Below are positions 1 to 64,000 of a stretch of DNA of 64,000 bases, piece by piece. Numbering within the stretch: position 1 is the stretch's first letter; each line of letters begins with the position of its first letter. Under the pieces are notes generated by a model that worked only from the letters and a program-made list of their open reading frames with translations, ran no database searches and was not told where the DNA came from. The position numbers and the translations under genes are program-made. Origin of the DNA: a virus; IMG/VR virus record IMGVR_UViG_3300032607_000303, positions 16,846 to 80,845 of that record; one strand, written 5' to 3'.

Positions 1-902
1 TCAGGGTCTAGGCAGTTAAAGTGGATTGTAGCTGCTCCGCCTCTGCCACCTTGTAGGTTAGCGTGTACCGAGGCTTCTGTAGCACGATAGTAGGGAAGCT
101 TTCCAGCATGTTTGATAGTGTTATTACGAACCCCATCGCCTTTGCTGCGCGTTTGTATAAAGCCACCAATCCCTGCACTAGCACATGTCATTGTATAAGC
201 AATGTGATCGCCTGCTGCCAAACTCTTAGCATTGTCATTGCTCTTAAACACAGCACAAGATGCGTAATTCATTTTGGGAGTTCCAAGATTTACAATGTTC
301 GGCGTAGGAGCATTGATACGTCCTTCACTAAAATCTTTGTAGTAGCTCTCAACCTCTTTCATACGACTATTTCTAGGCTCATTAACGCATACACCTAAAG
401 CCATGCGCAGCCATACAAATTGTGGGGATTCCAATACAATATTCTTTTCAACATCACGAATAGAATATTTAGACGTAATCTGATGAACAACAGAATGAAT
501 GCTATTTAAGTCCTTTGTGTGATTAATAATTGTTTCAGCTACAGCTAGGTCTTCTGTTGAGTAGCCCATGTTAGACCACAGACCTTTACTGACCATGCTA
601 CTGTACATTGCAACAACTGTAGGGATTTTCTCATGCCCACCAAATGCTTGTTTGTAGATATCACCGATAAGCAAACGACCAGCCATCTTGAGGTGTGCTG
701 TGTCTTCTTTCTCTGAGCAAGCCTGAATCATAGAGTTCTGCAAGTCTTGCGTTGTGCATTCGTCAGGGCATCTCTTGTATGCATCTCCTGCAATAGCAAA
801 CCAGTCTGCTCCTACAACTCCTGCCCACTCAGCCCAACGTGTCAATTTATTAGCATCGAAATTAACAACATCTCCGTTACGCTTCTTAATATTAGAAATC
901 AT
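1..902 (-). CDS. nrdA: Ribonucleotide reductase class Ia alpha subunit, 5' part (runs off window start)
   Basis: Absent from the ORF track. Manual translation from ATG at 902: MISNIKKRNGDVVNFDANKL (ATP-cone-like start) ... HANLQGGRGGAATIHFNCLDP at the edge, the NrdA QGG-RGGA motif. Confidence 0.9.
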   Translation of the reverse strand, partial: MISNIKKRNGDVVNFDANKLTRWAEWAGVVGADWFAIAGDAYKRCPDECTTQDLQNSMIQACSEKEDTAHLKMAGRLLIGDIYKQAFGGHEKIPTVVAMYSSMVSKGLWSNMGYSTEDLAVAETIINHTKDLNSIHSVVHQITSKYSIRDVEKNIVLESPQFVWLRMALGVCVNEPRNSRMKEVESYYKDFSEGRINAPTPNIVNLGTPKMNYASCAVFKSNDNAKSLAAGDHIAYTMTCASAGIGGFIQTRSKGDGVRNNTIKHAGKLPYYRATEASVHANLQGGRGGAATIHFNCLDP

Positions 903-905
903 CTA

Positions 906-1445
906 CTACCCTTTGCTTTGCTTAAACCACAATTTGTAATCTTCTTTGCACTTTAAAGACCCACCATCTGTAAAGTATGGGCCACGAATACTCTCACACA
1001 TCGCTGCCATACACCACAAATTCTGTTCTTTAGAATGCCACTCAGGTTCTAGTTGATTGTCTGGCATACCTTCCTTAATATTTTCATCGCTGTCAAGACC
1101 ACCGTAGGCTCTAGACAATCCTGTAAGCATTCCTAATTCTTCTGTCAAGCTAATATCCGTATAAGCTGTCATTACAAGACGGTCAGCCAGACTTGCATAA
1201 GGCCCGTTACGGAAATTAGCATCACAACGTACATCACCGCACACACGAAAACTTGTGACAACTTTATTTTGCATGTTGCGATGTGTGCTAGGGACGTAAG
1301 CATAGCCATAATATTCATCTAAACCAAACATACGAAGATATTTTAACATAATATCCTCATTGCTTGGGCACAGCATATCACGCTCAGACATGTGAGACAA
1401 ACAATCAATTAGCTTTAAGTCTGTCAAAGAGATACTAAAACTCAT
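906..1445 (-). CDS. Hypothetical protein
   Basis: 179-aa ORF tightly packed upstream of nrdA. Confidence 0.7.
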   Translation of the reverse strand: MSFSISLTDLKLIDCLSHMSERDMLCPSNEDIMLKYLRMFGLDEYYGYAYVPSTHRNMQNKVVTSFRVCGDVRCDANFRNGPYASLADRLVMTAYTDISLTEELGMLTGLSRAYGGLDSDENIKEGMPDNQLEPEWHSKEQNLWCMAAMCESIRGPYFTDGGSLKCKEDYKLWFKQSKG

Positions 1446-1626
1446 ACGTATCTCCCGACATACCTTTGTATGGGCTTGTTGTATCTTTGCTCATTGCATC
1501 AATGACGCCCCGCAGCTTGCACAAGTGGGAAGCCATCGGAGGCTCTTTGTAGTCGTGGATCAAGCGCTTGTGAAGCCATGTCAGGAACTGTACATCTGTT
1601 AGTGTTGCGTTGTTTGTTGCGTTCAT
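1435..1626 (-). CDS. Hypothetical protein
   Basis: 63-aa ORF overlapping both neighbours, GGAGG SD. Confidence 0.65.
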   Translation of the reverse strand: MNATNNATLTDVQFLTWLHKRLIHDYKEPPMASHLCKLRGVIDAMSKDTTSPYKGMSGDTYEF

Positions 1627-2090
1627 TACATACCTCCCTTAAAGAAGTGGTCAGGGATAAGATTGCTAATATCAACACTTTTAAAATTTGATGGTTTACG
1701 TATCTTACCATTAGAGTCTGTGATTACAAATACTTTATGTTCTTCGTTAAATGTTGCTGTAAACTCAGAATCATATGGTACAGGTTTTCCAATAGGTATG
1801 TATTTACTATTATTATTGTCGCATACTTTTTTCAATGCTTCTTCTACATTAAATCCAGCAGCCTCAAGTTTCTGCATTAGGCCAGCCACTGTAACAAATA
1901 GGTCGCAGGCTGCGTCCAACAACTCTACAGAGTCTTTCTGCTCAAAGGCGTCTACACATTCTGCAAATTCTTCCCATATAAACGATATTTGATTGTCTAC
2001 GCTAAATTCGTCAACGTCGAGTAGGTTGCCAGCCACAGAGTTAAATACTCTTGTGCTTTCGTACGCTGCTGCAATGCTTTCATTATTCAT
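1626..2090 (-). CDS. MazG-like/PRA-PH family nucleoside triphosphate pyrophosphohydrolase
   Basis: EEFAE...ELLDAACD acidic motif, NNSK and GKIRKP tail typical of the phage NTP-PPase family. Confidence 0.8.
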   Translation of the reverse strand: MNNESIAAAYESTRVFNSVAGNLLDVDEFSVDNQISFIWEEFAECVDAFEQKDSVELLDAACDLFVTVAGLMQKLEAAGFNVEEALKKVCDNNNSKYIPIGKPVPYDSEFTATFNEEHKVFVITDSNGKIRKPSNFKSVDISNLIPDHFFKGGM

Positions 2091-2102
2091 ACTATCCTTG
2101 TG

Positions 2103-2348
2103 TTATATATTCTGGCTCACCAGCCATTGTTTCAGATTAGGCTCGTGAGATATTTGGTAGTAATTATTATACACTACCTGCTCACTATAAAGCAACATAT
2201 CTTCTACACTTATAATACAATCCCCTTCCGGAGTTTGGTCAATGATTGTTGCGAAGGATACAAGTGGCTGTATAGAAATGCAGCCATTAGAATAGCATGT
2301 TAGGGCTAATGGTAGAGAGCCTATTTGGATTGGGTTAGTTGCTTGCAT
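2103..2348 (-). CDS. Hypothetical protein
   Basis: 81-aa ORF filling the gap in the operon. Confidence 0.55.
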   Translation of the reverse strand: MQATNPIQIGSLPLALTCYSNGCISIQPLVSFATIIDQTPEGDCIISVEDMLLYSEQVVYNNYYQISHEPNLKQWLVSQNI

Positions 2349-2909
2349 CTACAACCTTTTCCCGTGGTCTTCAGTGTATCCAGCACCTGCACTGTTTAGC
2401 AATTCTACCATTTTTGACCGATACTTGATAGCCATTTCCAATGCGTCTTCGCCAAACACCTTTATAGAGAAGGATTTGGTGCTTTGTCTGCCCTCTAGTG
2501 TTTGCCAAGACGCTCGCCAGTACATGTTTCCAAGTTTTTCACTGAGGGATACTCCGACAACACCTGAAGTATTATCAACCCTCTTTTTATGGTTTCGTGA
2601 GTTAAAGATAGGTTCTACTGCACGCAGATTACCTATGTTGTTATTCGACCTTACACCATCTATGTGGTCAATTTGAAACCCCTCTGGGATATTCCCATTA
2701 AATATTTCCCATACGATCCTGTGTACACCAGTCAACCTTCCCTTAAATCGGACAATAAAGTATTCGTGTACCTTATTGAACCCTCCTGCCTCGTCGCCAA
2801 CTGAAACATTTATGTGTGAGCCAGAAGCCCCGCTACAAATCTCTCTATTCCAACGAAGGCAACTCTTACTACTCTCATCATAAAGAAACCAATCTTTGTA
2901 TTTCCCCAT
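2349..2909 (-). CDS. HNH homing endonuclease with AP2-like C-terminus
   Basis: HRIVWE...IDHIDGVRSNNNIGNLR; NTSGVVGV; KSFS...A..YR. Confidence 0.88.
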   Translation of the reverse strand: MGKYKDWFLYDESSKSCLRWNREICSGASGSHINVSVGDEAGGFNKVHEYFIVRFKGRLTGVHRIVWEIFNGNIPEGFQIDHIDGVRSNNNIGNLRAVEPIFNSRNHKKRVDNTSGVVGVSLSEKLGNMYWRASWQTLEGRQSTKSFSIKVFGEDALEMAIKYRSKMVELLNSAGAGYTEDHGKRL

Positions 2910-3742
2910 TACAGCACCATAGGGAATAATACTGGGTGGGAGTCGATGATGGCCCCTACACCTATGATGGGCCGCTTAAGTTGCAACTTGTTGTAAGCCA
3001 TCGCCAAAGACTTCCCATCAACTAAGCACCCTACTTGCATACTCCAGAATAGGTCGTTTGGGTTACTCCAATACCCGATATTGAACTCGGAGTGATGATG
3101 CTCTTGCACGCAATTCATAGCGTAGCTTTGTGACAACTTAACACCATTTGCACTTTTTCCATGTGTGAAGTAACAACTCTGCCCATTCGGAAGAACAATC
3201 GTCATATCGTCATGCCAGCGCCAACCTTTGTCCACACCAAGAATATCTCCGTAGTCTTTTATATATGCCCGAGGGATGCCCGCTGTCATGGATTTCCGTA
3301 GGTGCAAACTTCCATGATTACTTTCAAGAATGTCCATTTGTGGAAATAGCTTGAACAACTTGGCTATAACTTTCTTAGCCGCATGTAATTCATCTCCGGC
3401 AGAAGGCATGTCTGGGTTGTGCTCATGATAGGATTGCGCTGCGGCATCAACCTCGTCACCAACAGAGATAATTCTTGTAAACTTGTGCTTGTTATGGAGT
3501 TCTTCCAAAAAATTAATTGCATTAGGGTGGCACCAAGGAGCGTGTAGGTCACTTATCACCAAGATTCTGGAGTTATCATGTACAACAGTCTCTACAGGTT
3601 CCTTAAACGCCTCATACTTACGCAAAAAGTCCGACACAGAACTCTTTGGAACCTTCAATACTTTGCTAATACCTCTCCAAGAAATTGCACCTGTGTTATT
3701 CAGACTAATGGCAGACTCTTCCCAGCTTTTAACAATACTCAT
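2909..3742 (-). CDS. Calcineurin-like metallophosphoesterase with N-terminal HTH-like segment
   Basis: SDLH, GDEVD, SNHG, THG, HHH metal-binding motifs. Confidence 0.85.
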   Translation of the reverse strand: MSIVKSWEESAISLNNTGAISWRGISKVLKVPKSSVSDFLRKYEAFKEPVETVVHDNSRILVISDLHAPWCHPNAINFLEELHNKHKFTRIISVGDEVDAAAQSYHEHNPDMPSAGDELHAAKKVIAKLFKLFPQMDILESNHGSLHLRKSMTAGIPRAYIKDYGDILGVDKGWRWHDDMTIVLPNGQSCYFTHGKSANGVKLSQSYAMNCVQEHHHSEFNIGYWSNPNDLFWSMQVGCLVDGKSLAMAYNKLQLKRPIIGVGAIIDSHPVLFPMVL

Positions 3743-3768
3743 ATCTCTCCTAAATTACTATAAATTGA

Positions 3769-3782
3769 AAGCCCGAAGGCTT
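3769..3782 (-). terminator. Hairpin with UUCG loop (terminator or processing site)
   Basis: Minus strand AAGCC-TTCG-GGCTT followed by a T-rich tract. Confidence 0.55.
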
Positions 3783-3830
3783 CCTATGATTCCTATGATT
3801 GCTAAGCTACTCTAATGTATCTAATAGCTA

Positions 3831-4277
3831 TTACATAGGCTCATTCCGAAGCATCTCATTTAACTCGTTACTAACTTCCAAGTAAAGGTCAGACATTTCT
3901 TTCAGCTTATCTCTCACACACTCTACTTCAACACGTTTAGCTTCAATGATAGCCTTACGAGTATTCTGTTCCAACAATTTCTCAGCAACTACAAGCTCCC
4001 ATACCGCTGTTGTAATATATTGCTGCGCTGTGAGTTTATCTCGTTCAGCTTCGTAGAGGGATTGTAGGGAAGGCTTTTTACAGGACTCTACAAGTTTGAA
4101 CCTCTCGGCGTTCCATTGCGGCAATTCTGCTGATACTCCAACCATATCCTCTACTGTACCATCCCAACTATTACCGTAGTATAGAATTGTGTATTCTTTA
4201 CCTTTTTTAAGATTAGAACCCCATGAATTTTCATCATAAGTACATATAACACGGTCACCTACATTAAATTTAGCCAT
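3831..4277 (-). CDS. Hypothetical protein (SH3-like N-terminus, coiled coil)
   Basis: MAKFNVGDRV start after AGGAGA SD. Confidence 0.7.
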   Translation of the reverse strand: MAKFNVGDRVICTYDENSWGSNLKKGKEYTILYYGNSWDGTVEDMVGVSAELPQWNAERFKLVESCKKPSLQSLYEAERDKLTAQQYITTAVWELVVAEKLLEQNTRKAIIEAKRVEVECVRDKLKEMSDLYLEVSNELNEMLRNEPM

Positions 4278-4287
4278 TTGTTTCTCC

Positions 4288-4515
4288 TTATTTAGATTCA
4301 TTGTAGACTGCTTGCAATACTTTAATCAGTTTAGCGATGTCTGTTGAATAGATTGGGATAGTGTCTACCAATCCTAAGCGAGAACTTACCAGTGTAATAG
4401 CAGATATCCCTACTTTGTCTGGAAATGTTACTTTGTAAAGGCCACCATCATCATTAATAAATTGATATCCTTCATATTCAATTTCATTTACTTGCTCAAT
4501 ATTCTTAAATGCCAT
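4288..4515 (-). CDS. Hypothetical protein
   Basis: MAFKNIEQ start after AGGAGA SD. Confidence 0.6.
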   Translation of the reverse strand: MAFKNIEQVNEIEYEGYQFINDDGGLYKVTFPDKVGISAITLVSSRLGLVDTIPIYSTDIAKLIKVLQAVYNESK

Positions 4516-5062
4516 GCTGTTCTCCTTTAAGTATTTCATAAACGGCTGCTTCACGTTTCTTTGCATTACTCACTGCAACACCATCATACTTGTGTTTCTT
4601 TAAGTACGCAAGTAGTTGCGCAGAAGATTTATCTTTAATTACTGCCAATACTCTCTTACGTAGGAAAGCTTCTTCCATTGTGATGTTTAGACGCTCCGCT
4701 AAAGTATGGCAGTCATGGCAATTCTTGTCCAAAACTCTGAGGTTGTCAGTTTCACAATAAAGATTGTTGGCAAACGCCCCGATATCCTCCCACTTCAAGA
4801 TGCTACCTGCTGCGACAGGGTGATGGTCAACAATTACGTTCTTCCCAAGGTGCCACTCTCCGCACATTGCACACTGGTACTCCCATTTCTGGAGCCTATT
4901 TGGGCCTTTGTAAGCCCGCCTAGCAAGCTTCAAAGCTTCTGCACGAGGAGGCCATCGTAAGGATTTAGAGCGTAGTGCTGAACGAATCCAAGCAAGATAT
5001 GCACTCTCAGTCATTGTTCCGCCACACCGTACAAGGGGTTCTTTAGGCTTCTTAGTTGCCAT
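4505..5062 (-). CDS. HNH-family Zn-binding nuclease
   Basis: YQCAMC...VDHH...NLRVLDKNCH. Confidence 0.75.
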   Translation of the reverse strand: MATKKPKEPLVRCGGTMTESAYLAWIRSALRSKSLRWPPRAEALKLARRAYKGPNRLQKWEYQCAMCGEWHLGKNVIVDHHPVAAGSILKWEDIGAFANNLYCETDNLRVLDKNCHDCHTLAERLNITMEEAFLRKRVLAVIKDKSSAQLLAYLKKHKYDGVAVSNAKKREAAVYEILKGEQHGI

Positions 5063-5074
5063 CAATTATCTTTC

Positions 5075-5299
5075 TTAGGCGTCATCAAGACTTCTACTGT
5101 CTGAAAGAATCATGCTTGCTACACCATCTGCAAGCTCAAACTGTAACTTGAGGCTACCTATATCTGCTGTAGGGAGTGTTTCGCTATTAACTGTCAATAT
5201 AAATCTATCCATACATAGCATAAACTGGTTACGTGCTTCCAAAATAAAGTTTCGTTCATTATATTGGGTCTTTGACAAATTGCTAAATGGTACGTACAT
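5075..5299 (-). CDS. Hypothetical protein
   Basis: 74-aa ORF with GGAG SD. Confidence 0.55.
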   Translation of the reverse strand: MYVPFSNLSKTQYNERNFILEARNQFMLCMDRFILTVNSETLPTADIGSLKLQFELADGVASMILSDSRSLDDA

Positions 5300-5465
5300 T
5301 ATTTCTCCGTTGTAAAGTTAGTTGTGTCGGTAAACACGATAGTATTCCCTTCATCATTTATCACTAAGAAGTTTCCATTACTCATACCTATCAAAGTAAA
5401 TATCTTATTTTGATATTCTAGTTCTTCTGGCGTCAATCTAAACGGCTTATAAAATTTAATCTTCA

Positions 5466-6164
5466 TCACAGCGCCCCGTCGAGCACATTAATAGATTCCA
5501 TCAAGTTAATCATATCATGATCGTTGTCAGCCTTAAATGGATTGTCAAAGCCTGCCCAGTAAACTTCGTATGCTCCTTCATTAATGGACACAGATGCTCC
5601 TGTAGAGAGTGTGAAGGACTTAATAGCATCCAACAAGTTGTCTGCATCAGCGTCTAGCAAAGTTTCTTGAGGCATATCATAGTCCGTACCACACTTACCA
5701 CAATCGCACTTGCTGATGTTATCATGGCAAATATAACAAGTAAGGTCTTGTTCAGGCACCTCTATAAATTCTTCACATTCACAACCTGCAGTGCTTGAGC
5801 AGAAGAAGCATGGCTCATTGACGCTAGTGAACGCTTCCTTGCAATCAGGACATTCACACCATGCGCATCCTTCTGGTTGTTCTGTAGTGGCCTCTGGAAC
5901 ATTTTTGTTAATTGCTTTGATATAATCTTCTAATTTCTTCATAGCATCCTCTTGTTGTGTGTTCTCATTTGGGAGAGGAATCCAAATACCTTTTTGTACT
6001 AGACCCTCTACAGTTTTTAGAGTATAGGTTACGCTCCCATTGGGCCAACTAACATTACAATTACTGTCTCCAATAGGAGTACAAGTGAAGTGTGTATTTT
6101 CATAATTAAAGTGCGAAACTTGGAAAGGCTTTGTGAAATCAACTTGTTTAGTGTTAGTGGTCAT
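5466..6164 (-). CDS. Hypothetical protein with Cys-rich central region
   Basis: Three CxxC..C clusters. Confidence 0.7.
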   Translation of the reverse strand: MTTNTKQVDFTKPFQVSHFNYENTHFTCTPIGDSNCNVSWPNGSVTYTLKTVEGLVQKGIWIPLPNENTQQEDAMKKLEDYIKAINKNVPEATTEQPEGCAWCECPDCKEAFTSVNEPCFFCSSTAGCECEEFIEVPEQDLTCYICHDNISKCDCGKCGTDYDMPQETLLDADADNLLDAIKSFTLSTGASVSINEGAYEVYWAGFDNPFKADNDHDMINLMESINVLDGAL

Positions 6165-6194
6165 AGGTGCTTTCTAGGTTTGTTGGAGGTAATG

Positions 6195-7220
6195 TTAAAA
6201 TGAAATTTGTAGTTTTGTTAGGAGTGCTTTTACGTTTGTTGGTTGTTCGTCTTTCTTCCGCAACATCTTAGCAAGATCAAAGCATTCTTGCAAGACATAT
6301 AACCAATCAATTTTAATCTTATCGCCTCTCCAACCTACTACTACTTTAGGCTCAGGGTAGAGTTTCTTATACCCTTTTACAAGTGCTTCAAAGGCTTGCT
6401 TGTCATTAGTACATTCAGATAGTAGATTGAATGCTGCAATATCACCATGTTTCACATCAGAGAAGCAAGCCGCAGAAAAATTGTCGCTCGCATCTTGTCC
6501 CATAACCTGCCAGTAAAGGTGCAACCTACCCCACCCTCTAACCTTACCCTTATCATCACGAGCAATCTTACCGAATCCAACTCGTAACTCTGGCTTGCTA
6601 CATTGCCCCACATGATACTGCCACGAGTCTACTTGGCACAAGTCTTTGTCAGCGAAAGTGATAATTCCCTTATCAGATTCCCTACCTGTTGCCTTCCATT
6701 TTGTGTAAGCATTTAGGCCAGCTTCAGAAACCGCATCGTCACTCTCAGCCCCCTCAATAAATATACAGTTGTGTTCATCAACCATATATTGCTTTAAGGC
6801 TGACAAGTGAATAGGGCGCATACCTACTAACTCCCGTTGCCCTTTGTATTTCCATAGAGTGGACATTTGTACACGATCTAGCTCACCACGACCTACAAAG
6901 CCTACGTAGCTGCTTGCGCCAGTTTCTTCAAGAAGTCCTTGTAAGCGTGTGTCTACGGACTTCTTAGCTCTCTCTAGTGGCAAGGCTTCTTGGTGTTCTG
7001 TAAAGGTGAACTCGTCAGGCTTCAGGGATGCAAAGTTTAGTTCGTTGTATTCTTGAACAAACCCACCCTCTCTCTTTGGAGCCTTCCCCCAAAGTTCGGT
7101 CTTATTCTTCAACTTTATAGGTTCAGGAATGCCAGGGTGAGTTGCTAGAATGTATGTCTCCTGAAAAACACAAGCCACTGTGTAGCAGATAAAGTCGGCA
7201 TCAAGAATTAGGTAGCTCAT
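6195..7220 (-). CDS. 5'-3' exonuclease (T7 gp6/PIN-like fold)
   Basis: ILDADF, YKGQR, AESDD, DKDL, DASDN acidic motifs; likely start MSYLIL at 7220. Confidence 0.85.
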   Translation of the reverse strand: MSYLILDADFICYTVACVFQETYILATHPGIPEPIKLKNKTELWGKAPKREGGFVQEYNELNFASLKPDEFTFTEHQEALPLERAKKSVDTRLQGLLEETGASSYVGFVGRGELDRVQMSTLWKYKGQRELVGMRPIHLSALKQYMVDEHNCIFIEGAESDDAVSEAGLNAYTKWKATGRESDKGIITFADKDLCQVDSWQYHVGQCSKPELRVGFGKIARDDKGKVRGWGRLHLYWQVMGQDASDNFSAACFSDVKHGDIAAFNLLSECTNDKQAFEALVKGYKKLYPEPKVVVGWRGDKIKIDWLYVLQECFDLAKMLRKKDEQPTNVKALLTKLQISF

Positions 7221-7816
7221 AGCGCAGCACCATGCCCTTCCGAATAACCAGCACCCTCTGTATTTCTCTGCTCTAGCATATTTACACGGCACTGACAAGC
7301 CATCTTGAAAGCAACTTCATTACCTAATCTGTCTATGGAAAAGTATTTATTAACCCTCTTACCTTCGGAGTTGGCAAAGTATGCACCCCAATACTCCCGA
7401 ACAAGTCCGCTCTTATCGGTATTTACTTTCTTAGATACACCTACAACACCTGATGAGTTTGCTACTGACATAGACCTATTACGATTATTAACCGAGTTAG
7501 TTGTAACTCTAAGGTTTGATATTAGGTTATTAGTTCTATCCCTGTCTACATGATCTATTGGTTTTATACCCAAACCACCGTTGTGAAGTTCGTAGATTAT
7601 CCTGTGGCACAGGTAGGATACAAAGTTAAGGCTTACAACATAATACCCAATACCCTTATGAAAACCTCCAGCTTCGTCGCCGGCAAGCGCCTTGATAATC
7701 TTACCATTACTACCACTTCGCCAATCTTTAACTCGCCTCAAACCTGTCTTAGAAGTTGAATCGTAGTAAAAGTGCTCTGACCAATCTATACCTGAACTAT
7801 CTTTTGCTGTCGTCAT
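7217..7816 (-). CDS. HNH homing endonuclease with AP2-like C-terminus
   Basis: HRIIYE...IDHVDRDRTNNLISNLR; NSSGVVGV. Confidence 0.88.
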   Translation of the reverse strand: MTTAKDSSGIDWSEHFYYDSTSKTGLRRVKDWRSGSNGKIIKALAGDEAGGFHKGIGYYVVSLNFVSYLCHRIIYELHNGGLGIKPIDHVDRDRTNNLISNLRVTTNSVNNRNRSMSVANSSGVVGVSKKVNTDKSGLVREYWGAYFANSEGKRVNKYFSIDRLGNEVAFKMACQCRVNMLEQRNTEGAGYSEGHGAAL

Positions 7817-7880
7817 CCGTACCTCTCAAAAATAAAGCCCACACCTTTTAGAGTGCAGGCTATTTAACTAATCAGTTATA

Positions 7881-8522
7881 TTAAAAAGGACTTTGATCGC
7901 CGTCATCTTCCATCTCTACAACCTTAGCCTTGACAGGCTTCACAGGACGACTATTCAATACTTCCTCTCGTGCCGCTTCAGTCTTAATCGGCTTACTGCC
8001 GAACTCATTACCCGATTTGCCGCCACCCGAAGATTCGTACTCAATAAACTTGTCTTCATCCATGAGCACGTTCTGGAGCCGCGAAAAAGTGCCGTAGTCA
8101 TTTGAGGAAATGTAATAACTAACCTTACCGAAACTGCCATTTGCAATCAAACGACTTTGACCAATTTCTGTACGGTTACCATCAGCATCGTCAATGTAAA
8201 TCTTAGGCCGGAAGTTATCATCTACTGGAACACCGTCGTTAGTAGCTTGACGCTTTAGTTTGATGCCGTAGACATTCTTTTCACCTTTAAGATGTGCTGG
8301 AATAGGGATACGGTACTTGGCTTCAAAGTCTACCGCTTTGATTTTCTTGGAAGGCTGCTTCTTAAAAGTTTCATCCCATTTCTCGGCAGTGTCTTCGTCA
8401 ACAATAACCTCAACAGACCATTCTTTCTCTGTCGATTGATATTTGGTGTCGGGCATACCTACTTTTGCATATACCAGAGTGCCTTCGATGATGCCGAATG
8501 TGTTTTTAGCTTTAGTTGCCAT
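7881..8522 (-). CDS. Single-stranded DNA-binding protein (T7 gp2.5-like)
   Basis: YAKV..PD, IANGS, acidic tail ending in PF; sits in the replication module. Confidence 0.7.
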   Translation of the reverse strand: MATKAKNTFGIIEGTLVYAKVGMPDTKYQSTEKEWSVEVIVDEDTAEKWDETFKKQPSKKIKAVDFEAKYRIPIPAHLKGEKNVYGIKLKRQATNDGVPVDDNFRPKIYIDDADGNRTEIGQSRLIANGSFGKVSYYISSNDYGTFSRLQNVLMDEDKFIEYESSGGGKSGNEFGSKPIKTEAAREEVLNSRPVKPVKAKVVEMEDDGDQSPF

Positions 8523-8600
8523 TGTTTTAGTTCCTGTTTAGATTACTATTAAGTGCTACGGTGCACTTGCTCTCAGCCTCCGTGCAGGCTGTTTTAAACT

Positions 8601-8677
8601 TGGTGTCCCGAGTCAGACTTGAACTGACGACCAATCCCTTATGAGGGGAGTGCTCTGACCAACTGAGCTATCGGGAC
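8601..8677 (-). tRNA. tRNA with CAT anticodon, probably tRNA-Ile2
   Basis: Cloverleaf GTCCCGA/TCGGGAC-A-CCA, loop CTCATAA, TTCAAGT T-loop; C4-G69 and C5-G68 match known TilS determinants. Confidence 0.88.
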
Positions 8678-8696
8678 ATAACGACTTGAAGACGCT

Positions 8697-8726
8697 ATTA
8701 TAATTCACCTAATAATAACCTGTCAA
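8697..8726 (-). promoter_or_regulatory. Sigma70 promoter for the tRNA and SSB
   Basis: TTGACA-18-TATAAT on the minus strand. Confidence 0.75.
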
Positions 8727-8875
8727 GCAACTATTTCAATAATTCTTGACAATCTCTGCCACAATGTTCATCAAATTAACACCTAAACAGAATCCATAAG
8801 TTGCCCTGTGTGGCGTCCCTGCTATCAAACAATACGCAGAGAATGCTACTAGGAATAGGAGGAATGCTAAAAACA

Positions 8876-9166
8876 TCAAATAAACCCCTTCACAATCCAC
8901 CCTGCACCCAATGCTACAAATGGCTTCAGAAAGCTAACTTTCAAATCATGCCAGATATCCTCATCACTGTCCTTCTTAGGAACATGCTGCTTAGTGGCAT
9001 ACCCTACAACGCATACCAATCCAATAGCTGCTGGAATCGTGATAGGAATCATACCAAATGTCGTCACAATAAACCAGCCCCACAAGATGCTGAAAGCCCA
9101 TCCGTTTAAGACAATAGAGACTGCTGCCAAACTAAGTTGACCAAGTACAGTAGCAAATTTATTCAT
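8876..9166 (-). CDS. Membrane protein
   Basis: Three hydrophobic segments, GGAGG SD. Confidence 0.7.
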   Translation of the reverse strand: MNKFATVLGQLSLAAVSIVLNGWAFSILWGWFIVTTFGMIPITIPAAIGLVCVVGYATKQHVPKKDSDEDIWHDLKVSFLKPFVALGAGWIVKGFI

Positions 9167-9418
9167 CGCTTCCCTCCAAAATGTTCCTTCATATATTCCT
9201 TATACATTTCCCAAGCAATTAACATTTGTGTGTAGTAGCTCATTCGTCGTAAGCTCCTGCAAGTGTAATTGAAATTATTTCATAACTATAATTATCATTT
9301 TCTTCACTCTCAAGTGTATTTACATGAATAGCAGCGTCACCATAACTCTTGAATGCTTTGATAATTCGTGTCGAACAGTAGTCTGACAAGTCTGTTTCTT
9401 CAATCAAAAAGATTTCCA

Positions 9419-9763
9419 TTATGTTTTATCTTTATAAAAATATTTTCTACTATCAACGTAGTAATATTGCTTGTCATAGCGATCATACTCAAACTTACCA
9501 ATCGCTGTGTATTCCTTTCCGTTTACAATGAAGTCTTGCACATACTCATCGCAACCACAATTACCAGAACCTTCGCAATCCTGAAAAGCTTCCTGCTCAA
9601 ACCTATCCATTAGGTAACATTCAGCTTTTTCTAAGCTATCATATACGTGGTTTTGAATGTTCATACGCAGATTGTACAAATTATTTTTAGCCTCTGTAAG
9701 ACTAATCTCCATGTCTCGTACAATCAATTCTGCTACTGCAATCTTGCCTTTAATATTATCCAT
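9419..9763 (-). CDS. Hypothetical protein
   Basis: 114-aa ORF coupled to neighbours. Confidence 0.65.
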   Translation of the reverse strand: MDNIKGKIAVAELIVRDMEISLTEAKNNLYNLRMNIQNHVYDSLEKAECYLMDRFEQEAFQDCEGSGNCGCDEYVQDFIVNGKEYTAIGKFEYDRYDKQYYYVDSRKYFYKDKT

Positions 9764-9975
9764 TATTTCTCCAATACATATCGACTATAAATAGTTTCAA
9801 AGTCCGTCCCATTTTCCTCTACGCTCACAACTGTAGAAGTGATTGTCCAAATGCCTGACAAGTGGTTTCGATAATGCTTGATAGGAATTACATCGTGTTG
9901 CTCTCCTACGATTGGTGAGCCAGCCCCTTTAAACTCTCTGTAGAATACAATTGGTTTGTCTTCGTATTTCTTCAT
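9763..9975 (-). CDS. Hypothetical protein
   Basis: MKKYEDK start after AGGAGA SD. Confidence 0.6.
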   Translation of the reverse strand: MKKYEDKPIVFYREFKGAGSPIVGEQHDVIPIKHYRNHLSGIWTITSTVVSVEENGTDFETIYSRYVLEK

Positions 9976-10454
9976 GCTTTCTCCTTGTTCCAATGTTTAA
10001 ATTCATTAGCAAAATATACCACTTTGTTGCAGTCATATTCCATACTAGCTCCGAATTTTCCTCGTCCCTGTGAAGCCTCTGACAGTCTTCGCGTTGCCTT
10101 AACAATGTTAGACAAGTCGAAGTCATTTGCCACCATAGCTCGACAGACATCCCCTACTTCCACTGTGATAGTCTGTCCATCTTTATTAGTAATATCAAAT
10201 GTATAGTAGCTAGAGCTAGAGCCGTCTGAGATAATTGGCTTGTCCACAATTTGTAGTGGTTTATCGGTCAATTCTTCTACAGCCTTATTAGTAGACAAGC
10301 GCCAAGATACAATGTCTGCATAATGCTCGCTAACTGTCCATCGTAAATCTCTACCAACTGCAATATGTCTATCACCATCACGAAACTTAACATCTACGAC
10401 TACATAGCCTTTAACCGGGCACTCACCACCGTGCCAATCAATCCATTCACTCAT
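9972..10454 (-). CDS. Two-domain protein with DUF3310/gp1.7-like C-terminus
   Basis: WIDWHGGECPV N-terminal phage module; DGSSSSYY...NIVKA..R...YDCNK C-terminus. Confidence 0.55.
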   Translation of the reverse strand: MSEWIDWHGGECPVKGYVVVDVKFRDGDRHIAVGRDLRWTVSEHYADIVSWRLSTNKAVEELTDKPLQIVDKPIISDGSSSSYYTFDITNKDGQTITVEVGDVCRAMVANDFDLSNIVKATRRLSEASQGRGKFGASMEYDCNKVVYFANEFKHWNKEKA

Positions 10455-10732
10455 ACTTTCTCCTTAGCTTCATTTGTAAGAATCTTACTATGTAAATATG
10501 TGGCTGCTACGCTTCCGAAGCCACCTCCGAGTCCTAATGATAATGCAACGTACAGCATATCGTCAAGGCCATTCTTTACAATTGTACTAACAACATACAC
10601 TTCAAACAGCGCTAGTAAAATACTAACAGGCGGAATAAGCCAATATATCTTGTGAGAAACATTGCATTGTTGTAGAGACTTACAAGCAACATACCCTGTT
10701 GAAACTAAGAATGTAATTACGTAGCTATTCAT
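10451..10732 (-). CDS. Small membrane protein
   Basis: Three hydrophobic helices, GLGGGFG. Confidence 0.7.
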   Translation of the reverse strand: MNSYVITFLVSTGYVACKSLQQCNVSHKIYWLIPPVSILLALFEVYVVSTIVKNGLDDMLYVALSLGLGGGFGSVAATYLHSKILTNEAKEKV

Positions 10733-11024
10733 ACTTCCCTAACAGTCAAAAGTTATCATCATACTGCGCTTTACTATATCCTCGCTCCCACTCTGCAAAA
10801 TTATTATCCCAAGTATTATACTCTGACCATGTGTAAGGGCAATCACTCAAGTGTTGGTAGTTATTGTAAGCCTTGTAACCTTCTTCATATGCTTCTGTGT
10901 TCATTACTTACCCTCCTCTATGCAGTAAGCTGCGTCATATCCCTCAACCCATTCAGACCATTCAAACCCTTCTGTAAAGATGTTGTAAGGACATTCCATG
11001 TGAGATACCCCTGACACATATGCT

Positions 11025-11549
11025 TCATAACCTTGCTGCCAAATACTCATTCCATTCTCCTAATGTGTAATTCAAAATGCTGTCAATGTCATCATAATAT
11101 ATCTGCAAAAACATCTTGTCAACATCTATTTCAGCGCTATTTTCAAGACGTGTCATGTTATTTATGTGCTTACTTCGTTTTTCGTAGAGCATTGCTGGGG
11201 AATCTGTCGTGTATCTGTGCATGTAACAGAATCGCAAAATGTCTTCAGGATTGTACCTCCGAACAACATAAAATACGCCACGCTCAACAACCTTGCCCAC
11301 AGGGAAGCCTTTTGGGGCAACCCATGAGGAAGTAAAACGTATTTGCACACGGTTCTTCTTAGCTTTATTGTTCTCTCTAGAAGGTTGAGAGAGTATGCTT
11401 GTGATGCACATGTCCACCATCGGCTTCCACATTGCTAGAGTAGCCTTAGAAGGCTTTGGGGCATCTGGTAGTATGGCTGCTACTGTTGTGCTGCGGCGTA
11501 GGTGACGAGGGTTCTTTAGTTGGTCAATGGGAAGCAAAGGTCTTGCCAT
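11025..11549 (-). CDS. Hypothetical basic protein
   Basis: 174-aa ORF coupled (TAATG) to the polymerase. Confidence 0.7.
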   Translation of the reverse strand: MARPLLPIDQLKNPRHLRRSTTVAAILPDAPKPSKATLAMWKPMVDMCITSILSQPSRENNKAKKNRVQIRFTSSWVAPKGFPVGKVVERGVFYVVRRYNPEDILRFCYMHRYTTDSPAMLYEKRSKHINNMTRLENSAEIDVDKMFLQIYYDDIDSILNYTLGEWNEYLAARL

Positions 11550-13660
11550 TATTTATTCCTCTGAATAATAAGTTTATCTGCTTCAGCCACATAATAATCG
11601 TAATCAATATCACCAACATAGTCTTCGATATTGTTGCACGGCTTGACCATCCAAGCACTATCAATTGACAGTCTACGTTCCTCACCTCCTTCAACTAGTG
11701 GAGGCATAATTTTCACAAGTTTCCCACCAGACTTACAAGGGTAATACCTACAAATATTCTGCTGTGGAACATCAATAGGACTACCAAACTCATCTTCCAT
11801 AACAAGTACAAGCCTACTACTCCTAGCAACTTTAGTACGTAGCATGAAATCAAATTTCTCCTTGTGTGCCATAATAAATTCACGAACATCAACTCCACTA
11901 AGCATATTCGCTTCAGCAGCCATAGGGATAATTAACGATGAGTGATTTTTGTGCCATCCTAAATCTTTGTATTCGTATGCTCCTTTACTTTTGAGCTTCC
12001 CATCAGTGTAGATAGCAATATAATTATTTACATCCCGAATAATCATCTTACTATACTCAACAAATTCCAATTGTAGTTTTACTTGAGACTCCCATTGCTT
12101 ACAAGCAGCATCATATTCTTCTTGATAATCTCTATCAAGAGCCACAGTGACACCATCTGTATTTACACCAACCAAAAGTGTATCTTTAACCTCAAGCAAT
12201 TTCTCAACCAACAAACATAATGAGAGTTGCCCATTAATAGTAATCTTCATTGTGTATACAGGATCATAGAACACACTAAACTTGTTGTTAGAATTTCCAT
12301 ATGTAGCATTCAAAGCAAGCTTCAACATTGCATTCTCTGGAGCACTTTTAGGATATGATTTACGTTGTTCATACACATCCTTATAAATCTCGCAGAATTT
12401 TACAGATAAGTGTTCTGGATACACGTTGTTAGAGATTGCAATATTAGGATACATTGAACTAACATCAGCATCAATGATCTTATACTTCTTAGTTTCCTGA
12501 ACGATCTTACTATTCAAGCTACCATGAATTCCACCTGTACCGAAGTCCATACGGAAACCGTTCACAACAACATTCAATGTTTCAGCAATCTTCCAGCAGC
12601 CCCAATATGAATATTGATTCACACCTTTCTTCTTAGCTTTCAACTCCACCTTGTCAATCCATCCACAAGGATAGAATTTCTTGAATCTGTCACACTCAGA
12701 TTGAGTTGGTTCATTAGTGATAGGATCAACAACAAGTTTCTTTTTCTTGATAACCATTTCAGCATACTTAGCAACATCACCCAACAAATGTTCTGGAATA
12801 TCAGAAAACACACCTTTTGTTTCAGTGATTACTTGTTTAGAGAACCACTGTTGAATGGCAATAAATTCAGGACGCTTGAAATCATAATAGTCGAACAGAC
12901 ACTTTCCAATATCAATGCTGGAGCGTTTGCTTTGACGAGTTACACGTTTTCCTTCTGAATCTTTTGTGTACAGTTTTATGTTAGCTTCTTCTAGACGCAT
13001 AACAAAGTAATCCCCACCAATCTTAGCATCAGAATGGTTGATGAAATCTCGGTTGTACAAATGAGTTAGCTTTTCACGAAACTCCACCAATGGAAGGCTG
13101 TGATTGTAAAATGCAAGAGTCATCATAACATCGTGCATATTATATTTCAACAACACATCAATCTCATGATTTTTTAGTTCAGTTCCAACGGGGTATGGGA
13201 GGTCGGCAATATTACTCTCACGCATATTGAACTCAAGCATCTTCAAGCTCGTCATTTTGGCTTGATTATCGAAATGATGTATCTTGAATAAATCTACTTG
13301 GTTCACATACCTTTCATTCAACTTTACTGTGTTTGGAAACTTACCTTTAAAGCTGTCAATCTGTTCTTGTGCAAACTTGTAAGCTCTCTTAGCAATAGTG
13401 GCCCCATTTATAGGAAGCTTACCACTGTCTCGTAGAGCTAACAGTTTGTGCAAGACAGGGTAATCAAATGCCAAATTATTGAATCCTACTAAACTAGCAT
13501 CTTGCTCTTTAATATAATCTAGGCAAGCAAATACTCGGTTCATTTCATTCTTACGACTACTAACTTCAAAACTATTAGGAAACATTCCATCTGTACGAAT
13601 TACACTAAAGGTAAAAGCATTAGGGTATGTTTCAATGTCAAAAATATATTTGTCACTCAC
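11549..13660 (-). CDS. Family B DNA polymerase with 3'-5' exonuclease
   Basis: Exo motifs FDIET, GFNNLAFD, YNMHD; motif A DVSSMYP, B KLALNATYG, C variant NTDG. Confidence 0.92.
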   Translation of the reverse strand: MSDKYIFDIETYPNAFTFSVIRTDGMFPNSFEVSSRKNEMNRVFACLDYIKEQDASLVGFNNLAFDYPVLHKLLALRDSGKLPINGATIAKRAYKFAQEQIDSFKGKFPNTVKLNERYVNQVDLFKIHHFDNQAKMTSLKMLEFNMRESNIADLPYPVGTELKNHEIDVLLKYNMHDVMMTLAFYNHSLPLVEFREKLTHLYNRDFINHSDAKIGGDYFVMRLEEANIKLYTKDSEGKRVTRQSKRSSIDIGKCLFDYYDFKRPEFIAIQQWFSKQVITETKGVFSDIPEHLLGDVAKYAEMVIKKKKLVVDPITNEPTQSECDRFKKFYPCGWIDKVELKAKKKGVNQYSYWGCWKIAETLNVVVNGFRMDFGTGGIHGSLNSKIVQETKKYKIIDADVSSMYPNIAISNNVYPEHLSVKFCEIYKDVYEQRKSYPKSAPENAMLKLALNATYGNSNNKFSVFYDPVYTMKITINGQLSLCLLVEKLLEVKDTLLVGVNTDGVTVALDRDYQEEYDAACKQWESQVKLQLEFVEYSKMIIRDVNNYIAIYTDGKLKSKGAYEYKDLGWHKNHSSLIIPMAAEANMLSGVDVREFIMAHKEKFDFMLRTKVARSSRLVLVMEDEFGSPIDVPQQNICRYYPCKSGGKLVKIMPPLVEGGEERRLSIDSAWMVKPCNNIEDYVGDIDYDYYVAEADKLIIQRNK

Positions 13661-13677
13661 AACTTCTCCTTGTTATC

Positions 13678-13896
13678 CTACAAACCAAACAAAGCAGCCA
13701 TCATAACCCAAAACATAGGCCACCAAAACGCTATCATAACACGCGAAGTCTCCCAATGTATATTAGTAATGCAAAAGCCAGTCAAGAAAACTGACAGGCC
13801 ATCTACAAATCCTATTGCCCATGGGAAGAACATAAATACTGCTAAGGCTGTCCAGCCAATTCCTTCCCAGAATGCTTTGATGAAAGCGTCACTCAT
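13678..13896 (-). CDS. Small membrane protein
   Basis: Two hydrophobic segments from MSDAFIK. Confidence 0.55.
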   Translation of the reverse strand: MSDAFIKAFWEGIGWTALAVFMFFPWAIGFVDGLSVFLTGFCITNIHWETSRVMIAFWWPMFWVMMAALFGL

Positions 13897-14524
13897 CACA
13901 CTCCTCCATCTCATTAGTAGTGGCATTATTTTGCGAAAGCAAAATAGCCTGCTCAATAGCTTCCTTAACAATCTCCACTGTTTCCTCATGCAATAGAATT
14001 TCATTGTGCGTAGCATGTACGTCATAATACGTTACATCGCCCTTCAGTGCAAGCATAGACTCCCTCGAAATAACACCATCGTTAATTTTAGTCCATAAAC
14101 TACTCTGTCCAGACGTTGTGACAATTGCTGTCACATGACATTTAATATCAAACTGTTGAACGCCTCGCATCACATCACTGTTAGTACGAATATCTCTGAA
14201 CAGTTGTGACGGTGCCAGCATATTAAGAATCCCAGCAGCCTCGCACCCTGCAAAGGGAGTTGCCATTGTAATCATAGCCAATGTACGCTTACGATAGAAT
14301 GATGCAAGGTAGGCTGCATAGACACCGCCCAATGAATGTGCCAAGAATACAATCTCATCTTCAGGATAGTATGACAGAAAATCTTCCATGTGTTCTAGGT
14401 TATTCCAGAAGCCCATACGAGAGTCGTATGACAAGTCCAAATATTCGTAATCTGGTAGGCATTTCTTAATGAATGAGAACGAGTTGTGAGTTGCAGAATT
14501 TCCGTGGCAAGTGATAATAATCAT
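13889..14524 (-). CDS. Alpha/beta hydrolase (lipase/esterase-like)
   Basis: HG oxyanion, AHSLGG nucleophile elbow, ATPFAG, NDGVIS, C-terminal His. Confidence 0.85.
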   Translation of the reverse strand: MIIITCHGNSATHNSFSFIKKCLPDYEYLDLSYDSRMGFWNNLEHMEDFLSYYPEDEIVFLAHSLGGVYAAYLASFYRKRTLAMITMATPFAGCEAAGILNMLAPSQLFRDIRTNSDVMRGVQQFDIKCHVTAIVTTSGQSSLWTKINDGVISRESMLALKGDVTYYDVHATHNEILLHEETVEIVKEAIEQAILLSQNNATTNEMEECDE

Positions 14525-14835
14525 ACAGACTCCTTCAGCACATTGCGCATACTTTTCAGCACAGTTTCAAAACTCTTCTGTTCTACAAAGAAACTACAAC
14601 GATGATTGGCAATACTCTCTGCAAGCTGCTTCTTCAAAGCTTTCTGAAGCTTGACATACTTTGCAATGGACGATGACAATTTACTAATAGCCTTGCTAAG
14701 TTTGTCTGCATAAACCTTGTCATTGTCTTTGTGAGCAGTTTGCCTCCACTGTTTGAATGTGTAAACATGGTCTTGCAGGATGTTGATGAGATTACGATTT
14801 AGTGCAATTTGTGACTGCAATTGTTGTTGGTTCAT
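14521..14835 (-). CDS. Hypothetical coiled-coil protein
   Basis: 104-aa coupled ORF. Confidence 0.6.
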   Translation of the reverse strand: MNQQQLQSQIALNRNLINILQDHVYTFKQWRQTAHKDNDKVYADKLSKAISKLSSSIAKYVKLQKALKKQLAESIANHRCSFFVEQKSFETVLKSMRNVLKESV

Positions 14836-15023
14836 TTTGACTCTCCTTTACGTACTTCCATCATAGCATCTGCGTAACTATATGCACCTCTTGCAATAAG
14901 CAGGGCATGTGTGGTGTGATAACCTCCAATAAGCATTTTTGGAGGGTGCTTTAATACAAGCATCTGAAAAGCGAATCCTGCAAATTGGTCACGTACTTCT
15001 TGTAACGATTTCTCTTTGCTCAT
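14832..15023 (-). CDS. Conserved small phage protein
   Basis: RDQFA...AY..ADAMM motif. Confidence 0.65.
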   Translation of the reverse strand: MSKEKSLQEVRDQFAGFAFQMLVLKHPPKMLIGGYHTTHALLIARGAYSYADAMMEVRKGESK

Positions 15024-15091
15024 TTGATGCTCCTGTTATGTTTTATGATTTGTAATAAGGGTTGTGAGGGAAAGGCTCTTGCAGCACATGA

Positions 15092-15120
15092 ATGATAGGG
15101 CTGCAAGAGGGGGCTGTCAA
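15092..15120 (-). promoter_or_regulatory. Sigma70 promoter for the polymerase operon
   Basis: TTGACA-17-TATCAT. Confidence 0.7.
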
Positions 15121-15137
15121 GGGGTTTTTGGGGTTAT

Positions 15138-15731
15138 TTACAAACCGTGTCTGTCTGTGTAGCCAGCCCCTTGACTGTTTAGTTGAGCAATCATTTTTAA
15201 TCTGTACTCACAAGCTAGACGAAAGGCTTCTTCCTCTCCGTGAACATGGACAGAAAATATTTTATAGCATTTACCTAAGGATACACTATCTGCCCAAGAT
15301 GCCTTGTAGTATCTATATTCAACATTAGCTGGATTTTTGTACTTAATGGATGTAACGCCCACAAATCCAGATGTGTTGTTGTTTTGCTTCTTCTTGTTTC
15401 TTGAGTTATACTTTTCCTCGACTGCCCTTAAGTTACTAACTGAGTTATTTGTGGGGTCTCCATCAATATGATCTATAACATACTTTTCTGGAACATAACC
15501 ATGAAACATCTCCCATATAATTCTGTGCACTCTGTACATACCTTGTTTATAGTGAATCTGAGAATAGCCACCAGTACCGTTTAGCGATCCTGCAACATCA
15601 CCAACACTGATATGTTTTCTTCCGTTACTTCTTCCGCTAAAGCAATCAATCGCCCATCGTAAACAGGTCTGGCTAGACTCGTCATAGATGAAAAGTTTGT
15701 GGTAGTCTTCAATAGTTATTTTAGGTGCCAT
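15138..15731 (-). CDS. HNH homing endonuclease with AP2-like C-terminus
   Basis: HRIIWE...IDHIDGDPTNNSVSNLR; NTSGFVGV. Confidence 0.88.
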   Translation of the reverse strand: MAPKITIEDYHKLFIYDESSQTCLRWAIDCFSGRSNGRKHISVGDVAGSLNGTGGYSQIHYKQGMYRVHRIIWEMFHGYVPEKYVIDHIDGDPTNNSVSNLRAVEEKYNSRNKKKQNNNTSGFVGVTSIKYKNPANVEYRYYKASWADSVSLGKCYKIFSVHVHGEEEAFRLACEYRLKMIAQLNSQGAGYTDRHGL

Positions 15732-15774
15732 TTCTTCCTTATAGGTGAAACCCGCATCTTGTGCGGGCTGTTAG

Positions 15775-17568
15775 TTAAAACTCTGACGGATGCTGCTCTT
15801 GATAAACTTCCTTGTCCCACAACATAGCTGTCTCATTGTCGTAGAAAAGTTCAAGAGCTTTTCCGGTTACACCTGTTGCCCTCGACTTCAATAAATGAAC
15901 TTCTGTAGTATTTCGCATCATCAAATCTTCGTGGGACTTGTCCCGCTGCAAGGCGATATTGATACCAGCACTACGAAACTGCGTCCCTGAACCAATAAGC
16001 ATCTCTTCACTAATAGTCCCACCCTGGGAAGCTGCCTTACTACCGCCAGATGGCTTTTTTGTGTGCGCCACCTGAACTAGAATACAGTTCGTAGCCTTGA
16101 CCAAGTTCTTCTCCCACTTCATCCATTTATCGACTTCTTCCAAGGACGCACCAGAAAACACATCTGAGATAACATCAATTACACAGATGTCTACATCGTG
16201 CATAGTGATACATTCCTCAATCTTTTCTTGCAGCTTACTGAAGTCTCCACGGTCATCCAGCAAATATAAGCGTGGCTGTCCGTCTGGGAACAAGAACAGA
16301 TTCTTTGCGGCCTCCTTTGCAAGATCACTACTTACATATGCAATCTTCTCGTCCCTGTCCTCAATCATTGCAATCTTGCGACCCATATAGGAACTCAAAA
16401 GATTCTCGCCAAATTCAGATGCCTCGGCTTCAAGAGAACATACTAAAACCTTCTTGTTACACTCTGTCATCCAGTATGTGACACAAGAATTTACTACCGA
16501 TGTCTTGCCACAGCCCGATCCAGCTAAGATATTCACGATATAGCCGTAGTTGATGCCTCCCGCAAGCATCTTGTTCAATTTTGACAAGTAATTCGGAAAT
16601 GGAAGTTTGTCAACCTTACTACGAGCAACAATTTCATCGTAAATAGTATCAGCAGCAACCACGCCAGCGGGCGTATAGGGCTGACTATTCCAATAGTCAT
16701 TAATCAAGTCACGTTCGCGGTTTACTGGCTTACCTGTTGTGTTATCCCAAACGTAAGAATTCGGGTCTTTCATGCGTAGTTTGGCAATAAAAACTTTTCC
16801 TTTTGGCAAAACTTTAGCAAGTTTCTCTGCTGCTTCCTCCCCTGCTTTATCCGAATCCAACATAACTACAATCTTTTTTTGCCGTGACAGCCATTCATAC
16901 TGCGCTTTTGCTGTGGTTGCTGTGCCTGACTCTCCGAGCGTAGAACAAACCACCGCGCACATGTCGTAATCTGCCTTACCCCGCTTTATTTGGTCGTCTT
17001 TCAGAACCTGAAACAGAGTCAATTGGTCGATTTCACCGCCAACTATGCAGACCGTACCTGCATGGCTTTTAAAGCGAAACTGGCCTATGAAGTCAACCTC
17101 CTTGCCGACCCTCCCGATAGGATTTTCAAATGACTTGGGTAAAACTCTAGTCCGATAGCCAGCAAGCTCCCCATCAATTGTAGTAGGTACATACTGTTTT
17201 ACTGGAAGACCCGTTTCTTGGCTGTACTCATAGCGCACACCAAAAAAGGTGTTAGTGTCCGTTCGGATGCCTCGGAAACCTTTGCCATCATTACCAGTGA
17301 TTTTCTTGATACGTTCGTTTTCCTCTGGTGTAATATTTTCGCGTGTAGTCACTTCTTCATCCTCATCGTATTCTTTAATGTCCCAACCCATTAACTCTCT
17401 ATGCTCATCACTTGCCAAAGTCCACCCACAAGAGAAACAGTGCGCAGACTCCGTAGCAGCATAAACCCGTAAATTATTCTTTGACCTATCTCTGCCATTT
17501 CTGGCACAACGAGGGCATTGACACATACCGTCATTGTCGAGGTCAATTCCCCATTTATTCTCTGCCAA
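15775..17568 (-). CDS. DNA primase-helicase (T7 gp4-like)
   Basis: N-terminal Zn finger CPRC..CFSC, TOPRIM GGEIDQ/DSDKAG, Walker A AGSGCGKT, SF4 motifs. Confidence 0.93.
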   Translation of the reverse strand: MAENKWGIDLDNDGMCQCPRCARNGRDRSKNNLRVYAATESAHCFSCGWTLASDEHRELMGWDIKEYDEDEEVTTRENITPEENERIKKITGNDGKGFRGIRTDTNTFFGVRYEYSQETGLPVKQYVPTTIDGELAGYRTRVLPKSFENPIGRVGKEVDFIGQFRFKSHAGTVCIVGGEIDQLTLFQVLKDDQIKRGKADYDMCAVVCSTLGESGTATTAKAQYEWLSRQKKIVVMLDSDKAGEEAAEKLAKVLPKGKVFIAKLRMKDPNSYVWDNTTGKPVNRERDLINDYWNSQPYTPAGVVAADTIYDEIVARSKVDKLPFPNYLSKLNKMLAGGINYGYIVNILAGSGCGKTSVVNSCVTYWMTECNKKVLVCSLEAEASEFGENLLSSYMGRKIAMIEDRDEKIAYVSSDLAKEAAKNLFLFPDGQPRLYLLDDRGDFSKLQEKIEECITMHDVDICVIDVISDVFSGASLEEVDKWMKWEKNLVKATNCILVQVAHTKKPSGGSKAASQGGTISEEMLIGSGTQFRSAGINIALQRDKSHEDLMMRNTTEVHLLKSRATGVTGKALELFYDNETAMLWDKEVYQEQHPSEF

Positions 17569-17580
17569 ATTCTCTCCTTA

Positions 17581-17611
17581 AAAAGCCCCTCACTCTTACA
17601 AATGAGGGGCT
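17581..17611 (-). terminator. Rho-independent terminator
   Basis: AGCCCCTCA...TGAGGGGCT stem followed by TTTT on the minus strand. Confidence 0.6.
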
Positions 17612-17615
17612 GCTA

Positions 17616-17825
17616 TTATCCTACCAAATGATCCTCAACATTAAATAACATACGCCATTCATTGCAAATATGGCACGGATTGTCTTGCTGATGCTCTAAT
17701 TCTATCACGTTCTCACAGTAGCTACAAATCTTATCAGTGTGCAGCTTTCCATAAAAATACCTAGCTTGTTCAGCTTCCTCTACATAGTCTTCGTAGAGGA
17801 TTTTCTTAGCGCCACCTTTAGCCAA
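17616..17825 (-). CDS. Small Zn-ribbon protein
   Basis: CxxC...CxxC. Confidence 0.6.
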   Translation of the reverse strand: MAKGGAKKILYEDYVEEAEQARYFYGKLHTDKICSYCENVIELEHQQDNPCHICNEWRMLFNVEDHLVG

Positions 17826-18837
17826 TGTAATTTTCTCCGGGTATAGTCTTGCGGTGCATTACCCATCCACAATACTGTGCGCTCCATAGCTTGCCATCAC
17901 GAGATGCATGACTTACACCAGGTTCCCAAGTATTTACATTACTAGGGTTGTTAAGTCCATAAGTTACTCCCCAATCTTTCCACTCAGACATTGAATTCAT
18001 AGGTGTAGCCGCATGTTGCATGGCACTAGCATGTTTGCGCTCATCACCAATCAACCTGTCATAAACTTCCAAGCACTTTACAAGGCCATAATCTTCGTTA
18101 CGGAAGCTCACAGCTGCTGTACGTGCGCAGGACACTTTTATGGCTTGCTCAAGTGTGATTTCAATAATAGTGCCATCTTCAGCATACTCGTCAGCAGAAT
18201 ACCACCACTCCACTGCTCGTTCAGTGTCGGCATAAAGATAACAATCCACATATGGTAGGTGCCATTGTCCCGGTTTAGTTACGACAGGGACACTCTGCTC
18301 ACGACCCTCAAACATACAACGTGCCAACTCAGCAATTGTTGGATCGGCTGCATCATCATTTCGTAACCAAAAGAAATTAGAAAACTCTGTTCCACTAATT
18401 ACAGTCTTCATCACTTGAAAAGGTTCTGTCAAACGGTTAAAAGTTTGTTTATGATAACCTGCTTGATAAAACGCTTTAGACCACTTGAGTGCTTCGTCCT
18501 TTGCTAAATCCCAAGCATCTTTATTTTTCCATTTTTTAACCCAACCATCTTCCTCACTTACTTTAACAATAGCCTCAAAGTCTTCACCTTTGTCTTGCAT
18601 ACCCGGATTAGCCTCACCAAAACGAACAGGCTTCCCTGTAAGCTGCTCTGCCATTTTCTTGAACGGAATAGCACGACTACTTGCAGAATTTGAACACAAC
18701 ATTTTGTGTGTTAGCAATTCAGAATGGATGATGCGAGGGTATGTCAATTCGTAAGTTGTCAAGCGATTACCAGCTTCGCTAACAGAGTCTGCCAAAACTT
18801 TTGCAACAATACCACTCTTACCTTTAATTTCAATCAT
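17818..18837 (-). CDS. thyX: Flavin-dependent thymidylate synthase, phage type
   Basis: YPRIIHSELLTHK...SASSRAIP, HKQ..NRL.EP, W.R, HASAMQH. Confidence 0.85.
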   Translation of the reverse strand: MIEIKGKSGIVAKVLADSVSEAGNRLTTYELTYPRIIHSELLTHKMLCSNSASSRAIPFKKMAEQLTGKPVRFGEANPGMQDKGEDFEAIVKVSEEDGWVKKWKNKDAWDLAKDEALKWSKAFYQAGYHKQTFNRLTEPFQVMKTVISGTEFSNFFWLRNDDAADPTIAELARCMFEGREQSVPVVTKPGQWHLPYVDCYLYADTERAVEWWYSADEYAEDGTIIEITLEQAIKVSCARTAAVSFRNEDYGLVKCLEVYDRLIGDERKHASAMQHAATPMNSMSEWKDWGVTYGLNNPSNVNTWEPGVSHASRDGKLWSAQYCGWVMHRKTIPGENYIG

Positions 18838-19019
18838 TCCTCATCCTCTTCTTCAATTTCTTCAATTTCTTCAATATCACAAATAAAAATATCTTCCAAA
18901 CAGTCCATAAGAGCAGTGTTAAGTAATATTGCCCTATCTGCTTCGTAAGAAAAACCTCTAGCAGCTTTTATGTCCTCTGCTTTGATAATAAGTCTCATAG
19001 TTATTTCAAACTGTTTCAT
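18834..19019 (-). CDS. Hypothetical acidic protein
   Basis: Coupled 61-aa ORF. Confidence 0.55.
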   Translation of the reverse strand: MKQFEITMRLIIKAEDIKAARGFSYEADRAILLNTALMDCLEDIFICDIEEIEEIEEEDEE

Positions 19020-19324
19020 CCGATAATCTCCGTTTGAATATCCTCATCCACACATTTGAAATTAATATCATGTCGCTCCCCAACTTTGCAATAAAGGGAT
19101 GGTACAGCCTCCCCGATCCCTTCAACAAGTGCCATGTCCCCGTCAAATATCATCCGAGCTACATAACAAAACAACTCGTTTTGCTTATGACCTAACAAAC
19201 ACCCGTACTCGTCAAGTGTAAACAGATGAGTCTCAAATTCTTCTATAGATTCCTCACCAATACACTGATCTTTGATGTCAATCTCAAATTCTTTAGTGAT
19301 TGTAACGCGTATAGTTTTCTTCAT
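19016..19324 (-). CDS. Hypothetical protein
   Basis: Coupled 102-aa ORF. Confidence 0.6.
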   Translation of the reverse strand: MKKTIRVTITKEFEIDIKDQCIGEESIEEFETHLFTLDEYGCLLGHKQNELFCYVARMIFDGDMALVEGIGEAVPSLYCKVGERHDINFKCVDEDIQTEIIG

Positions 19325-19788
19325 TACGAATTCTCCTTTTGTATAGTGCGATAAAATTTGTGGTTATCAACAATCATGACCAACTCCATCTTTTTAGCCC
19401 ACTTAGGAGTCTTAATAGAAGTATTGTGAAAGTATTCTACCCTATTCCCCAAGACTTTCCTACTACTTTCAACTCTATGTAGCCACTCTTTCATCTTCCC
19501 TGTCATTTCCTTGACAGGCTTCTTACCATACCAACTCCACTGTCCCTTCTCCGCAACCACTTCACAGGCTGTCATATCTCTTATCCGCATCCTATTTTGC
19601 AGAACAGTGAGTACAGCCCGTTGTCCTGCCAGACTGCTCCCACGCGCTTCATAGTAAACTGCTGCATATTTACAGCCAGCCTCAGATGGCCTTTCAGAAG
19701 CTGCGGGAGGGCTTGCTAAAGCTATAACAAGTGCTACTGTTACAAAGGCCCACAAGAGCCTTACACGGGCCTTAATACAAGTCCTCAC
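19324..19788 (-). CDS. SleB/Hydrolase_2 cell wall hydrolase with signal peptide
   Basis: YYEARG...GQ.AV..V..NR, QWSW, YFH, HKFY. Confidence 0.88.
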   Translation of the reverse strand: MRTCIKARVRLLWAFVTVALVIALASPPAASERPSEAGCKYAAVYYEARGSSLAGQRAVLTVLQNRMRIRDMTACEVVAEKGQWSWYGKKPVKEMTGKMKEWLHRVESSRKVLGNRVEYFHNTSIKTPKWAKKMELVMIVDNHKFYRTIQKENS

Positions 19789-20071
19789 TGAACAATATGT
19801 TTGTAGGATTTCCTTTAGGTCTTCGAGTGTTAATCTGCCCTGCTGCTTTAGCTACAGAGAGTGCTTCTGTGCGATCCATAAATATTCCCCATTGGTCAAT
19901 GAAGCCTTGCTCCTCAGTATCTCTATTAAATTTTCCGCCAGAAACCTCGTACTCTTCAAGAGCTTCGCACATGAGCGCATCAAAATGCCTTGCACCAAGT
20001 AGCACAGCAGAACCATTATAGCGATTCGCAGCACACACGACAACTCGAATAGGTTTGTTCGGGGTGGTCAT
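19772..20071 (-). CDS. Conserved phage hypothetical protein
   Basis: VCAA...GARH...QGF.DQ.G.F..R.EA...LFSEDLY pattern. Confidence 0.75.
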   Translation of the reverse strand: MTTPNKPIRVVVCAANRYNGSAVLLGARHFDALMCEALEEYEVSGGKFNRDTEEQGFIDQWGIFMDRTEALSVAKAAGQINTRRPKGNPTNILFSEDLY

Positions 20072-20334
20072 TTGGCAATCTCCAATATTGTATCAGCAAT
20101 TTTAAGGCAATACTCTGAAAGTTGTTCTTCTGTGGTATTTACTAAGCACCAACCATTTTGGTTATTAGTAGCAAACACAGCAGGATTTGCGCAGAACCCT
20201 TGTAAAACCTTCCCTGCAAAATACTCTCGTTTTGTTATTCCAGAAGAAGAAATCTGCGGGCCTGCTAAGAATCCATCCGTCCTCTCAACAATATCATCGC
20301 AAGGGAATGCCGGTCTAGAATTATCTTCAATCAT
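20068..20334 (-). CDS. Conserved small phage protein
   Basis: PAFP...GITKREYFA motif, related to the 14832-15023 product. Confidence 0.7.
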   Translation of the reverse strand: MIEDNSRPAFPCDDIVERTDGFLAGPQISSSGITKREYFAGKVLQGFCANPAVFATNNQNGWCLVNTTEEQLSEYCLKIADTILEIAK

Positions 20335-20639
20335 TATAATCCACCCAACCGTTCCTCAGCCTGTTGCTCACGCAATTCCTGCATAGCCCTACTCTTACCT
20401 ATCATGCTACGATTTTCCTTATATTGTTCGCTACGTTGCAGGATACGATTATGACGATCAATACGTTGGCTGTCTGTCATTCCTAGCGCCATCATAGATT
20501 GATATGCAATGTGCTGCACCCTACGGCTATAGTCACTACTCTCTGAGCAAATCTTCAGGATGTTCTCAAGTGCTTCACGATGGCTCATAGGAATTGATAC
20601 ACTGTAACGCTTCATGCTTGCTACGTTCTGTTCATTCAT
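20334..20639 (-). CDS. Hypothetical protein
   Basis: MNEQNV start after AAGGA. Confidence 0.6.
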   Translation of the reverse strand: MNEQNVASMKRYSVSIPMSHREALENILKICSESSDYSRRVQHIAYQSMMALGMTDSQRIDRHNRILQRSEQYKENRSMIGKSRAMQELREQQAEERLGGL

Positions 20640-20815
20640 ACAAATTCCTTCAATGTAAATTTTGTAATAAAGCAATTGACACAAACTCCGTAAGTTTCAT
20701 TCATAATTTCTTTTACAACACTCTCAGCAATCTCCTGTGTCGCACACACTTCCTTTACAACTGTGTACTCTGCTGCTCCTGTGAAATATGCCTTGACAAC
20801 TACGAATACGTCCAT

Positions 20816-21025
20816 TCAATATTCCTTAGCAATAACATTGACAATCTCATAATCTGATCCTTCTCCGAATGTCTTACAAGCCATCGAGTCATAACCCCAA
20901 CTATTGCGCCAGCTAGACTTGAGTGCTGATATACTCATCCAGCAACCTTTACCATTTGCTCGTATGTATTGTCCATTAGGCTTATAGCGAATAGCGTAAA
21001 TTGCACTTACAACTTCATTTTTCAT
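20816..21025 (-). CDS. Hypothetical protein
   Basis: 69-aa ORF in the operon. Confidence 0.55.
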   Translation of the reverse strand: MKNEVVSAIYAIRYKPNGQYIRANGKGCWMSISALKSSWRNSWGYDSMACKTFGEGSDYEIVNVIAKEY

Positions 21026-21204
21026 AATCTCTCATCAGTAAACTTTATGATAGGTGATATAGTATGTGGTTCGATCTGTCATACATTCAATCTCAGCAGT
21101 ATCTCTAAGATCGTTAGCTATAGCTTCTGATGAACATACCCTGTAGATAGACTCCGAATTATCACAGAAATCGTAATAACTCTCCGTAATAATCCACACA
21201 CCTT

Positions 21205-21564
21205 CTAGCATAATTCCTCCAAAGCTTCTTGACGAAGCGCCTGTTCAACAACCTCTGTCAACTTATCCCCTTGTTCCTCACTCATGTATTGTAGCACATC
21301 TACAGATTGCTCTAAGAACATTTCAGAAAACTCAAAGTCTGTACAGTCTCCGACAAACATCATACGCTCATGTAGCACAACTTCTGTCAAACTAAATGCC
21401 CCAAAATGTCCCGGATCAATGTAGCTGGCAGGTTCTTCTTCTTCCCAATAGTAGTGGACAGTGGCTTCTGTTGACCCACGTTGTTTTAGAGGTACACTGC
21501 CAAGCATAATTTCAATGTCTTTGAGTGTAATTAATGTGCTACCTGTTCCTTCATATTGCTTCAT
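21205..21564 (-). CDS. Hypothetical acidic protein
   Basis: 119-aa ORF, GGAGG SD. Confidence 0.65.
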   Translation of the reverse strand: MKQYEGTGSTLITLKDIEIMLGSVPLKQRGSTEATVHYYWEEEEPASYIDPGHFGAFSLTEVVLHERMMFVGDCTDFEFSEMFLEQSVDVLQYMSEEQGDKLTEVVEQALRQEALEELC

Positions 21565-21751
21565 AGCTATTCCTCCCGTATTTCATAGACATACCCTAAC
21601 ACTGTTCCAGCATGGTATGACTGCTCTTTATGAGCCTTCCAAATCTCTGCTGCATACACACTATCGTAAAGCCCTACAAGCTGTGGCTGCATGTAAGGGA
21701 AGTGGGACATGTAGATTGTATATGTTTTGTTCATGTTCTAATTTTAAGAGT

Positions 21752-22669
21752 CTACTCTGAAACATCTGAAGTAGATCGTTTGCAAATGTAGCGCGCAAAA
21801 CGGGGCTTGTCTTTTACTCCTGCATCCATGCTTCTATACTTAACCATCTGCCCCACCATCTCATCAGGGTTTTCCCAATAGTGTGCACGCTCCTCGTGAG
21901 TCATCTTACCAGCGCCAACATCAATCTCCTTACCTGTCTTGCAGTCAGTACATACTAGCATCCCAACCATACCTTTGCCAACTTTATTTTCTTGATGGCT
22001 ACTACGCTCTGTTCGACCCAATGCATTAACTTTAGCTTCGTTCAAGTTTTCCATAGCCTCTACTAAACAAACAACAATAGCTTCCTTGTCTGATTGAGGC
22101 TTCATACGCAAATAATTACCTTCTTTAGCTGTTGCACGACCACTCTTGTGAAGTCCATATTTTGAGCGAATGACAACACCCTCGTACCCATCGTCAAGAC
22201 ATTTATCATAGTATGCGACAATCACTGCCCGGCCTTTTAGTAGCTTGTAAGGGATAACTCGGATGTTCTCAAGGTCAAACCAAAATTGATGAATGCTTTG
22301 GAAAGATAATAGTTCATTGTAGCGGTCAATATAGGGCTTATCTAGCAAGTCCTCTCGCAAGTAGTCAAACAGATTCCAAAATACTTTAGGCTCGCCTTGT
22401 ATTGTACCCATCACAGAAGTTGTATCTCGGCATAAGGAATCTCCACGAATGTCTCCAAATGTAAACTCGCCATCAAAGCCTGTGCAGCGCACTTGGCTGT
22501 ACTTTTCTGTTACGTACATATTACTGTGAGGCTTTAGGCTGCGACCAGTCATGCTTCCAGTGATATGCAAGCCTCGAACACCATCTAGTTTAGGAAACAC
22601 CATAACTTCCTCAGTTTCTGAAATCTTGTCCAAATCTAGGTCACAGCAAAGGTGTGGTTTGGTTGTCAT
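21752..22669 (-). CDS. ATP-dependent DNA ligase
   Basis: Motif I KLDGVR, FDGE, FDY, EGVVIR, C-terminal PRF. Confidence 0.93.
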   Translation of the reverse strand: MTTKPHLCCDLDLDKISETEEVMVFPKLDGVRGLHITGSMTGRSLKPHSNMYVTEKYSQVRCTGFDGEFTFGDIRGDSLCRDTTSVMGTIQGEPKVFWNLFDYLREDLLDKPYIDRYNELLSFQSIHQFWFDLENIRVIPYKLLKGRAVIVAYYDKCLDDGYEGVVIRSKYGLHKSGRATAKEGNYLRMKPQSDKEAIVVCLVEAMENLNEAKVNALGRTERSSHQENKVGKGMVGMLVCTDCKTGKEIDVGAGKMTHEERAHYWENPDEMVGQMVKYRSMDAGVKDKPRFARYICKRSTSDVSE

Positions 22670-22902
22670 TTCATCCCCTTAAACAAACTTTCCAATATAT
22701 CAATAGCCGCATACAATTTTGTATTACATTGAGTTGTATTGTACACATCAACAATTTCCTCTGCTGCCTCGTTAACATCTTCCATCTGCTTGATATACTT
22801 TAGCAATGTCTTCACAGCGCCGATAGGATTTATGCTGCATTCCAGCAGAGAGTAGTCTTCCAAGTTATCTAGTGCCTCTGTTGCTTGCTCTTTGGTAATC
22901 AT
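22666..22902 (-). CDS. Hypothetical protein
   Basis: MITKEQ start after AGGA, first gene after the leftward promoter. Confidence 0.6.
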   Translation of the reverse strand: MITKEQATEALDNLEDYSLLECSINPIGAVKTLLKYIKQMEDVNEAAEEIVDVYNTTQCNTKLYAAIDILESLFKGMK

Positions 22903-22933
22903 TTTGTTTCCTGTGTGATGTGAAAGAAGCCCA

Positions 22934-22962
22934 AGAATAGCAACCCTACCCACCCATGTCAA
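22934..22962 (-). promoter_or_regulatory. Leftward sigma70 promoter at the divergence point
   Basis: TTGACA-17-TATTCT with extended TG. Confidence 0.65.
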
Positions 22963-23264
22963 CAACTTTCTGACGCCATCTAGCCAAATAAAATTGCAAA
23001 ATATCTTGCACAAGCGTCCCACATAGGCTAATATTTGTTAATTGCAGCACACAACGTAGCACAGCCGAAAGGCTTCACAGGAGAAATAAATGAAACAACG
23101 CCTCTCAAATGACACATGCCGCTGTAAAGGTGTTGCTTGCCGAGAGTCTGAGAAATGCCTTCGTCACACTGATAGACCAGAGGGACGCTATAGCTTTACG
23201 AACACTTTGAGAGAAAGTAATACAGAGCCTTGTAAATTCTTCTTAACTAACAGGAACGACTAAA

Positions 23265-23519
23265 ATGATTGAACGTGATATTGTAGAGTGGAACAAAATG
23301 GTAGTACAGTCTCAGAAGAATATGGAGGGAGATGCTCCAGCACATGAGGATATTCTCGTAATTCGTGTAGATGTTTGGATATCTTCACTACTCTCTGAGA
23401 TTCGTATGCTTAAATATGCAGAGGATATTCGATTGTCTCGCACAATGACTGTACAAGAGGCTGAGAAATTGGCTATTGAGCAAATTGCTAAAGAAGAATT
23501 GACAAAAGGAAATGTATGA
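23265..23519 (+). CDS. Hypothetical protein
   Basis: 84-aa ORF coupled to the next gene. Confidence 0.6.
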   Translation: MIERDIVEWNKMVVQSQKNMEGDAPAHEDILVIRVDVWISSLLSEIRMLKYAEDIRLSRTMTVQEAEKLAIEQIAKEELTKGNV

Positions 23520-24295
23520 ACGCTATTATCAATGTAACGAAGAATGTTGTTGGAAATAAAACTATTGAAACTGTTAATGCTCGTGCATTGCATGAGTTTC
23601 TTGGAGTAGGTAGGGATTTCTCAGAGTGGATTAAGTCTCGTATAGAGAAGTATGACTTCACAGAGGGTTCTGACTACGTAACTGCTGAAATTTTGAGCAC
23701 ACCAGATTTGGGGAGCGCAAAAGCAAGGCCACAAGTGAAGAAAGAGTACCATATTAGTATCTCCATGGCTAAAGAAATGTCCATGGTAGAAAACAATGTC
23801 CAAGGGAAAGAGGCGCGTAAGTATTTTATTGCATGTGAGACTCGGCTCAACGATACACCTAAAGGTATTGTTCTAGACAACCCTATGCAACTCCGTGCTG
23901 CTCTGCTGGCATACACAGAAACTGTAATTGCTCTTGAGGCAAGCGTACTGTCACTAACCAATGATGTTGTTAAGAAAGACGAAGTGATTGAAAAGCAGCT
24001 TCCAGCAGTGGAATTTGTACGTATGTTCGTAGAGCGAGGACTAAATACTTGCTTGAGTGATGCTTTCAAAGGGCTTGGGCTGAAGCCTACTATCTTCATC
24101 AAGCACCTAACACAAGACGGTGTGCTGTTTAAGCGTCAAGGTGGCACTGTAAATCACGCTAAGCAGGCACACATCAACGCTGGACACTTTGTAGAGCGGT
24201 TCAGTGAATATTCTACACAGACACTAATTACACCGAAAGGTGTTCTGTGGCTCACTAAGAACTACAAAGCGTACATGGAGGAACACTCTAAATAA
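23516..24295 (+). CDS. AntA/AntB plus KilAC (ANT) antirepressor-like protein
   Basis: VNARALHEFL..RDFSEWIK.RI..Y.F, MAKE.SM, ARKYFI; C-terminal P.VEF...T.ITPKG. Confidence 0.88.
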   Translation: MNAIINVTKNVVGNKTIETVNARALHEFLGVGRDFSEWIKSRIEKYDFTEGSDYVTAEILSTPDLGSAKARPQVKKEYHISISMAKEMSMVENNVQGKEARKYFIACETRLNDTPKGIVLDNPMQLRAALLAYTETVIALEASVLSLTNDVVKKDEVIEKQLPAVEFVRMFVERGLNTCLSDAFKGLGLKPTIFIKHLTQDGVLFKRQGGTVNHAKQAHINAGHFVERFSEYSTQTLITPKGVLWLTKNYKAYMEEHSK

Positions 24296-24370
24296 TACAC
24301 TAAGCCTTCCCTGCCAAAAAGCTCGGAGGGCTTTTGTTTGTCTGATTAATAAATTATTTACAAATAGTTG

Positions 24371-24399
24371 TTGACGAAATTGTTGTGAGGTGGGATACT
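24371..24399 (+). promoter_or_regulatory. Sigma70 promoter
   Basis: TTGACG-17-GATACT after a terminator and AT-rich UP-like tract. Confidence 0.55.
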
Positions 24400-24507
24400 T
24401 AATTCCTCAGCACAAACAATGTTCGGTGAAAGCTGGGAAGTAAAACCTACAGGAAGTTTGGGCTTTACAGCACAATGGGTATCTATTGAACATCTTAAGG
24501 AAGTAAA

Positions 24508-24750
24508 ATGAAACTCTTTTTCATCTGGCAAGAAGAAAATAACGGATACGATACATACGACTCAGCAGTTGTCTGTGCAAAAGATGAATCTGATGCTAAG
24601 AAAATGCACCCTGAAAATGGTGAGAACATCGTAAATAATGAGTTTGGTTGCTGGGTAAGGGATACAGAATTTGTATTTGTGAAGTATATTGGAACTGCTG
24701 CAAAGGGAACTAAGCGTGATGTCATTTGTGCATCATTTAATGCAGGTTAA
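24508..24750 (+). CDS. Conserved phage hypothetical protein
   Basis: GYDTYDSAVV.A..E..A...HP...ICASFNAG. Confidence 0.75.
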   Translation: MKLFFIWQEENNGYDTYDSAVVCAKDESDAKKMHPENGENIVNNEFGCWVRDTEFVFVKYIGTAAKGTKRDVICASFNAG

Positions 24751-25064
24751 TTCTTACAAATAATTTAAAGAAAATCAAATGGACAAAGTTAAGAAAGCAT
24801 TACGCCTCTTTGCATCACGCACAGCAACACGTAGCCAGCGTCATCACAATGTACGACAATACTTAAAGGCTCTGGAGTACATGGGAGACTCTTGGATACT
24901 TGCCAAGCCTGTAGAGTTGAAGAAGATTGTTAAGGCTGCTGCCAAACATCATTAACGTATTGTAGCCAGATAGCAAATAGACGCGTAACAGTGTAATTGA
25001 TACAATCATAGCCAATAGCTGTTATAATTGATTTTAGCAGCTTAATTACAATAGAAAGCACAAT

Positions 25065-25280
25065 ATGCCTCGCACATTCACACTCCCTTGCAGCGTCATT
25101 AAGACAGCCATCAAACATATCCCTCACAAGCCGCTCAAAGGCTGTCCTGATAATGACTACTACGACATAACTAAAGACAGAGAGACATTTTGCATTGTAC
25201 TAAAGAGCAACGGAAAAGTTATGTTCACAACAGTTAATAAGACAATTGCTGTAGCTACGCTGGAAGGAATGTTAGCATGA
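25065..25280 (+). CDS. Hypothetical protein
   Basis: Short ORF coupled to the next. Confidence 0.5.
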   Translation: MPRTFTLPCSVIKTAIKHIPHKPLKGCPDNDYYDITKDRETFCIVLKSNGKVMFTTVNKTIAVATLEGMLA

Positions 25281-25474
25281 ATGACATTACAGTAGTTTTT
25301 GATAAACAAAATGGTAAAGATGCTATGTCTATCATGTACTGTAAAGATGTAGTATCAATAGGTATGTCAGATGATTGGTATATCCATCATGTACAAATTA
25401 ACTTGTCTATTAAAGAGTTTAGAAAAATATATAAGAATGTTGAAGAGGCTCACGCTAAATCTAACGTAGCGTAA
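25277..25474 (+). CDS. Hypothetical protein
   Basis: Short coupled ORF. Confidence 0.5.
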   Translation: MNDITVVFDKQNGKDAMSIMYCKDVVSIGMSDDWYIHHVQINLSIKEFRKIYKNVEEAHAKSNVA

Positions 25475-25568
25475 TAACAACACACAAAATATTGACACAA
25501 TCATTGTAATAATTTATTCTTAACACATGGCCTAAGCAATTATGCAAGGGCAATTCTAAGGAAATGAA

Positions 25569-25766
25569 ATGATTCTAGTCCTAGTAACAAACGGTAAGAA
25601 CGATAGCGTAGACTATGTTAAAGTTGTAACTTTTCAAGAACGCTTTCTAGCTGAAAAATATATTACTCATATCAGCACAGACCTTTATTGCAAGCATTGG
25701 ATAAAGGCCAAGATTGTGAAAGAGGGTGAACAAGTTGAATTATACCCAACTTACGAGCAAATGTGA
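25569..25766 (+). CDS. Hypothetical protein
   Basis: AAGGA SD. Confidence 0.55.
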   Translation: MILVLVTNGKNDSVDYVKVVTFQERFLAEKYITHISTDLYCKHWIKAKIVKEGEQVELYPTYEQM

Positions 25767-25957
25767 TGACAACAGATAATGAGTTCTACGCTTACAAAGC
25801 CCTTGTGAAAGCTGCCATGCAAGACATTCACAAACGTATGGCTGAATCCTACTATTCAGAGCCGGGACGTAGGCTCACATACATGGACATGGATGCTTTC
25901 TATGAGCATCTTGGAAAGATTGGAATGGGAGGCTGTCTTGACCAGTTGGAGAAATAA
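25763..25957 (+). CDS. Hypothetical protein
   Basis: Coupled ORF. Confidence 0.55.
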   Translation: MMTTDNEFYAYKALVKAAMQDIHKRMAESYYSEPGRRLTYMDMDAFYEHLGKIGMGGCLDQLEK

Positions 25958-26103
25958 GATAACTCTACACAAAACAGCTTGTAAAACCTCTGAATAGTAG
26001 TAGAATGTACAAACAGTAGCAGAAGCCCTATATGCAGCTAAAAGGATCCTGCTGACAATAGATTGGAGGCTTTCAAGAGCCTTCTCGTTAATAAAACAAA
26101 TAG

Positions 26104-26364
26104 GTGAATCAAATGAACAGGAAATACAGAGTTATTAGTAACACAAAGTACACACACTTTTACCCTATAGGTACTGTAGTAAAGATACTTTCAGTAGGCT
26201 ATGAAGACAACTGCGTAGATGTTGTAGATATCTATGATGAAATATTTCAAACACTTGTTGTAGATGATCTTGAGGAGATTTTTGTTGTGGATGACAAAAA
26301 GAAAGACTCCTCTGAGCGGATTGCTGATCTCAATTCTTTTAAGTCTGTAGGAAAAGCTTCTTAG
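26104..26364 (+). CDS. Hypothetical protein
   Basis: 86-aa ORF. Confidence 0.5.
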   Translation: MNQMNRKYRVISNTKYTHFYPIGTVVKILSVGYEDNCVDVVDIYDEIFQTLVVDDLEEIFVVDDKKKDSSERIADLNSFKSVGKAS

Positions 26365-26997
26365 GTGCCCGGAGCATTAGGATTTACAATGGTTTGTTTC
26401 TGTAATAAGGATGTTCCTGTAGGTTGTGATGTGTATATTAAAGGTAATTAAAATGCTAGATATAATTGACGTTGTTCTGTGTATATGCTTGTTGTCCTCT
26501 TTAGGGCTATTGGCAATGATCTTGGTAAATTGCAAGAATAATGTGAGGGAGGTTGAGTGAAAGCAATTATGTGGTATTTGCTAGGGTCTTGTACAGCTTC
26601 TGTTTTGGTAGCTGTTTGGATGACTGTTAGGAGTAGGAAGCGTAGTGTTTTTGGTAAGATTGTTTAGTGATTGACACACAATCTTGTGAGGATTTGCACA
26701 AATAATTATGCTACGCATAGGAAATGTGCAAGTTCTCACAAATATTGTACAAAGATAAAAGATTGTCCACAAATATTGTAAGAACAAGATGAACGTAGTG
26801 AATCTTGCAAGGGACAGCAATAGCTGGCACGCAGCCTGAAGGAATGACGTTAGTCAGTCCTAAGGTTCTTATGCTTTAGTCTATCCACCATACAAGTCTG
26901 CCATTATAAAGTCTTGTGCGGTCGTTGTGCGTAGCACAGGTTCTGCACAGTACCTTACAGTGCATAGTTTGTTGATGTATAATGCTTATGTGCAAAG

Positions 26998-27135
26998 ACT
27001 TTCTTTTAATTCTTCTTTTATTCTTCTATTCCTATTCTTTTAGTACAGTGCCAGCGGGGGATAGTTATACCCGTGTCAGGGGGATAGATGCCCCACAGAG
27101 GGGTATAAGAGTAACCTTGTGGCGGGGATTGACCC
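26998..27135. repeat. Putative replication origin: T-rich tract plus four ~22-bp iteron-like repeats
   Basis: TTCTTTT-rich tract 27001-27042; G-run repeats at 27056, 27079, 27100, 27124 (GGGGGATAG twice). Confidence 0.55.
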
Positions 27136-27157
27136 AAACATCTAAGTAGCGTATAAT
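27129..27157 (+). promoter_or_regulatory. Sigma70 promoter overlapping the last repeat
   Basis: TTGACC-17-TATAAT. Confidence 0.7.
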
Positions 27158-27183
27158 ACGCAGGTAACAACGGAAGGAAATAT

Positions 27184-27366
27184 ATGCAATTCACCCTAAA
27201 CACTGACTTAGCTGTATGGCTTGACTCAGTTCGTGGGCAACATTCACGACAAGCATTCATAACAAGAGTCTTACGGCAACAAATGGTAGTACAGCAGTAC
27301 ACTTCTCACACTAAGGAAACGCATGAAGAAAATATCACCTATGGGGTTGCTCAACCTCTTTCATAA
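27184..27366 (+). CDS. Small ribbon-helix-helix-like protein
   Basis: FTLNTDLAVWLD..RG..SRQAFI..VL resembles the CopG/Arc pattern. Confidence 0.5.
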   Translation: MQFTLNTDLAVWLDSVRGQHSRQAFITRVLRQQMVVQQYTSHTKETHEENITYGVAQPLS

Positions 27367-27952
27367 GTCGGCAGCAGCCGATGTCAATCTGACAGTACAT
27401 GAACATCGCCTCATGTCTGTCATCATAACGTACATCAATGGGGAAGACCTCTCCAAAGGTTACAAAGCTTGGCCTAGTACGGATACTCTTATCCGCTTCA
27501 CAGGGCTTGGCACAACTACAATCGAAAATGGCAGGAAGAAACTTGTAAAGGATGGTTGGCTAACAATCATTTCTGGCAAGGGTAAGGGAAGTAGTAACCA
27601 GTATTTTGTGAATGGTGCAAAGATTGTTGAGGCAGCAGCTAAATCTGGTGTATCATACAACGATCAGGAGGCAGTTAAAGACGCTTCCATACCTGCACAG
27701 AAGGAGCCTCATAAGCGTAACATGGAGCCAGCAAGGGCTGCTATAGGTAAGCCTACTGTCAAGGTTGTTGAGCCAACAGTAGCATGGTTTGAAGATGATC
27801 CTGTGAAGACTTTTGAGAAGCCTACTAAAGTGTCTATCAATCCTGATGGCTCAAATCCATTCCACAAGAACGGCTTGCGTTGTCACTCCTACGAAGACCA
27901 TGCAAATGCTACAAGAAATAAAGTAGAAACATCTTGTGATGATCCGTTTTGA
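27323..27952 (+). CDS. Winged-HTH protein resembling phage replication initiator N-termini
   Basis: AWPSTDTL...TGLGTTTI....KKLVKDGWL...GSSNQY. Confidence 0.7.
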   Translation: MKKISPMGLLNLFHKSAAADVNLTVHEHRLMSVIITYINGEDLSKGYKAWPSTDTLIRFTGLGTTTIENGRKKLVKDGWLTIISGKGKGSSNQYFVNGAKIVEAAAKSGVSYNDQEAVKDASIPAQKEPHKRNMEPARAAIGKPTVKVVEPTVAWFEDDPVKTFEKPTKVSINPDGSNPFHKNGLRCHSYEDHANATRNKVETSCDDPF

Positions 27953-28112
27953 TGTATAATTAATACAGAGGGTAAATTGAACTACGAACAAAATCTTCAA
28001 GTAATCCTTGACTACCTAAACGGTAAACTGAGTAGATATGCAATAGACAGTATGACCTACCCAGAATTACAACTAGCCTACGACAAACTTACAACACTTT
28101 GAAAGGAACACT

Positions 28113-29588
28113 ATGTCCAACAATCCAACTGAACAACAACTCTATTGTGTAAAACTATGCACAACTGAAAATAAAGTTAAAATATCCGCAGCAGCCGGGT
28201 CAGGAAAAACGTCTACACTAATCCTAATTGCTGACAGCTTAAAGGTTCCTTCAGTTTACCTAGCATTCAATAAGTCGATTGCAACTGAAGCATCTTCAAA
28301 GTTCCCTAAGCATGTTACATGCCGAACTACACATAGCCTTGCTTATGGAGCCTTTGGTGTTCCATTACAAAGCAAGCTGACACGCCCTAGAGGTCATTAT
28401 GTCAACGTAGCTGGTACAGGAAGTGAGATTGCTAAATATTACCATCTTGACCCTGTTGTAGATGCTTCTGGAGAGTATGCAGCAACAGCTAACGCAATGG
28501 GTTTGTTCATTCGTACAACTGTTGAGCGATTTGAACAGAGTGCAGATATGCAGATTGGTAAGTGGCATGTCCCTAAACGCGATATGGAGAAAGTGTTGGC
28601 TGCTGACAAGAGTGCTGAAGGTTATGTACTCAAGATGGCTAAGAAATTGTGGCAGGATCGTATCAATGTAAATTCTAATGTGTTGGCTACACATGATACA
28701 TACTTGAAGCTATATCAGATGAGTAAGCCTGTGCTTCCTTTTGATATTGTGTATGTTGACGAATTTCAAGATACTACGCCTTGTGTAATGGATATTGTAA
28801 ATAATCAAAAGGATACAGCTAAGATTGTAGCTGTTGGTGATTCGTTTCAGGCCATCTACTCGTTTCGAGGAGCTATCAATGCAATGGCCTTGATGACTTG
28901 CCAAGAAGCTCATCTCAGCATGTCCTTCCGTTTCGGACAAGGTATTGCTGATGTAGCTACAGCAGTACTTGGTAACAAGATGGTTATTCAAGGTCGTCCT
29001 GACTTAAAGAGTGTGATTGGTTATGATGTTGTGGACAAGGCTAAGCCTTACATGTATCTGTTCCGTACCAATGCTATGTTGCTTACAGAGGCTGTAGCAG
29101 CCATTGACCGTGGTGAGCAAGTGAAGGTTGCTATTGATGTCAAAGACTTTGTAAAGCTGTTGCAGAGTGCTGTAGCCTTGCACGCTAACGACCATAAGAA
29201 GGTAAAGCATGAACGTATTCTTCCTTACCCTAGCTGGTCTGTGCTGGCTGTAGAGGGAAAAGCTACAGGAGGGGAGTTGAAACGTGTGTTGGAGATTGTT
29301 GAAGGGCGACGAGCAAAGATTGCTGACGAGAAGAATTGGTGCCAAGTTGCATCTGCTAGAAACTTTATGGGTGCGTCTGTGTCTCCGTATAGTATCACAG
29401 CTTGCTCATGGTGCAGCGTTGGTGCTATAGAGTGCGTAGAAAAATCTGTATTTGACACATCAGCACATGTCCAGCTAGAAGCCTTTATGGGCAATGATAT
29501 TGGTGAGTTCAATGATACGCACAGCCATTCCGAAGTTATGGCAGCATGGGATAAGGCTATTGCTGAGTGTGCTAAGGAGGCTGTATGA
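28113..29588 (+). CDS. UvrD/Rep-like SF1 helicase, C-terminus apparently replaced by an unrelated domain
   Basis: AAAGSGKT, AFNK, T.HS, VDEFQD, VGD..QAIY.FRGA, SFRFG, RTN present; motifs V and VI absent. Confidence 0.8.
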   Translation: MSNNPTEQQLYCVKLCTTENKVKISAAAGSGKTSTLILIADSLKVPSVYLAFNKSIATEASSKFPKHVTCRTTHSLAYGAFGVPLQSKLTRPRGHYVNVAGTGSEIAKYYHLDPVVDASGEYAATANAMGLFIRTTVERFEQSADMQIGKWHVPKRDMEKVLAADKSAEGYVLKMAKKLWQDRINVNSNVLATHDTYLKLYQMSKPVLPFDIVYVDEFQDTTPCVMDIVNNQKDTAKIVAVGDSFQAIYSFRGAINAMALMTCQEAHLSMSFRFGQGIADVATAVLGNKMVIQGRPDLKSVIGYDVVDKAKPYMYLFRTNAMLLTEAVAAIDRGEQVKVAIDVKDFVKLLQSAVALHANDHKKVKHERILPYPSWSVLAVEGKATGGELKRVLEIVEGRRAKIADEKNWCQVASARNFMGASVSPYSITACSWCSVGAIECVEKSVFDTSAHVQLEAFMGNDIGEFNDTHSHSEVMAAWDKAIAECAKEAV

Positions 29589-29860
29589 CAGACGATAAGG
29601 TATTACGAGATTATTCCCAAGAAGTGTACGGCGAAAGTTGTTACCAAATGTCTGTGCAGTCTCTTGTAGACTCACACAGATTGCTTAGATCTCACCGTAT
29701 AGAGTTTGAGGGGAGTATTCGTGAAGCACGCAAAGAAGCTTATGCTAAGTCTTTTAAGTTTCATACAGAGTCCTTCAAAGGTAAGGATATGATTGACATT
29801 GACGAGTTGCGGCAAATGACTCTTGATGAGATTATAGAGAGGATCACTAATGGAAATTAA
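29585..29860 (+). CDS. Hypothetical protein
   Basis: Coupled ORF, AGGAGG SD. Confidence 0.65.
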   Translation: MTDDKVLRDYSQEVYGESCYQMSVQSLVDSHRLLRSHRIEFEGSIREARKEAYAKSFKFHTESFKGKDMIDIDELRQMTLDEIIERITNGN

Positions 29861-30065
29861 AACAACAAACAATCCTGTATGGATTAACGCTCATACGGCC
29901 TCATTGCTTCCTTACGGCTCTGCTGTCCTAGCATTGACAAGAGGAGGCAAGCTGATAGAGACTATTTGGACTCTTACCAGCATTGATACATGTGACGCTT
30001 ATATGCTGTATCCTAAGATTCCTGCTGATATTAAGGCTTTGCAACAAGGGAGGAATTGTGAATAA
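29850..30065 (+). CDS. Hypothetical protein
   Basis: Coupled ORF. Confidence 0.55.
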   Translation: MEIKTTNNPVWINAHTASLLPYGSAVLALTRGGKLIETIWTLTSIDTCDAYMLYPKIPADIKALQQGRNCE

Positions 30066-30354
30066 CATCTCTCCTACACCTTGGATTGTACGTTGTATGT
30101 CAGACTATATTGAAGTAACTGATGCAACAGGAAATTCAGTAACAAATAATGAGAGTTACTACCCAACAGCTTTGAAGGTAGGTAATGCTTCAATAATATC
30201 TGCTGCCCCTGACCTTCTGGAAGCACTTGAATTTGCCCGCAACGGTTTGCTTTGGTATCAAGAAAAGTACCCTTTTGAAGTAAGTGAGTGTGATTTTGAA
30301 TTTATGAAGCAGATTGATGCAGTCATCAACAAAGCCACCAAGGAAATTAAATGA
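30058..30354 (+). CDS. Conserved phage hypothetical protein
   Basis: TPW...NA.II.AAPDLLEAL motif; GTG start after GGAGG. Confidence 0.7.
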   Translation: MNNISPTPWIVRCMSDYIEVTDATGNSVTNNESYYPTALKVGNASIISAAPDLLEALEFARNGLLWYQEKYPFEVSECDFEFMKQIDAVINKATKEIK

Positions 30355-30725
30355 ACGCCCTAGCACAATACAGAGCCTCACAAACACCTGAGCAAATTGC
30401 ACAACGCCTTGTAGAAGCTAGACAAGCTGCACATGACAATCGTGCATTTAGAGAGGCTAACAAGCACCTCTACAAGACAGAATATCTTGACAGCAACAAT
30501 TGGCAATCTCTTGCAACAAAACATTCTGTACGTATGCCCAATCAAGATGAGCCTGTCACAACAAAGAGTCTTCGCAAGTATCTGAAGCGTTGCAATGTCT
30601 CTGTAGAAACATTCAATGAGCATTACACAAGCATGGCTTATTTTATTAAAAATAATAGCACATGGACAGCGTTTGCAGGGGCTGGATTGATATTGGAGAT
30701 TAAGGATAGTATGACAATCAATTGA
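30351..30725 (+). CDS. Hypothetical protein
   Basis: 124-aa coupled ORF. Confidence 0.65.
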   Translation: MNALAQYRASQTPEQIAQRLVEARQAAHDNRAFREANKHLYKTEYLDSNNWQSLATKHSVRMPNQDEPVTTKSLRKYLKRCNVSVETFNEHYTSMAYFIKNNSTWTAFAGAGLILEIKDSMTIN

Positions 30726-30896
30726 AATAACATCGTTGTATTGGTTTCAGAGAGATTCTAGCATCCCTAGCACATTCCCCTTATGATTCTACATCCGTAT
30801 TCAATTAAATTGATTTCAGGGTAAGAACACATAAGGAAGTGTTTGACAGGCATTCTAATAAGTTATAAGATGTGTTCATTGACAACAGGAGATAGT

Positions 30897-31079
30897 ATGA
30901 ACAGTAACAAAGAGGTCTATGAAGACGATGTGTACGATGACTCTAACATACATTCAGACATCGACACAGAAGCTATAGCATGGGCTTACCAAAAGCTCCT
31001 AGCCTATGGTGTAGGAAATACAACAATGGACAATGCAATGATGCTGGACAGGCTCAACCTTATGTTATTGGAGAATTGA
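30897..31079 (+). CDS. Hypothetical protein
   Basis: MNSNKE start after AGGAG. Confidence 0.5.
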   Translation: MNSNKEVYEDDVYDDSNIHSDIDTEAIAWAYQKLLAYGVGNTTMDNAMMLDRLNLMLLEN

Positions 31080-31260
31080 TATGCGTGTTATTGAGTATAA
31101 CAATAATCAAGAGATTGCTATTGTGTTGCAAGACACTGGTGAGATTGCCAAGATGTTGATGGCTATTATGGTGTACAATGGTTCGCCGGAGAGGAAACTT
31201 TCTAAGATACCTGTGAGAGTTGTGGAGTTGCTTGAAGAAGCATTGCAGAAAGAATAATTT

Positions 31261-31287
31261 AAAGCCTCCTAGTGAGGCTATTATTTT
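31261..31287 (+). terminator. Rho-independent terminator
   Basis: AGCCTC-CTAGT-GAGGCT plus T-rich tract. Confidence 0.65.
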
Positions 31288-31470
31288 TGATTTTGTAAAA
31301 ACATTTTTCAGGTTTCTGAAATTAAATTTTATGGGTTTTGGTAAATAATTTTATGGGTTTTGGAAATAAAATTCTAGGAATTTTGTAATTCTTGATAATT
31401 TATTTTGTCGTTGACAGCGTTGGTACATGTTTAGATAGTTTATTGTAAACAATTAAAGGAGAAATTAGTA

Positions 31471-32220
31471 ATGACACCATCAATTAAAACATTTGTTCTG
31501 TCCACTGTTGACGTAGTTAAGACGATGACAAGTATGGAAATTGTCTCGTACATCAATGAGTGCCGTGAAGATGGAAAGCCACTAATCTCCCACCCAGATT
31601 TTCTGAAGAAAGTAGATAAGGTGCTTAAAAAAGATGCAGGAAATTTTTCCGACATCTATTTAGATGCTTATGGTCGAGAGCAGAGGTGCTTTAATTTCCC
31701 TAAGCGTGAGGCAAACCTAATGGTTATGAGCGAATCTTACGAAGTTCAAGCTAGAGTATATGACCGAATGGCAGAGCTTGAAAATAATGTACAGAAGCCT
31801 GTTTCAGTTATCCCTGACTTCGACAACCCTATTGCTGCTGCTAGAGCTTGGATTGTAGAGCGTGAAGCTGTGCTAGAGTTGGCAGCTTCTGTAGCAGAAC
31901 AAGCCCTACGTATTGCCCATGATGCCCCAAAGGTTGAGTATGTGGATAAATTTATAGAGGTTGGCTTTGATATGAACCTCCGTGATGCTTGGAAAAGTTT
32001 ACATGTAAAACCTAACATCTTTAGCAAGCACTTAGTGGACGAGGGCGTACTGTACGAAAAGAATTCAACAAAACACGCTTACTCGTCACATATTAATGCA
32101 GGCTATTTTGTAGAGCGTCAGACAAACTTCGGGACACAAGTGTATGTAACACCTAAAGGTAAAACTTACATTGCTAAGAGGTTTTCTGATTGGCTTAAAA
32201 ATAATACCACAAAGAAATAG
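31471..32220 (+). CDS. Rha-like plus KilAC antirepressor-like protein
   Basis: TMTSMEIV...H.DFL.KV..VL...FPKREA.LM.MSESY; PDF.NP..AARAW; APKVEY.D...VTPKG. Confidence 0.85.
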   Translation: MTPSIKTFVLSTVDVVKTMTSMEIVSYINECREDGKPLISHPDFLKKVDKVLKKDAGNFSDIYLDAYGREQRCFNFPKREANLMVMSESYEVQARVYDRMAELENNVQKPVSVIPDFDNPIAAARAWIVEREAVLELAASVAEQALRIAHDAPKVEYVDKFIEVGFDMNLRDAWKSLHVKPNIFSKHLVDEGVLYEKNSTKHAYSSHINAGYFVERQTNFGTQVYVTPKGKTYIAKRFSDWLKNNTTKK

Positions 32221-32224
32221 CAAA

Positions 32225-32252
32225 AAAGCCTCCTAGTGGGGCTTTTATTTTT
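32225..32252 (+). terminator. Rho-independent terminator, near copy of 31261
   Basis: AAAGCCTCCTAGTGGGGCTTTTATTTTT. Confidence 0.7.
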
Positions 32253-32861
32253 AATGTAAATTTTATAATTGTATTTGTAATAAATTTTTTAGTATGTAAA
32301 ATTTTTATAATATACTTTTACTACCTTACAGTTTAAAATACGATTTACTCCTGAAAACCAACTTGTAAAACCGTGGAGCTGGCCCCGAAGAATTTTCAGT
32401 CTTCTTAGCGTTAATTTTACAATATCTCCCTCGCAAGTTTCAATCGTACACCCTTTCGCCATCTGACACACCTCAAAATTGTATTGAAATTTCCCTGAAT
32501 GCGAATAATTCCTATTTACAGCATATTGATAATGCGAAATCAATAGGCGTAAGCTATACCTGCCAGAAAGCCCTACAATCGTTTTAAATTGGTTCCCCTT
32601 ATGTTTCTATAGGTGGATGGGTAAAATGCCATGGCGGGCCTGTATAGCGCCTTGCTAGTCATTTCATGCTGCATATTGCCTGGACATGCCGTGATAATTT
32701 GGCGCTCTTATATGGTGGCCGCGCCTGCTATATAGCTACATTACATACCTTGCAAGGCAATAGCAATAGCCAATCGTAAGTTATTTTTGCATAGTGTAAA
32801 ACTACTGTACTGGCGATGTAGGGATTATTTAAAATATTTGTACTATTTGTGTAGAAAATAG

Positions 32862-32890
32862 TTGACTGTGGTTTTTAGGCACGCTATTAT
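32862..32890 (+). promoter_or_regulatory. Early sigma70 promoter
   Basis: TTGACT-17-TATTAT with AT-rich upstream tract. Confidence 0.7.
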
Positions 32891-33068
32891 TCTGTATGCA
32901 CTGAAAAGCAAGTGCCAACTAACATATAGATAACAAGAATGTACACTTCAAAAACTGGCAAGATATTCGAGGCGATTGTATTTATCGCAATGTTTGTTGC
33001 AATCTGTGGATTTTCTTTATACCATATTGCACGATTAATCGACGGCATGTAATTTAAAGGAAATTAAA

Positions 33069-33467
33069 ATGGAAATCAATATCACGAAGTTTTACAATGT
33101 ATCTTACCCGAAAGACTATAGCTCGAGCGTTATGGAAATTGGAAATAACGCTGGCAAAGCAACATGGCAGGCGGCGAACGATGATAGTTATGAATATATG
33201 ATGTTAGACAATATTGATAAGCTTGATGCCATGCGTTATTATATCGAAGACTTAGGGGGTTGGCACCGTTCGGAAATTTCAGCTATGTCTGATATAGAAC
33301 TTAATTCATTTCTTATACAAATGATATCAGGTGATATCCGAGAATCCTGTTTAAATGAAGACAGAAATGACTGGCAGGGTTATCAGAAAGAGTCTGAGGC
33401 TGGGCAAATTTCCGGCAGAATTCTTGTCGGTGACTTGGGCGAAGTTTATTACTACATTGGCGATTAA
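33069..33467 (+). CDS. Early hypothetical acidic protein
   Basis: 132-aa ORF, AAGGA SD. Confidence 0.75.
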   Translation: MEINITKFYNVSYPKDYSSSVMEIGNNAGKATWQAANDDSYEYMMLDNIDKLDAMRYYIEDLGGWHRSEISAMSDIELNSFLIQMISGDIRESCLNEDRNDWQGYQKESEAGQISGRILVGDLGEVYYYIGD

Positions 33468-33494
33468 TTTAAATAACTTTAAAGGAAATATAAA

Positions 33495-33788
33495 ATGAAT
33501 AACATTAAAAACACAAAAGAAATTTTTTTCGTCGAAGTTACGGATACATACGGCGGCGAAGCAAACTACAGCTGGGTTCATAAATATCTGGTAAAAGCTA
33601 CTACAATGCGCGGTGCTATAAGCGTAGTTTCAAAGTATGAAGGATTCGCAGGACGTTTAAAGGTTGATGGAAATTATGGCGATATGACACGCCATAACGT
33701 ATCAGGCGCAGCTATTTGCATTTTTACACAATATGCCGATGAGTATAATTCCGGAGGCGTTAGAGCGCTTAATTTTGAGCCTAATTAA
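33495..33788 (+). CDS. Early hypothetical protein
   Basis: VE.TDTYGGEANYSWV motif. Confidence 0.75.
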   Translation: MNNIKNTKEIFFVEVTDTYGGEANYSWVHKYLVKATTMRGAISVVSKYEGFAGRLKVDGNYGDMTRHNVSGAAICIFTQYADEYNSGGVRALNFEPN

Positions 33789-33871
33789 AACAATAAACAA
33801 TAGGCTTTAAAGAACAATATTAGAGCCTATTAATTTATTGTTTTAATGTAGTTCTAACCAGAAAGAAAATC

Positions 33872-34465
33872 ATGCGTACAATAGAAACTAATATTTATAA
33901 ATACAATCAACTTTCAAACAAGGCTAAACAAAAAGCACGCGATTGGTATTTGTCCGGCGACCGTGATAACGGTTCAGAATTCGTTATTGATGATGCAAAA
34001 GAGATTGCCAGCATTATAGGTATAGAAATTGATAATATTTACTATACAGGGTTTTCTAATCAAGGCGATGGCGCTAGTTTTACAGGTTATTATAAGTATG
34101 TAAAAGGTGGATTGAAAGCACTGAAAAAACATGCCGCAATTGATAAAGAACTGCACAGAATTGGACAGGAATTGCAAGATATTCAAAAGAGTAATTTTTA
34201 TGGCCTGTCATGTAAAATTGAGCACCGAGGAAATTACTACCACGAAAACACAATGCGTATTGATAGTATTGATAGTAATATTCCATTATCTGACGAAGCA
34301 TACAATGAAGCAGAAAATAATATTTCCAAAGCTTTAAAAGATTTTGCACGGTGGATATATAGTAATTTGGAAAAGGAAAACGATTATAATAATCTTGAAA
34401 GCACAATAGAAGAAAACATTATTTATAACGATTATGAATTCACACCAGAAGGAAAAATTGTATAA
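33872..34465 (+). CDS. Conserved early protein of unknown function
   Basis: IY.Y..LS.KAKQKARDW...GFSNQGDGASF.G.Y...YEFT.EG. Confidence 0.75.
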   Translation: MRTIETNIYKYNQLSNKAKQKARDWYLSGDRDNGSEFVIDDAKEIASIIGIEIDNIYYTGFSNQGDGASFTGYYKYVKGGLKALKKHAAIDKELHRIGQELQDIQKSNFYGLSCKIEHRGNYYHENTMRIDSIDSNIPLSDEAYNEAENNISKALKDFARWIYSNLEKENDYNNLESTIEENIIYNDYEFTPEGKIV

Positions 34466-34740
34466 TGCCAACCATCGGAAATTATCGCGTTAGCTCTAAT
34501 AACCCCCGCGTAGAATCTGGACATCATAAGGAATGCATGGGAACATGCCGGGTAAAATTACATGGCGTCATTCTTGCTAGCGTAGAACTGCCGCATAGTG
34601 ATCCGCTTACATGGATGCGCAGACGCCCGCAGGATGAAAGCAGAAAAGAGTTAGAGAGACAATTGATTGAGAATAATGTAAGTGTTGCAGATGTTACAAT
34701 GATAATGACGTTGCCGGACAGTAAAAAGAATTTTAAATAG
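34465..34740 (+). CDS. Hypothetical protein
   Basis: TAATG-coupled ORF. Confidence 0.5.
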   Translation: MPTIGNYRVSSNNPRVESGHHKECMGTCRVKLHGVILASVELPHSDPLTWMRRRPQDESRKELERQLIENNVSVADVTMIMTLPDSKKNFK

Positions 34741-34811
34741 TGCTTGCAAGGCTGTAGAAATAGTGTAGAATAGCTGTATTGGAAGTCAATTGTAACGCAC
34801 AGGAGAATAAA

Positions 34812-35288
34812 ATGAATACAATTCAAACAATCAAGACAATCGTATTAGCTTACAACAATCAATTCAATGCTGAAGAATTGCCTGTAAATCGCCTTGTTGT
34901 GTCTGACGACGTTGTATCAATCATGGCAACAATCATTGACAGCCAATCGCATACCTGTGACATTGACAATCTTGACGACATAATCGAAGCTTTAGAAAGC
35001 TTGCGCGACTGTTACGGAGAAAGCGAATTTACGTTAGACTTTGACGGAAATGAATACAGGTTGATTGGCGAAGATGCAATATGGGATATCTATGTGGACT
35101 CTATTAAGGAAATTGTTGAAGACTGTTATGATTTAAAACTCAATGATATGCCAGACTTTGTTGCATTATCAATTGATTGGGAACAAACAGCTAAGAACGC
35201 ATATGTTGATGGATATGGTCACACGTTCAGCGGCTACGATGGCAGCGAGGAAGAAGCAGGAAAATACTATATCTTTCGTACTAATTAA
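34812..35288 (+). CDS. Early acidic hypothetical protein
   Basis: MNTIQ start after AGGAG; DGYGH.F..YDG.E C-terminus. Confidence 0.75.
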   Translation: MNTIQTIKTIVLAYNNQFNAEELPVNRLVVSDDVVSIMATIIDSQSHTCDIDNLDDIIEALESLRDCYGESEFTLDFDGNEYRLIGEDAIWDIYVDSIKEIVEDCYDLKLNDMPDFVALSIDWEQTAKNAYVDGYGHTFSGYDGSEEEAGKYYIFRTN

Positions 35289-35386
35289 ATAGCATCAATT
35301 AATAAAGCATGTTAGAATATGTCAATACATGCTTTATTTGTGGAAATTATTAATTGTTTATAACGTAACATTTTGGAGAATATAAT

Positions 35387-35794
35387 ATGCTTTCATTACA
35401 GCAAATTGAAACACGTATTAACGAAGTTTTCACAATGGCGAAATTATGCAAGCATACAACTGTGCAGCTTAATGATAGTATTGCCAAGTCAATGGAAGTT
35501 ATATACAGCCGTACGCCATCAGGACGCTTGCGTTATTCTATATGGGAACAAGGCTATTCTCGTGGATTGATAGCGGCTAACAATTCTGCAATATGGCAAG
35601 ATGTAGAATTCTGCTACCGTGATAAGGATGGAATAATATACAGCACGGCAAGAAACAGTATGCATCGCAGTATTGATATCCTATACGGTAACGGGAAATC
35701 GAGTCTTATCAACAATATGGAATGCGCGCATTTGTGGATAGGATCGTATAAAGAGTATACGCCATGGAAATGTTCGGCTGGCGTTACACAATAA
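35387..35794 (+). CDS. Early hypothetical protein
   Basis: GGAG SD, 135 aa. Confidence 0.65.
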   Translation: MLSLQQIETRINEVFTMAKLCKHTTVQLNDSIAKSMEVIYSRTPSGRLRYSIWEQGYSRGLIAANNSAIWQDVEFCYRDKDGIIYSTARNSMHRSIDILYGNGKSSLINNMECAHLWIGSYKEYTPWKCSAGVTQ

Positions 35795-36190
35795 AGGAAT
35801 AACATAATGTACATTGAGAATATTATTTATTGGATTATGCTGGCAACAATTGTAATTAATTCTAATCGTATTGTTTTTTAATTGGATGTTATTATGATCT
35901 TTACAATAATGGGTTATAAAGTAGAAAATGTAGAGCAAGCTAGATCGATTCTATTTGTAGCAGTATTAAAAGGTGATAAGACTATTTCAGAACAGTGTAG
36001 GTCAGTTATTACTCAATATGAAAAATCTTATTAATCACACAATTAAATTAGTAATAGTTGCCATATGGCCCTATATATTATTTATCATAGTGTATTACTT
36101 AAATAAATGGTTAGGTTGATAATCGTAATGCAGTAGATAAGTATTAGTAAGTGGTATTGAATAATATAATTAGAGAATAGTAAGCATATA

Positions 36191-36211
36191 AGCCCCTATA
36201 CGGGGCTTTTC
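36191..36211 (+). terminator. Rho-independent terminator closing the early cluster
   Basis: AGCCCC-TATAC-GGGGCT-TT. Confidence 0.7.
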
Positions 36212-37129
36212 CTATTGGCAAGCGCATTGTATAAGGTTGGCGTATAGGACGCTGGCATGACGCTATACAGGACGCTATGCAAGCGCTATGCAGGAGCCTA
36301 TGAGTGTAGCTGGCAAGTGGGAAATAGGGCGCGTATTAGTTGCTTATAGTATAGCTAAGTGGGAAATTAATAGCGTTATTGATAGCATGGTGGGAAATTG
36401 TATAGTGTAGGGTAGGATATGGCAGAGTATATATATAAGTTATATAGGAGTTTAACGGGATATCGCACCGAATACAGTAGCCCCTTCTTTCCCTTCTCTT
36501 CATAAGATTATTATCGCGCATATTAATCGTACAATACTTATCACAATAGCAACATAATATAACGTCATTTAAGCTCATTGAGCGCCCTAATAGTTGCTCA
36601 GCAGTAACATTATTAATATACTAATGATGCGCGAATAGGCTATTGATAGCAGCACGGTATGATGTGCGCGGTACCCTTGCAAGGGTATGGTATAGGCTGT
36701 AGTTATTAAGAGCCTTAATAGGCTCCTATTCCGATACCATAGGGCACTTGCGGGGCGTAGTAGGTTATCCAAGTAGGATTATGGCAGGCTCAATCATGCA
36801 CTGGCAGGTGGCATGATAGTGCGATGCTATCGGCTAGGGACGTATCAGGATCGAACGTCTGTGATATTTTAGAGGATCAAATTCTAATCGGAGCCATGGG
36901 TTATCCCTTGTTAAATCACCAATATGCCTCTGTCCATTTTTGAGAATTTCCCAGCCTCCTGACAAGCTTTAAAAAATTCTAATAAGCGCTCCAAAATGTG
37001 AAATAATTAGAATATTTCTTGACATTTAACCTAATATATGCCTGATATTTATGCTATAAGATGTGCCTTTACCTATCGTTTAAGCCTGTATTCTGAAAAA
37101 ATTTTATAAAAATTTCATAGAAATGTTGC

Positions 37130-37158
37130 TTGACGTATGTGATATTTAGCCTCATAAT
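37130..37158 (+). promoter_or_regulatory. Sigma70 promoter for the resolvase
   Basis: TTGACG-17-CATAAT. Confidence 0.65.
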
Positions 37159-37193
37159 ATCCCTACTTTACAGAGCTTCTAGGAGAAATAATA

Positions 37194-37841
37194 ATGGCAA
37201 CAATATTTGGGTATGGTCGAGTGAGCCGCACAGGTCAATCTTCAGAGAATCAGCGTCAAGCTATTGAGAAACACCTCGGTAAACCTGTCGATGTCTGGTA
37301 TGAAGACCATGCTGTAAGCGGCACTGTAAAGACCAGTGTGAGGCCATTATTCTCTAGGATGGTGAAAGAGGCTGTAGCTGGTGATACGCTTGTCTTCAAT
37401 CGTGTTGATCGTATATCACGTAGAGCGTCAGATACATTGACAACTGTAGAGGGACTGTTGGAGAGAGGCGTAGAAGTTTATATAATACAGATTGGCAAAG
37501 ACCCTCTTAGTTCTGCTAAGGGTAAGATGATGTTAGGAATATTTGCCATCTTTGCTGAGGACGAGAGAATGGCATTGGTGGAGCGTACAAAGGATGGGCT
37601 TGCCAGAGTTAAAAAGAATGGCGCAATACTTGGCCCTAAGCTGTCTATCAATCCTGAGACATTAAGAGCTTTGTGTATTGGCAGAGCAGATAAGATTACA
37701 TTAGATGTTCTTAGTAACATGTATGGCATAGACAGAAATACAATACTAAGGAATGTAAAGAAGTGGGGAGGTAGCTTAGAAGAATACGAAGCAGAATGGA
37801 ATAAGCGGGATAAGCAATACAAGGCTAAGGAACAAGCGTAA
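37194..37841 (+). CDS. Small serine recombinase (resolvase/invertase family)
   Basis: GYGRVS catalytic motif, Q..ENQ, SG, RP, GDTL..RVDRISR, ERT..GL, C-terminal HTH. Confidence 0.92.
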   Translation: MATIFGYGRVSRTGQSSENQRQAIEKHLGKPVDVWYEDHAVSGTVKTSVRPLFSRMVKEAVAGDTLVFNRVDRISRRASDTLTTVEGLLERGVEVYIIQIGKDPLSSAKGKMMLGIFAIFAEDERMALVERTKDGLARVKKNGAILGPKLSINPETLRALCIGRADKITLDVLSNMYGIDRNTILRNVKKWGGSLEEYEAEWNKRDKQYKAKEQA

Positions 37842-37848
37842 TAAAATA

Positions 37849-37875
37849 GGCCACTAAGAAGTTATCCTAGTGGCC
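37849..37875. terminator. Hairpin between convergent genes
   Basis: GGCCACTA...TAGTGGCC. Confidence 0.6.
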
Positions 37876-37881
37876 TTCATA

Positions 37882-38553
37882 CTACTTAGTATTGTTAATA
37901 CGATCAGAGGCTATATCAAAATACTTCTGATCCACTTCAATTCCTATAAAGTTTCTATTTGTATTAACACAAGCTACACCTGTTGTTCCGCTGCCCATGA
38001 ATATGTCTAGTACAGTTTCATTTACTTTGGAGGAATTTGTTATTAGTTTCTCAATTACATCTAAAGGCTTTTGCGTAATATGCACCTTACCGTTTGAAAG
38101 TTTAGGCATGACAGCTTTGAAGTTATCTCTGCTGGTATAATCATTAATAGGTTTTGCAGCGCCCTTACGAAAGAACAATACAAGCTCAGTCTGCTTGTAG
38201 TACCAACGATTAGGCATACCAGTATCTTTAATCATAGATAGTATATTGTGTAGTTTGAAGCCTACTTTAGTGGCTGCATTCAAATACTCTTGCAAAGAAA
38301 CAGTATTGGTGAAAACGTAAAAGTGTGTCCGTTCCTTCAGTTTATCGAAGCACAAAGTCATCCACTCTTCAGTGTTTGGGATATCTCCCTCAAATACATT
38401 GTTACCCATACTGTTTGGCATCCAGTTAGGGCGACAAGACTTTCCACGCTTAGTCATACGGTAAGGCGGGTCAATTAGAATCAAGTCCACACTTCCACTA
38501 TCTACCTCCTTCATCCGTTCCAAACAATCCCCAAGCATCAACAAACTAGACAT
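37882..38553 (-). CDS. Orphan N6-adenine/N4-cytosine DNA methyltransferase, beta class
   Basis: IDPPY, H.TQKP, VLDIFMGSGTTG. Confidence 0.92.
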   Translation of the reverse strand: MSSLLMLGDCLERMKEVDSGSVDLILIDPPYRMTKRGKSCRPNWMPNSMGNNVFEGDIPNTEEWMTLCFDKLKERTHFYVFTNTVSLQEYLNAATKVGFKLHNILSMIKDTGMPNRWYYKQTELVLFFRKGAAKPINDYTSRDNFKAVMPKLSNGKVHITQKPLDVIEKLITNSSKVNETVLDIFMGSGTTGVACVNTNRNFIGIEVDQKYFDIASDRINNTK

Positions 38554-38675
38554 ACTCTCTCCTAATCAGGCTCTACCTATTGCAAGTAGAGCCTACAATC
38601 AATTTAAAATGAATGGCTGGCACATTCATATTGCTATATGGTGTAAGCAGCTAAACAGCCCCTAAAGCTAATAGA

Positions 38676-38978
38676 TTAGCTGTTCCATTCCTCAAGAACA
38701 AATGTCAGCGTAACAAACGTAACAACTCCATCCTCACGCCATACACGGTAGTTAAAGCCTCCACTACCTAGTTGATAATCATTAGCACCATAGCTCCCCT
38801 GAATAGCTCTACGTAGTCCCTTTCGGGCATCCTCACGTAACGTACTCTCAACAGGTATTCCACCTTCATCTTTACAATTAGCCCAAGACCACTCTAGCAC
38901 TTGCATAACCTTAGCTACCTTGCTGAATGAAAACCAATCCATAATCTCGTCAATTAGTTTTTGTTCGTTTTGTGTCAT
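38676..38978 (-). CDS. Hypothetical protein
   Basis: 100-aa ORF, AGGAG SD. Confidence 0.7.
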   Translation of the reverse strand: MTQNEQKLIDEIMDWFSFSKVAKVMQVLEWSWANCKDEGGIPVESTLREDARKGLRRAIQGSYGANDYQLGSGGFNYRVWREDGVVTFVTLTFVLEEWNS

Positions 38979-39170
38979 TGTATGCTCCTATTAGTAGTTT
39001 CATAATATTCTGTACATCCTTTAATGTTAGGTGCTTAGGCATCTTAGCACTAGAGCCTATTAAATGTCTCACCTCCCTGTACAATATCTCTGTCTCTGTT
39101 AGTATTGGCATAAGACCTTAAAAGTATAAAGCCTTGCAAGCCTATTATCAGCTATGCAAGGCTTATTAGT

Positions 39171-39860
39171 TTATTGGCGTGTAGGAGCTAGATTCAGTGG
39201 CTTACGTACACGTTTAGGTTTTTCCTCAGCAATATCTTTAAGAGCCTCTTGCTCAGCTTCCCATTCTGCTTTCTGACATTCCATACGATGAATGGCACGC
39301 TCACACCACATTTCAGCATCAAGCCAAATATCCCGACCAAGAAGCATTTGTGTAATCTCTTCTTCACTCAAGAAATACTTGTATGTCTCACGAAACTTCT
39401 TGTTACGGAATTGTAGGTCGAATGCACTCTTAGCATTATACTCCGCTACCGTACCCCCTGATCCATCATAGCCTGCATGAATGAGCGAGTTGAATCCATC
39501 AGACAATTCAAACGAGTCGCATTCGAGGAGAATTTGAGAGGCCATACTATGCGCCCCACCTCCAGCTTTGATGTGAATTGGTGCCTCACATTTACGCATG
39601 CTATGAATGAAGCAATCTCCAGCATCGACTGAACCTCCTGGGCAACAAGACAAGTGTATTTCAATCTCATCATCTTCATGGGCATTATCCAACACTTGAA
39701 TAGCTGTACAGAACTGCGAGACAGACTCAATAGCAGAGTCAATTGTAATCACATACTTACCACGTTTATTAGGGAAATATGAAACATTATACTCCATAGA
39801 GTCGTTATAGTTGTGTGAGGAACGGGCATTGATTGTTTGTTTCATTACTTTGTTTTGCAT
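39171..39860 (-). CDS. ClpP-like peptidase
   Basis: CPGGSV, AHSMAS (Ser), LIHA (His), DIWLDAE. Confidence 0.8.
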   Translation of the reverse strand: MQNKVMKQTINARSSHNYNDSMEYNVSYFPNKRGKYVITIDSAIESVSQFCTAIQVLDNAHEDDEIEIHLSCCPGGSVDAGDCFIHSMRKCEAPIHIKAGGGAHSMASQILLECDSFELSDGFNSLIHAGYDGSGGTVAEYNAKSAFDLQFRNKKFRETYKYFLSEEEITQMLLGRDIWLDAEMWCERAIHRMECQKAEWEAEQEALKDIAEEKPKRVRKPLNLAPTRQ

Positions 39861-39867
39861 ATGTTCC

Positions 39868-40665
39868 TTAGTTGTTATTGTAGTACATTTTAACAAGAGC
39901 ACGAGTTAGACCGCTTCTAATTACATCATCAGGGGTGAATCTAACAACACCAATATTACTGTTAATCTCTTCCAAGTCTTCATCAAGCAAATATCGTGGT
40001 TGCTCTTGTTTCATACGGTCAAGCAAGTCGAGAGTTTCCTCAATACCGCTAAGGCCACGCAAGTCGTGCTGTTTCTGATCCCCTGTGAAAATAATCTGAG
40101 CACCTTGACCCATACGTGTCAGCACCATTTCAAATTCATCCTTAGTGAAGTTTTGTGATTCCTCACTAATGCAGATGCAGCCCTCTAGTGACATGCCACG
40201 CATATATTCAGCAGGAAGCATGACAACAATCTCTTTCTCCAAACAATACTTTAGATAACCACTACCCATAAACTTAGCAAGATGCGCGAGAGTTTGTGCA
40301 AAGAAAGGAGTCATCTTTTCAGAGATTGTTCCGGGAAGCAGACCAATGCTTTTACCAACACTGACAGCAGGACGGACAAGATATACTTTCTCAATCTTCT
40401 TAGCCTTCAGTTGTGTAGCAGCATGATAGGCAGCAATCATACTCTTACCAACACCTGCACTTCCTGCTAGAAAGATTACACTGCGACCCTCTTTAAGCAT
40501 AGACAGGGCAAGTTTCTGATTATTATTCTTAGCCTCAAATCTTGGAGTTGTTGCTTGCTGTACCTCTACCTCATGTGCCACCTCTAAAAATTTGGCTTTA
40601 GTCTGAGGACGATCTTCACCGTCTTTACCATTGCGGCGAGTTACATGTGCTTTCTGACGAGTCAT
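39868..40665 (-). CDS. phoH: PhoH-like ATPase
   Basis: GSAGVGKS, RPAV, GLLPG, YMRG, EESQN, LTRMG, GD..Q.D, VIRS. Confidence 0.93.
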   Translation of the reverse strand: MTRQKAHVTRRNGKDGEDRPQTKAKFLEVAHEVEVQQATTPRFEAKNNNQKLALSMLKEGRSVIFLAGSAGVGKSMIAAYHAATQLKAKKIEKVYLVRPAVSVGKSIGLLPGTISEKMTPFFAQTLAHLAKFMGSGYLKYCLEKEIVVMLPAEYMRGMSLEGCICISEESQNFTKDEFEMVLTRMGQGAQIIFTGDQKQHDLRGLSGIEETLDLLDRMKQEQPRYLLDEDLEEINSNIGVVRFTPDDVIRSGLTRALVKMYYNNN

Positions 40666-40696
40666 ACTATTCCTCTTTAATTTGCTAATAGTTATA

Positions 40697-40918
40697 TTAA
40701 TTTACAGATTTAGGTCGTCCAGCAAGTTTCTTAACAGGTTGCATAAATACGGAGTCATGAGCCTCGCCACTTTCAGCTTTACACATACCAATCGAGAACA
40801 ATGTGTAGAAAATAGAAAACTCCTCATTCTCGTCAATAACGTATCCGTCCTGTGCAGCCTTTACAACTTCGTGCATGAATTGCATTGGGTTGTTTGATGC
40901 TATTTGTTTCTTATGCAT
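40697..40918 (-). CDS. Hypothetical protein
   Basis: AGGAG SD, GRP tail. Confidence 0.6.
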   Translation of the reverse strand: MHKKQIASNNPMQFMHEVVKAAQDGYVIDENEEFSIFYTLFSIGMCKAESGEAHDSVFMQPVKKLAGRPKSVN

Positions 40919-41014
40919 GTTACTCTCCTTTATAAGTTGATATTAAAGATTCGTGCTCGTCATTAAGTTGTTCTTCCATTTCATAATCCAGTAGCCATTC
41001 TTCTAGGTATTCCA

Positions 41015-41239
41015 TCAGACTTTCCCTCCTGTAAGCAAAACTAACAACGGATTTAGATATCGTTCTTGCGTCATATGAAGGTCTTCCATAACAGCATTGT
41101 GAGCAACATCAATATTCAATGCATCAACATACACACAACGTAGAATAGGCTTAGGCTTCTTAGCGTCCTTAGAAGGTACACGGTAGTAGACATGACAACC
41201 TGTTGGTTGCTTAGCTTCTGTTGTATATGTAACACCCAT
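41015..41239 (-). CDS. Hypothetical protein
   Basis: AGGAG SD. Confidence 0.55.
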   Translation of the reverse strand: MGVTYTTEAKQPTGCHVYYRVPSKDAKKPKPILRCVYVDALNIDVAHNAVMEDLHMTQERYLNPLLVLLTGGKV

Positions 41240-41362
41240 TACCTAATTCTCCTAACACTATACCCTATAACTATGTAAATTGCATCAAACGCATAAACTA
41301 TATTTCTGCCCGTAACTGTGTGGATCATAATTATAGTAAACCATTTAATCCTGTTAATCATG

Positions 41363-41554
41363 TCATGGCCATCCATCTGAGTAGAATGATATCACACGCT
41401 TAAAAGCTTTCAAATCCTTTGCGTGAATTTTAATATCGTGTTGTGTAATATCTGAAAACTGGTATTTATGAAGTGTCTCTAATTCCTGTGTAAGAACGTC
41501 TAGTGTGATGTTCAAACATGTTTCGTTGCAGAGGCTAATTGTACGTGTATTCAT
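41363..41554 (-). CDS. Hypothetical protein
   Basis: AGGAG SD. Confidence 0.55.
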   Translation of the reverse strand: MNTRTISLCNETCLNITLDVLTQELETLHKYQFSDITQHDIKIHAKDLKAFKRVISFYSDGWP

Positions 41555-41580
41555 ATCTCTCCTTGTTGTATATGTTTATA

Positions 41581-41853
41581 TTACTTAATACGTTTCTTGC
41601 TGTCAAGTTTGTTTTGCTTATCTTTCATGGCTGCTAGGAAAGATTGCTGAGGGTTTTGTTGAGCGATTGCTTTCAAATCTACACAAACCAATTCGTCTAA
41701 ACACCACTCAGCATACCATTTTGAACATGATGCACTTACAACACCATTGTCATACACTACTTCAATAATTCCAGCATTGTGAAGATATAATAGTTTTTCC
41801 GTTAGAAACTTCCTTGGGTGACTATTTCCAACTACTAATATTTGTGGCTTCAT
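41581..41853 (-). CDS. Hypothetical protein
   Basis: GGGAG SD, first gene of the leftward block. Confidence 0.55.
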   Translation of the reverse strand: MKPQILVVGNSHPRKFLTEKLLYLHNAGIIEVVYDNGVVSASCSKWYAEWCLDELVCVDLKAIAQQNPQQSFLAAMKDKQNKLDSKKRIK

Positions 41854-42156
41854 ACCATCTCCCTTTAACTTGTTTCTAGTATGACAGTATAATTCTGTGT
41901 GTCAACAATTAATTTTAAATACTTCCAGTCTATATGAAAGAAGCCTAACAACACTCTCAAGGCTTTGTAGGCTCATGGAATATTGTTAGGCTTCTTAGTG
42001 TCTATTGTTCAAGACCTGCGTAGTGTAGCACATTTGATGTGGTTGTCAAGGGCTTGCATAATCTGGAAGTATGTGTTACAGTGTCAAACAAGTTACCTAG
42101 TAGGGAACCCTTCTATAGACGATTAAGTTTCTCATTTTAGCCAAAAGTGGCATTTT

Positions 42157-42390
42157 GGGACAAACTTTGTCCCATTCACAGGAGATAGTATGGTTTTAGA
42201 GTATGAAGACGTAGTAGTATCTAAGTGGTTAGAGTCTCTTGACAAGGAAATTCTACAAGGTTGGGAGGACTACTATATAGATGACAACGCTGAGTGGTAT
42301 TACGATTAGTCACTTAGGAGTAGACCCGTTTATAGAGGATTGAGTTTTTAAATATTGCCAGTATGCCCTAAACGGGACAAACTTTGTCCC
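42157..42390. promoter_or_regulatory. Two identical 17-bp palindromes (candidate operators)
   Basis: GGGACAAACTTTGTCCC at 42157-42173 and 42374-42390. Confidence 0.65.
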
Positions 42391-42405
42391 AAACACAAGG
42401 AATAC

Positions 42406-43467
42406 ATGATTACAATAACACAAATCATCAAACAAATGGAAGACTCTGAAGTAGACATATCAGACCTTACACCTATGCAGCTACAATCTTATAGGAACCA
42501 ACTCAAGCGTTTAGAAGGTATGTGCGGAGCTAAGATGGCTGAGACTTCTACGAAAGATCACTCTTACAATGATGAAGATGTATGTAAGTACATTGATACT
42601 ATCTTGGATAGAGGTTTTAACCTTGAGACAACAGCACTAGGCGACTTCCCCAACTTCATAGATGCACAGAGGCTCCGTAGATGGACAACAATGATTGCCG
42701 AAAGAGTTGCAGCCTCTGAGTTTAGTGCAAAGAAGTTCAGGGTTCACAGCCTCCGATTGTTGCGAAGTAATATAGCAGCATCCAAGAATCTGCACGACTT
42801 ACGGCAGGCTGTAAACTTGATGATTAGCCCTCTGGAGTTATGGAGAGATCACCTTACTACCTGTGACAAGTATAGTGAGAAGAACCAGAAGGCTGAGACA
42901 ACAGAGCAAACTAAGTATGTAGATGCAATACTGAAACGACTTGAGAAATCCGAGAGTTTGTGCAAAGAAAGTAAGCGGGTACTAGACGAGATTATGGGGT
43001 ACTACGATGAGGGTATGGGCGACATATCCCTTCTGCGCAATTGTGAGAACGCTAAGAAATCACAAGGGTTGAGTGATGAACAGGCAGCTAGTTTATTTGG
43101 CATCAATCGTAAAGCACTCCAACGACTACGTAAAAACATCGTGCTGGCACCTGTCGAGGATGTCTCTTACAAAGAACCTAGCAAGGCATATTGGGATGAC
43201 ATGGCAGCAGTGCAGAAAAAGACTAAGGAGGCTTTCTACAAGAAGAAAGGGATGGCTACTACATTTGCAGTAGGTCAAGTTTGGTTGTTGCAAGGACACA
43301 ACGTAGGGACACTTATGGAAGTAAATGAGTTGGATAACCCTTCGACAGTTGTGTACAAGGATTCCTTCGGAGTGCTCGTAAAGTGTAACGAAACTGGTGA
43401 AAGTTTGGACGGTATTTCTCCTTCATTGTTGGCTATCTTTCCAAAGAACCTTAACACAAAGTACTGA
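42406..43467 (+). CDS. Hypothetical protein with HTH-like segment
   Basis: ATG after AAGGA; SDEQAASLFGINRKALQRLRK. Confidence 0.7.
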   Translation: MITITQIIKQMEDSEVDISDLTPMQLQSYRNQLKRLEGMCGAKMAETSTKDHSYNDEDVCKYIDTILDRGFNLETTALGDFPNFIDAQRLRRWTTMIAERVAASEFSAKKFRVHSLRLLRSNIAASKNLHDLRQAVNLMISPLELWRDHLTTCDKYSEKNQKAETTEQTKYVDAILKRLEKSESLCKESKRVLDEIMGYYDEGMGDISLLRNCENAKKSQGLSDEQAASLFGINRKALQRLRKNIVLAPVEDVSYKEPSKAYWDDMAAVQKKTKEAFYKKKGMATTFAVGQVWLLQGHNVGTLMEVNELDNPSTVVYKDSFGVLVKCNETGESLDGISPSLLAIFPKNLNTKY

Positions 43468-43493
43468 AATAATCAGATGTATTTTGCTAACGC

Positions 43494-43522
43494 TTGACAA
43501 AAGTGTTAGTTCAGTGTATTAT
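43494..43522 (+). promoter_or_regulatory. Sigma70 promoter for the tRNA/terminase block
   Basis: TTGACA-17-TATTAT. Confidence 0.7.
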
Positions 43523-43554
43523 GCTCTCAATTAAAGAACAGGTAGGAGAACACT

Positions 43555-43881
43555 TTGGGGGCGCAGCTACTAATTCCAACAGAAATAAGTTTTAATCGTA
43601 GACAAGCACATCCGTTACAAAAGACTAGCAAGGCTCTCAGTAAGGAAGTTGAAGCCATCATTGAGAAGTTACTGAAGCTTTGTAACAGCCAAGATGAAAA
43701 GACATCTGAGCGTGCATGTAGTAAGTTGCTAGACTATCACATTGAGATGATTTCAGCAATTGAGAAAGACGAGATCACAAGAAAGCTACTCAGCATCAAG
43801 CATGGTAATGGTAGCAGAGATTTGGAAGAGTCTGACAGTATGCCTATGATTGATTTCAATAGCATACAGAATATCGAGTAA
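43555..43881 (+). CDS. Hypothetical protein, possibly terminase small subunit
   Basis: Helical 108-aa ORF, AGGAG SD, upstream of the large terminase; function inferred from position only. Confidence 0.5.
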   Translation: MGAQLLIPTEISFNRRQAHPLQKTSKALSKEVEAIIEKLLKLCNSQDEKTSERACSKLLDYHIEMISAIEKDEITRKLLSIKHGNGSRDLEESDSMPMIDFNSIQNIE

Positions 43882-43994
43882 GAATGTTGTAGTAAAGTCT
43901 CCGAAGGTCGCTACCTGAAGGTTGATAATCGTACCTTACAAATGCGGTGAGGGAAATGTACATATGAGGGTAAAAGTCCTAGCATATTAACAAA

Positions 43995-44071
43995 GCGCCC
44001 TTGGTGAAATTGGTAAACACAGCGGTCTTAGAAGCCGTAAGCTGAAAGTTCGAGTCTTTCAGGGCGCACCA
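43995..44071 (+). tRNA. tRNA-Leu(TAG) with short variable loop
   Basis: GCGCCCT/AGGGCGC-A-CCA, loop CTTAGAA, TTCGAGT. Confidence 0.9.
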
Positions 44072-44097
44072 AACAAGCTGGATAGACAGCTAACACC

Positions 44098-44172
44098 GCC
44101 TTTATAGTTCAGTGATAGAATACGCCCTTTGTACGGGTGAGACGACAGTTTGATTCTAGTCTAGAGGCACCA
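44098..44172 (+). tRNA. tRNA-Thr(TGT), divergent
   Basis: GCCTTTA/TAGAGGC-A-CCA, loop TTTGTAC; D-loop lacks GG, T-loop TTTGATT, bulged T-stem. Confidence 0.65.
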
Positions 44173-44255
44173 CCAATGTAAGCGAATCGGGTTGCAACCC
44201 TTGGGACACTGTGTTGTCTCTAGCTTACACCTATATTAATCCGCACAGGGATAAA

Positions 44256-45011
44256 ATGAAAATAGCAACAAAAGAAAGCGTAATCGCATCTATACTTAGG
44301 TTTGTAACAGAAAATAGTAGGTACCCAACTAAGACAGATTGTAGGGATACTGACTGGTTATACAGTGCGCAAACAAATCGGCGTGTAGTAGGTTCTGTGC
44401 AAGAGATGAATATACTCTCTGATTTTCTTCTTAGCAACCCACTACCAGATAACCCTAAAAGATTTTGCAAGCAATGTGGCAAGGAAATAGACAATAAAGC
44501 AAGGGTATTTTGTAGTAGGTCGTGCTCTGCGAAGTTCAATAATAATACAGAGAAAAAGATAAAGTCAACTCAGAAGATTGAAGTAATTGATAAAGTCCGT
44601 GTTGTAAAAGAAGTTGTTGACCTCGGAAACTGCGTACATTGCAGTAATAAATTGACAGCTAGGAATACGGTATTTTGTTCTACTGCTTGTGCGTCAGATC
44701 ACAGATTAGCACATAGTATTCAAAATTGGTTAAGCAGTGGTAAAGTCCATAATGGAAACCAAGCTATCCGCAGCTATTTAAAACTCTTAGTGGGGGATAG
44801 CTGCTCTGTTTGTGGTATCTTAGAACATAACGGTAAACCTATAACCTTTGAAGTTGACCACATCAGTGGCGACAGTACGGACGATAGATATGAAAATGTC
44901 TGTCTTATTTGTCCAAATTGCCACTCTCAAACAGACACCTACAAAGGTAGAAACAGAGGTAACGGAAGGCACTCAAGGGCGCAGCGTTATCGTGAAGGAA
45001 AGAGTTATTAA
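44256..45011 (+). CDS. Zn-finger HNH endonuclease in the tRNA cluster
   Basis: Two CxxC..FCSxxC fingers, CSVC...EVDHISGD...N..LICPNCHSQT. Confidence 0.88.
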   Translation: MKIATKESVIASILRFVTENSRYPTKTDCRDTDWLYSAQTNRRVVGSVQEMNILSDFLLSNPLPDNPKRFCKQCGKEIDNKARVFCSRSCSAKFNNNTEKKIKSTQKIEVIDKVRVVKEVVDLGNCVHCSNKLTARNTVFCSTACASDHRLAHSIQNWLSSGKVHNGNQAIRSYLKLLVGDSCSVCGILEHNGKPITFEVDHISGDSTDDRYENVCLICPNCHSQTDTYKGRNRGNGRHSRAQRYREGKSY

Positions 45012-45021
45012 ATAGAAGTAA

Positions 45022-45304
45022 AGACCTCTCCCGACTCATTTCCACATGAATATCGGTGAAGTCTCTTTAGAGCCTTTACAGAACCTGCTCCCTAGTGTGA
45101 GTCAGCCTCTCCTCTGCGTCTAAGTTGTAGCAGGTTCTGTAAGTGTTTTAAAGAATTTACATAACTTTGTATGGACTACACGTAAGTGTGTATGTCTGCA
45201 ACGAAGGCTATGTATCTCTATTGTATGAATGTTATACAGTAGCCAAGAGGTGAGGCTCACGACATGGTGAGTAAGTTATCCAGCATGGAAGTGTGGCGTG
45301 GATA
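45022..45304 (+). ncRNA. Candidate structured non-coding RNA
   Basis: Six consecutive hairpins with G-U pairs, a 14-bp perfect stem, GNRA loops and a possible long-range pairing; no credible ORF. Confidence 0.55.
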
Positions 45305-45310
45305 CAGCTT

Positions 45311-45401
45311 GGAAAATTGGCTGAGTGGCTGAAGGCGTCGGTCTTGAAAACCGAAGAACGTTCATAGCGTTTCGTGAGTTCGACTCTCACATTTTCCTCC
45401 A
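45311..45401 (+). tRNA. tRNA-Ser(TGA)
   Basis: GGAAAAT/ATTTTCC-T-CCA, loop CTTGAAA, long variable arm. Confidence 0.92.
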
Positions 45402-45556
45402 AGATTATTTTGTAATAGGCTCGACCATCCGAGAGGATGTGTCGGGCTGTAGTTTCTTTAGTAAGTATTCTTAATAGAGTGCATTGGTTGTGTCCCTCCA
45501 AGGCTTCCTGTGCATTCTGTTAAGAAGATTTATTAACTTCCCTTGGAGGGAATTGT

Positions 45557-46255
45557 ATGACAGAAGTAAAGGTAGGAATGAAATTCACCAAGTTAACCGT
45601 AGTTGCTCCAGCAGGTAAGAGTAAATGGTTATGTTCATGTGACTGCGGAAACGAGAAAGTACTCTGTTCATCAATGCTGACATCTAACCATAATAAAAGT
45701 TGTGGTTGCTCTGTAGATAGACATGGTATGCGTTACCATCGCGCTTACAAGAGTTGGCTCCACATGAAACAGCGTTGCACTAATCCAGAAAACCTAGATT
45801 ACCCTAATTACGGTGGTCGTGGTATTACAGTACATGAAGATTTTGCTAAATCGTTTCCAGTATGGCTTGCAGCAATTGGTGAGCGACCAGAAGGCCGTTA
45901 CAGCATCGGACGTATTGACAATAATCTTGGTTATACTTACGGAAATATTCGATGGGAAGATGATGAACAACAATCTCGTAACCATTGCAAATCCGTAACA
46001 AATAAGACTGGGATTGTTGGAGTTGTCTATCGAGAGCGAAACATAAATGGAGGAATTTACTGCATTTGGGTAGCTCAATGGGCCAACGAAACTAATAAAA
46101 AGAAATCAAAAGACTTTAGTTGTAATAAGTATGGTTACGATGTAGCCAAGCAACTTGCTATTGATTATCGAAATAAAATGATGGTAGAGCTAAACATCCG
46201 AGGATTTGATTACGCAGAATCTCACGGTAGTGTAAAGGAGATTTTGAATGGCTAA
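45557..46255 (+). CDS. HNH-like homing endonuclease with AP2-like C-terminus
   Basis: W.C.CDCG, SCGC, MKQRC.N...YGGRGI, SIGRIDNN.GY..GNIRW, TGIVGV. Confidence 0.85.
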   Translation: MTEVKVGMKFTKLTVVAPAGKSKWLCSCDCGNEKVLCSSMLTSNHNKSCGCSVDRHGMRYHRAYKSWLHMKQRCTNPENLDYPNYGGRGITVHEDFAKSFPVWLAAIGERPEGRYSIGRIDNNLGYTYGNIRWEDDEQQSRNHCKSVTNKTGIVGVVYRERNINGGIYCIWVAQWANETNKKKSKDFSCNKYGYDVAKQLAIDYRNKMMVELNIRGFDYAESHGSVKEILNG

Positions 46256-47696
46256 AGATATACGCTTGTCCTTTGGGCCAGCAAGTTTAAAACAGCAAAT
46301 GGTCTTACAAGATATGGAGACTGATTTGCTGGTCGTTGGCGGAGGCAATGGCGGGGGCAAGAGCCACATGGCGTTAGTAAAGGCTCTGAAGTATGTACAA
46401 GACCCTAATGCTGTTGTGCTGATCGTTCGCCTCAGTTACCCGCTTCTCAAAAGTGCGGGTGGCTTAGTAAGTGAATCAAAGCATATTTACAGCCACTTCA
46501 AAGCCACTTGGAAAGAACAGAAACTTGAGTGGCATTTCCCTAACGGTGCCCTCATTAAATTTTATGCAATGCCACAGGATTTGACACAACTTCAAGGCCA
46601 ACAATACAGTAACATCATTGTGGATGAGGCAGCAGAGTTTACCCTTGCAGATATTCTTGCCCTACGTGCCCGCCTTCGGGCGGTTCGCTATAAGGGTAAG
46701 TTGAACATGATGGCGACCTGTAATCCGTCTAGGAGTAGCTGGTTATTTGACTTTGTTTCCTATTCACTTGATGAAGACGGTGTTCCACTAGCAGGTACAG
46801 AGGATATAACTAGGTGGTTTGTTATTTTGGCAGGAAAAATATTCTGGGGTAATTCTAGGGAAGATTTGTTTGAGCGTCATGGACAAGGGTATGTTCTTGG
46901 TGGTGACTTTAGGCCACTAAGTTTTCGTTTTATTCCTATGGATATCTACTCTAACCCAATCCTTCTAAAGAATAATCCTGCCTACCTTGCAGACCTTCTA
47001 GCGCAGAGCCGAGTAAATCAGTTACGCTTTCTAAAAGGTAGCTGGACGGCAGTGACTGAAGGTAATTCGTATATTCGTAGGGAGTGGTTCAATTTTGTAT
47101 CTTTCCCACCCTCAGAGGTAACAAACAGAGGTCGTGGATGGGATACTGCTGCGTCAGTTGTATCTGAATCAAATCCACACTGTGATGCGACAGCAGGTGT
47201 CTTAATGTCTCGTGATAAAATGGGACATTACTATATAGAAGATTGTAACACATTTAGGAAACTAACGGATGGAGTTCTGCGGGAGATCACCAATACAGCA
47301 CACAATGACGGATTAGACGTCCCTATACTACTTGAGCGGGATACAGGTGCGGGTGGCAAAATTGCTAACGTGTATTTTACTAAGTATCTATCCGAGCAAG
47401 GATGTATTGTACGGTCAACTCAGATGAGTGGTCACAGTAGTAAGATTAATCGAATATTACCTTTTGCACAAATGGTAGAAGCAAGGGCAGTTAGTATTGT
47501 TCGCTATGGTGACTCTAGGGACGAATGGATTGAACCTTACCTAACAGAGCTTGAGAGTTTTGATGGGGGTAGGAGAGGTCATGATGATATGGTTGATGCC
47601 ACAGGTTGTGTATTCAATTACCTTTGCAGGTCTGTACAGATACCCACATTTTTTATCCCAAGCCTAACCCAAGCATCACCCATACCAGTAATATAA
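46248..47696 (+). CDS. terL: Terminase large subunit
   Basis: GGGNGGGKS Walker A, IIVDEA Walker B, ATCNP, WDTA, HDDMVDA. Confidence 0.93.
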   Translation: MAKDIRLSFGPASLKQQMVLQDMETDLLVVGGGNGGGKSHMALVKALKYVQDPNAVVLIVRLSYPLLKSAGGLVSESKHIYSHFKATWKEQKLEWHFPNGALIKFYAMPQDLTQLQGQQYSNIIVDEAAEFTLADILALRARLRAVRYKGKLNMMATCNPSRSSWLFDFVSYSLDEDGVPLAGTEDITRWFVILAGKIFWGNSREDLFERHGQGYVLGGDFRPLSFRFIPMDIYSNPILLKNNPAYLADLLAQSRVNQLRFLKGSWTAVTEGNSYIRREWFNFVSFPPSEVTNRGRGWDTAASVVSESNPHCDATAGVLMSRDKMGHYYIEDCNTFRKLTDGVLREITNTAHNDGLDVPILLERDTGAGGKIANVYFTKYLSEQGCIVRSTQMSGHSSKINRILPFAQMVEARAVSIVRYGDSRDEWIEPYLTELESFDGGRRGHDDMVDATGCVFNYLCRSVQIPTFFIPSLTQASPIPVI

Positions 47697-47715
47697 CCTT
47701 AGCAAATAGTAACGC

Positions 47716-47744
47716 TTGACATCAAGCAACATTTGTGATACAAT
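47716..47744 (+). promoter_or_regulatory. Sigma70 promoter
   Basis: TTGACA-17-TACAAT with extended TG. Confidence 0.75.
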
Positions 47745-47766
47745 ACGCGCTAATTAAAGGAGAGAT

Positions 47767-48570
47767 ATGTCTGTAGTGTATTGGATTCATTTGCCAGAGC
47801 ATGTAGATATGTTCACTCAAGGGTATGTAGGTGTTTGTTGTAAGAGTGCACAACACAGATTTCAACAACATTGCAACGCAGCTAGAGCTAATTCACAGAA
47901 CATTGTTCACAGAGCTATTAGAAAATATGGAGATTCTATATTAATTGATACTTTGATAGAGTCTTCTAATGAGTATTGCTATAAAGTAGAAAATAAACTT
48001 CGACCTAACATAAATGTCGGATGGAATATGGCAATTGGTGGAAAGGTTCCCCATGGGTATCCTCACACAGATGAAAATAAGGAAGCACAGAGACAAAGAA
48101 GGATTGGGAAACAGGCTTCTGAAGATACTAGAAAACTACTTTCAGAACAGAGCACCGGGGAGAAAAACAACTTCTTCGGTAAAGAGCACTCCCAAGAAAC
48201 TAAAGAAAAAATCTCAAATGCACGAAAGAGTTTTCCCCAAGAGACTAAGGATCGTTTAGCTTTGGCAAATGGTATGAGGGGTAAAAAGCACACTCCAGAA
48301 GCTCGTGATAAAGTAATAAAAACACTAAATAGAGATGGCTGTAAAGGTTGGCTTCCTTGGAAACACCCAAGAGCTAACAAGGAAATGTGGAAGATGGCTG
48401 ACCAAGTGTACGATTTCCTATCTAGTTTTCCATGCAGTACACACTATAAAATTGCAAAAGCTTTACCAATAACAAATAAAACCGCACTAACAATCAAAGA
48501 TAAAATTGAGGCTGGCTGGAATCCTATAGAAGATTCTGAGTGGCTTGATTTCCAAATGACTAAGGGATAA
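47767..48570 (+). CDS. GIY-YIG homing endonuclease with NUMOD3 repeats
   Basis: VYWI...GYVG...RF.QH, E, GWN; FFGKEHSQETKEKIS. Confidence 0.85.
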   Translation: MSVVYWIHLPEHVDMFTQGYVGVCCKSAQHRFQQHCNAARANSQNIVHRAIRKYGDSILIDTLIESSNEYCYKVENKLRPNINVGWNMAIGGKVPHGYPHTDENKEAQRQRRIGKQASEDTRKLLSEQSTGEKNNFFGKEHSQETKEKISNARKSFPQETKDRLALANGMRGKKHTPEARDKVIKTLNRDGCKGWLPWKHPRANKEMWKMADQVYDFLSSFPCSTHYKIAKALPITNKTALTIKDKIEAGWNPIEDSEWLDFQMTKG

Positions 48571-48572
48571 TC

Positions 48573-50087
48573 ATGGCAAGAAAAAGTCCTGCCGTGAAAT
48601 CCGGCGATTTAGACCAAAAACAATTGCAACCAGATGAAGGAGCATCGTTACCTAGAATTAAGTTAGGTGCTGTGGGCTTCACATCGTTACGCACAACAAA
48701 TGGTTACGTAATTGAAGAGCCTAGTAGAGCATTCCGTTTCCCTGCAATGCTTAAAGTTGTTGATGAAATGCGAAACAACCCTACAGTAGCCACAGCTCTA
48801 TCAGCTTATCGACTTCTTATGAAGCGTGCCTCATGGGATGTTGAAGCCCCTGTAGGAGCGTCAGCAGAACAAATAGAACATGCAAAGTTTATAAAGACTT
48901 GCTTGTACGACATGGAAGACAGCTGGGCAAACACAGTTTCTAGCTGGTTTGACTACCTAGAGTATGGCTCCCATGTTAGCGAAAAAGTATTCCGTAGGCG
49001 CTTGATAAAGAACGGCTCAAAGTTTGATGATGGCCTAGTAGGTTTGAAATGCTTGTCACCTCGTTCACGCTCTAGTATTCAGAGATGGGACTTTAGCGAT
49101 GACGGCAGAGAACTTTTGGGCGTAGAGCAAACACTGCGATACATGGACAAAGCATACCTGTACTCTGAGCAATTAAATGGCAGAGGCTATATTTATATTC
49201 CTCGTGAAAAGTTTCTATTGTTTACAGCAGACGGTACGCTTGGCAATCCAGAAGGTAATAGTATTCTTAAAGCTGTCTACTTGGCTTATAAGCAACTTAC
49301 ACTTTTGCAAGATCAAGAATTGCTTAGTGTTGCAAAGTCTGTACAAGGTATTCTAAAAATTACAGCACCACCTCGCTACTTTGACCCAGCAGCTTCTGAA
49401 GGCGATAAGGCAGTGTTAGCAGGATATCAGGCCATCATAAATAACTACAACGCTGGCACACAACGCGGCTTGCTAGTTCCTGCGATGACTGACCCTGAAA
49501 CAAAGACGCCAATGTTCACATATGAGCTGATGTCGGCTAGTGGTCAGCAGCAAGATTTGGGATCAATTATCAAGAGGCTGCAAGGCGACATTCTGACAGC
49601 ACTTAATTGCGACATCCTGAAAATGGGCATGGACGCAGCAGGTAGTTTCAGCATCCAGGACGGTGACTCTAATATTCTGGCATTGTCTGTAACACATAGA
49701 TTGCAAGAAATTGCAGATGTACTTAACCATGACTTAGTGCCACAATTGTTTAAGTTGAACGGGTGGACTGACTCAGAGCTGCCTAAGATTGTACCACAGA
49801 ATATCTCACCAGTTAGTTTGGAAGAGCATTCTAAGTGGGTGCAACGAGTATTCTCAGTTGGCGGCATCGAGGTTGATCGTGGCGTGCTTAACAAGATTCG
49901 CGTTGTTGGCGGATTTGATGAGCTTCCTGAAGATGAGCCTGTAGACATCAAAAATCTTTCTACTACATTGTCAGGTAAATCTACAAGTGCTGGCAAAGGT
50001 ATGGAAGTGGGTGTCACAGGGGATGGTACAGCTAAGAAGCCCGGTGGGAATGATAAGTCAGCATCTAACGCAGATAATAAAGCATAA
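48573..50087 (+). CDS. Portal protein
   Basis: 504 aa between terminase and protease; YG.HV.EKV, NPEG.SILK motifs. Confidence 0.85.
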   Translation: MARKSPAVKSGDLDQKQLQPDEGASLPRIKLGAVGFTSLRTTNGYVIEEPSRAFRFPAMLKVVDEMRNNPTVATALSAYRLLMKRASWDVEAPVGASAEQIEHAKFIKTCLYDMEDSWANTVSSWFDYLEYGSHVSEKVFRRRLIKNGSKFDDGLVGLKCLSPRSRSSIQRWDFSDDGRELLGVEQTLRYMDKAYLYSEQLNGRGYIYIPREKFLLFTADGTLGNPEGNSILKAVYLAYKQLTLLQDQELLSVAKSVQGILKITAPPRYFDPAASEGDKAVLAGYQAIINNYNAGTQRGLLVPAMTDPETKTPMFTYELMSASGQQQDLGSIIKRLQGDILTALNCDILKMGMDAAGSFSIQDGDSNILALSVTHRLQEIADVLNHDLVPQLFKLNGWTDSELPKIVPQNISPVSLEEHSKWVQRVFSVGGIEVDRGVLNKIRVVGGFDELPEDEPVDIKNLSTTLSGKSTSAGKGMEVGVTGDGTAKKPGGNDKSASNADNKA

Positions 50088-50094
50088 GGAACAC

Positions 50095-50949
50095 ATGAAG
50101 GCACATAAACTATTCAGGTTAACTCAGCAACTTTACGGTGTACCTCACCTATTGTCAAGACAAAGTTTTAGTAGCATCACAAGCTACCTAAACTCTCGTA
50201 ATGCTTCATCGATGATGCTCCCGACAAATGAGAGTTACGAAGCAGAAGAGCCAGACGACCTTGACGATATTAACGGTGTTGGCATCATTGAGATTAATGG
50301 CCCTCTCACTAATAAAGAAACTGGTTGGGAATCTATGTGTGGTGGATGTTCTTACGAGAGCATCTTGGAACAAGCAGAAGAACTAATTGAGAACGGCGCA
50401 AAATGTCTAGTGTTGTCTCTTGACTCTGGCGGAGGAGAAGCCTACGGAGTATTCTTGATGGCTAAACAACTACGCAAGATGTGTGATGATGCAGGCATTC
50501 ACCTTATTGGCTACGTAGATGGAACTTGTGCAAGTGCTTGCTACGCTATTGCTTGTGTATGTGACGAAGTAGTGGCAAACCCTTATGCTGAAGTCGGATC
50601 AATTGGCGTATTAATTTGTCTAACTGACCAGTCAAAGCATCTTGAGCAAGAGGGATATAAGCCAATCTTCATCTCAGCAGGATCAGAAAAAATTCCATAC
50701 GCAGAAGACGGAAGCTTCCGACCAGAATTCCTAGAAGACTTGCAAGCTAAAGTTGACAGTCTCTACGAAGCATTCTGCGAACATGTTTCAGAGTACACAG
50801 GGTTGTCTGTTGAGGATATAAAGGCTACTGAAGCTAAAGTGTATATGGCAGAAGATGCTATGTCAAGAGGTTTGATTAACAAAATTATGTCCAACGTAGA
50901 CTTTGTAGACTATGTGGCGTCAATTCAACGAGGATTTGCAGATGCGTAA
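50095..50949 (+). CDS. S49-family prohead protease
   Basis: LDSGGG, ASACYAIA, VGSIGV. Confidence 0.9.
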   Translation: MKAHKLFRLTQQLYGVPHLLSRQSFSSITSYLNSRNASSMMLPTNESYEAEEPDDLDDINGVGIIEINGPLTNKETGWESMCGGCSYESILEQAEELIENGAKCLVLSLDSGGGEAYGVFLMAKQLRKMCDDAGIHLIGYVDGTCASACYAIACVCDEVVANPYAEVGSIGVLICLTDQSKHLEQEGYKPIFISAGSEKIPYAEDGSFRPEFLEDLQAKVDSLYEAFCEHVSEYTGLSVEDIKATEAKVYMAEDAMSRGLINKIMSNVDFVDYVASIQRGFADA

Positions 50950-51481
50950 ACTATTTCAGAAGGTTTTTAACACAGCTTCGGCTGAACAAGTGAAGGAAGA
51001 AGTAACGATGACAACTAAAGAGGGGCAACCAGATATGGCTGCTGAAGATACTAAGACAGCAGAACTAGCAGCCCTTTTGGAATCGGTTACTACGACCCTT
51101 TCGGCTACTCAATCTAAGCTAACAGAAATGTCAGCACTGTATGAAGTTGCACAAGCGGCCCTAGCAGCTTCTGACGCAGCTAAAGAACAACTCGTAGTAG
51201 ATGCCAAGCAAGTTCGCCTAGCAGCCCGTAAAGAAGCCATTGTAGCTTCTATTGGCTCTGCTAAAGCTGACGCTTTGCTTGCAGCCACTGACGCTCTTGA
51301 CGATACAGCATTCAATGCTGTCGTAGGAGCTATGGCAAATTCTTTTGAAACAGAAGCTTCTTCGGCGCTGTTTTCGGAAGTTGGAGTAGCAGCTAAAACT
51401 GACACTTCAGCAGTAGTAACGGAACCAGAAGAGAGCAAAGAATCTAAAATGCTCAAAGCTAAATACAACAAATCTAAATAA
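50942..51481 (+). CDS. Scaffold-like protein
   Basis: Ala-rich coiled coil between protease and capsid genes. Confidence 0.65.
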   Translation: MRKLFQKVFNTASAEQVKEEVTMTTKEGQPDMAAEDTKTAELAALLESVTTTLSATQSKLTEMSALYEVAQAALAASDAAKEQLVVDAKQVRLAARKEAIVASIGSAKADALLAATDALDDTAFNAVVGAMANSFETEASSALFSEVGVAAKTDTSAVVTEPEESKESKMLKAKYNKSK

Positions 51482-51498
51482 TTAAAAGGAAATAAATT

Positions 51499-51915
51499 AT
51501 GGCAATTATCGCAAATGATAGCACACGATTCTCAGGCGTCATCGCTCGTGAATTCGACCCAGCCTCGGCATATTGCCGTGACACAGTGGTTTACAACGGT
51601 ACAGCTATCACTCTGCCAGTCGGCGCTGTGTTGGGTAAAGTTACAGCAACGGGTAAGTATAAGTTGGTTGAAGCTACAGCCAATGATGGTTCGCAAGTAG
51701 CTGCTGCTGTCGTCATCGCAGATATTCTTGGCCTGTCGCGCCCACAAGTTATGGTTCTGAATACAGACACTCAAATGCTGGCAATGACACGCGGCCCAGT
51801 TATCCTTAAAAAAGCTGGCCTAGTGTTTGGCGCAAGTGTTACTGCCGGTGCTTTGACAAACGCTGCTTATGCACAACTGACCGCTGCTGGCATGATCCCA
51901 GAAACGTCGATCTAA
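51499..51915 (+). CDS. Head decoration protein
   Basis: GAVLGKVTATGKY...DGSQVAAAV; directly upstream of the capsid gene. Confidence 0.82.
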   Translation: MAIIANDSTRFSGVIAREFDPASAYCRDTVVYNGTAITLPVGAVLGKVTATGKYKLVEATANDGSQVAAAVVIADILGLSRPQVMVLNTDTQMLAMTRGPVILKKAGLVFGASVTAGALTNAAYAQLTAAGMIPETSI

Positions 51916-51947
51916 TAATACTACCAAGAAAAGAATAGGAATAAATT

Positions 51948-52976
51948 ATGGCAATTACTCGTAGCTTTGGCGCAAATGGTCAGTTTGAACTTACCGACTG
52001 GACAGGCGAACTGAACATCATCCCTAACTCATGGGGTACTATTGGTGAGCTGGGCATTTTTCAAGAAGAGTCAGTGGCTGAACATACAGTTACCTTTGAG
52101 AAAATTACTAAAGATGGTTCGTTGATTGTTGACCGTGTTCGCGGTGATCGTTCAAACCAAAATAAAGACTATGCTCGTGAAGTGCATTCGTTTGTTGTGC
52201 CACACTTCCCACTGTCGGACTATATCAGCCCTTCAGACATTCAAGGCAAACGTGCTTATGGCAATCCTAACGAAGCAGATTCGTTGGCTGCTGTTCGTGC
52301 CCGTAAGATGGAGCGTGCTGCTGCTGCTCACAACTGGACTCTGGAAGCCGCCCGTGCTCAAGCCTTGACGCTAGGTACTGTTTACGCTCCTAGTAACACT
52401 GTGAGCCAAGATTGGTACACAGAGTTTGGTAAGTCGCGTACTACCGTCAACTTTGCTTTCTCTGTTGCTACAACAGATGTTATTGGCCAAATTGAAGCAG
52501 CAATCGCCGCAATTCAAGACAATGGTGGTAATATCTCCATGTCAGGTATTGTTGTAATGTGTTCGCCTACTTGGTTTGCTGCTCTGATTGCTCACCCGAC
52601 TACCAAGACAGCTTATCAGTTCTATACAAGTACGCAAGACCCATTGCGCTCGCGTCTGGCAGCTAATGGTTCGGCTACAGCTATGCACCGTGAGTTCTTC
52701 TACGGCGGCTTGCGTTTTATCGAAATGCGCGATGCCTATAATTCAGTACAGCTAATCCCTAATAATACTGCAACAGCAGTTCCAACGGGCAGCGAATACT
52801 TTAAGACGTATTTCTCGCCAGCTAACCGTTTCTTCACGGTTAATACTTTGGGTGAGCGTCAGTACATGTTCGAGACACCATCACTAGATGGTACGGAAAT
52901 CCGCATTGACACAGAATCGAATTTTGTCAACGCACTTCTGCGCCCTGAACTTGTGATTACTCTCACAAAAAGCTGA
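51948..52976 (+). CDS. Major capsid protein (lambda E-like)
   Basis: 342 aa; IN.IPN-like start, PHFPL.D.I.P.DIQG.R, terminal LRP. Confidence 0.88.
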   Translation: MAITRSFGANGQFELTDWTGELNIIPNSWGTIGELGIFQEESVAEHTVTFEKITKDGSLIVDRVRGDRSNQNKDYAREVHSFVVPHFPLSDYISPSDIQGKRAYGNPNEADSLAAVRARKMERAAAAHNWTLEAARAQALTLGTVYAPSNTVSQDWYTEFGKSRTTVNFAFSVATTDVIGQIEAAIAAIQDNGGNISMSGIVVMCSPTWFAALIAHPTTKTAYQFYTSTQDPLRSRLAANGSATAMHREFFYGGLRFIEMRDAYNSVQLIPNNTATAVPTGSEYFKTYFSPANRFFTVNTLGERQYMFETPSLDGTEIRIDTESNFVNALLRPELVITLTKS

Positions 52977-53020
52977 CAGTAAATAAGTAATAATTTGTGG
53001 GATAACTACCCATTAGTCTC

Positions 53021-53062
53021 TTGACACAAGCAATCTCTTAAAAGTATAATAAGAGATTGCTT
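53021..53062 (+). promoter_or_regulatory. Sigma70 promoter overlapped by a 13-bp inverted repeat
   Basis: TTGACA-18-TATAAT; AAGCAATCTCTTA/TAAGAGATTGCTT. Confidence 0.7.
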
Positions 53063-53077
53063 CAATAAAGGGATTGT

Positions 53078-53962
53078 ATGAAAGTTTGTTATGCGTGTAA
53101 AAATATCTTACCCGAGGAAGATTTTCTAAAGGGTAGTAAAACAGCAATATGCCTTACATGTAGCAGAAAAAAGTTAAAGAAAATAAAAGACGAAAAGATA
53201 AGCGGATCATATGTAAACCCTAAAAGTGTGCAAGCAAGATCAGAAAAGTTTAAATTGGACTGCACAAACATTCACTCTAGTGTATATACCTATGAAAAAG
53301 TCGATTACAAAGGTCACAACACTAAAGTTGAAATATTTTGCACTAAGCATCAAGGATATTTCTGGCAATCTCCTTGCAGCCACAAGAGTGGTAATGGGTG
53401 CTTGGTCTGCTACAACTCTAACCTAAAAGTTAATGGACTTAAAAGAAGAGTTACTACAGAGGAACTAAAGATTAGGGCTACAGTTGTACACAAGGATAAA
53501 TTCACATTTGACAATGTTGAATGCAACGGGATGCTTAAGCATGTTCAAGTAACTTGTAAAATACACGGAGACTTTCCTACAGCACCGCATAACTTACTAG
53601 CTGGGTGGGGATGCCCTAAGTGTAAAGTTAGTGGTTACTCTACTGAAAAACCCGGGTCTTTATATCTATTAAATAATGGCAGCATTACAAAAATAGGTAT
53701 TACTAATAGGGAAGTTCATACAAGGGTTTCAGAAATAAACAAGACAGTTTCTAAAAGTTTTGGTATTCTCTATGAATATAGAAACAAAGATGGCGCTGTA
53801 GCTAAATCAATTGAAAGTGTGTTAAAGGTATTTCTGTCTAGCACATATAAGTCACCCTCAGATAAATTTGATGGTTATACAGAGTGTTTTTATGATGTTG
53901 ATACCCAAGCCATACTAAAAATAATAAAAAATTTAGTAACAATTACAGAGGAAATTCAGTGA
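53078..53962 (+). CDS. Putative homing endonuclease (DUF723-like repeats plus GIY-YIG-like domain)
   Basis: Two C..H...F.....H/L..G.GC..C repeats; LYLL...KIGIT...R, E, GYTECF. Confidence 0.75.
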   Translation: MKVCYACKNILPEEDFLKGSKTAICLTCSRKKLKKIKDEKISGSYVNPKSVQARSEKFKLDCTNIHSSVYTYEKVDYKGHNTKVEIFCTKHQGYFWQSPCSHKSGNGCLVCYNSNLKVNGLKRRVTTEELKIRATVVHKDKFTFDNVECNGMLKHVQVTCKIHGDFPTAPHNLLAGWGCPKCKVSGYSTEKPGSLYLLNNGSITKIGITNREVHTRVSEINKTVSKSFGILYEYRNKDGAVAKSIESVLKVFLSSTYKSPSDKFDGYTECFYDVDTQAILKIIKNLVTITEEIQ

Positions 53963-54405
53963 CTATAGACCCATCAACAGACATTGGTAAGCTCCGACTA
54001 CGTTGCGCAGATTTTGGAGATATTCCCTATCTGCCCGATAGTGTTTACACTCAGACGCTGGCAGATAATAATAATAGCCTACCAACATCTGCAAAAATTT
54101 GTGCGACATACATACTAGGTCAGTTAGCTTTTAAAACTCACCGTAAAATTGGCCTTCAGCTAGAGGTGTGGGGAGCCGAGGCATTTACTAACTACAGAGA
54201 TTTTCTAATTCTCACTGTTACAAACCCGAACTTTTTTGATATCTCACCGATTCCATACAATGTAAATGGAACTACTCTACACCCTCTGATTAAGTTTCAA
54301 GAAGATTGGAATAGCAATTACGCTCAGATAACTCAGTCACAACAATTGGCAATGGATGCAATTGGATCACCGTCAAGCTCTGCTCTTTGGTATTGGCCTC
54401 AATAA
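53959..54405 (+). CDS. Head-tail connector/head completion protein
   Basis: IGKLRL..AD start; position after the capsid gene. Confidence 0.6.
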   Translation: MTIDPSTDIGKLRLRCADFGDIPYLPDSVYTQTLADNNNSLPTSAKICATYILGQLAFKTHRKIGLQLEVWGAEAFTNYRDFLILTVTNPNFFDISPIPYNVNGTTLHPLIKFQEDWNSNYAQITQSQQLAMDAIGSPSSSALWYWPQ

Positions 54406-54794
54406 TGAGCGCACAAGACGACTTCACAAGAATGATTAATGACTTCTTTGACGATGATCCTCAGACAGCAACCTATCATCAATACTCACAAGGTTCTTAC
54501 AACCCTGCTACTAGCGAATACTCTACAACACAAGTTGATACTCCAGTAAGAGTTATTACTTTAGATTTAACGCGTAACTCTAACGGACTTTCTAGTAAGT
54601 ACGGCACAGATATCCTAAAAGGAGATAAAGATGTCTACATGAAAACTTTCTATCTGGGGGAAATAGTAGTAGACGTTAATACTACTTCTGACAAGATAAC
54701 AATAAGTGGTGTTCTTTACAAGGTTTGTAATTCAAAAGTGTTAGACCCAACAGGGGCTTCTCCTATGCTATTTAATTTTTTAGTTAGGCGATAA
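54405..54794 (+). CDS. Head closure/stopper protein
   Basis: G.YNPAT, G..I..GDK; synteny. Confidence 0.6.
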   Translation: MSAQDDFTRMINDFFDDDPQTATYHQYSQGSYNPATSEYSTTQVDTPVRVITLDLTRNSNGLSSKYGTDILKGDKDVYMKTFYLGEIVVDVNTTSDKITISGVLYKVCNSKVLDPTGASPMLFNFLVRR

Positions 54795-54944
54795 CATATT
54801 ACGCTATGAGTAAATCTGCTAATGTAGAAGAACGTATAGAAATTAATATAGAAATAAATACAAATATTATTTTAACCTACACTTCTGGTGTTACAGGACA
54901 AATTTTGTTAGACTGGAAAGCTGTATCAGTGTAATTACAAGTTG

Positions 54945-54973
54945 TTGACAAGAACATTCAGTTGTGCTATAAT
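54945..54973 (+). promoter_or_regulatory. Consensus sigma70 promoter for the tail operon
   Basis: TTGACA-17-TATAAT with extended TG. Confidence 0.8.
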
Positions 54974-54997
54974 ACGCGCTAATTAGGAAATACATAC

Positions 54998-55450
54998 ATG
55001 TCATTTTTGTCAGATATTGAAGCCTTCAGAGAAAAAGCTTTACAGCAAGCATCTAAAAATTCTAGCGATGTGTTTGAATATGTTTCTAAGCAAGCTGTAC
55101 TGTTGTCTCCAACACCTCCGGGTAAAAGTGGAATATACGCTACAGGGCATTTAAAAGACCAATGGTATGCATCTATAAATTCTCCAGATAAGTCCACAGG
55201 TTCAAGCGCATCAATAGACGGGGCTTCTAGTATAGGGCGTATTGATAGCCTACTGTCCACACAGCCTTTCTACGGAAAGGATGCTACATTATACATTACA
55301 AACAGCGTCCATTACGCATACCTTGTTGATAAACTAGGATGGAAAGCCGGACTGGATATAGCATCAGGCTGGATATGGACAGGCAATGCTAAGCCATATG
55401 CTATCACAGAAACTGCCATAGCTAAGACACTATTAAGATATAAAGTATAA
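54998..55450 (+). CDS. Tail completion protein (HK97 gp10-like)
   Basis: SP...TG.LK..W, YITN.V.YA. Confidence 0.7.
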   Translation: MSFLSDIEAFREKALQQASKNSSDVFEYVSKQAVLLSPTPPGKSGIYATGHLKDQWYASINSPDKSTGSSASIDGASSIGRIDSLLSTQPFYGKDATLYITNSVHYAYLVDKLGWKAGLDIASGWIWTGNAKPYAITETAIAKTLLRYKV

Positions 55451-55457
55451 GGAAGCT

Positions 55458-55862
55458 ATGGCAACAAACAGACAAGAATTAGAAAGCCGAATAGCTGCCT
55501 TTGCAGCCTCGCAATCTCCACCACTCACAGTAGCTTACGAAAATGTACCCTTCACTAAGCCCACAAATTCTTCTTACTTAGAGTGCTTCTTAGTGTCTGC
55601 TGGGACGGTAGCACTTACAGTAGATGCTTCCCGCAATCGTGAAAGGGGTACTTTACAAGTTAATGTATGCTCACCAAGCGGTCAAGGTAGCAATAAAGTA
55701 GAGACTATTGGCGCTGCACTTGTTCAAGCTTTTCCAGTTGTTCCCAAGCAAGGTAATGTCTCGATTGAACAACCCGGAAACACAGAAAGACTTATAGTAG
55801 AAATAAGCGGCTGGATAATCTTGCCCGTAACTTTTCCATACAGGGTAGAAACGGAAGCCTAA
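55458..55862 (+). CDS. Tail terminator protein
   Basis: VAYENV.F..P, G.LQV.V..P.GQG, PVT.PYR. Confidence 0.72.
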   Translation: MATNRQELESRIAAFAASQSPPLTVAYENVPFTKPTNSSYLECFLVSAGTVALTVDASRNRERGTLQVNVCSPSGQGSNKVETIGAALVQAFPVVPKQGNVSIEQPGNTERLIVEISGWIILPVTFPYRVETEA

Positions 55863-55907
55863 TTGTGTTGCAGAACACATCCATTGTAGCACAAATTAAG
55901 GAACATA

Positions 55908-56252
55908 ATGAGTACAATTATTAATACAACAAAAGGTTTGGGAGTTTTTGCAGCCCCTAAAGTTTCTCTGACTGGTGCAGACACACTGAATTTTGCAGGT
56001 ACGCAAGATCAAGAATTGATTCTTTATAACATCACAGCATCGCCTGTGGTAGTTACTATTGACGGCGCTGGCGGCACTACCGTTGTTATCCCCGGTACAG
56101 GTGGTGTAACAGCATCAGTAGCTTCTGGTTTGGCTGTGACTGTTCCAGCAAATGATTTCCAAATTGTCCGGTTGCAGAATGTTTCTGCGTACTTGCAAGG
56201 TGCAGTAGCAGTAACAGGTGGTGTCGGCGTTGTAGCTGCCATCATTCAATAA
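55908..56252 (+). CDS. Small structural protein
   Basis: Gly/Val/Thr-rich 114 aa within the tail module. Confidence 0.65.
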   Translation: MSTIINTTKGLGVFAAPKVSLTGADTLNFAGTQDQELILYNITASPVVVTIDGAGGTTVVIPGTGGVTASVASGLAVTVPANDFQIVRLQNVSAYLQGAVAVTGGVGVVAAIIQ

Positions 56253-56275
56253 TTCCAAAATAGAAAGAAATACAA

Positions 56276-56719
56276 ATGACAACTCTCGCATTTTCGAGCG
56301 CAGGCTCAAAAGTTTCTCTGTCGGCTGGTGTTCCAGCTACAGTTGACGCTGCTGGCTTCGGCGCACTGACATACACAGAAATTAAAGAACTGACAGACAT
56401 CGGTATGATTGGCCCAGAATCGGCTGTCATTACCCATAACCCTGTTGGCGACAATACGACGTACAAACTCAAAGGTTCTCGTAACAACGGTTCAGTTGAC
56501 CTGAAAGGTGCTCGTGCTCCTACAGATGCTGGTCAATCTTTGCTGATCGTTGCTGAAGCTTCTAATTCAACTTTTGCAATGAAGATTACTTTGCAAAATG
56601 GCGTAATTCTTTACGCACAAGTGTTGGTTATGTCGTACAAAACTTCAATCGGTACAGTGTCACAAATCACCTCGTTTGAATCAAAGTGCGAAGTGTCTGG
56701 CCCAGTTGTAACAGCGTAA
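56276..56719 (+). CDS. Tail tube (major tail) protein
   Basis: PAT.DAAGF.AL.YTE, KLKGS.N.G, DAGQ. Confidence 0.82.
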   Translation: MTTLAFSSAGSKVSLSAGVPATVDAAGFGALTYTEIKELTDIGMIGPESAVITHNPVGDNTTYKLKGSRNNGSVDLKGARAPTDAGQSLLIVAEASNSTFAMKITLQNGVILYAQVLVMSYKTSIGTVSQITSFESKCEVSGPVVTA

Positions 56720-56831
56720 TAATTTTAGCAAGACGGACGTATAGGGTAATACCTAGCGTCCGTGTATTACTATAGAGGCTACGAATAGCCCAAAGAATTA
56801 TAATTTAAATCTACCTCAAGGAACAAATATT

Positions 56832-57236
56832 ATGGCAAATTTTAACATTGCATCAAAGAAAATTTCTGAACAAGCTACTCTAACGTTGGTTGACCCTTCG
56901 ACGGGTATCACCATGTATGCAGACGACGCTGAAACATTGCCACTACAAATTGTAGTGTTCGGTAAGGCATCAAAGCAATATCGCAATGCACTGTCAGTTT
57001 TGGCACGTAAGAGCGCAGCACGTAAGGGCAAGTCGGCTTCGTTTGAAGATAACATTTCGGACAACGAAAACTTGCTTGCTGCTGTATCGTACAAAGCTGT
57101 CAATTTTGACATGGATGGTGAACCTATTGATTCTACAGAAGCCTTTAAAAAACTGTACAGCACCCCTGAACTGTATTGGGTGCGTGATGCTGTTTCAGAG
57201 TTCTTGGAGAGCGCAGATAGTTTTTTGGTGAAGTAA
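56832..57236 (+). CDS. Tail assembly chaperone (G-like)
   Basis: Between tube and tape measure; ends at a slippery heptamer. Confidence 0.8.
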   Translation: MANFNIASKKISEQATLTLVDPSTGITMYADDAETLPLQIVVFGKASKQYRNALSVLARKSAARKGKSASFEDNISDNENLLAAVSYKAVNFDMDGEPIDSTEAFKKLYSTPELYWVRDAVSEFLESADSFLVK

Positions 57237-57733
57237 GACGTAACTGTTCTACGTATGTAAGGCACATAGCTTGGCTATCAGTAACTCCAGAAAAAGCTGC
57301 TAAGTGCCGTAGAGAATCTTACCATGAAGACTCTCCTTACGTAGAACTTATTTCTCTATCAGACTACGAAGCACATCTAATTAGTTTGTGGCAAGAGGCT
57401 GGTAGTGTAGGTCAGGGAGCAGGTGGACTAACACCTTTGGCATGGTCAGAGGTTGTCTCATGGTCTGAAAAGTTTTACTCAGAAGAATCTATAGAGTGGG
57501 TGCAAAGCCCAACTAAAAGATGGATGCCTGTTATACTAAAGACATCTTCTTTGCTAGACTACGAGTTAAAAATAGTAAGAGATTTAAGCCAAGAATATTG
57601 CTCAGAGTATGCTGACACAGACCCTCATAAAGAGTGTCCTAGACACATAGAAGCTGAGGAAGTAGATAGCTTGATGGAATCAACAGCACTTGGCGATGCG
57701 CTTATGAGTTTGTTTGGAAGTGATAATCAGTAG
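57221..57733 (+). CDS. Tail assembly chaperone -1 frameshift extension (GT-like)
   Basis: T TTT TTG at 57221-57227; the -1 frame is open from there (FGEVRRNCSTYVRHIAWL...) into the 57386-57733 ORF. Confidence 0.78.
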   Translation, partial: FFGEVRRNCSTYVRHIAWLSVTPEKAAKCRRESYHEDSPYVELISLSDYEAHLISLWQEAGSVGQGAGGLTPLAWSEVVSWSEKFYSEESIEWVQSPTKRWMPVILKTSSLLDYELKIVRDLSQEYCSEYADTDPHKECPRHIEAEEVDSLMESTALGDALMSLFGSDNQ

Positions 57734-57753
57734 GATAATTAAAGGATTTAAAA

Positions 57754-60700
57754 TTGGCTGCTGACATCACATCACTTATTATAAGTACAAAATCAGAGGG
57801 AATTCAAGCTTCTACAAAGGACTTGAATGAACTCGTAAAAGCAGCAGACAGTGCTGCTAAGTCTACTGACAAACTTAAAAATTCTGGGAAGCAACAAGCA
57901 GACTCGCAGAAGTCTACTACATCAGCACTAGAGAATGCCCTACTTGCCATGAAAAAGCAAGTAGATTTGCTTGGCGCATCTGTAGCAAAAATAAACTCGT
58001 ACAATGCTAGTTTAAAGGGTGCCGATGCCGCACAGTTGGCAATGGCTTCTTCACTAGGCAGACAAGTAGATAATTACAGAGCTTTGAGTGTAGCCCAAAC
58101 AGCAGCCATCCGTGACAATAATGCTTTAGATGCCAGTAATAAGAAACTAGCAGCTTCACAGCGATTGGCACAAACTGTTGGTAATAACCTTAATGAGTTG
58201 GGTCAACGTACACAAGCTTACCAAAGACTCTCAGCCGCTCAAGCGGAAGCTCTCCGCATAAACGCTGCATTGAATAGATCGCAGAATTCAGGAAGCAACC
58301 TTAACTTGTCTGGTCAGCGTGCAGAAGATTTTAGGAAACTTGCTTCTGCACAGCAAGAAGCTATTCGCATGAATAATGCTTTTAATGCTTCTATTGAGCG
58401 TCAGAAGTTGATTATGCAAAGTCGTGATATTGACAGACATAGATTGTCCGTACAACAATACACGCAATCACATGCCGAAGCAATTCGCATGAATAACATA
58501 CATGATGCTGCTGCTAGGCGGCTTGCAGATGGTGTACGCGTCAACACAAATAATATCCGTAACAACAATGATGTAATGAAGGAAGCCCAAGCTCTTGCAA
58601 GAGGCTTGTCAGGTTCTCTAGGTGCATTGTGGCTTACCTACGGTAATTTTATAGGTATGGCGGCTGGCTTGGCTATCGGCTTCAGCTTAAAAGGTATTGT
58701 AACTGTAGGTGCAGATGTTGAGAATACACTAGAAGGTATTCGCGTTCGCGGCACAGAGACTATTGCTTCAGTTGCAGAAGTCAGGGAAGCTGTCCTTAGA
58801 ATTGGTGATGGAGTGTATGGCCCACAGGAAGTTGCTAAAGCTTTTGAAGCACTGACACTTGCTGGTTTAAAAGTTGCTGAGTCTACATTGGCAATTGGTT
58901 CTGCCCTAAACCTAGCATTGGTTGGCGGTACAAGTATTGAGAAAGCAGCAGAGTCCTTGGTGTCAATTGGAACTGCTGTAGGAGCAACAGCTAAGAGTTT
59001 TGACTATTTGGCTGACGGTATTGTAGCAGCCGCTAACACATCTCTTGCATCTGTGGACAGTATTTCTGCATCTGTAAAGCGTGCCTCTATTGTAAATAAA
59101 CTGTATGGTGCTTCTTTTGAAGACATCCTAACACAGACAGCAGCTCTTGCTCAGCTGGGTATTAAGAACACAGCAGCCGGTACAGCCATTACTAACTTCT
59201 ATAATAACGCTGTAGGTAACACTGGCAAATCTCGTAAAGCGCTCGATGACTTGGGTATGTCATTTACAGACGCAACAGGTAAAGCTAAGCCATTGGTAGC
59301 TGCATTTGAAGAATTTACAGTAAAACTTAACAAGTATGATTTGAAGTCACAACAGAATTTTATTAATGATATATTTGGTGAGAGAGCATTGCGTGACGTT
59401 GAAGGTTTGCGTGATGCTGTAAACAGCTCTGCTACTGATACAGAAAAGTATTCAAATAGGTTGCGTGAGATTCAAGGTCAAATTGCAGACTCAGCAGGCG
59501 CATCTTCACTAGAGGCTGTACAGCTTGGGCTGACTACACAGAAGTCTCTGTCGTCTATTGCTAATACACTTAGAGTTAGCTTTACAGAAGTTTTTACAGA
59601 ATTAGCACCTAGCTTGTTAGTCATTTCAGCTAGACTACGTGAAGCCTTTGCATCAGACGAATTTAAGGGTGGCCTGTCTAATATTGCAAATGGTGTAGGT
59701 AATGTTGCACTAGCCATTGTAGATAATATTGGTGTGCTTGGCAATCTAATTGAGTTGTTCATTGTATTTAAAGCAGCAACAATTGGGGCTAGTCTTTTTG
59801 AAGGTATTGCAAAAGGCGTAATGGGTATTGCAACAGCTATGGGTTTTGTTACAGTCGCTACTAATGGTGCTGTTGTTGCTACTGGAGCTTTGCGTATAGC
59901 TATGTTGGCTATACCCCTTATTGGACTTGCTGTAACAGCTTTATCTATTGGTTTAGCACTAGCAGCATTTCACACAAATGAAGTTAAAGATAACTCACAA
60001 GCCCTCGCTGATACTTACAATAAAGACTTTCTAAAAGCTCTTGAAGATGAAGCAAAACGCCTTAAAAAGTCTAATGATTTGATGATTGCAGGAGCCTCTG
60101 CTACAGATGCTGCTACAAGATCACTGAAAGAACTCGCACTTGAAAAGTCTAGGCAAATAAATACAGATAATGTCGCACGCGCTCAAACTACTTTTGACTC
60201 TGCTAAAGCTGCAACTACCTCTACAGCTTATATTATAAAAAGTGTAGATTATACTTTTGATTCTAAAAATAGTAAAGAAACTCGTGCCCTCGCTGATGCA
60301 ACTGTAGCACTTAACATAGCTAAGAAGTCTGCAAATGATTTTGATACAGAGGCTCTAAGGCTAACCGAGGAAATAGTAGCTGGTAGTAAGCTAAAAGGTG
60401 ATCTGTACAAGAAAGAACAAAAAGATAAGGAATTAGCAGCAGAGGCGGCAGCTGGTAAGCTAATCTACAACAGAGAAAAAGAAGATGCTAAACGTATCAA
60501 TGATGAATACCGTGCAGCACAGACAGGTATTGAGGCAAAAATAAAAGCTGCCAAGCAAGGTATGCAAGATTTTGAAGACCTTCAAAATGATCGTTTTAAA
60601 GCTGGCGAGATTGGCAAGCTAACACTTATTCGCAATATTGGCGCTCAGCAAATAGAAGCTTATGACAAGATTGCAAAAGAACTTGCAGCTAAGCGTATTG

Positions 60701-63700
60701 TAGCACAGGGTGGTAAAAATAAAGTTGCAGATGTTACACGTATTGATGGCTTGGCTACAGCTAACCTAGAAGCAATTGCCCAAGCTGAAAAAAGTATTCA
60801 GTCTGGTGTAAATGTAGAGTTAGCTAGGCTTGCTCATGAAAATACTAAATATCAAATTTCAGAACTTGAATCTCTAGGCAAGTTTTCAGATGCAGCAGCA
60901 CTTCGTTTTAGCTCTAGTTTTTCTGCAGCTATACAACAAGTCGAAGCAGATTTTGCTAGTCTTGGCGACAAATCACCCCAAGAAATTGAAGCAGTTACAG
61001 ACAATTTAAAAGCACTAAAAGCTGCAGCAGAAGCCGCAACAAAAACTGCCGGTATTAAAGAAGCCACATTTGAGTTTGAAAAGCAAAACGCTGTTATTGC
61101 CAACTTGTTTAAAGGTGTTCAAACAGCTTCAGAAGGTCAAGGCATGGCAGCTATGTATGAAGCTGCTTCTGCTGCTGCGGAAGAGTACGCGACTAAACTT
61201 CCAAAACTACTAGAGGCTCAGAGGGCTATCGCAGACCCTACAAAATCTGAAGAAGCATTGACCAAAATTAAAGCTAATGCAGAGCATCTTAAAACTATGT
61301 GGGCAGGTGTTGGGCAAAGTATTTCTAACAGTCTTGAGAGCGCTTTTGGAAAAGCTGGAAAAAGTGTTGGTGAGTTGCTTAAAGCTGGTACTAAGTTTTC
61401 TGAACTTACAGATAAGTCTGGAGCCGCAAGTATTAAATCTTATGGCGATATGGCAGGTGCCGCTAAAGGCTTCTTTAAAGAGAATAGCACAGGGTACAAA
61501 GTTATGGAAGGCGCAGAACGTGCTTTCCGATTAATTGAGTTGGCAGGTTTAGCTAAGTCGCTATACGTCAGCCTAACATCTACCGCTTTGAAAACTGGAG
61601 CATCAGTTGCAGGTGAAGCTACTGTAACTGCCGCTACAATTGCTGCTGAAGCTGTTCGTAATATAGCTAAAATTCCCGGTGTTATTATGGCATTTATGTC
61701 TGCTCTTGGACCATTCGGTATGGCTGCTGCCGGTATTGCTATTGCGGCTGTACTTGGTTCTAGTGGGGGTGGAGGTGGAGATAATTTGGCTAAAGATCGG
61801 CAAGCAGCTATAGGTACTGGTACAGTTGTTGGTGATCCCCTTAAAGCTAGTGAGTCTATCAAGAATAGTCTAGCTATTGTAGAAAAAAACTCAGGTCTAG
61901 GCCTAGTATATTCTCAACAAATGGTGAGTAGTCTAAATATTATAGCTAACGGAATTGGTAATCTTTCTAGTTTGATTGCAAGAACAACAGGTATTACTCA
62001 ATCTGGCGCACTAGGAATTTCTGAAAACGCCGGTTTTGGTAAGGCGATGCAGGTTGCAGGTACGACACTAGGTCTTGCAGCAGGTGCTGCATGGGGTGGT
62101 TACCTTGGAGCACAGCTTGGAACTATTGGTGGGCCTTTGGGTGCAGTAATAGGAGCCGCAATAGGCGGGACTATTGGACTTGTTGTAGGCACTATAGGCA
62201 AGTTGTTTGGTGTAGGTAAAGTTTCCATCCAAGACCAAGGTTTAAAAGCTCAACAAAAGACTTTAGGACAAGTCCAACAAGGGGGCTTAGATGTTCAGCA
62301 ATACGTAGATACCAAAACTTCTGGCTTTTTTAGTAACAGTTACGACACTAGAACACAATCTGTGGGTAAGGATATTAACCAACAATTTTCTCTAATTATA
62401 AATGGTCTGGCTAACACTGTTAAATCTGCGGCAGGAGTATTGGGAATCAGTGGCAATGCTTTTACAGAAAGAATGAATCAATTTGTAGTGGACATAGGTA
62501 ACATTAGTTCAAAAGGTCTTACTACAGCAGAGTTTCAAACTAAGCTTGAGCAAGCATTTTCTAAAATTGGCGATCAATTAGCAACAAGGGCTGTGTCAGA
62601 TATTGCTTCCTTTGCTGCTGCTGGTGAGGGTGCTTTAGAAACTCTTGTCAGAGTAACTAATAACTTCTTGCAAGTATCAGATGTTTTTGCGATGCTCGGA
62701 CAAAATGTACAAGGTGCTGGGCTAAATGCCATAAAAACATCGGAAGCACTAGTTGCTTTAGCTGGCGGGATCGACAAACTGACATCAGGTACAAAGTTTG
62801 TAATAGATAACTTCTTTACTGAAGCTGAAAAGAACACTCCCATACTTGAGTCTGTAAGAAAATCTATGGCAAGTATTGGTCAAGGTGCTGTTACAACAGT
62901 TGAGCAATTTGATGCTCTTATCCGCAGCCAAGATTTGAATACAGTTGCTGGGCAAGAAATGTACGTAAAATTGCTTAATATAGCACCTGCATTTAAGACA
63001 GCAGCAGACTACTTAGTTGATTTGGCAGATGGGACTGTTGCTCTTACTAAGGCTCAACAAAAATCTCTTGATCTTGTTAAAGTGGCCCGCACAGCACTTG
63101 AGGAAGCTTACAAGTCTGAGAGTGGTGCCCTAAATGACACAATCACAAAAGTTAAATCTTTTACGGATAGCCTTAAAACTTTCCAAGATAGTATGCTACT
63201 AGGTGCATCTTCTCCTTTGACGGCTATGCAAAAATATGCCGAAGCTAGAAGGCAATATGACTCTACCTTACTAGCTGCTCAAGGTGGTGATACAGTTGCT
63301 CAAGGTAAGTTTACAAGTGTTGCTACGGCTCTACTAGACGCTTCTAAAGTAATTAATGCATCAGGGAACGGCTACACTCTTGACTTTGCTGCTGTAATGG
63401 CCCAAACAGCATCTCTTGCAGATGTGGCTAAGACGCAAGTAAGTACAGCACAAGCTACTCTAGACGCCCTTACGAAGCAAGTTGACGGCCTCATAACTAT
63501 CAATGCAAGTGTGTTGAGCGTAACACAAGCTATTAGTAACTTGCAAGCAGCTATAACAAGTAGTAAGATAGCTGGTGTATCGGGTATTGCTATTGATGGC
63601 TCTCATGCGAATGGTCTTATGAATGTCCCATTTGACGGATACATTGCAGAACTTCACAAGGGTGAGCAAGTGTTGACAGCCCCACAAGCTATCAACTACC

Positions 63701-63915
63701 GTAGCATGGGTACAATGGATATGGCTCCTTTGGTTGCTGAGATTAAGTCTTTACGTGAAGAACTCTGTTCATTGCGTGCTGACCAAGATATACAAACTCG
63801 TGCGTCAATCCAAGCTACATACAATGCAAGTGGCAAGAATGCTTCTAGTGTCGTAAACGGTATTGATAATAGTCTTACAAAGGTTTCAACTAAACCTACC
63901 ATACCATTAAATTAA
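57754..63915 (+). CDS. Tail tape measure protein
   Basis: 2053 aa, Ala-rich helical repeats, DGSHANGL.NVPFDGYIAELHKGE near the C-terminus; synteny. Confidence 0.93.
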   Translation: MAADITSLIISTKSEGIQASTKDLNELVKAADSAAKSTDKLKNSGKQQADSQKSTTSALENALLAMKKQVDLLGASVAKINSYNASLKGADAAQLAMASSLGRQVDNYRALSVAQTAAIRDNNALDASNKKLAASQRLAQTVGNNLNELGQRTQAYQRLSAAQAEALRINAALNRSQNSGSNLNLSGQRAEDFRKLASAQQEAIRMNNAFNASIERQKLIMQSRDIDRHRLSVQQYTQSHAEAIRMNNIHDAAARRLADGVRVNTNNIRNNNDVMKEAQALARGLSGSLGALWLTYGNFIGMAAGLAIGFSLKGIVTVGADVENTLEGIRVRGTETIASVAEVREAVLRIGDGVYGPQEVAKAFEALTLAGLKVAESTLAIGSALNLALVGGTSIEKAAESLVSIGTAVGATAKSFDYLADGIVAAANTSLASVDSISASVKRASIVNKLYGASFEDILTQTAALAQLGIKNTAAGTAITNFYNNAVGNTGKSRKALDDLGMSFTDATGKAKPLVAAFEEFTVKLNKYDLKSQQNFINDIFGERALRDVEGLRDAVNSSATDTEKYSNRLREIQGQIADSAGASSLEAVQLGLTTQKSLSSIANTLRVSFTEVFTELAPSLLVISARLREAFASDEFKGGLSNIANGVGNVALAIVDNIGVLGNLIELFIVFKAATIGASLFEGIAKGVMGIATAMGFVTVATNGAVVATGALRIAMLAIPLIGLAVTALSIGLALAAFHTNEVKDNSQALADTYNKDFLKALEDEAKRLKKSNDLMIAGASATDAATRSLKELALEKSRQINTDNVARAQTTFDSAKAATTSTAYIIKSVDYTFDSKNSKETRALADATVALNIAKKSANDFDTEALRLTEEIVAGSKLKGDLYKKEQKDKELAAEAAAGKLIYNREKEDAKRINDEYRAAQTGIEAKIKAAKQGMQDFEDLQNDRFKAGEIGKLTLIRNIGAQQIEAYDKIAKELAAKRIVAQGGKNKVADVTRIDGLATANLEAIAQAEKSIQSGVNVELARLAHENTKYQISELESLGKFSDAAALRFSSSFSAAIQQVEADFASLGDKSPQEIEAVTDNLKALKAAAEAATKTAGIKEATFEFEKQNAVIANLFKGVQTASEGQGMAAMYEAASAAAEEYATKLPKLLEAQRAIADPTKSEEALTKIKANAEHLKTMWAGVGQSISNSLESAFGKAGKSVGELLKAGTKFSELTDKSGAASIKSYGDMAGAAKGFFKENSTGYKVMEGAERAFRLIELAGLAKSLYVSLTSTALKTGASVAGEATVTAATIAAEAVRNIAKIPGVIMAFMSALGPFGMAAAGIAIAAVLGSSGGGGGDNLAKDRQAAIGTGTVVGDPLKASESIKNSLAIVEKNSGLGLVYSQQMVSSLNIIANGIGNLSSLIARTTGITQSGALGISENAGFGKAMQVAGTTLGLAAGAAWGGYLGAQLGTIGGPLGAVIGAAIGGTIGLVVGTIGKLFGVGKVSIQDQGLKAQQKTLGQVQQGGLDVQQYVDTKTSGFFSNSYDTRTQSVGKDINQQFSLIINGLANTVKSAAGVLGISGNAFTERMNQFVVDIGNISSKGLTTAEFQTKLEQAFSKIGDQLATRAVSDIASFAAAGEGALETLVRVTNNFLQVSDVFAMLGQNVQGAGLNAIKTSEALVALAGGIDKLTSGTKFVIDNFFTEAEKNTPILESVRKSMASIGQGAVTTVEQFDALIRSQDLNTVAGQEMYVKLLNIAPAFKTAADYLVDLADGTVALTKAQQKSLDLVKVARTALEEAYKSESGALNDTITKVKSFTDSLKTFQDSMLLGASSPLTAMQKYAEARRQYDSTLLAAQGGDTVAQGKFTSVATALLDASKVINASGNGYTLDFAAVMAQTASLADVAKTQVSTAQATLDALTKQVDGLITINASVLSVTQAISNLQAAITSSKIAGVSGIAIDGSHANGLMNVPFDGYIAELHKGEQVLTAPQAINYRSMGTMDMAPLVAEIKSLREELCSLRADQDIQTRASIQATYNASGKNASSVVNGIDNSLTKVSTKPTIPLN

Positions 63916-63926
63916 TAGGAAATTAA

Positions 63927-64000
63927 ATGACAACAGACGCACAAATGATAGCATGGCTTAAAAATGATTCTGCTATCCGCTGCGTCCTAATGGAAGTAGT
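63927..64000 (+). CDS. Tail-tip region protein, 5' fragment
   Basis: MTTDAQMIAWLKNDSAIRCVLMEV after AGGA SD; runs off the window. Confidence 0.6.
   Translation, partial: MTTDAQMIAWLKNDSAIRCVLMEV

Follow-up and report, generated by a model that had tools for sequence, protein, structure and literature searches.

What is the strongly structured stretch that lies between an HNH nuclease gene and a tRNA-Ser gene in this virus, and which of its neighbours does it serve? The window (the whole 64,000-nucleotide stretch of DNA analysed here) comprises bases 16846–80845 of an 80,845-base IMG/VR virus record that carries direct terminal repeats. The original prediction had proposed a single undescribed noncoding RNA of about 285 nt at 45022–45304, either a partner of the adjacent HNH protein or an independent regulator. 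Our analysis indicates, with high confidence, that the locus holds a new conserved RNA motif of the terL leader that is unrelated to the HNH gene. The features of the locus, in window positions, are as follows.

43494–43522, promoter-like site (11/12 matches) ahead of the small ORF
43555–43881, small ORF
43995–44071, tRNA-Leu
44098–44169, tRNA, found by Rfam only (46.4 bits) and not called by ARAGORN
44211–45011, + strand, HNH homing-endonuclease-like gene (phrog_10822, E 1.1e-23; weak Pfam HNH match)
45012–45063, + strand, first hairpin region (45022–45064 in the original prediction), in the minimum free energy (MFE) fold
45064–45154, + strand, long hairpin P1 with a perfect 14-bp stem and a basal stem, in the MFE fold
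45104–45115, + strand, CU-rich word AGCCUCUCCUCU in the P1 apical loop
45158–45214, + strand, hairpin P2 with a GUAA loop, in the MFE fold
45218–45242, + strand, hairpin P3, 11 bp, directly 5′ of the conserved motif, in the MFE fold
45244–45308, + strand, conserved motif, 67 positions (model R2, 50.9 bits, E 6.4e-08)
45311–45401, + strand, tRNA-Ser(UGA) (ARAGORN and Rfam), beginning 2 nt past the motif
45418–45448, + strand, G+C-rich hairpin followed by a U-rich tail (from the fold)
45458–45551, + strand, module B, a long hairpin (45458–45536) plus a downstream Shine-Dalgarno region
45557–46255, + strand, AP2-domain homing-endonuclease-like gene (Pfam AP2, E 1.3e-09; phrog_374, E 8.8e-44)
46248–47696, + strand, TerL, large terminase subunit (Pfam Terminase_6N and Terminase_6C)

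Predicted folding and strand

All six hairpins that had been claimed are present in the MFE fold of 45012–45310, whose energy of −97.6 kcal/mol compares with −76.09 ± 4.88 kcal/mol for 200 dinucleotide shuffles (z −4.41), none of which folded as well. The minus strand of the same stretch reached −85.8 kcal/mol (z −4.39). The plus strand was the more stable one in each of the four spacers compared, namely part A of the window (−97.6 vs −85.8 kcal/mol), part B of the window (−61.3 vs −37.7), the spacer of the relative L003 (−125.3 vs −94.8) and that of L004 (−98.1 vs −77.0), and G-U pairs were more numerous on the plus strand in all four. The greater stability of the plus strand and its richness in G-U pairs point to an RNA read in the direction of the genes. 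When the whole window was folded in sliding pieces of 200 nt, 45001–45650 supplied 7 of the 25 strongest plus-strand outliers, the strongest overall being 45351–45550 (z −4.33), and no other plus-strand region of the window is as structured. Judged by these computed folds, the stretch is a real structured RNA of the plus strand; its structure does not end at 45304, as had been claimed, but runs on past tRNA-Ser to 45556 (z −7.34). The same 200-nt scan gave further outliers with z between −2.9 and −3.5 at 26551–26750 and 33651–33850 on the plus strand and at 37801–38000 and 19601–19800 on the minus strand.

Similarity to known RNAs and to other phages

As the original prediction had anticipated, the structured stretch belongs to no Rfam family: in a search of the window region against Rfam 15 only tRNAs reached their gathering score, and ARAGORN and Rfam likewise exclude a tRNA, a tmRNA, an RNase P RNA or a group I intron. 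At E ≤ 10, the sole match wholly inside 45012–45310 was a chance-level microRNA that scored 19.2 bits (gathering score 62.6); a weak sX4 match at 45297–45420, with 30.6 of the 70 bits required, lies over tRNA-Ser. Seven homologous loci searched at E ≤ 1 yielded tRNAs and tRNA antisense matches only. A 2023 catalogue (PMC10690425) comprises 10,006 candidate structured RNAs drawn from IMG/VR and RNA viruses, the same data source and kind of object as ours; its available passages mention 14 candidates situated before a putative large terminase family and 1246 terminator-containing ones. The motif described below is new to Rfam 15; those passages do not describe it, and it may already figure among the candidates of the catalogue.

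Among GenBank phages, neither megablast nor blastn gave a match to the region, and the closest cultured TerL proteins are 37–44% identical. A relative's motif plus terminator, searched against the same phages, gave chance matches in Helicobacter phages only. Relatives were gathered as TerL-anchored IMG/VR loci, to which a wider TerL alignment added 80 more. The nearest relative is L003, with a TerL 90% identical; it gives no blastn match to the region and carries a 363-nt, strongly structured spacer (z −5.0) following a tRNA-Thr; comparable spacers occur in L004 (TerL 46%) and L046 (TerL 47%). The last of these was found through a shared 17-letter word, which occurs in 17 stretches: one on the contig of L003, one in the new homologue L046, and the rest in stretches that match little beyond the word. 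A search for the exact 14-bp stem pattern gave no match in IMG/VR. A metagenome TerL scan returned relatives of 41% identity or less, bar one partial match at 51%, and the spacers had no blastn match among the sequences of that scan. Reads from four other runs (80% likeness) assembled into a contig that covers 45140–45309 with 4 differences, a different P1 and a different tRNA behind; these read contigs give a faint hint of pieces of relatives.

Comparison of the spacers shows how far the predicted unit of about 285 nt extends. The first hairpin region has no counterpart in the spacer alignment of L003, L004 and L046 and is, by this alignment, specific to the window lineage. By eye, P1 homologues in these three relatives have other stem letters with the same CUCUCC loop word, and P1 is missing from L211, L174 and L180. 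P2-like hairpins are present in L003 (GUAA loop) and L004, a GCGA-loop hairpin stands in the corresponding place in L046, and the P3 position is occupied in many relatives by some unrelated hairpin (by eye). Only the last 65 nt are widely conserved, while P1 homologues are confined to a few near relatives. The claim of an undescribed RNA thus holds for an RNA element without an Rfam match, but not for its extent, since the conserved part is 45244–45308 only.

A conserved motif with covarying stems

Eleven spacers share a common layout of GUGGAGAGG, a hairpin, and a second hairpin with a conserved loop. In full, the motif consists of an unpaired GUGGAGAGG-like tract, hairpin a, a CUAAG-like linker and hairpin b, whose conserved loop reads A(U)(A)GGnAGnGUG. 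In the window copy, the purine tract AGAGGUGAGG (45246–45255) is unpaired, hairpin a pairs 45256–45260 with 45267–45271 around the loop GACAUG, the linker is UAAGU, and hairpin b pairs about 45277–45284 with 45296–45304 around the loop AUGGAAGUGUG. The motif therefore comprises the downstream partner of the predicted pseudoknot together with the fifth and sixth predicted hairpins, and by model R2 it occurs only once in the 80,845-base genome.

Because MAFFT aligned neither the long hairpin nor the motif consistently with the structure, a first covariance model (R1) was seeded from two sequences of near-identical length; it gave 39 matches in 96 sources. Model R2, rebuilt from these 39, matched 55 times in 99 sources; another 100 sources yielded 3 matches, which were the closest TerL relatives of that set. 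Together, the two models gave 92 matches, 77 of them distinct, all in the orientation of TerL. For the motif, the covariation score was 0.96–1.07 against about 0.2 in shuffled alignments:

A7: cells paired 98.0% (58.7% shuffled); covariation 0.961 (0.217 shuffled)
A8: cells paired 98.8% (54.6% shuffled); covariation 1.072 (0.220 shuffled)
A9: cells paired 98.1% (54.7% shuffled); covariation 0.970 (0.189 shuffled)

Both sides change in all 14 pairs of A7, for which none of 500 shuffles scored as high and slid controls reached at most 0.135 (at or below 0.16 across A7, A8 and A9). Each stem pair takes four to six pair types and varies on both sides, except for two closing G-C pairs in A9, which are invariant because the search pattern fixed them. 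A7, A8 and A9 were fitted to the model structure, which favours pairing, but the margin is nonetheless large, and the members of A9 were found through a pattern of unpaired letters alone. That pattern occurs in 62 stretches of IMG/VR viral contigs, 34 of which pass R2. Among the 80 matches listed for the same pattern in bacterial genomes there was one weak R2 pass (L347, 4841–4905, 26.2 bits); it lies on a 5.8-kb contig from an uncultured-bacterium bin, which may be a mis-binned phage. The 67-nt object and its covariance model can be used to annotate many metagenomic phage genomes.

Position relative to TerL, tRNAs and terminators

Of the 34 loci in a motif-first sample, 26 have TerL on the same strand downstream of the motif. 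Another five are too short for a verdict, two show no TerL across 4.3 kb or more, and in one TerL precedes the motif, so that the order holds in 26 of the 29 judgeable loci. Some motifs lie 1–5 kb upstream of TerL. In the one exception to the usual order, L283, the copy (7328–7391, 59.5 bits) is situated about 6.5 kb downstream of a partial TerL. A tRNA cluster directly upstream of TerL is common across the clade (L141–L218), often starting with tRNA-Thr(UGU). Among 70 instances, 10 have a same-strand tRNA ending within 100 nt upstream of the motif and 28 have one within 300 nt; in L176 the gap is just 4 nt. On these gene orders, the leader sits between the tRNA cluster (or a preceding small gene) and the packaging genes. 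Where relatives have neither tRNAs nor motif, the small gene directly adjoins TerL, which suggests one transcription unit.

By genome comparison, the leader RNA is a feature of a large clade of uncultured tailed phages, most of whose long contigs are about 80–93 kb. Some relatives lack the motif (L142, L151, L154 and L164), and it was not found at the locus of the Pakpunavirus EM or in two Otagovirus records. In EM, a cultured Pseudomonas phage (L219), a tRNA cluster likewise stands directly before TerL, with 58 nt between the end of tRNA-Thr and TerL.

Behind 43 of the 77 distinct instances stands an intrinsic terminator, which typically begins within a few bases of the motif and whose U-run starts a median of 39 nt (range 30–50) past it; by the strict criterion used, the other 34 have none. 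From the U-run to TerL, or to an inserted homing-endonuclease gene, the distance is often about 20–45 nt, which is too close for a promoter. The layout is exemplified by L144 (3677–3947), in which a 12/12 sigma-70 promoter with an extended −10 is followed by a leader of about 110 nt, the motif at 3816–3883, a 14-bp terminator at 3888–3921 and, about 25 nt past the terminator, the TerL ATG at 3947. Promoter-like sites upstream of the motif are not enriched in general: 9 of 71 instances have one, where the background rate is 0.105 per 300 nt, and a put-like position just after a promoter is therefore not the rule. In L183, L187 and L172 there is no terminator and the motif abuts the ribosome site of TerL, ending 15 nt before TerL in L183.

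The window differs from its relatives at this point. It is the only one of the 77 distinct instances in which a tRNA starts within 20 nt downstream, and its motif has no terminator behind it; tRNA-Ser stands where relatives have the intrinsic terminator. Given that tRNA-Ser takes the terminator's place, RNase P would cut 2 nt after the motif, and the proposal that RNase P could define the 3′ end of the RNA in this phage stands. The hairpin at 45418–45448 with its U-rich tail is a possible weak terminator on the basis of its fold and was not flagged in the terminator scan.

The proposed pseudoknot

The letters of the two pseudoknot strands, AGCCTCTCCTCT at 45104–45115 and AGAGGTGAGGCT at 45246–45257, are as originally written. 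The predicted 11/12 complementarity between them holds, with one U-U mismatch, and is non-random in the window: shuffling the downstream part gave an equally good match in 3 of 1000 trials, and shuffling the loop did so in 10 of 1000. It is not conserved across the family, however, as a perfect upstream complement of at least 7 nt to the purine tract occurs in only 6 of 46 members, and in L046 the changes flanking the pseudoknot are, in our reading, uncompensated. A family-wide pseudoknot with an upstream CU-rich loop was accordingly dropped, and the sequence gives slight grounds for a long-range pseudoknot in the window. Hairpins with CU-rich, anti-Shine-Dalgarno-like apical loops were seen by eye upstream of the motif or beside it in L183, L187, L172, L152, L162, L166, L145 and L213, and in L152 and L162 they are present even without the motif. 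A kissing pair between the two loops of the motif was also rejected: UAUG/CAUA, CAUG/CAUG, CUG/CAG and UUG/CAA look compensated by eye, but many combinations misfit, and the pairing would break a closing G-C pair.

A possible role in transcription termination

What might such a leader do? From its structure, strand, conservation, covariation and position, and from the terminator behind it, we infer an effect on termination. The reading that we favour, with somewhat less than even confidence, is that the motif is a cis-acting leader element that governs termination and controls read-through into the packaging genes. The motif in the nascent transcript would decide whether RNA polymerase passes the terminator into the packaging and late genes, and, in the manner of put or nut, it would do so by attaching to polymerase or a factor and not by refolding as a riboswitch does. 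Since read-through of the terminator is needed for TerL and the conserved RNA before it cannot refold, a put- or nut-like signal is the simplest explanation. The upstream hairpins (45012–45242) would be optional additions; in the window phage, the CU-rich P1 loop may mask the purine tract and RNase P would release the RNA just behind the motif. Against termination control stand the 34 of 77 instances without a terminator, among them that of the window, the motifs placed 1–5 kb upstream of TerL, and the lack of promoter enrichment. Moreover, a leaky terminator with a stable trailer RNA would give the same layout without antitermination.

To our knowledge, few RNA elements act on the transcribing polymerase, and put is known only from HK022-like phages. 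In lambda, the terminator tR′ between the promoter pR′ and the late and terminase genes is overridden with Q, which acts through a DNA site, and nut combines a conserved single-stranded box with a hairpin. The motif resembles lambda late control in having a terminator before the terminase genes to override, and nut in its combination of box and hairpin; it differs from the N/nut system in that no likeness to boxA or boxB was seen and no antiterminator protein was identified. The put RNA, as described in the passages available from PMC9378689, is about 70 nt long with two stem-loops. HK022 putL and putR thus share with the motif a length of ~70 nt, two stem-loops and a place upstream of terminators in a phage operon. 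According to the same passages put works in cis and does not refold against the terminator (PMC9378689), and the motif likewise has no pairing with its terminator. There are differences: put lies just after early promoters, whereas the motif leads the packaging genes, often behind tRNAs, and the motif, unlike put, has a conserved unpaired purine tract. The put RNA binds the β′ zinc-binding domain of the polymerase and suppresses termination with no need of protein factors; the motif would be a candidate for such binding. Model R2 finds no match at E ≤ 10 in the whole HK022 genome, which carries putL and putR, so that there is no homology to put.

A further step, which we consider unlikely, would be that the motif represents a second, unrelated class of put-like RNA that makes the host polymerase terminator-resistant and so times the late and packaging genes or, more boldly, that it is an RNA cofactor of the packaging machinery, the P1 loop being a built-in mask of the purine tract in some lineages. 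The PF00940 (single-subunit polymerase) profile had no match, and its control also matched nowhere. The motif would be a useful test case for how large lytic phages, apparently without a polymerase of their own, switch on their packaging genes.

Other explanations of the motif

The best-surviving alternative, which has a modest chance of being right, is a stand-alone stable small RNA, in which motif plus terminator form the 3′ trailer of a tRNA or early transcript and act in trans, the 5′ end being set by tRNA processing or a promoter and the 3′ end by the terminator. It would account for the fixed distance of the terminator in 43 of 77 instances, for the proximity of upstream tRNAs, for the lack of alternative pairing between motif and terminator and, in the window, for a 3′ end that RNase P would free. 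By eye, an A/U-rich (AAUUU-like) spacer precedes the terminator hairpin, and such a spacer plus terminator resembles the Hfq-binding module of small RNAs. Among known RNAs, species 1 and 2 of T4 are stable RNAs of the tRNA region, and the 3′ external transcribed spacer of E. coli leuZ is reportedly a sponge RNA from a tRNA operon. Like the motif, these are structured RNAs other than tRNAs that close a tRNA cluster on its 3′ side and whose own end comes from a terminator or from tRNA processing, as proposed here; unlike them, the motif heads the TerL transcription unit and occurs also without a nearby tRNA. TerL begins so near the terminator that there is no room for a separate promoter, which places the element within the TerL transcription unit regardless of any other role. 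Furthermore, a small RNA ending at a terminator does not fit L183, L187 and L172, and the candidate has no known target.

It is rather improbable that the motif is a ribosome-docking 5′ element, in which the Shine-Dalgarno-like tract and an NUG that follows it by about 9 nt, within the hairpin a loop, bind the 30S subunit and either translate a mini-ORF or protect the processed 5′ end of the TerL mRNA, for which STAB-SD offers a comparison in the protection of mRNA 5′ ends. Nearly all of the 48 distinct sequences listed carry a GGAGAGG-like tract, most of their hairpin a loops end in NUG, and the motif often follows a tRNA, whose processing would leave a new 5′ end. The loop endings among these 48 (about 17 AUG, 16 UUG, 8 CUG, 4 AAG and 3 other) include CUG and AAG but never GUG, which is odd for a start codon, and in most members a terminator stands between the motif and TerL. 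A leader mini-ORF was rejected, as there is no conserved start codon, frame or peptide; the ORFs range from 3 to about 57 codons (by eye), and that of the window runs into tRNA-Ser.

Still less probable is a small-molecule riboswitch with the terminator as its expression platform, although the conserved unpaired letters, covarying stems and terminator right behind would suit one, as would the few members placed directly at a ribosome site instead. No mutually exclusive pairing exists: in 34 instances, the complementarity of the motif to the 5′ strand of the terminator (mean 4.65 vs 4.77 for permuted partners) and to its 3′ strand (4.35 vs 4.24) equals that of permuted partners, and antiterminator pairing between motif and terminator was dropped. 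In addition, the downstream genes serve packaging rather than metabolism or transport, and two plain hairpins offer no evident ligand pocket.

We regard as very improbable a packaging or terminase recognition site that acts as DNA, not RNA. It would suit the position beside the terminase gene and the minus strand of the window stretch, which also folds well; yet 14 pairs covary, G-U and U-G pairs, which are A-C mismatches on the other strand, are frequent (GU:12 and UG:10 at two A8 pairs), the plus strand is the more stable in four spacers, and every match is on a single strand. In our estimate the probability that the RNA serves the adjacent HNH nuclease as partner or guide, in the manner of HEARO/IscB, is negligible; the one point in favour is adjacency in the window genome, and the evidence against is as follows.

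Inserted genes around the leader

Of 91 motif loci, 3 hold a relative of the HNH protein, with the gene inside tRNA clusters, and the other 88 hold none, which refutes the partnership originally proposed. L003, L004 and L046 have the homologous RNA spacer without the HNH gene, and a peptide-pattern scan found no relative of the protein in IMG/VR. A contig from another lake joins 43957 to 45188 through 342 other letters and so lacks the HNH gene, weak evidence given that its reads have 80% likeness. HEARO and other Rfam families were unmatched at E ≤ 10. The omega RNA of HEARO/IscB likewise lies beside an HNH-domain gene; the motif differs in having no Rfam match and no co-distribution with the HNH gene. 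On this distribution, the HNH gene is an insertion in the tRNA cluster, separate from the RNA element. Its situation resembles that of T4 segB, an endonuclease gene inside a tRNA cluster according to the passages available from PMC2988022.

The AP2-type gene is inserted between the leader and TerL, its 3′ end overlapping the TerL start at 46248. Homing-endonuclease genes and tRNAs thus insert around the conserved leader and leave it intact.

Module B is a neighbouring element of a different kind. Its loop UCCCUCCAAGG (45493–45503) is the exact complement of the Shine-Dalgarno region CCUUGGAGGGA (45541–45551) of the AP2-type gene, and 9–11 contiguous pairs of this loop–Shine-Dalgarno pairing are kept in 10 of 12 homologues, in six sequence versions. 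That 45458–45551 would be a separate control element of the inserted endonuclease gene is well supported by this comparison. Sequestration of the ribosome site in homing-endonuclease genes is described for I-TevI, I-TevII, I-TevIII, segB and mobE in the available part of PMC2988022. Like the structures of these genes, module B would hide the Shine-Dalgarno region of an endonuclease gene; unlike the known cases, which use a simple stem, it would pair the ribosome site with the apical loop of a long upstream hairpin, forming a loop-to-tail pseudoknot.

The slot between leader and TerL holds an endonuclease gene of the phrog_374 type in the window and of phrog_681 in L003 (4811–5989) and L046 (5614–7053), and in all three genomes that gene abuts or overlaps the start of TerL.
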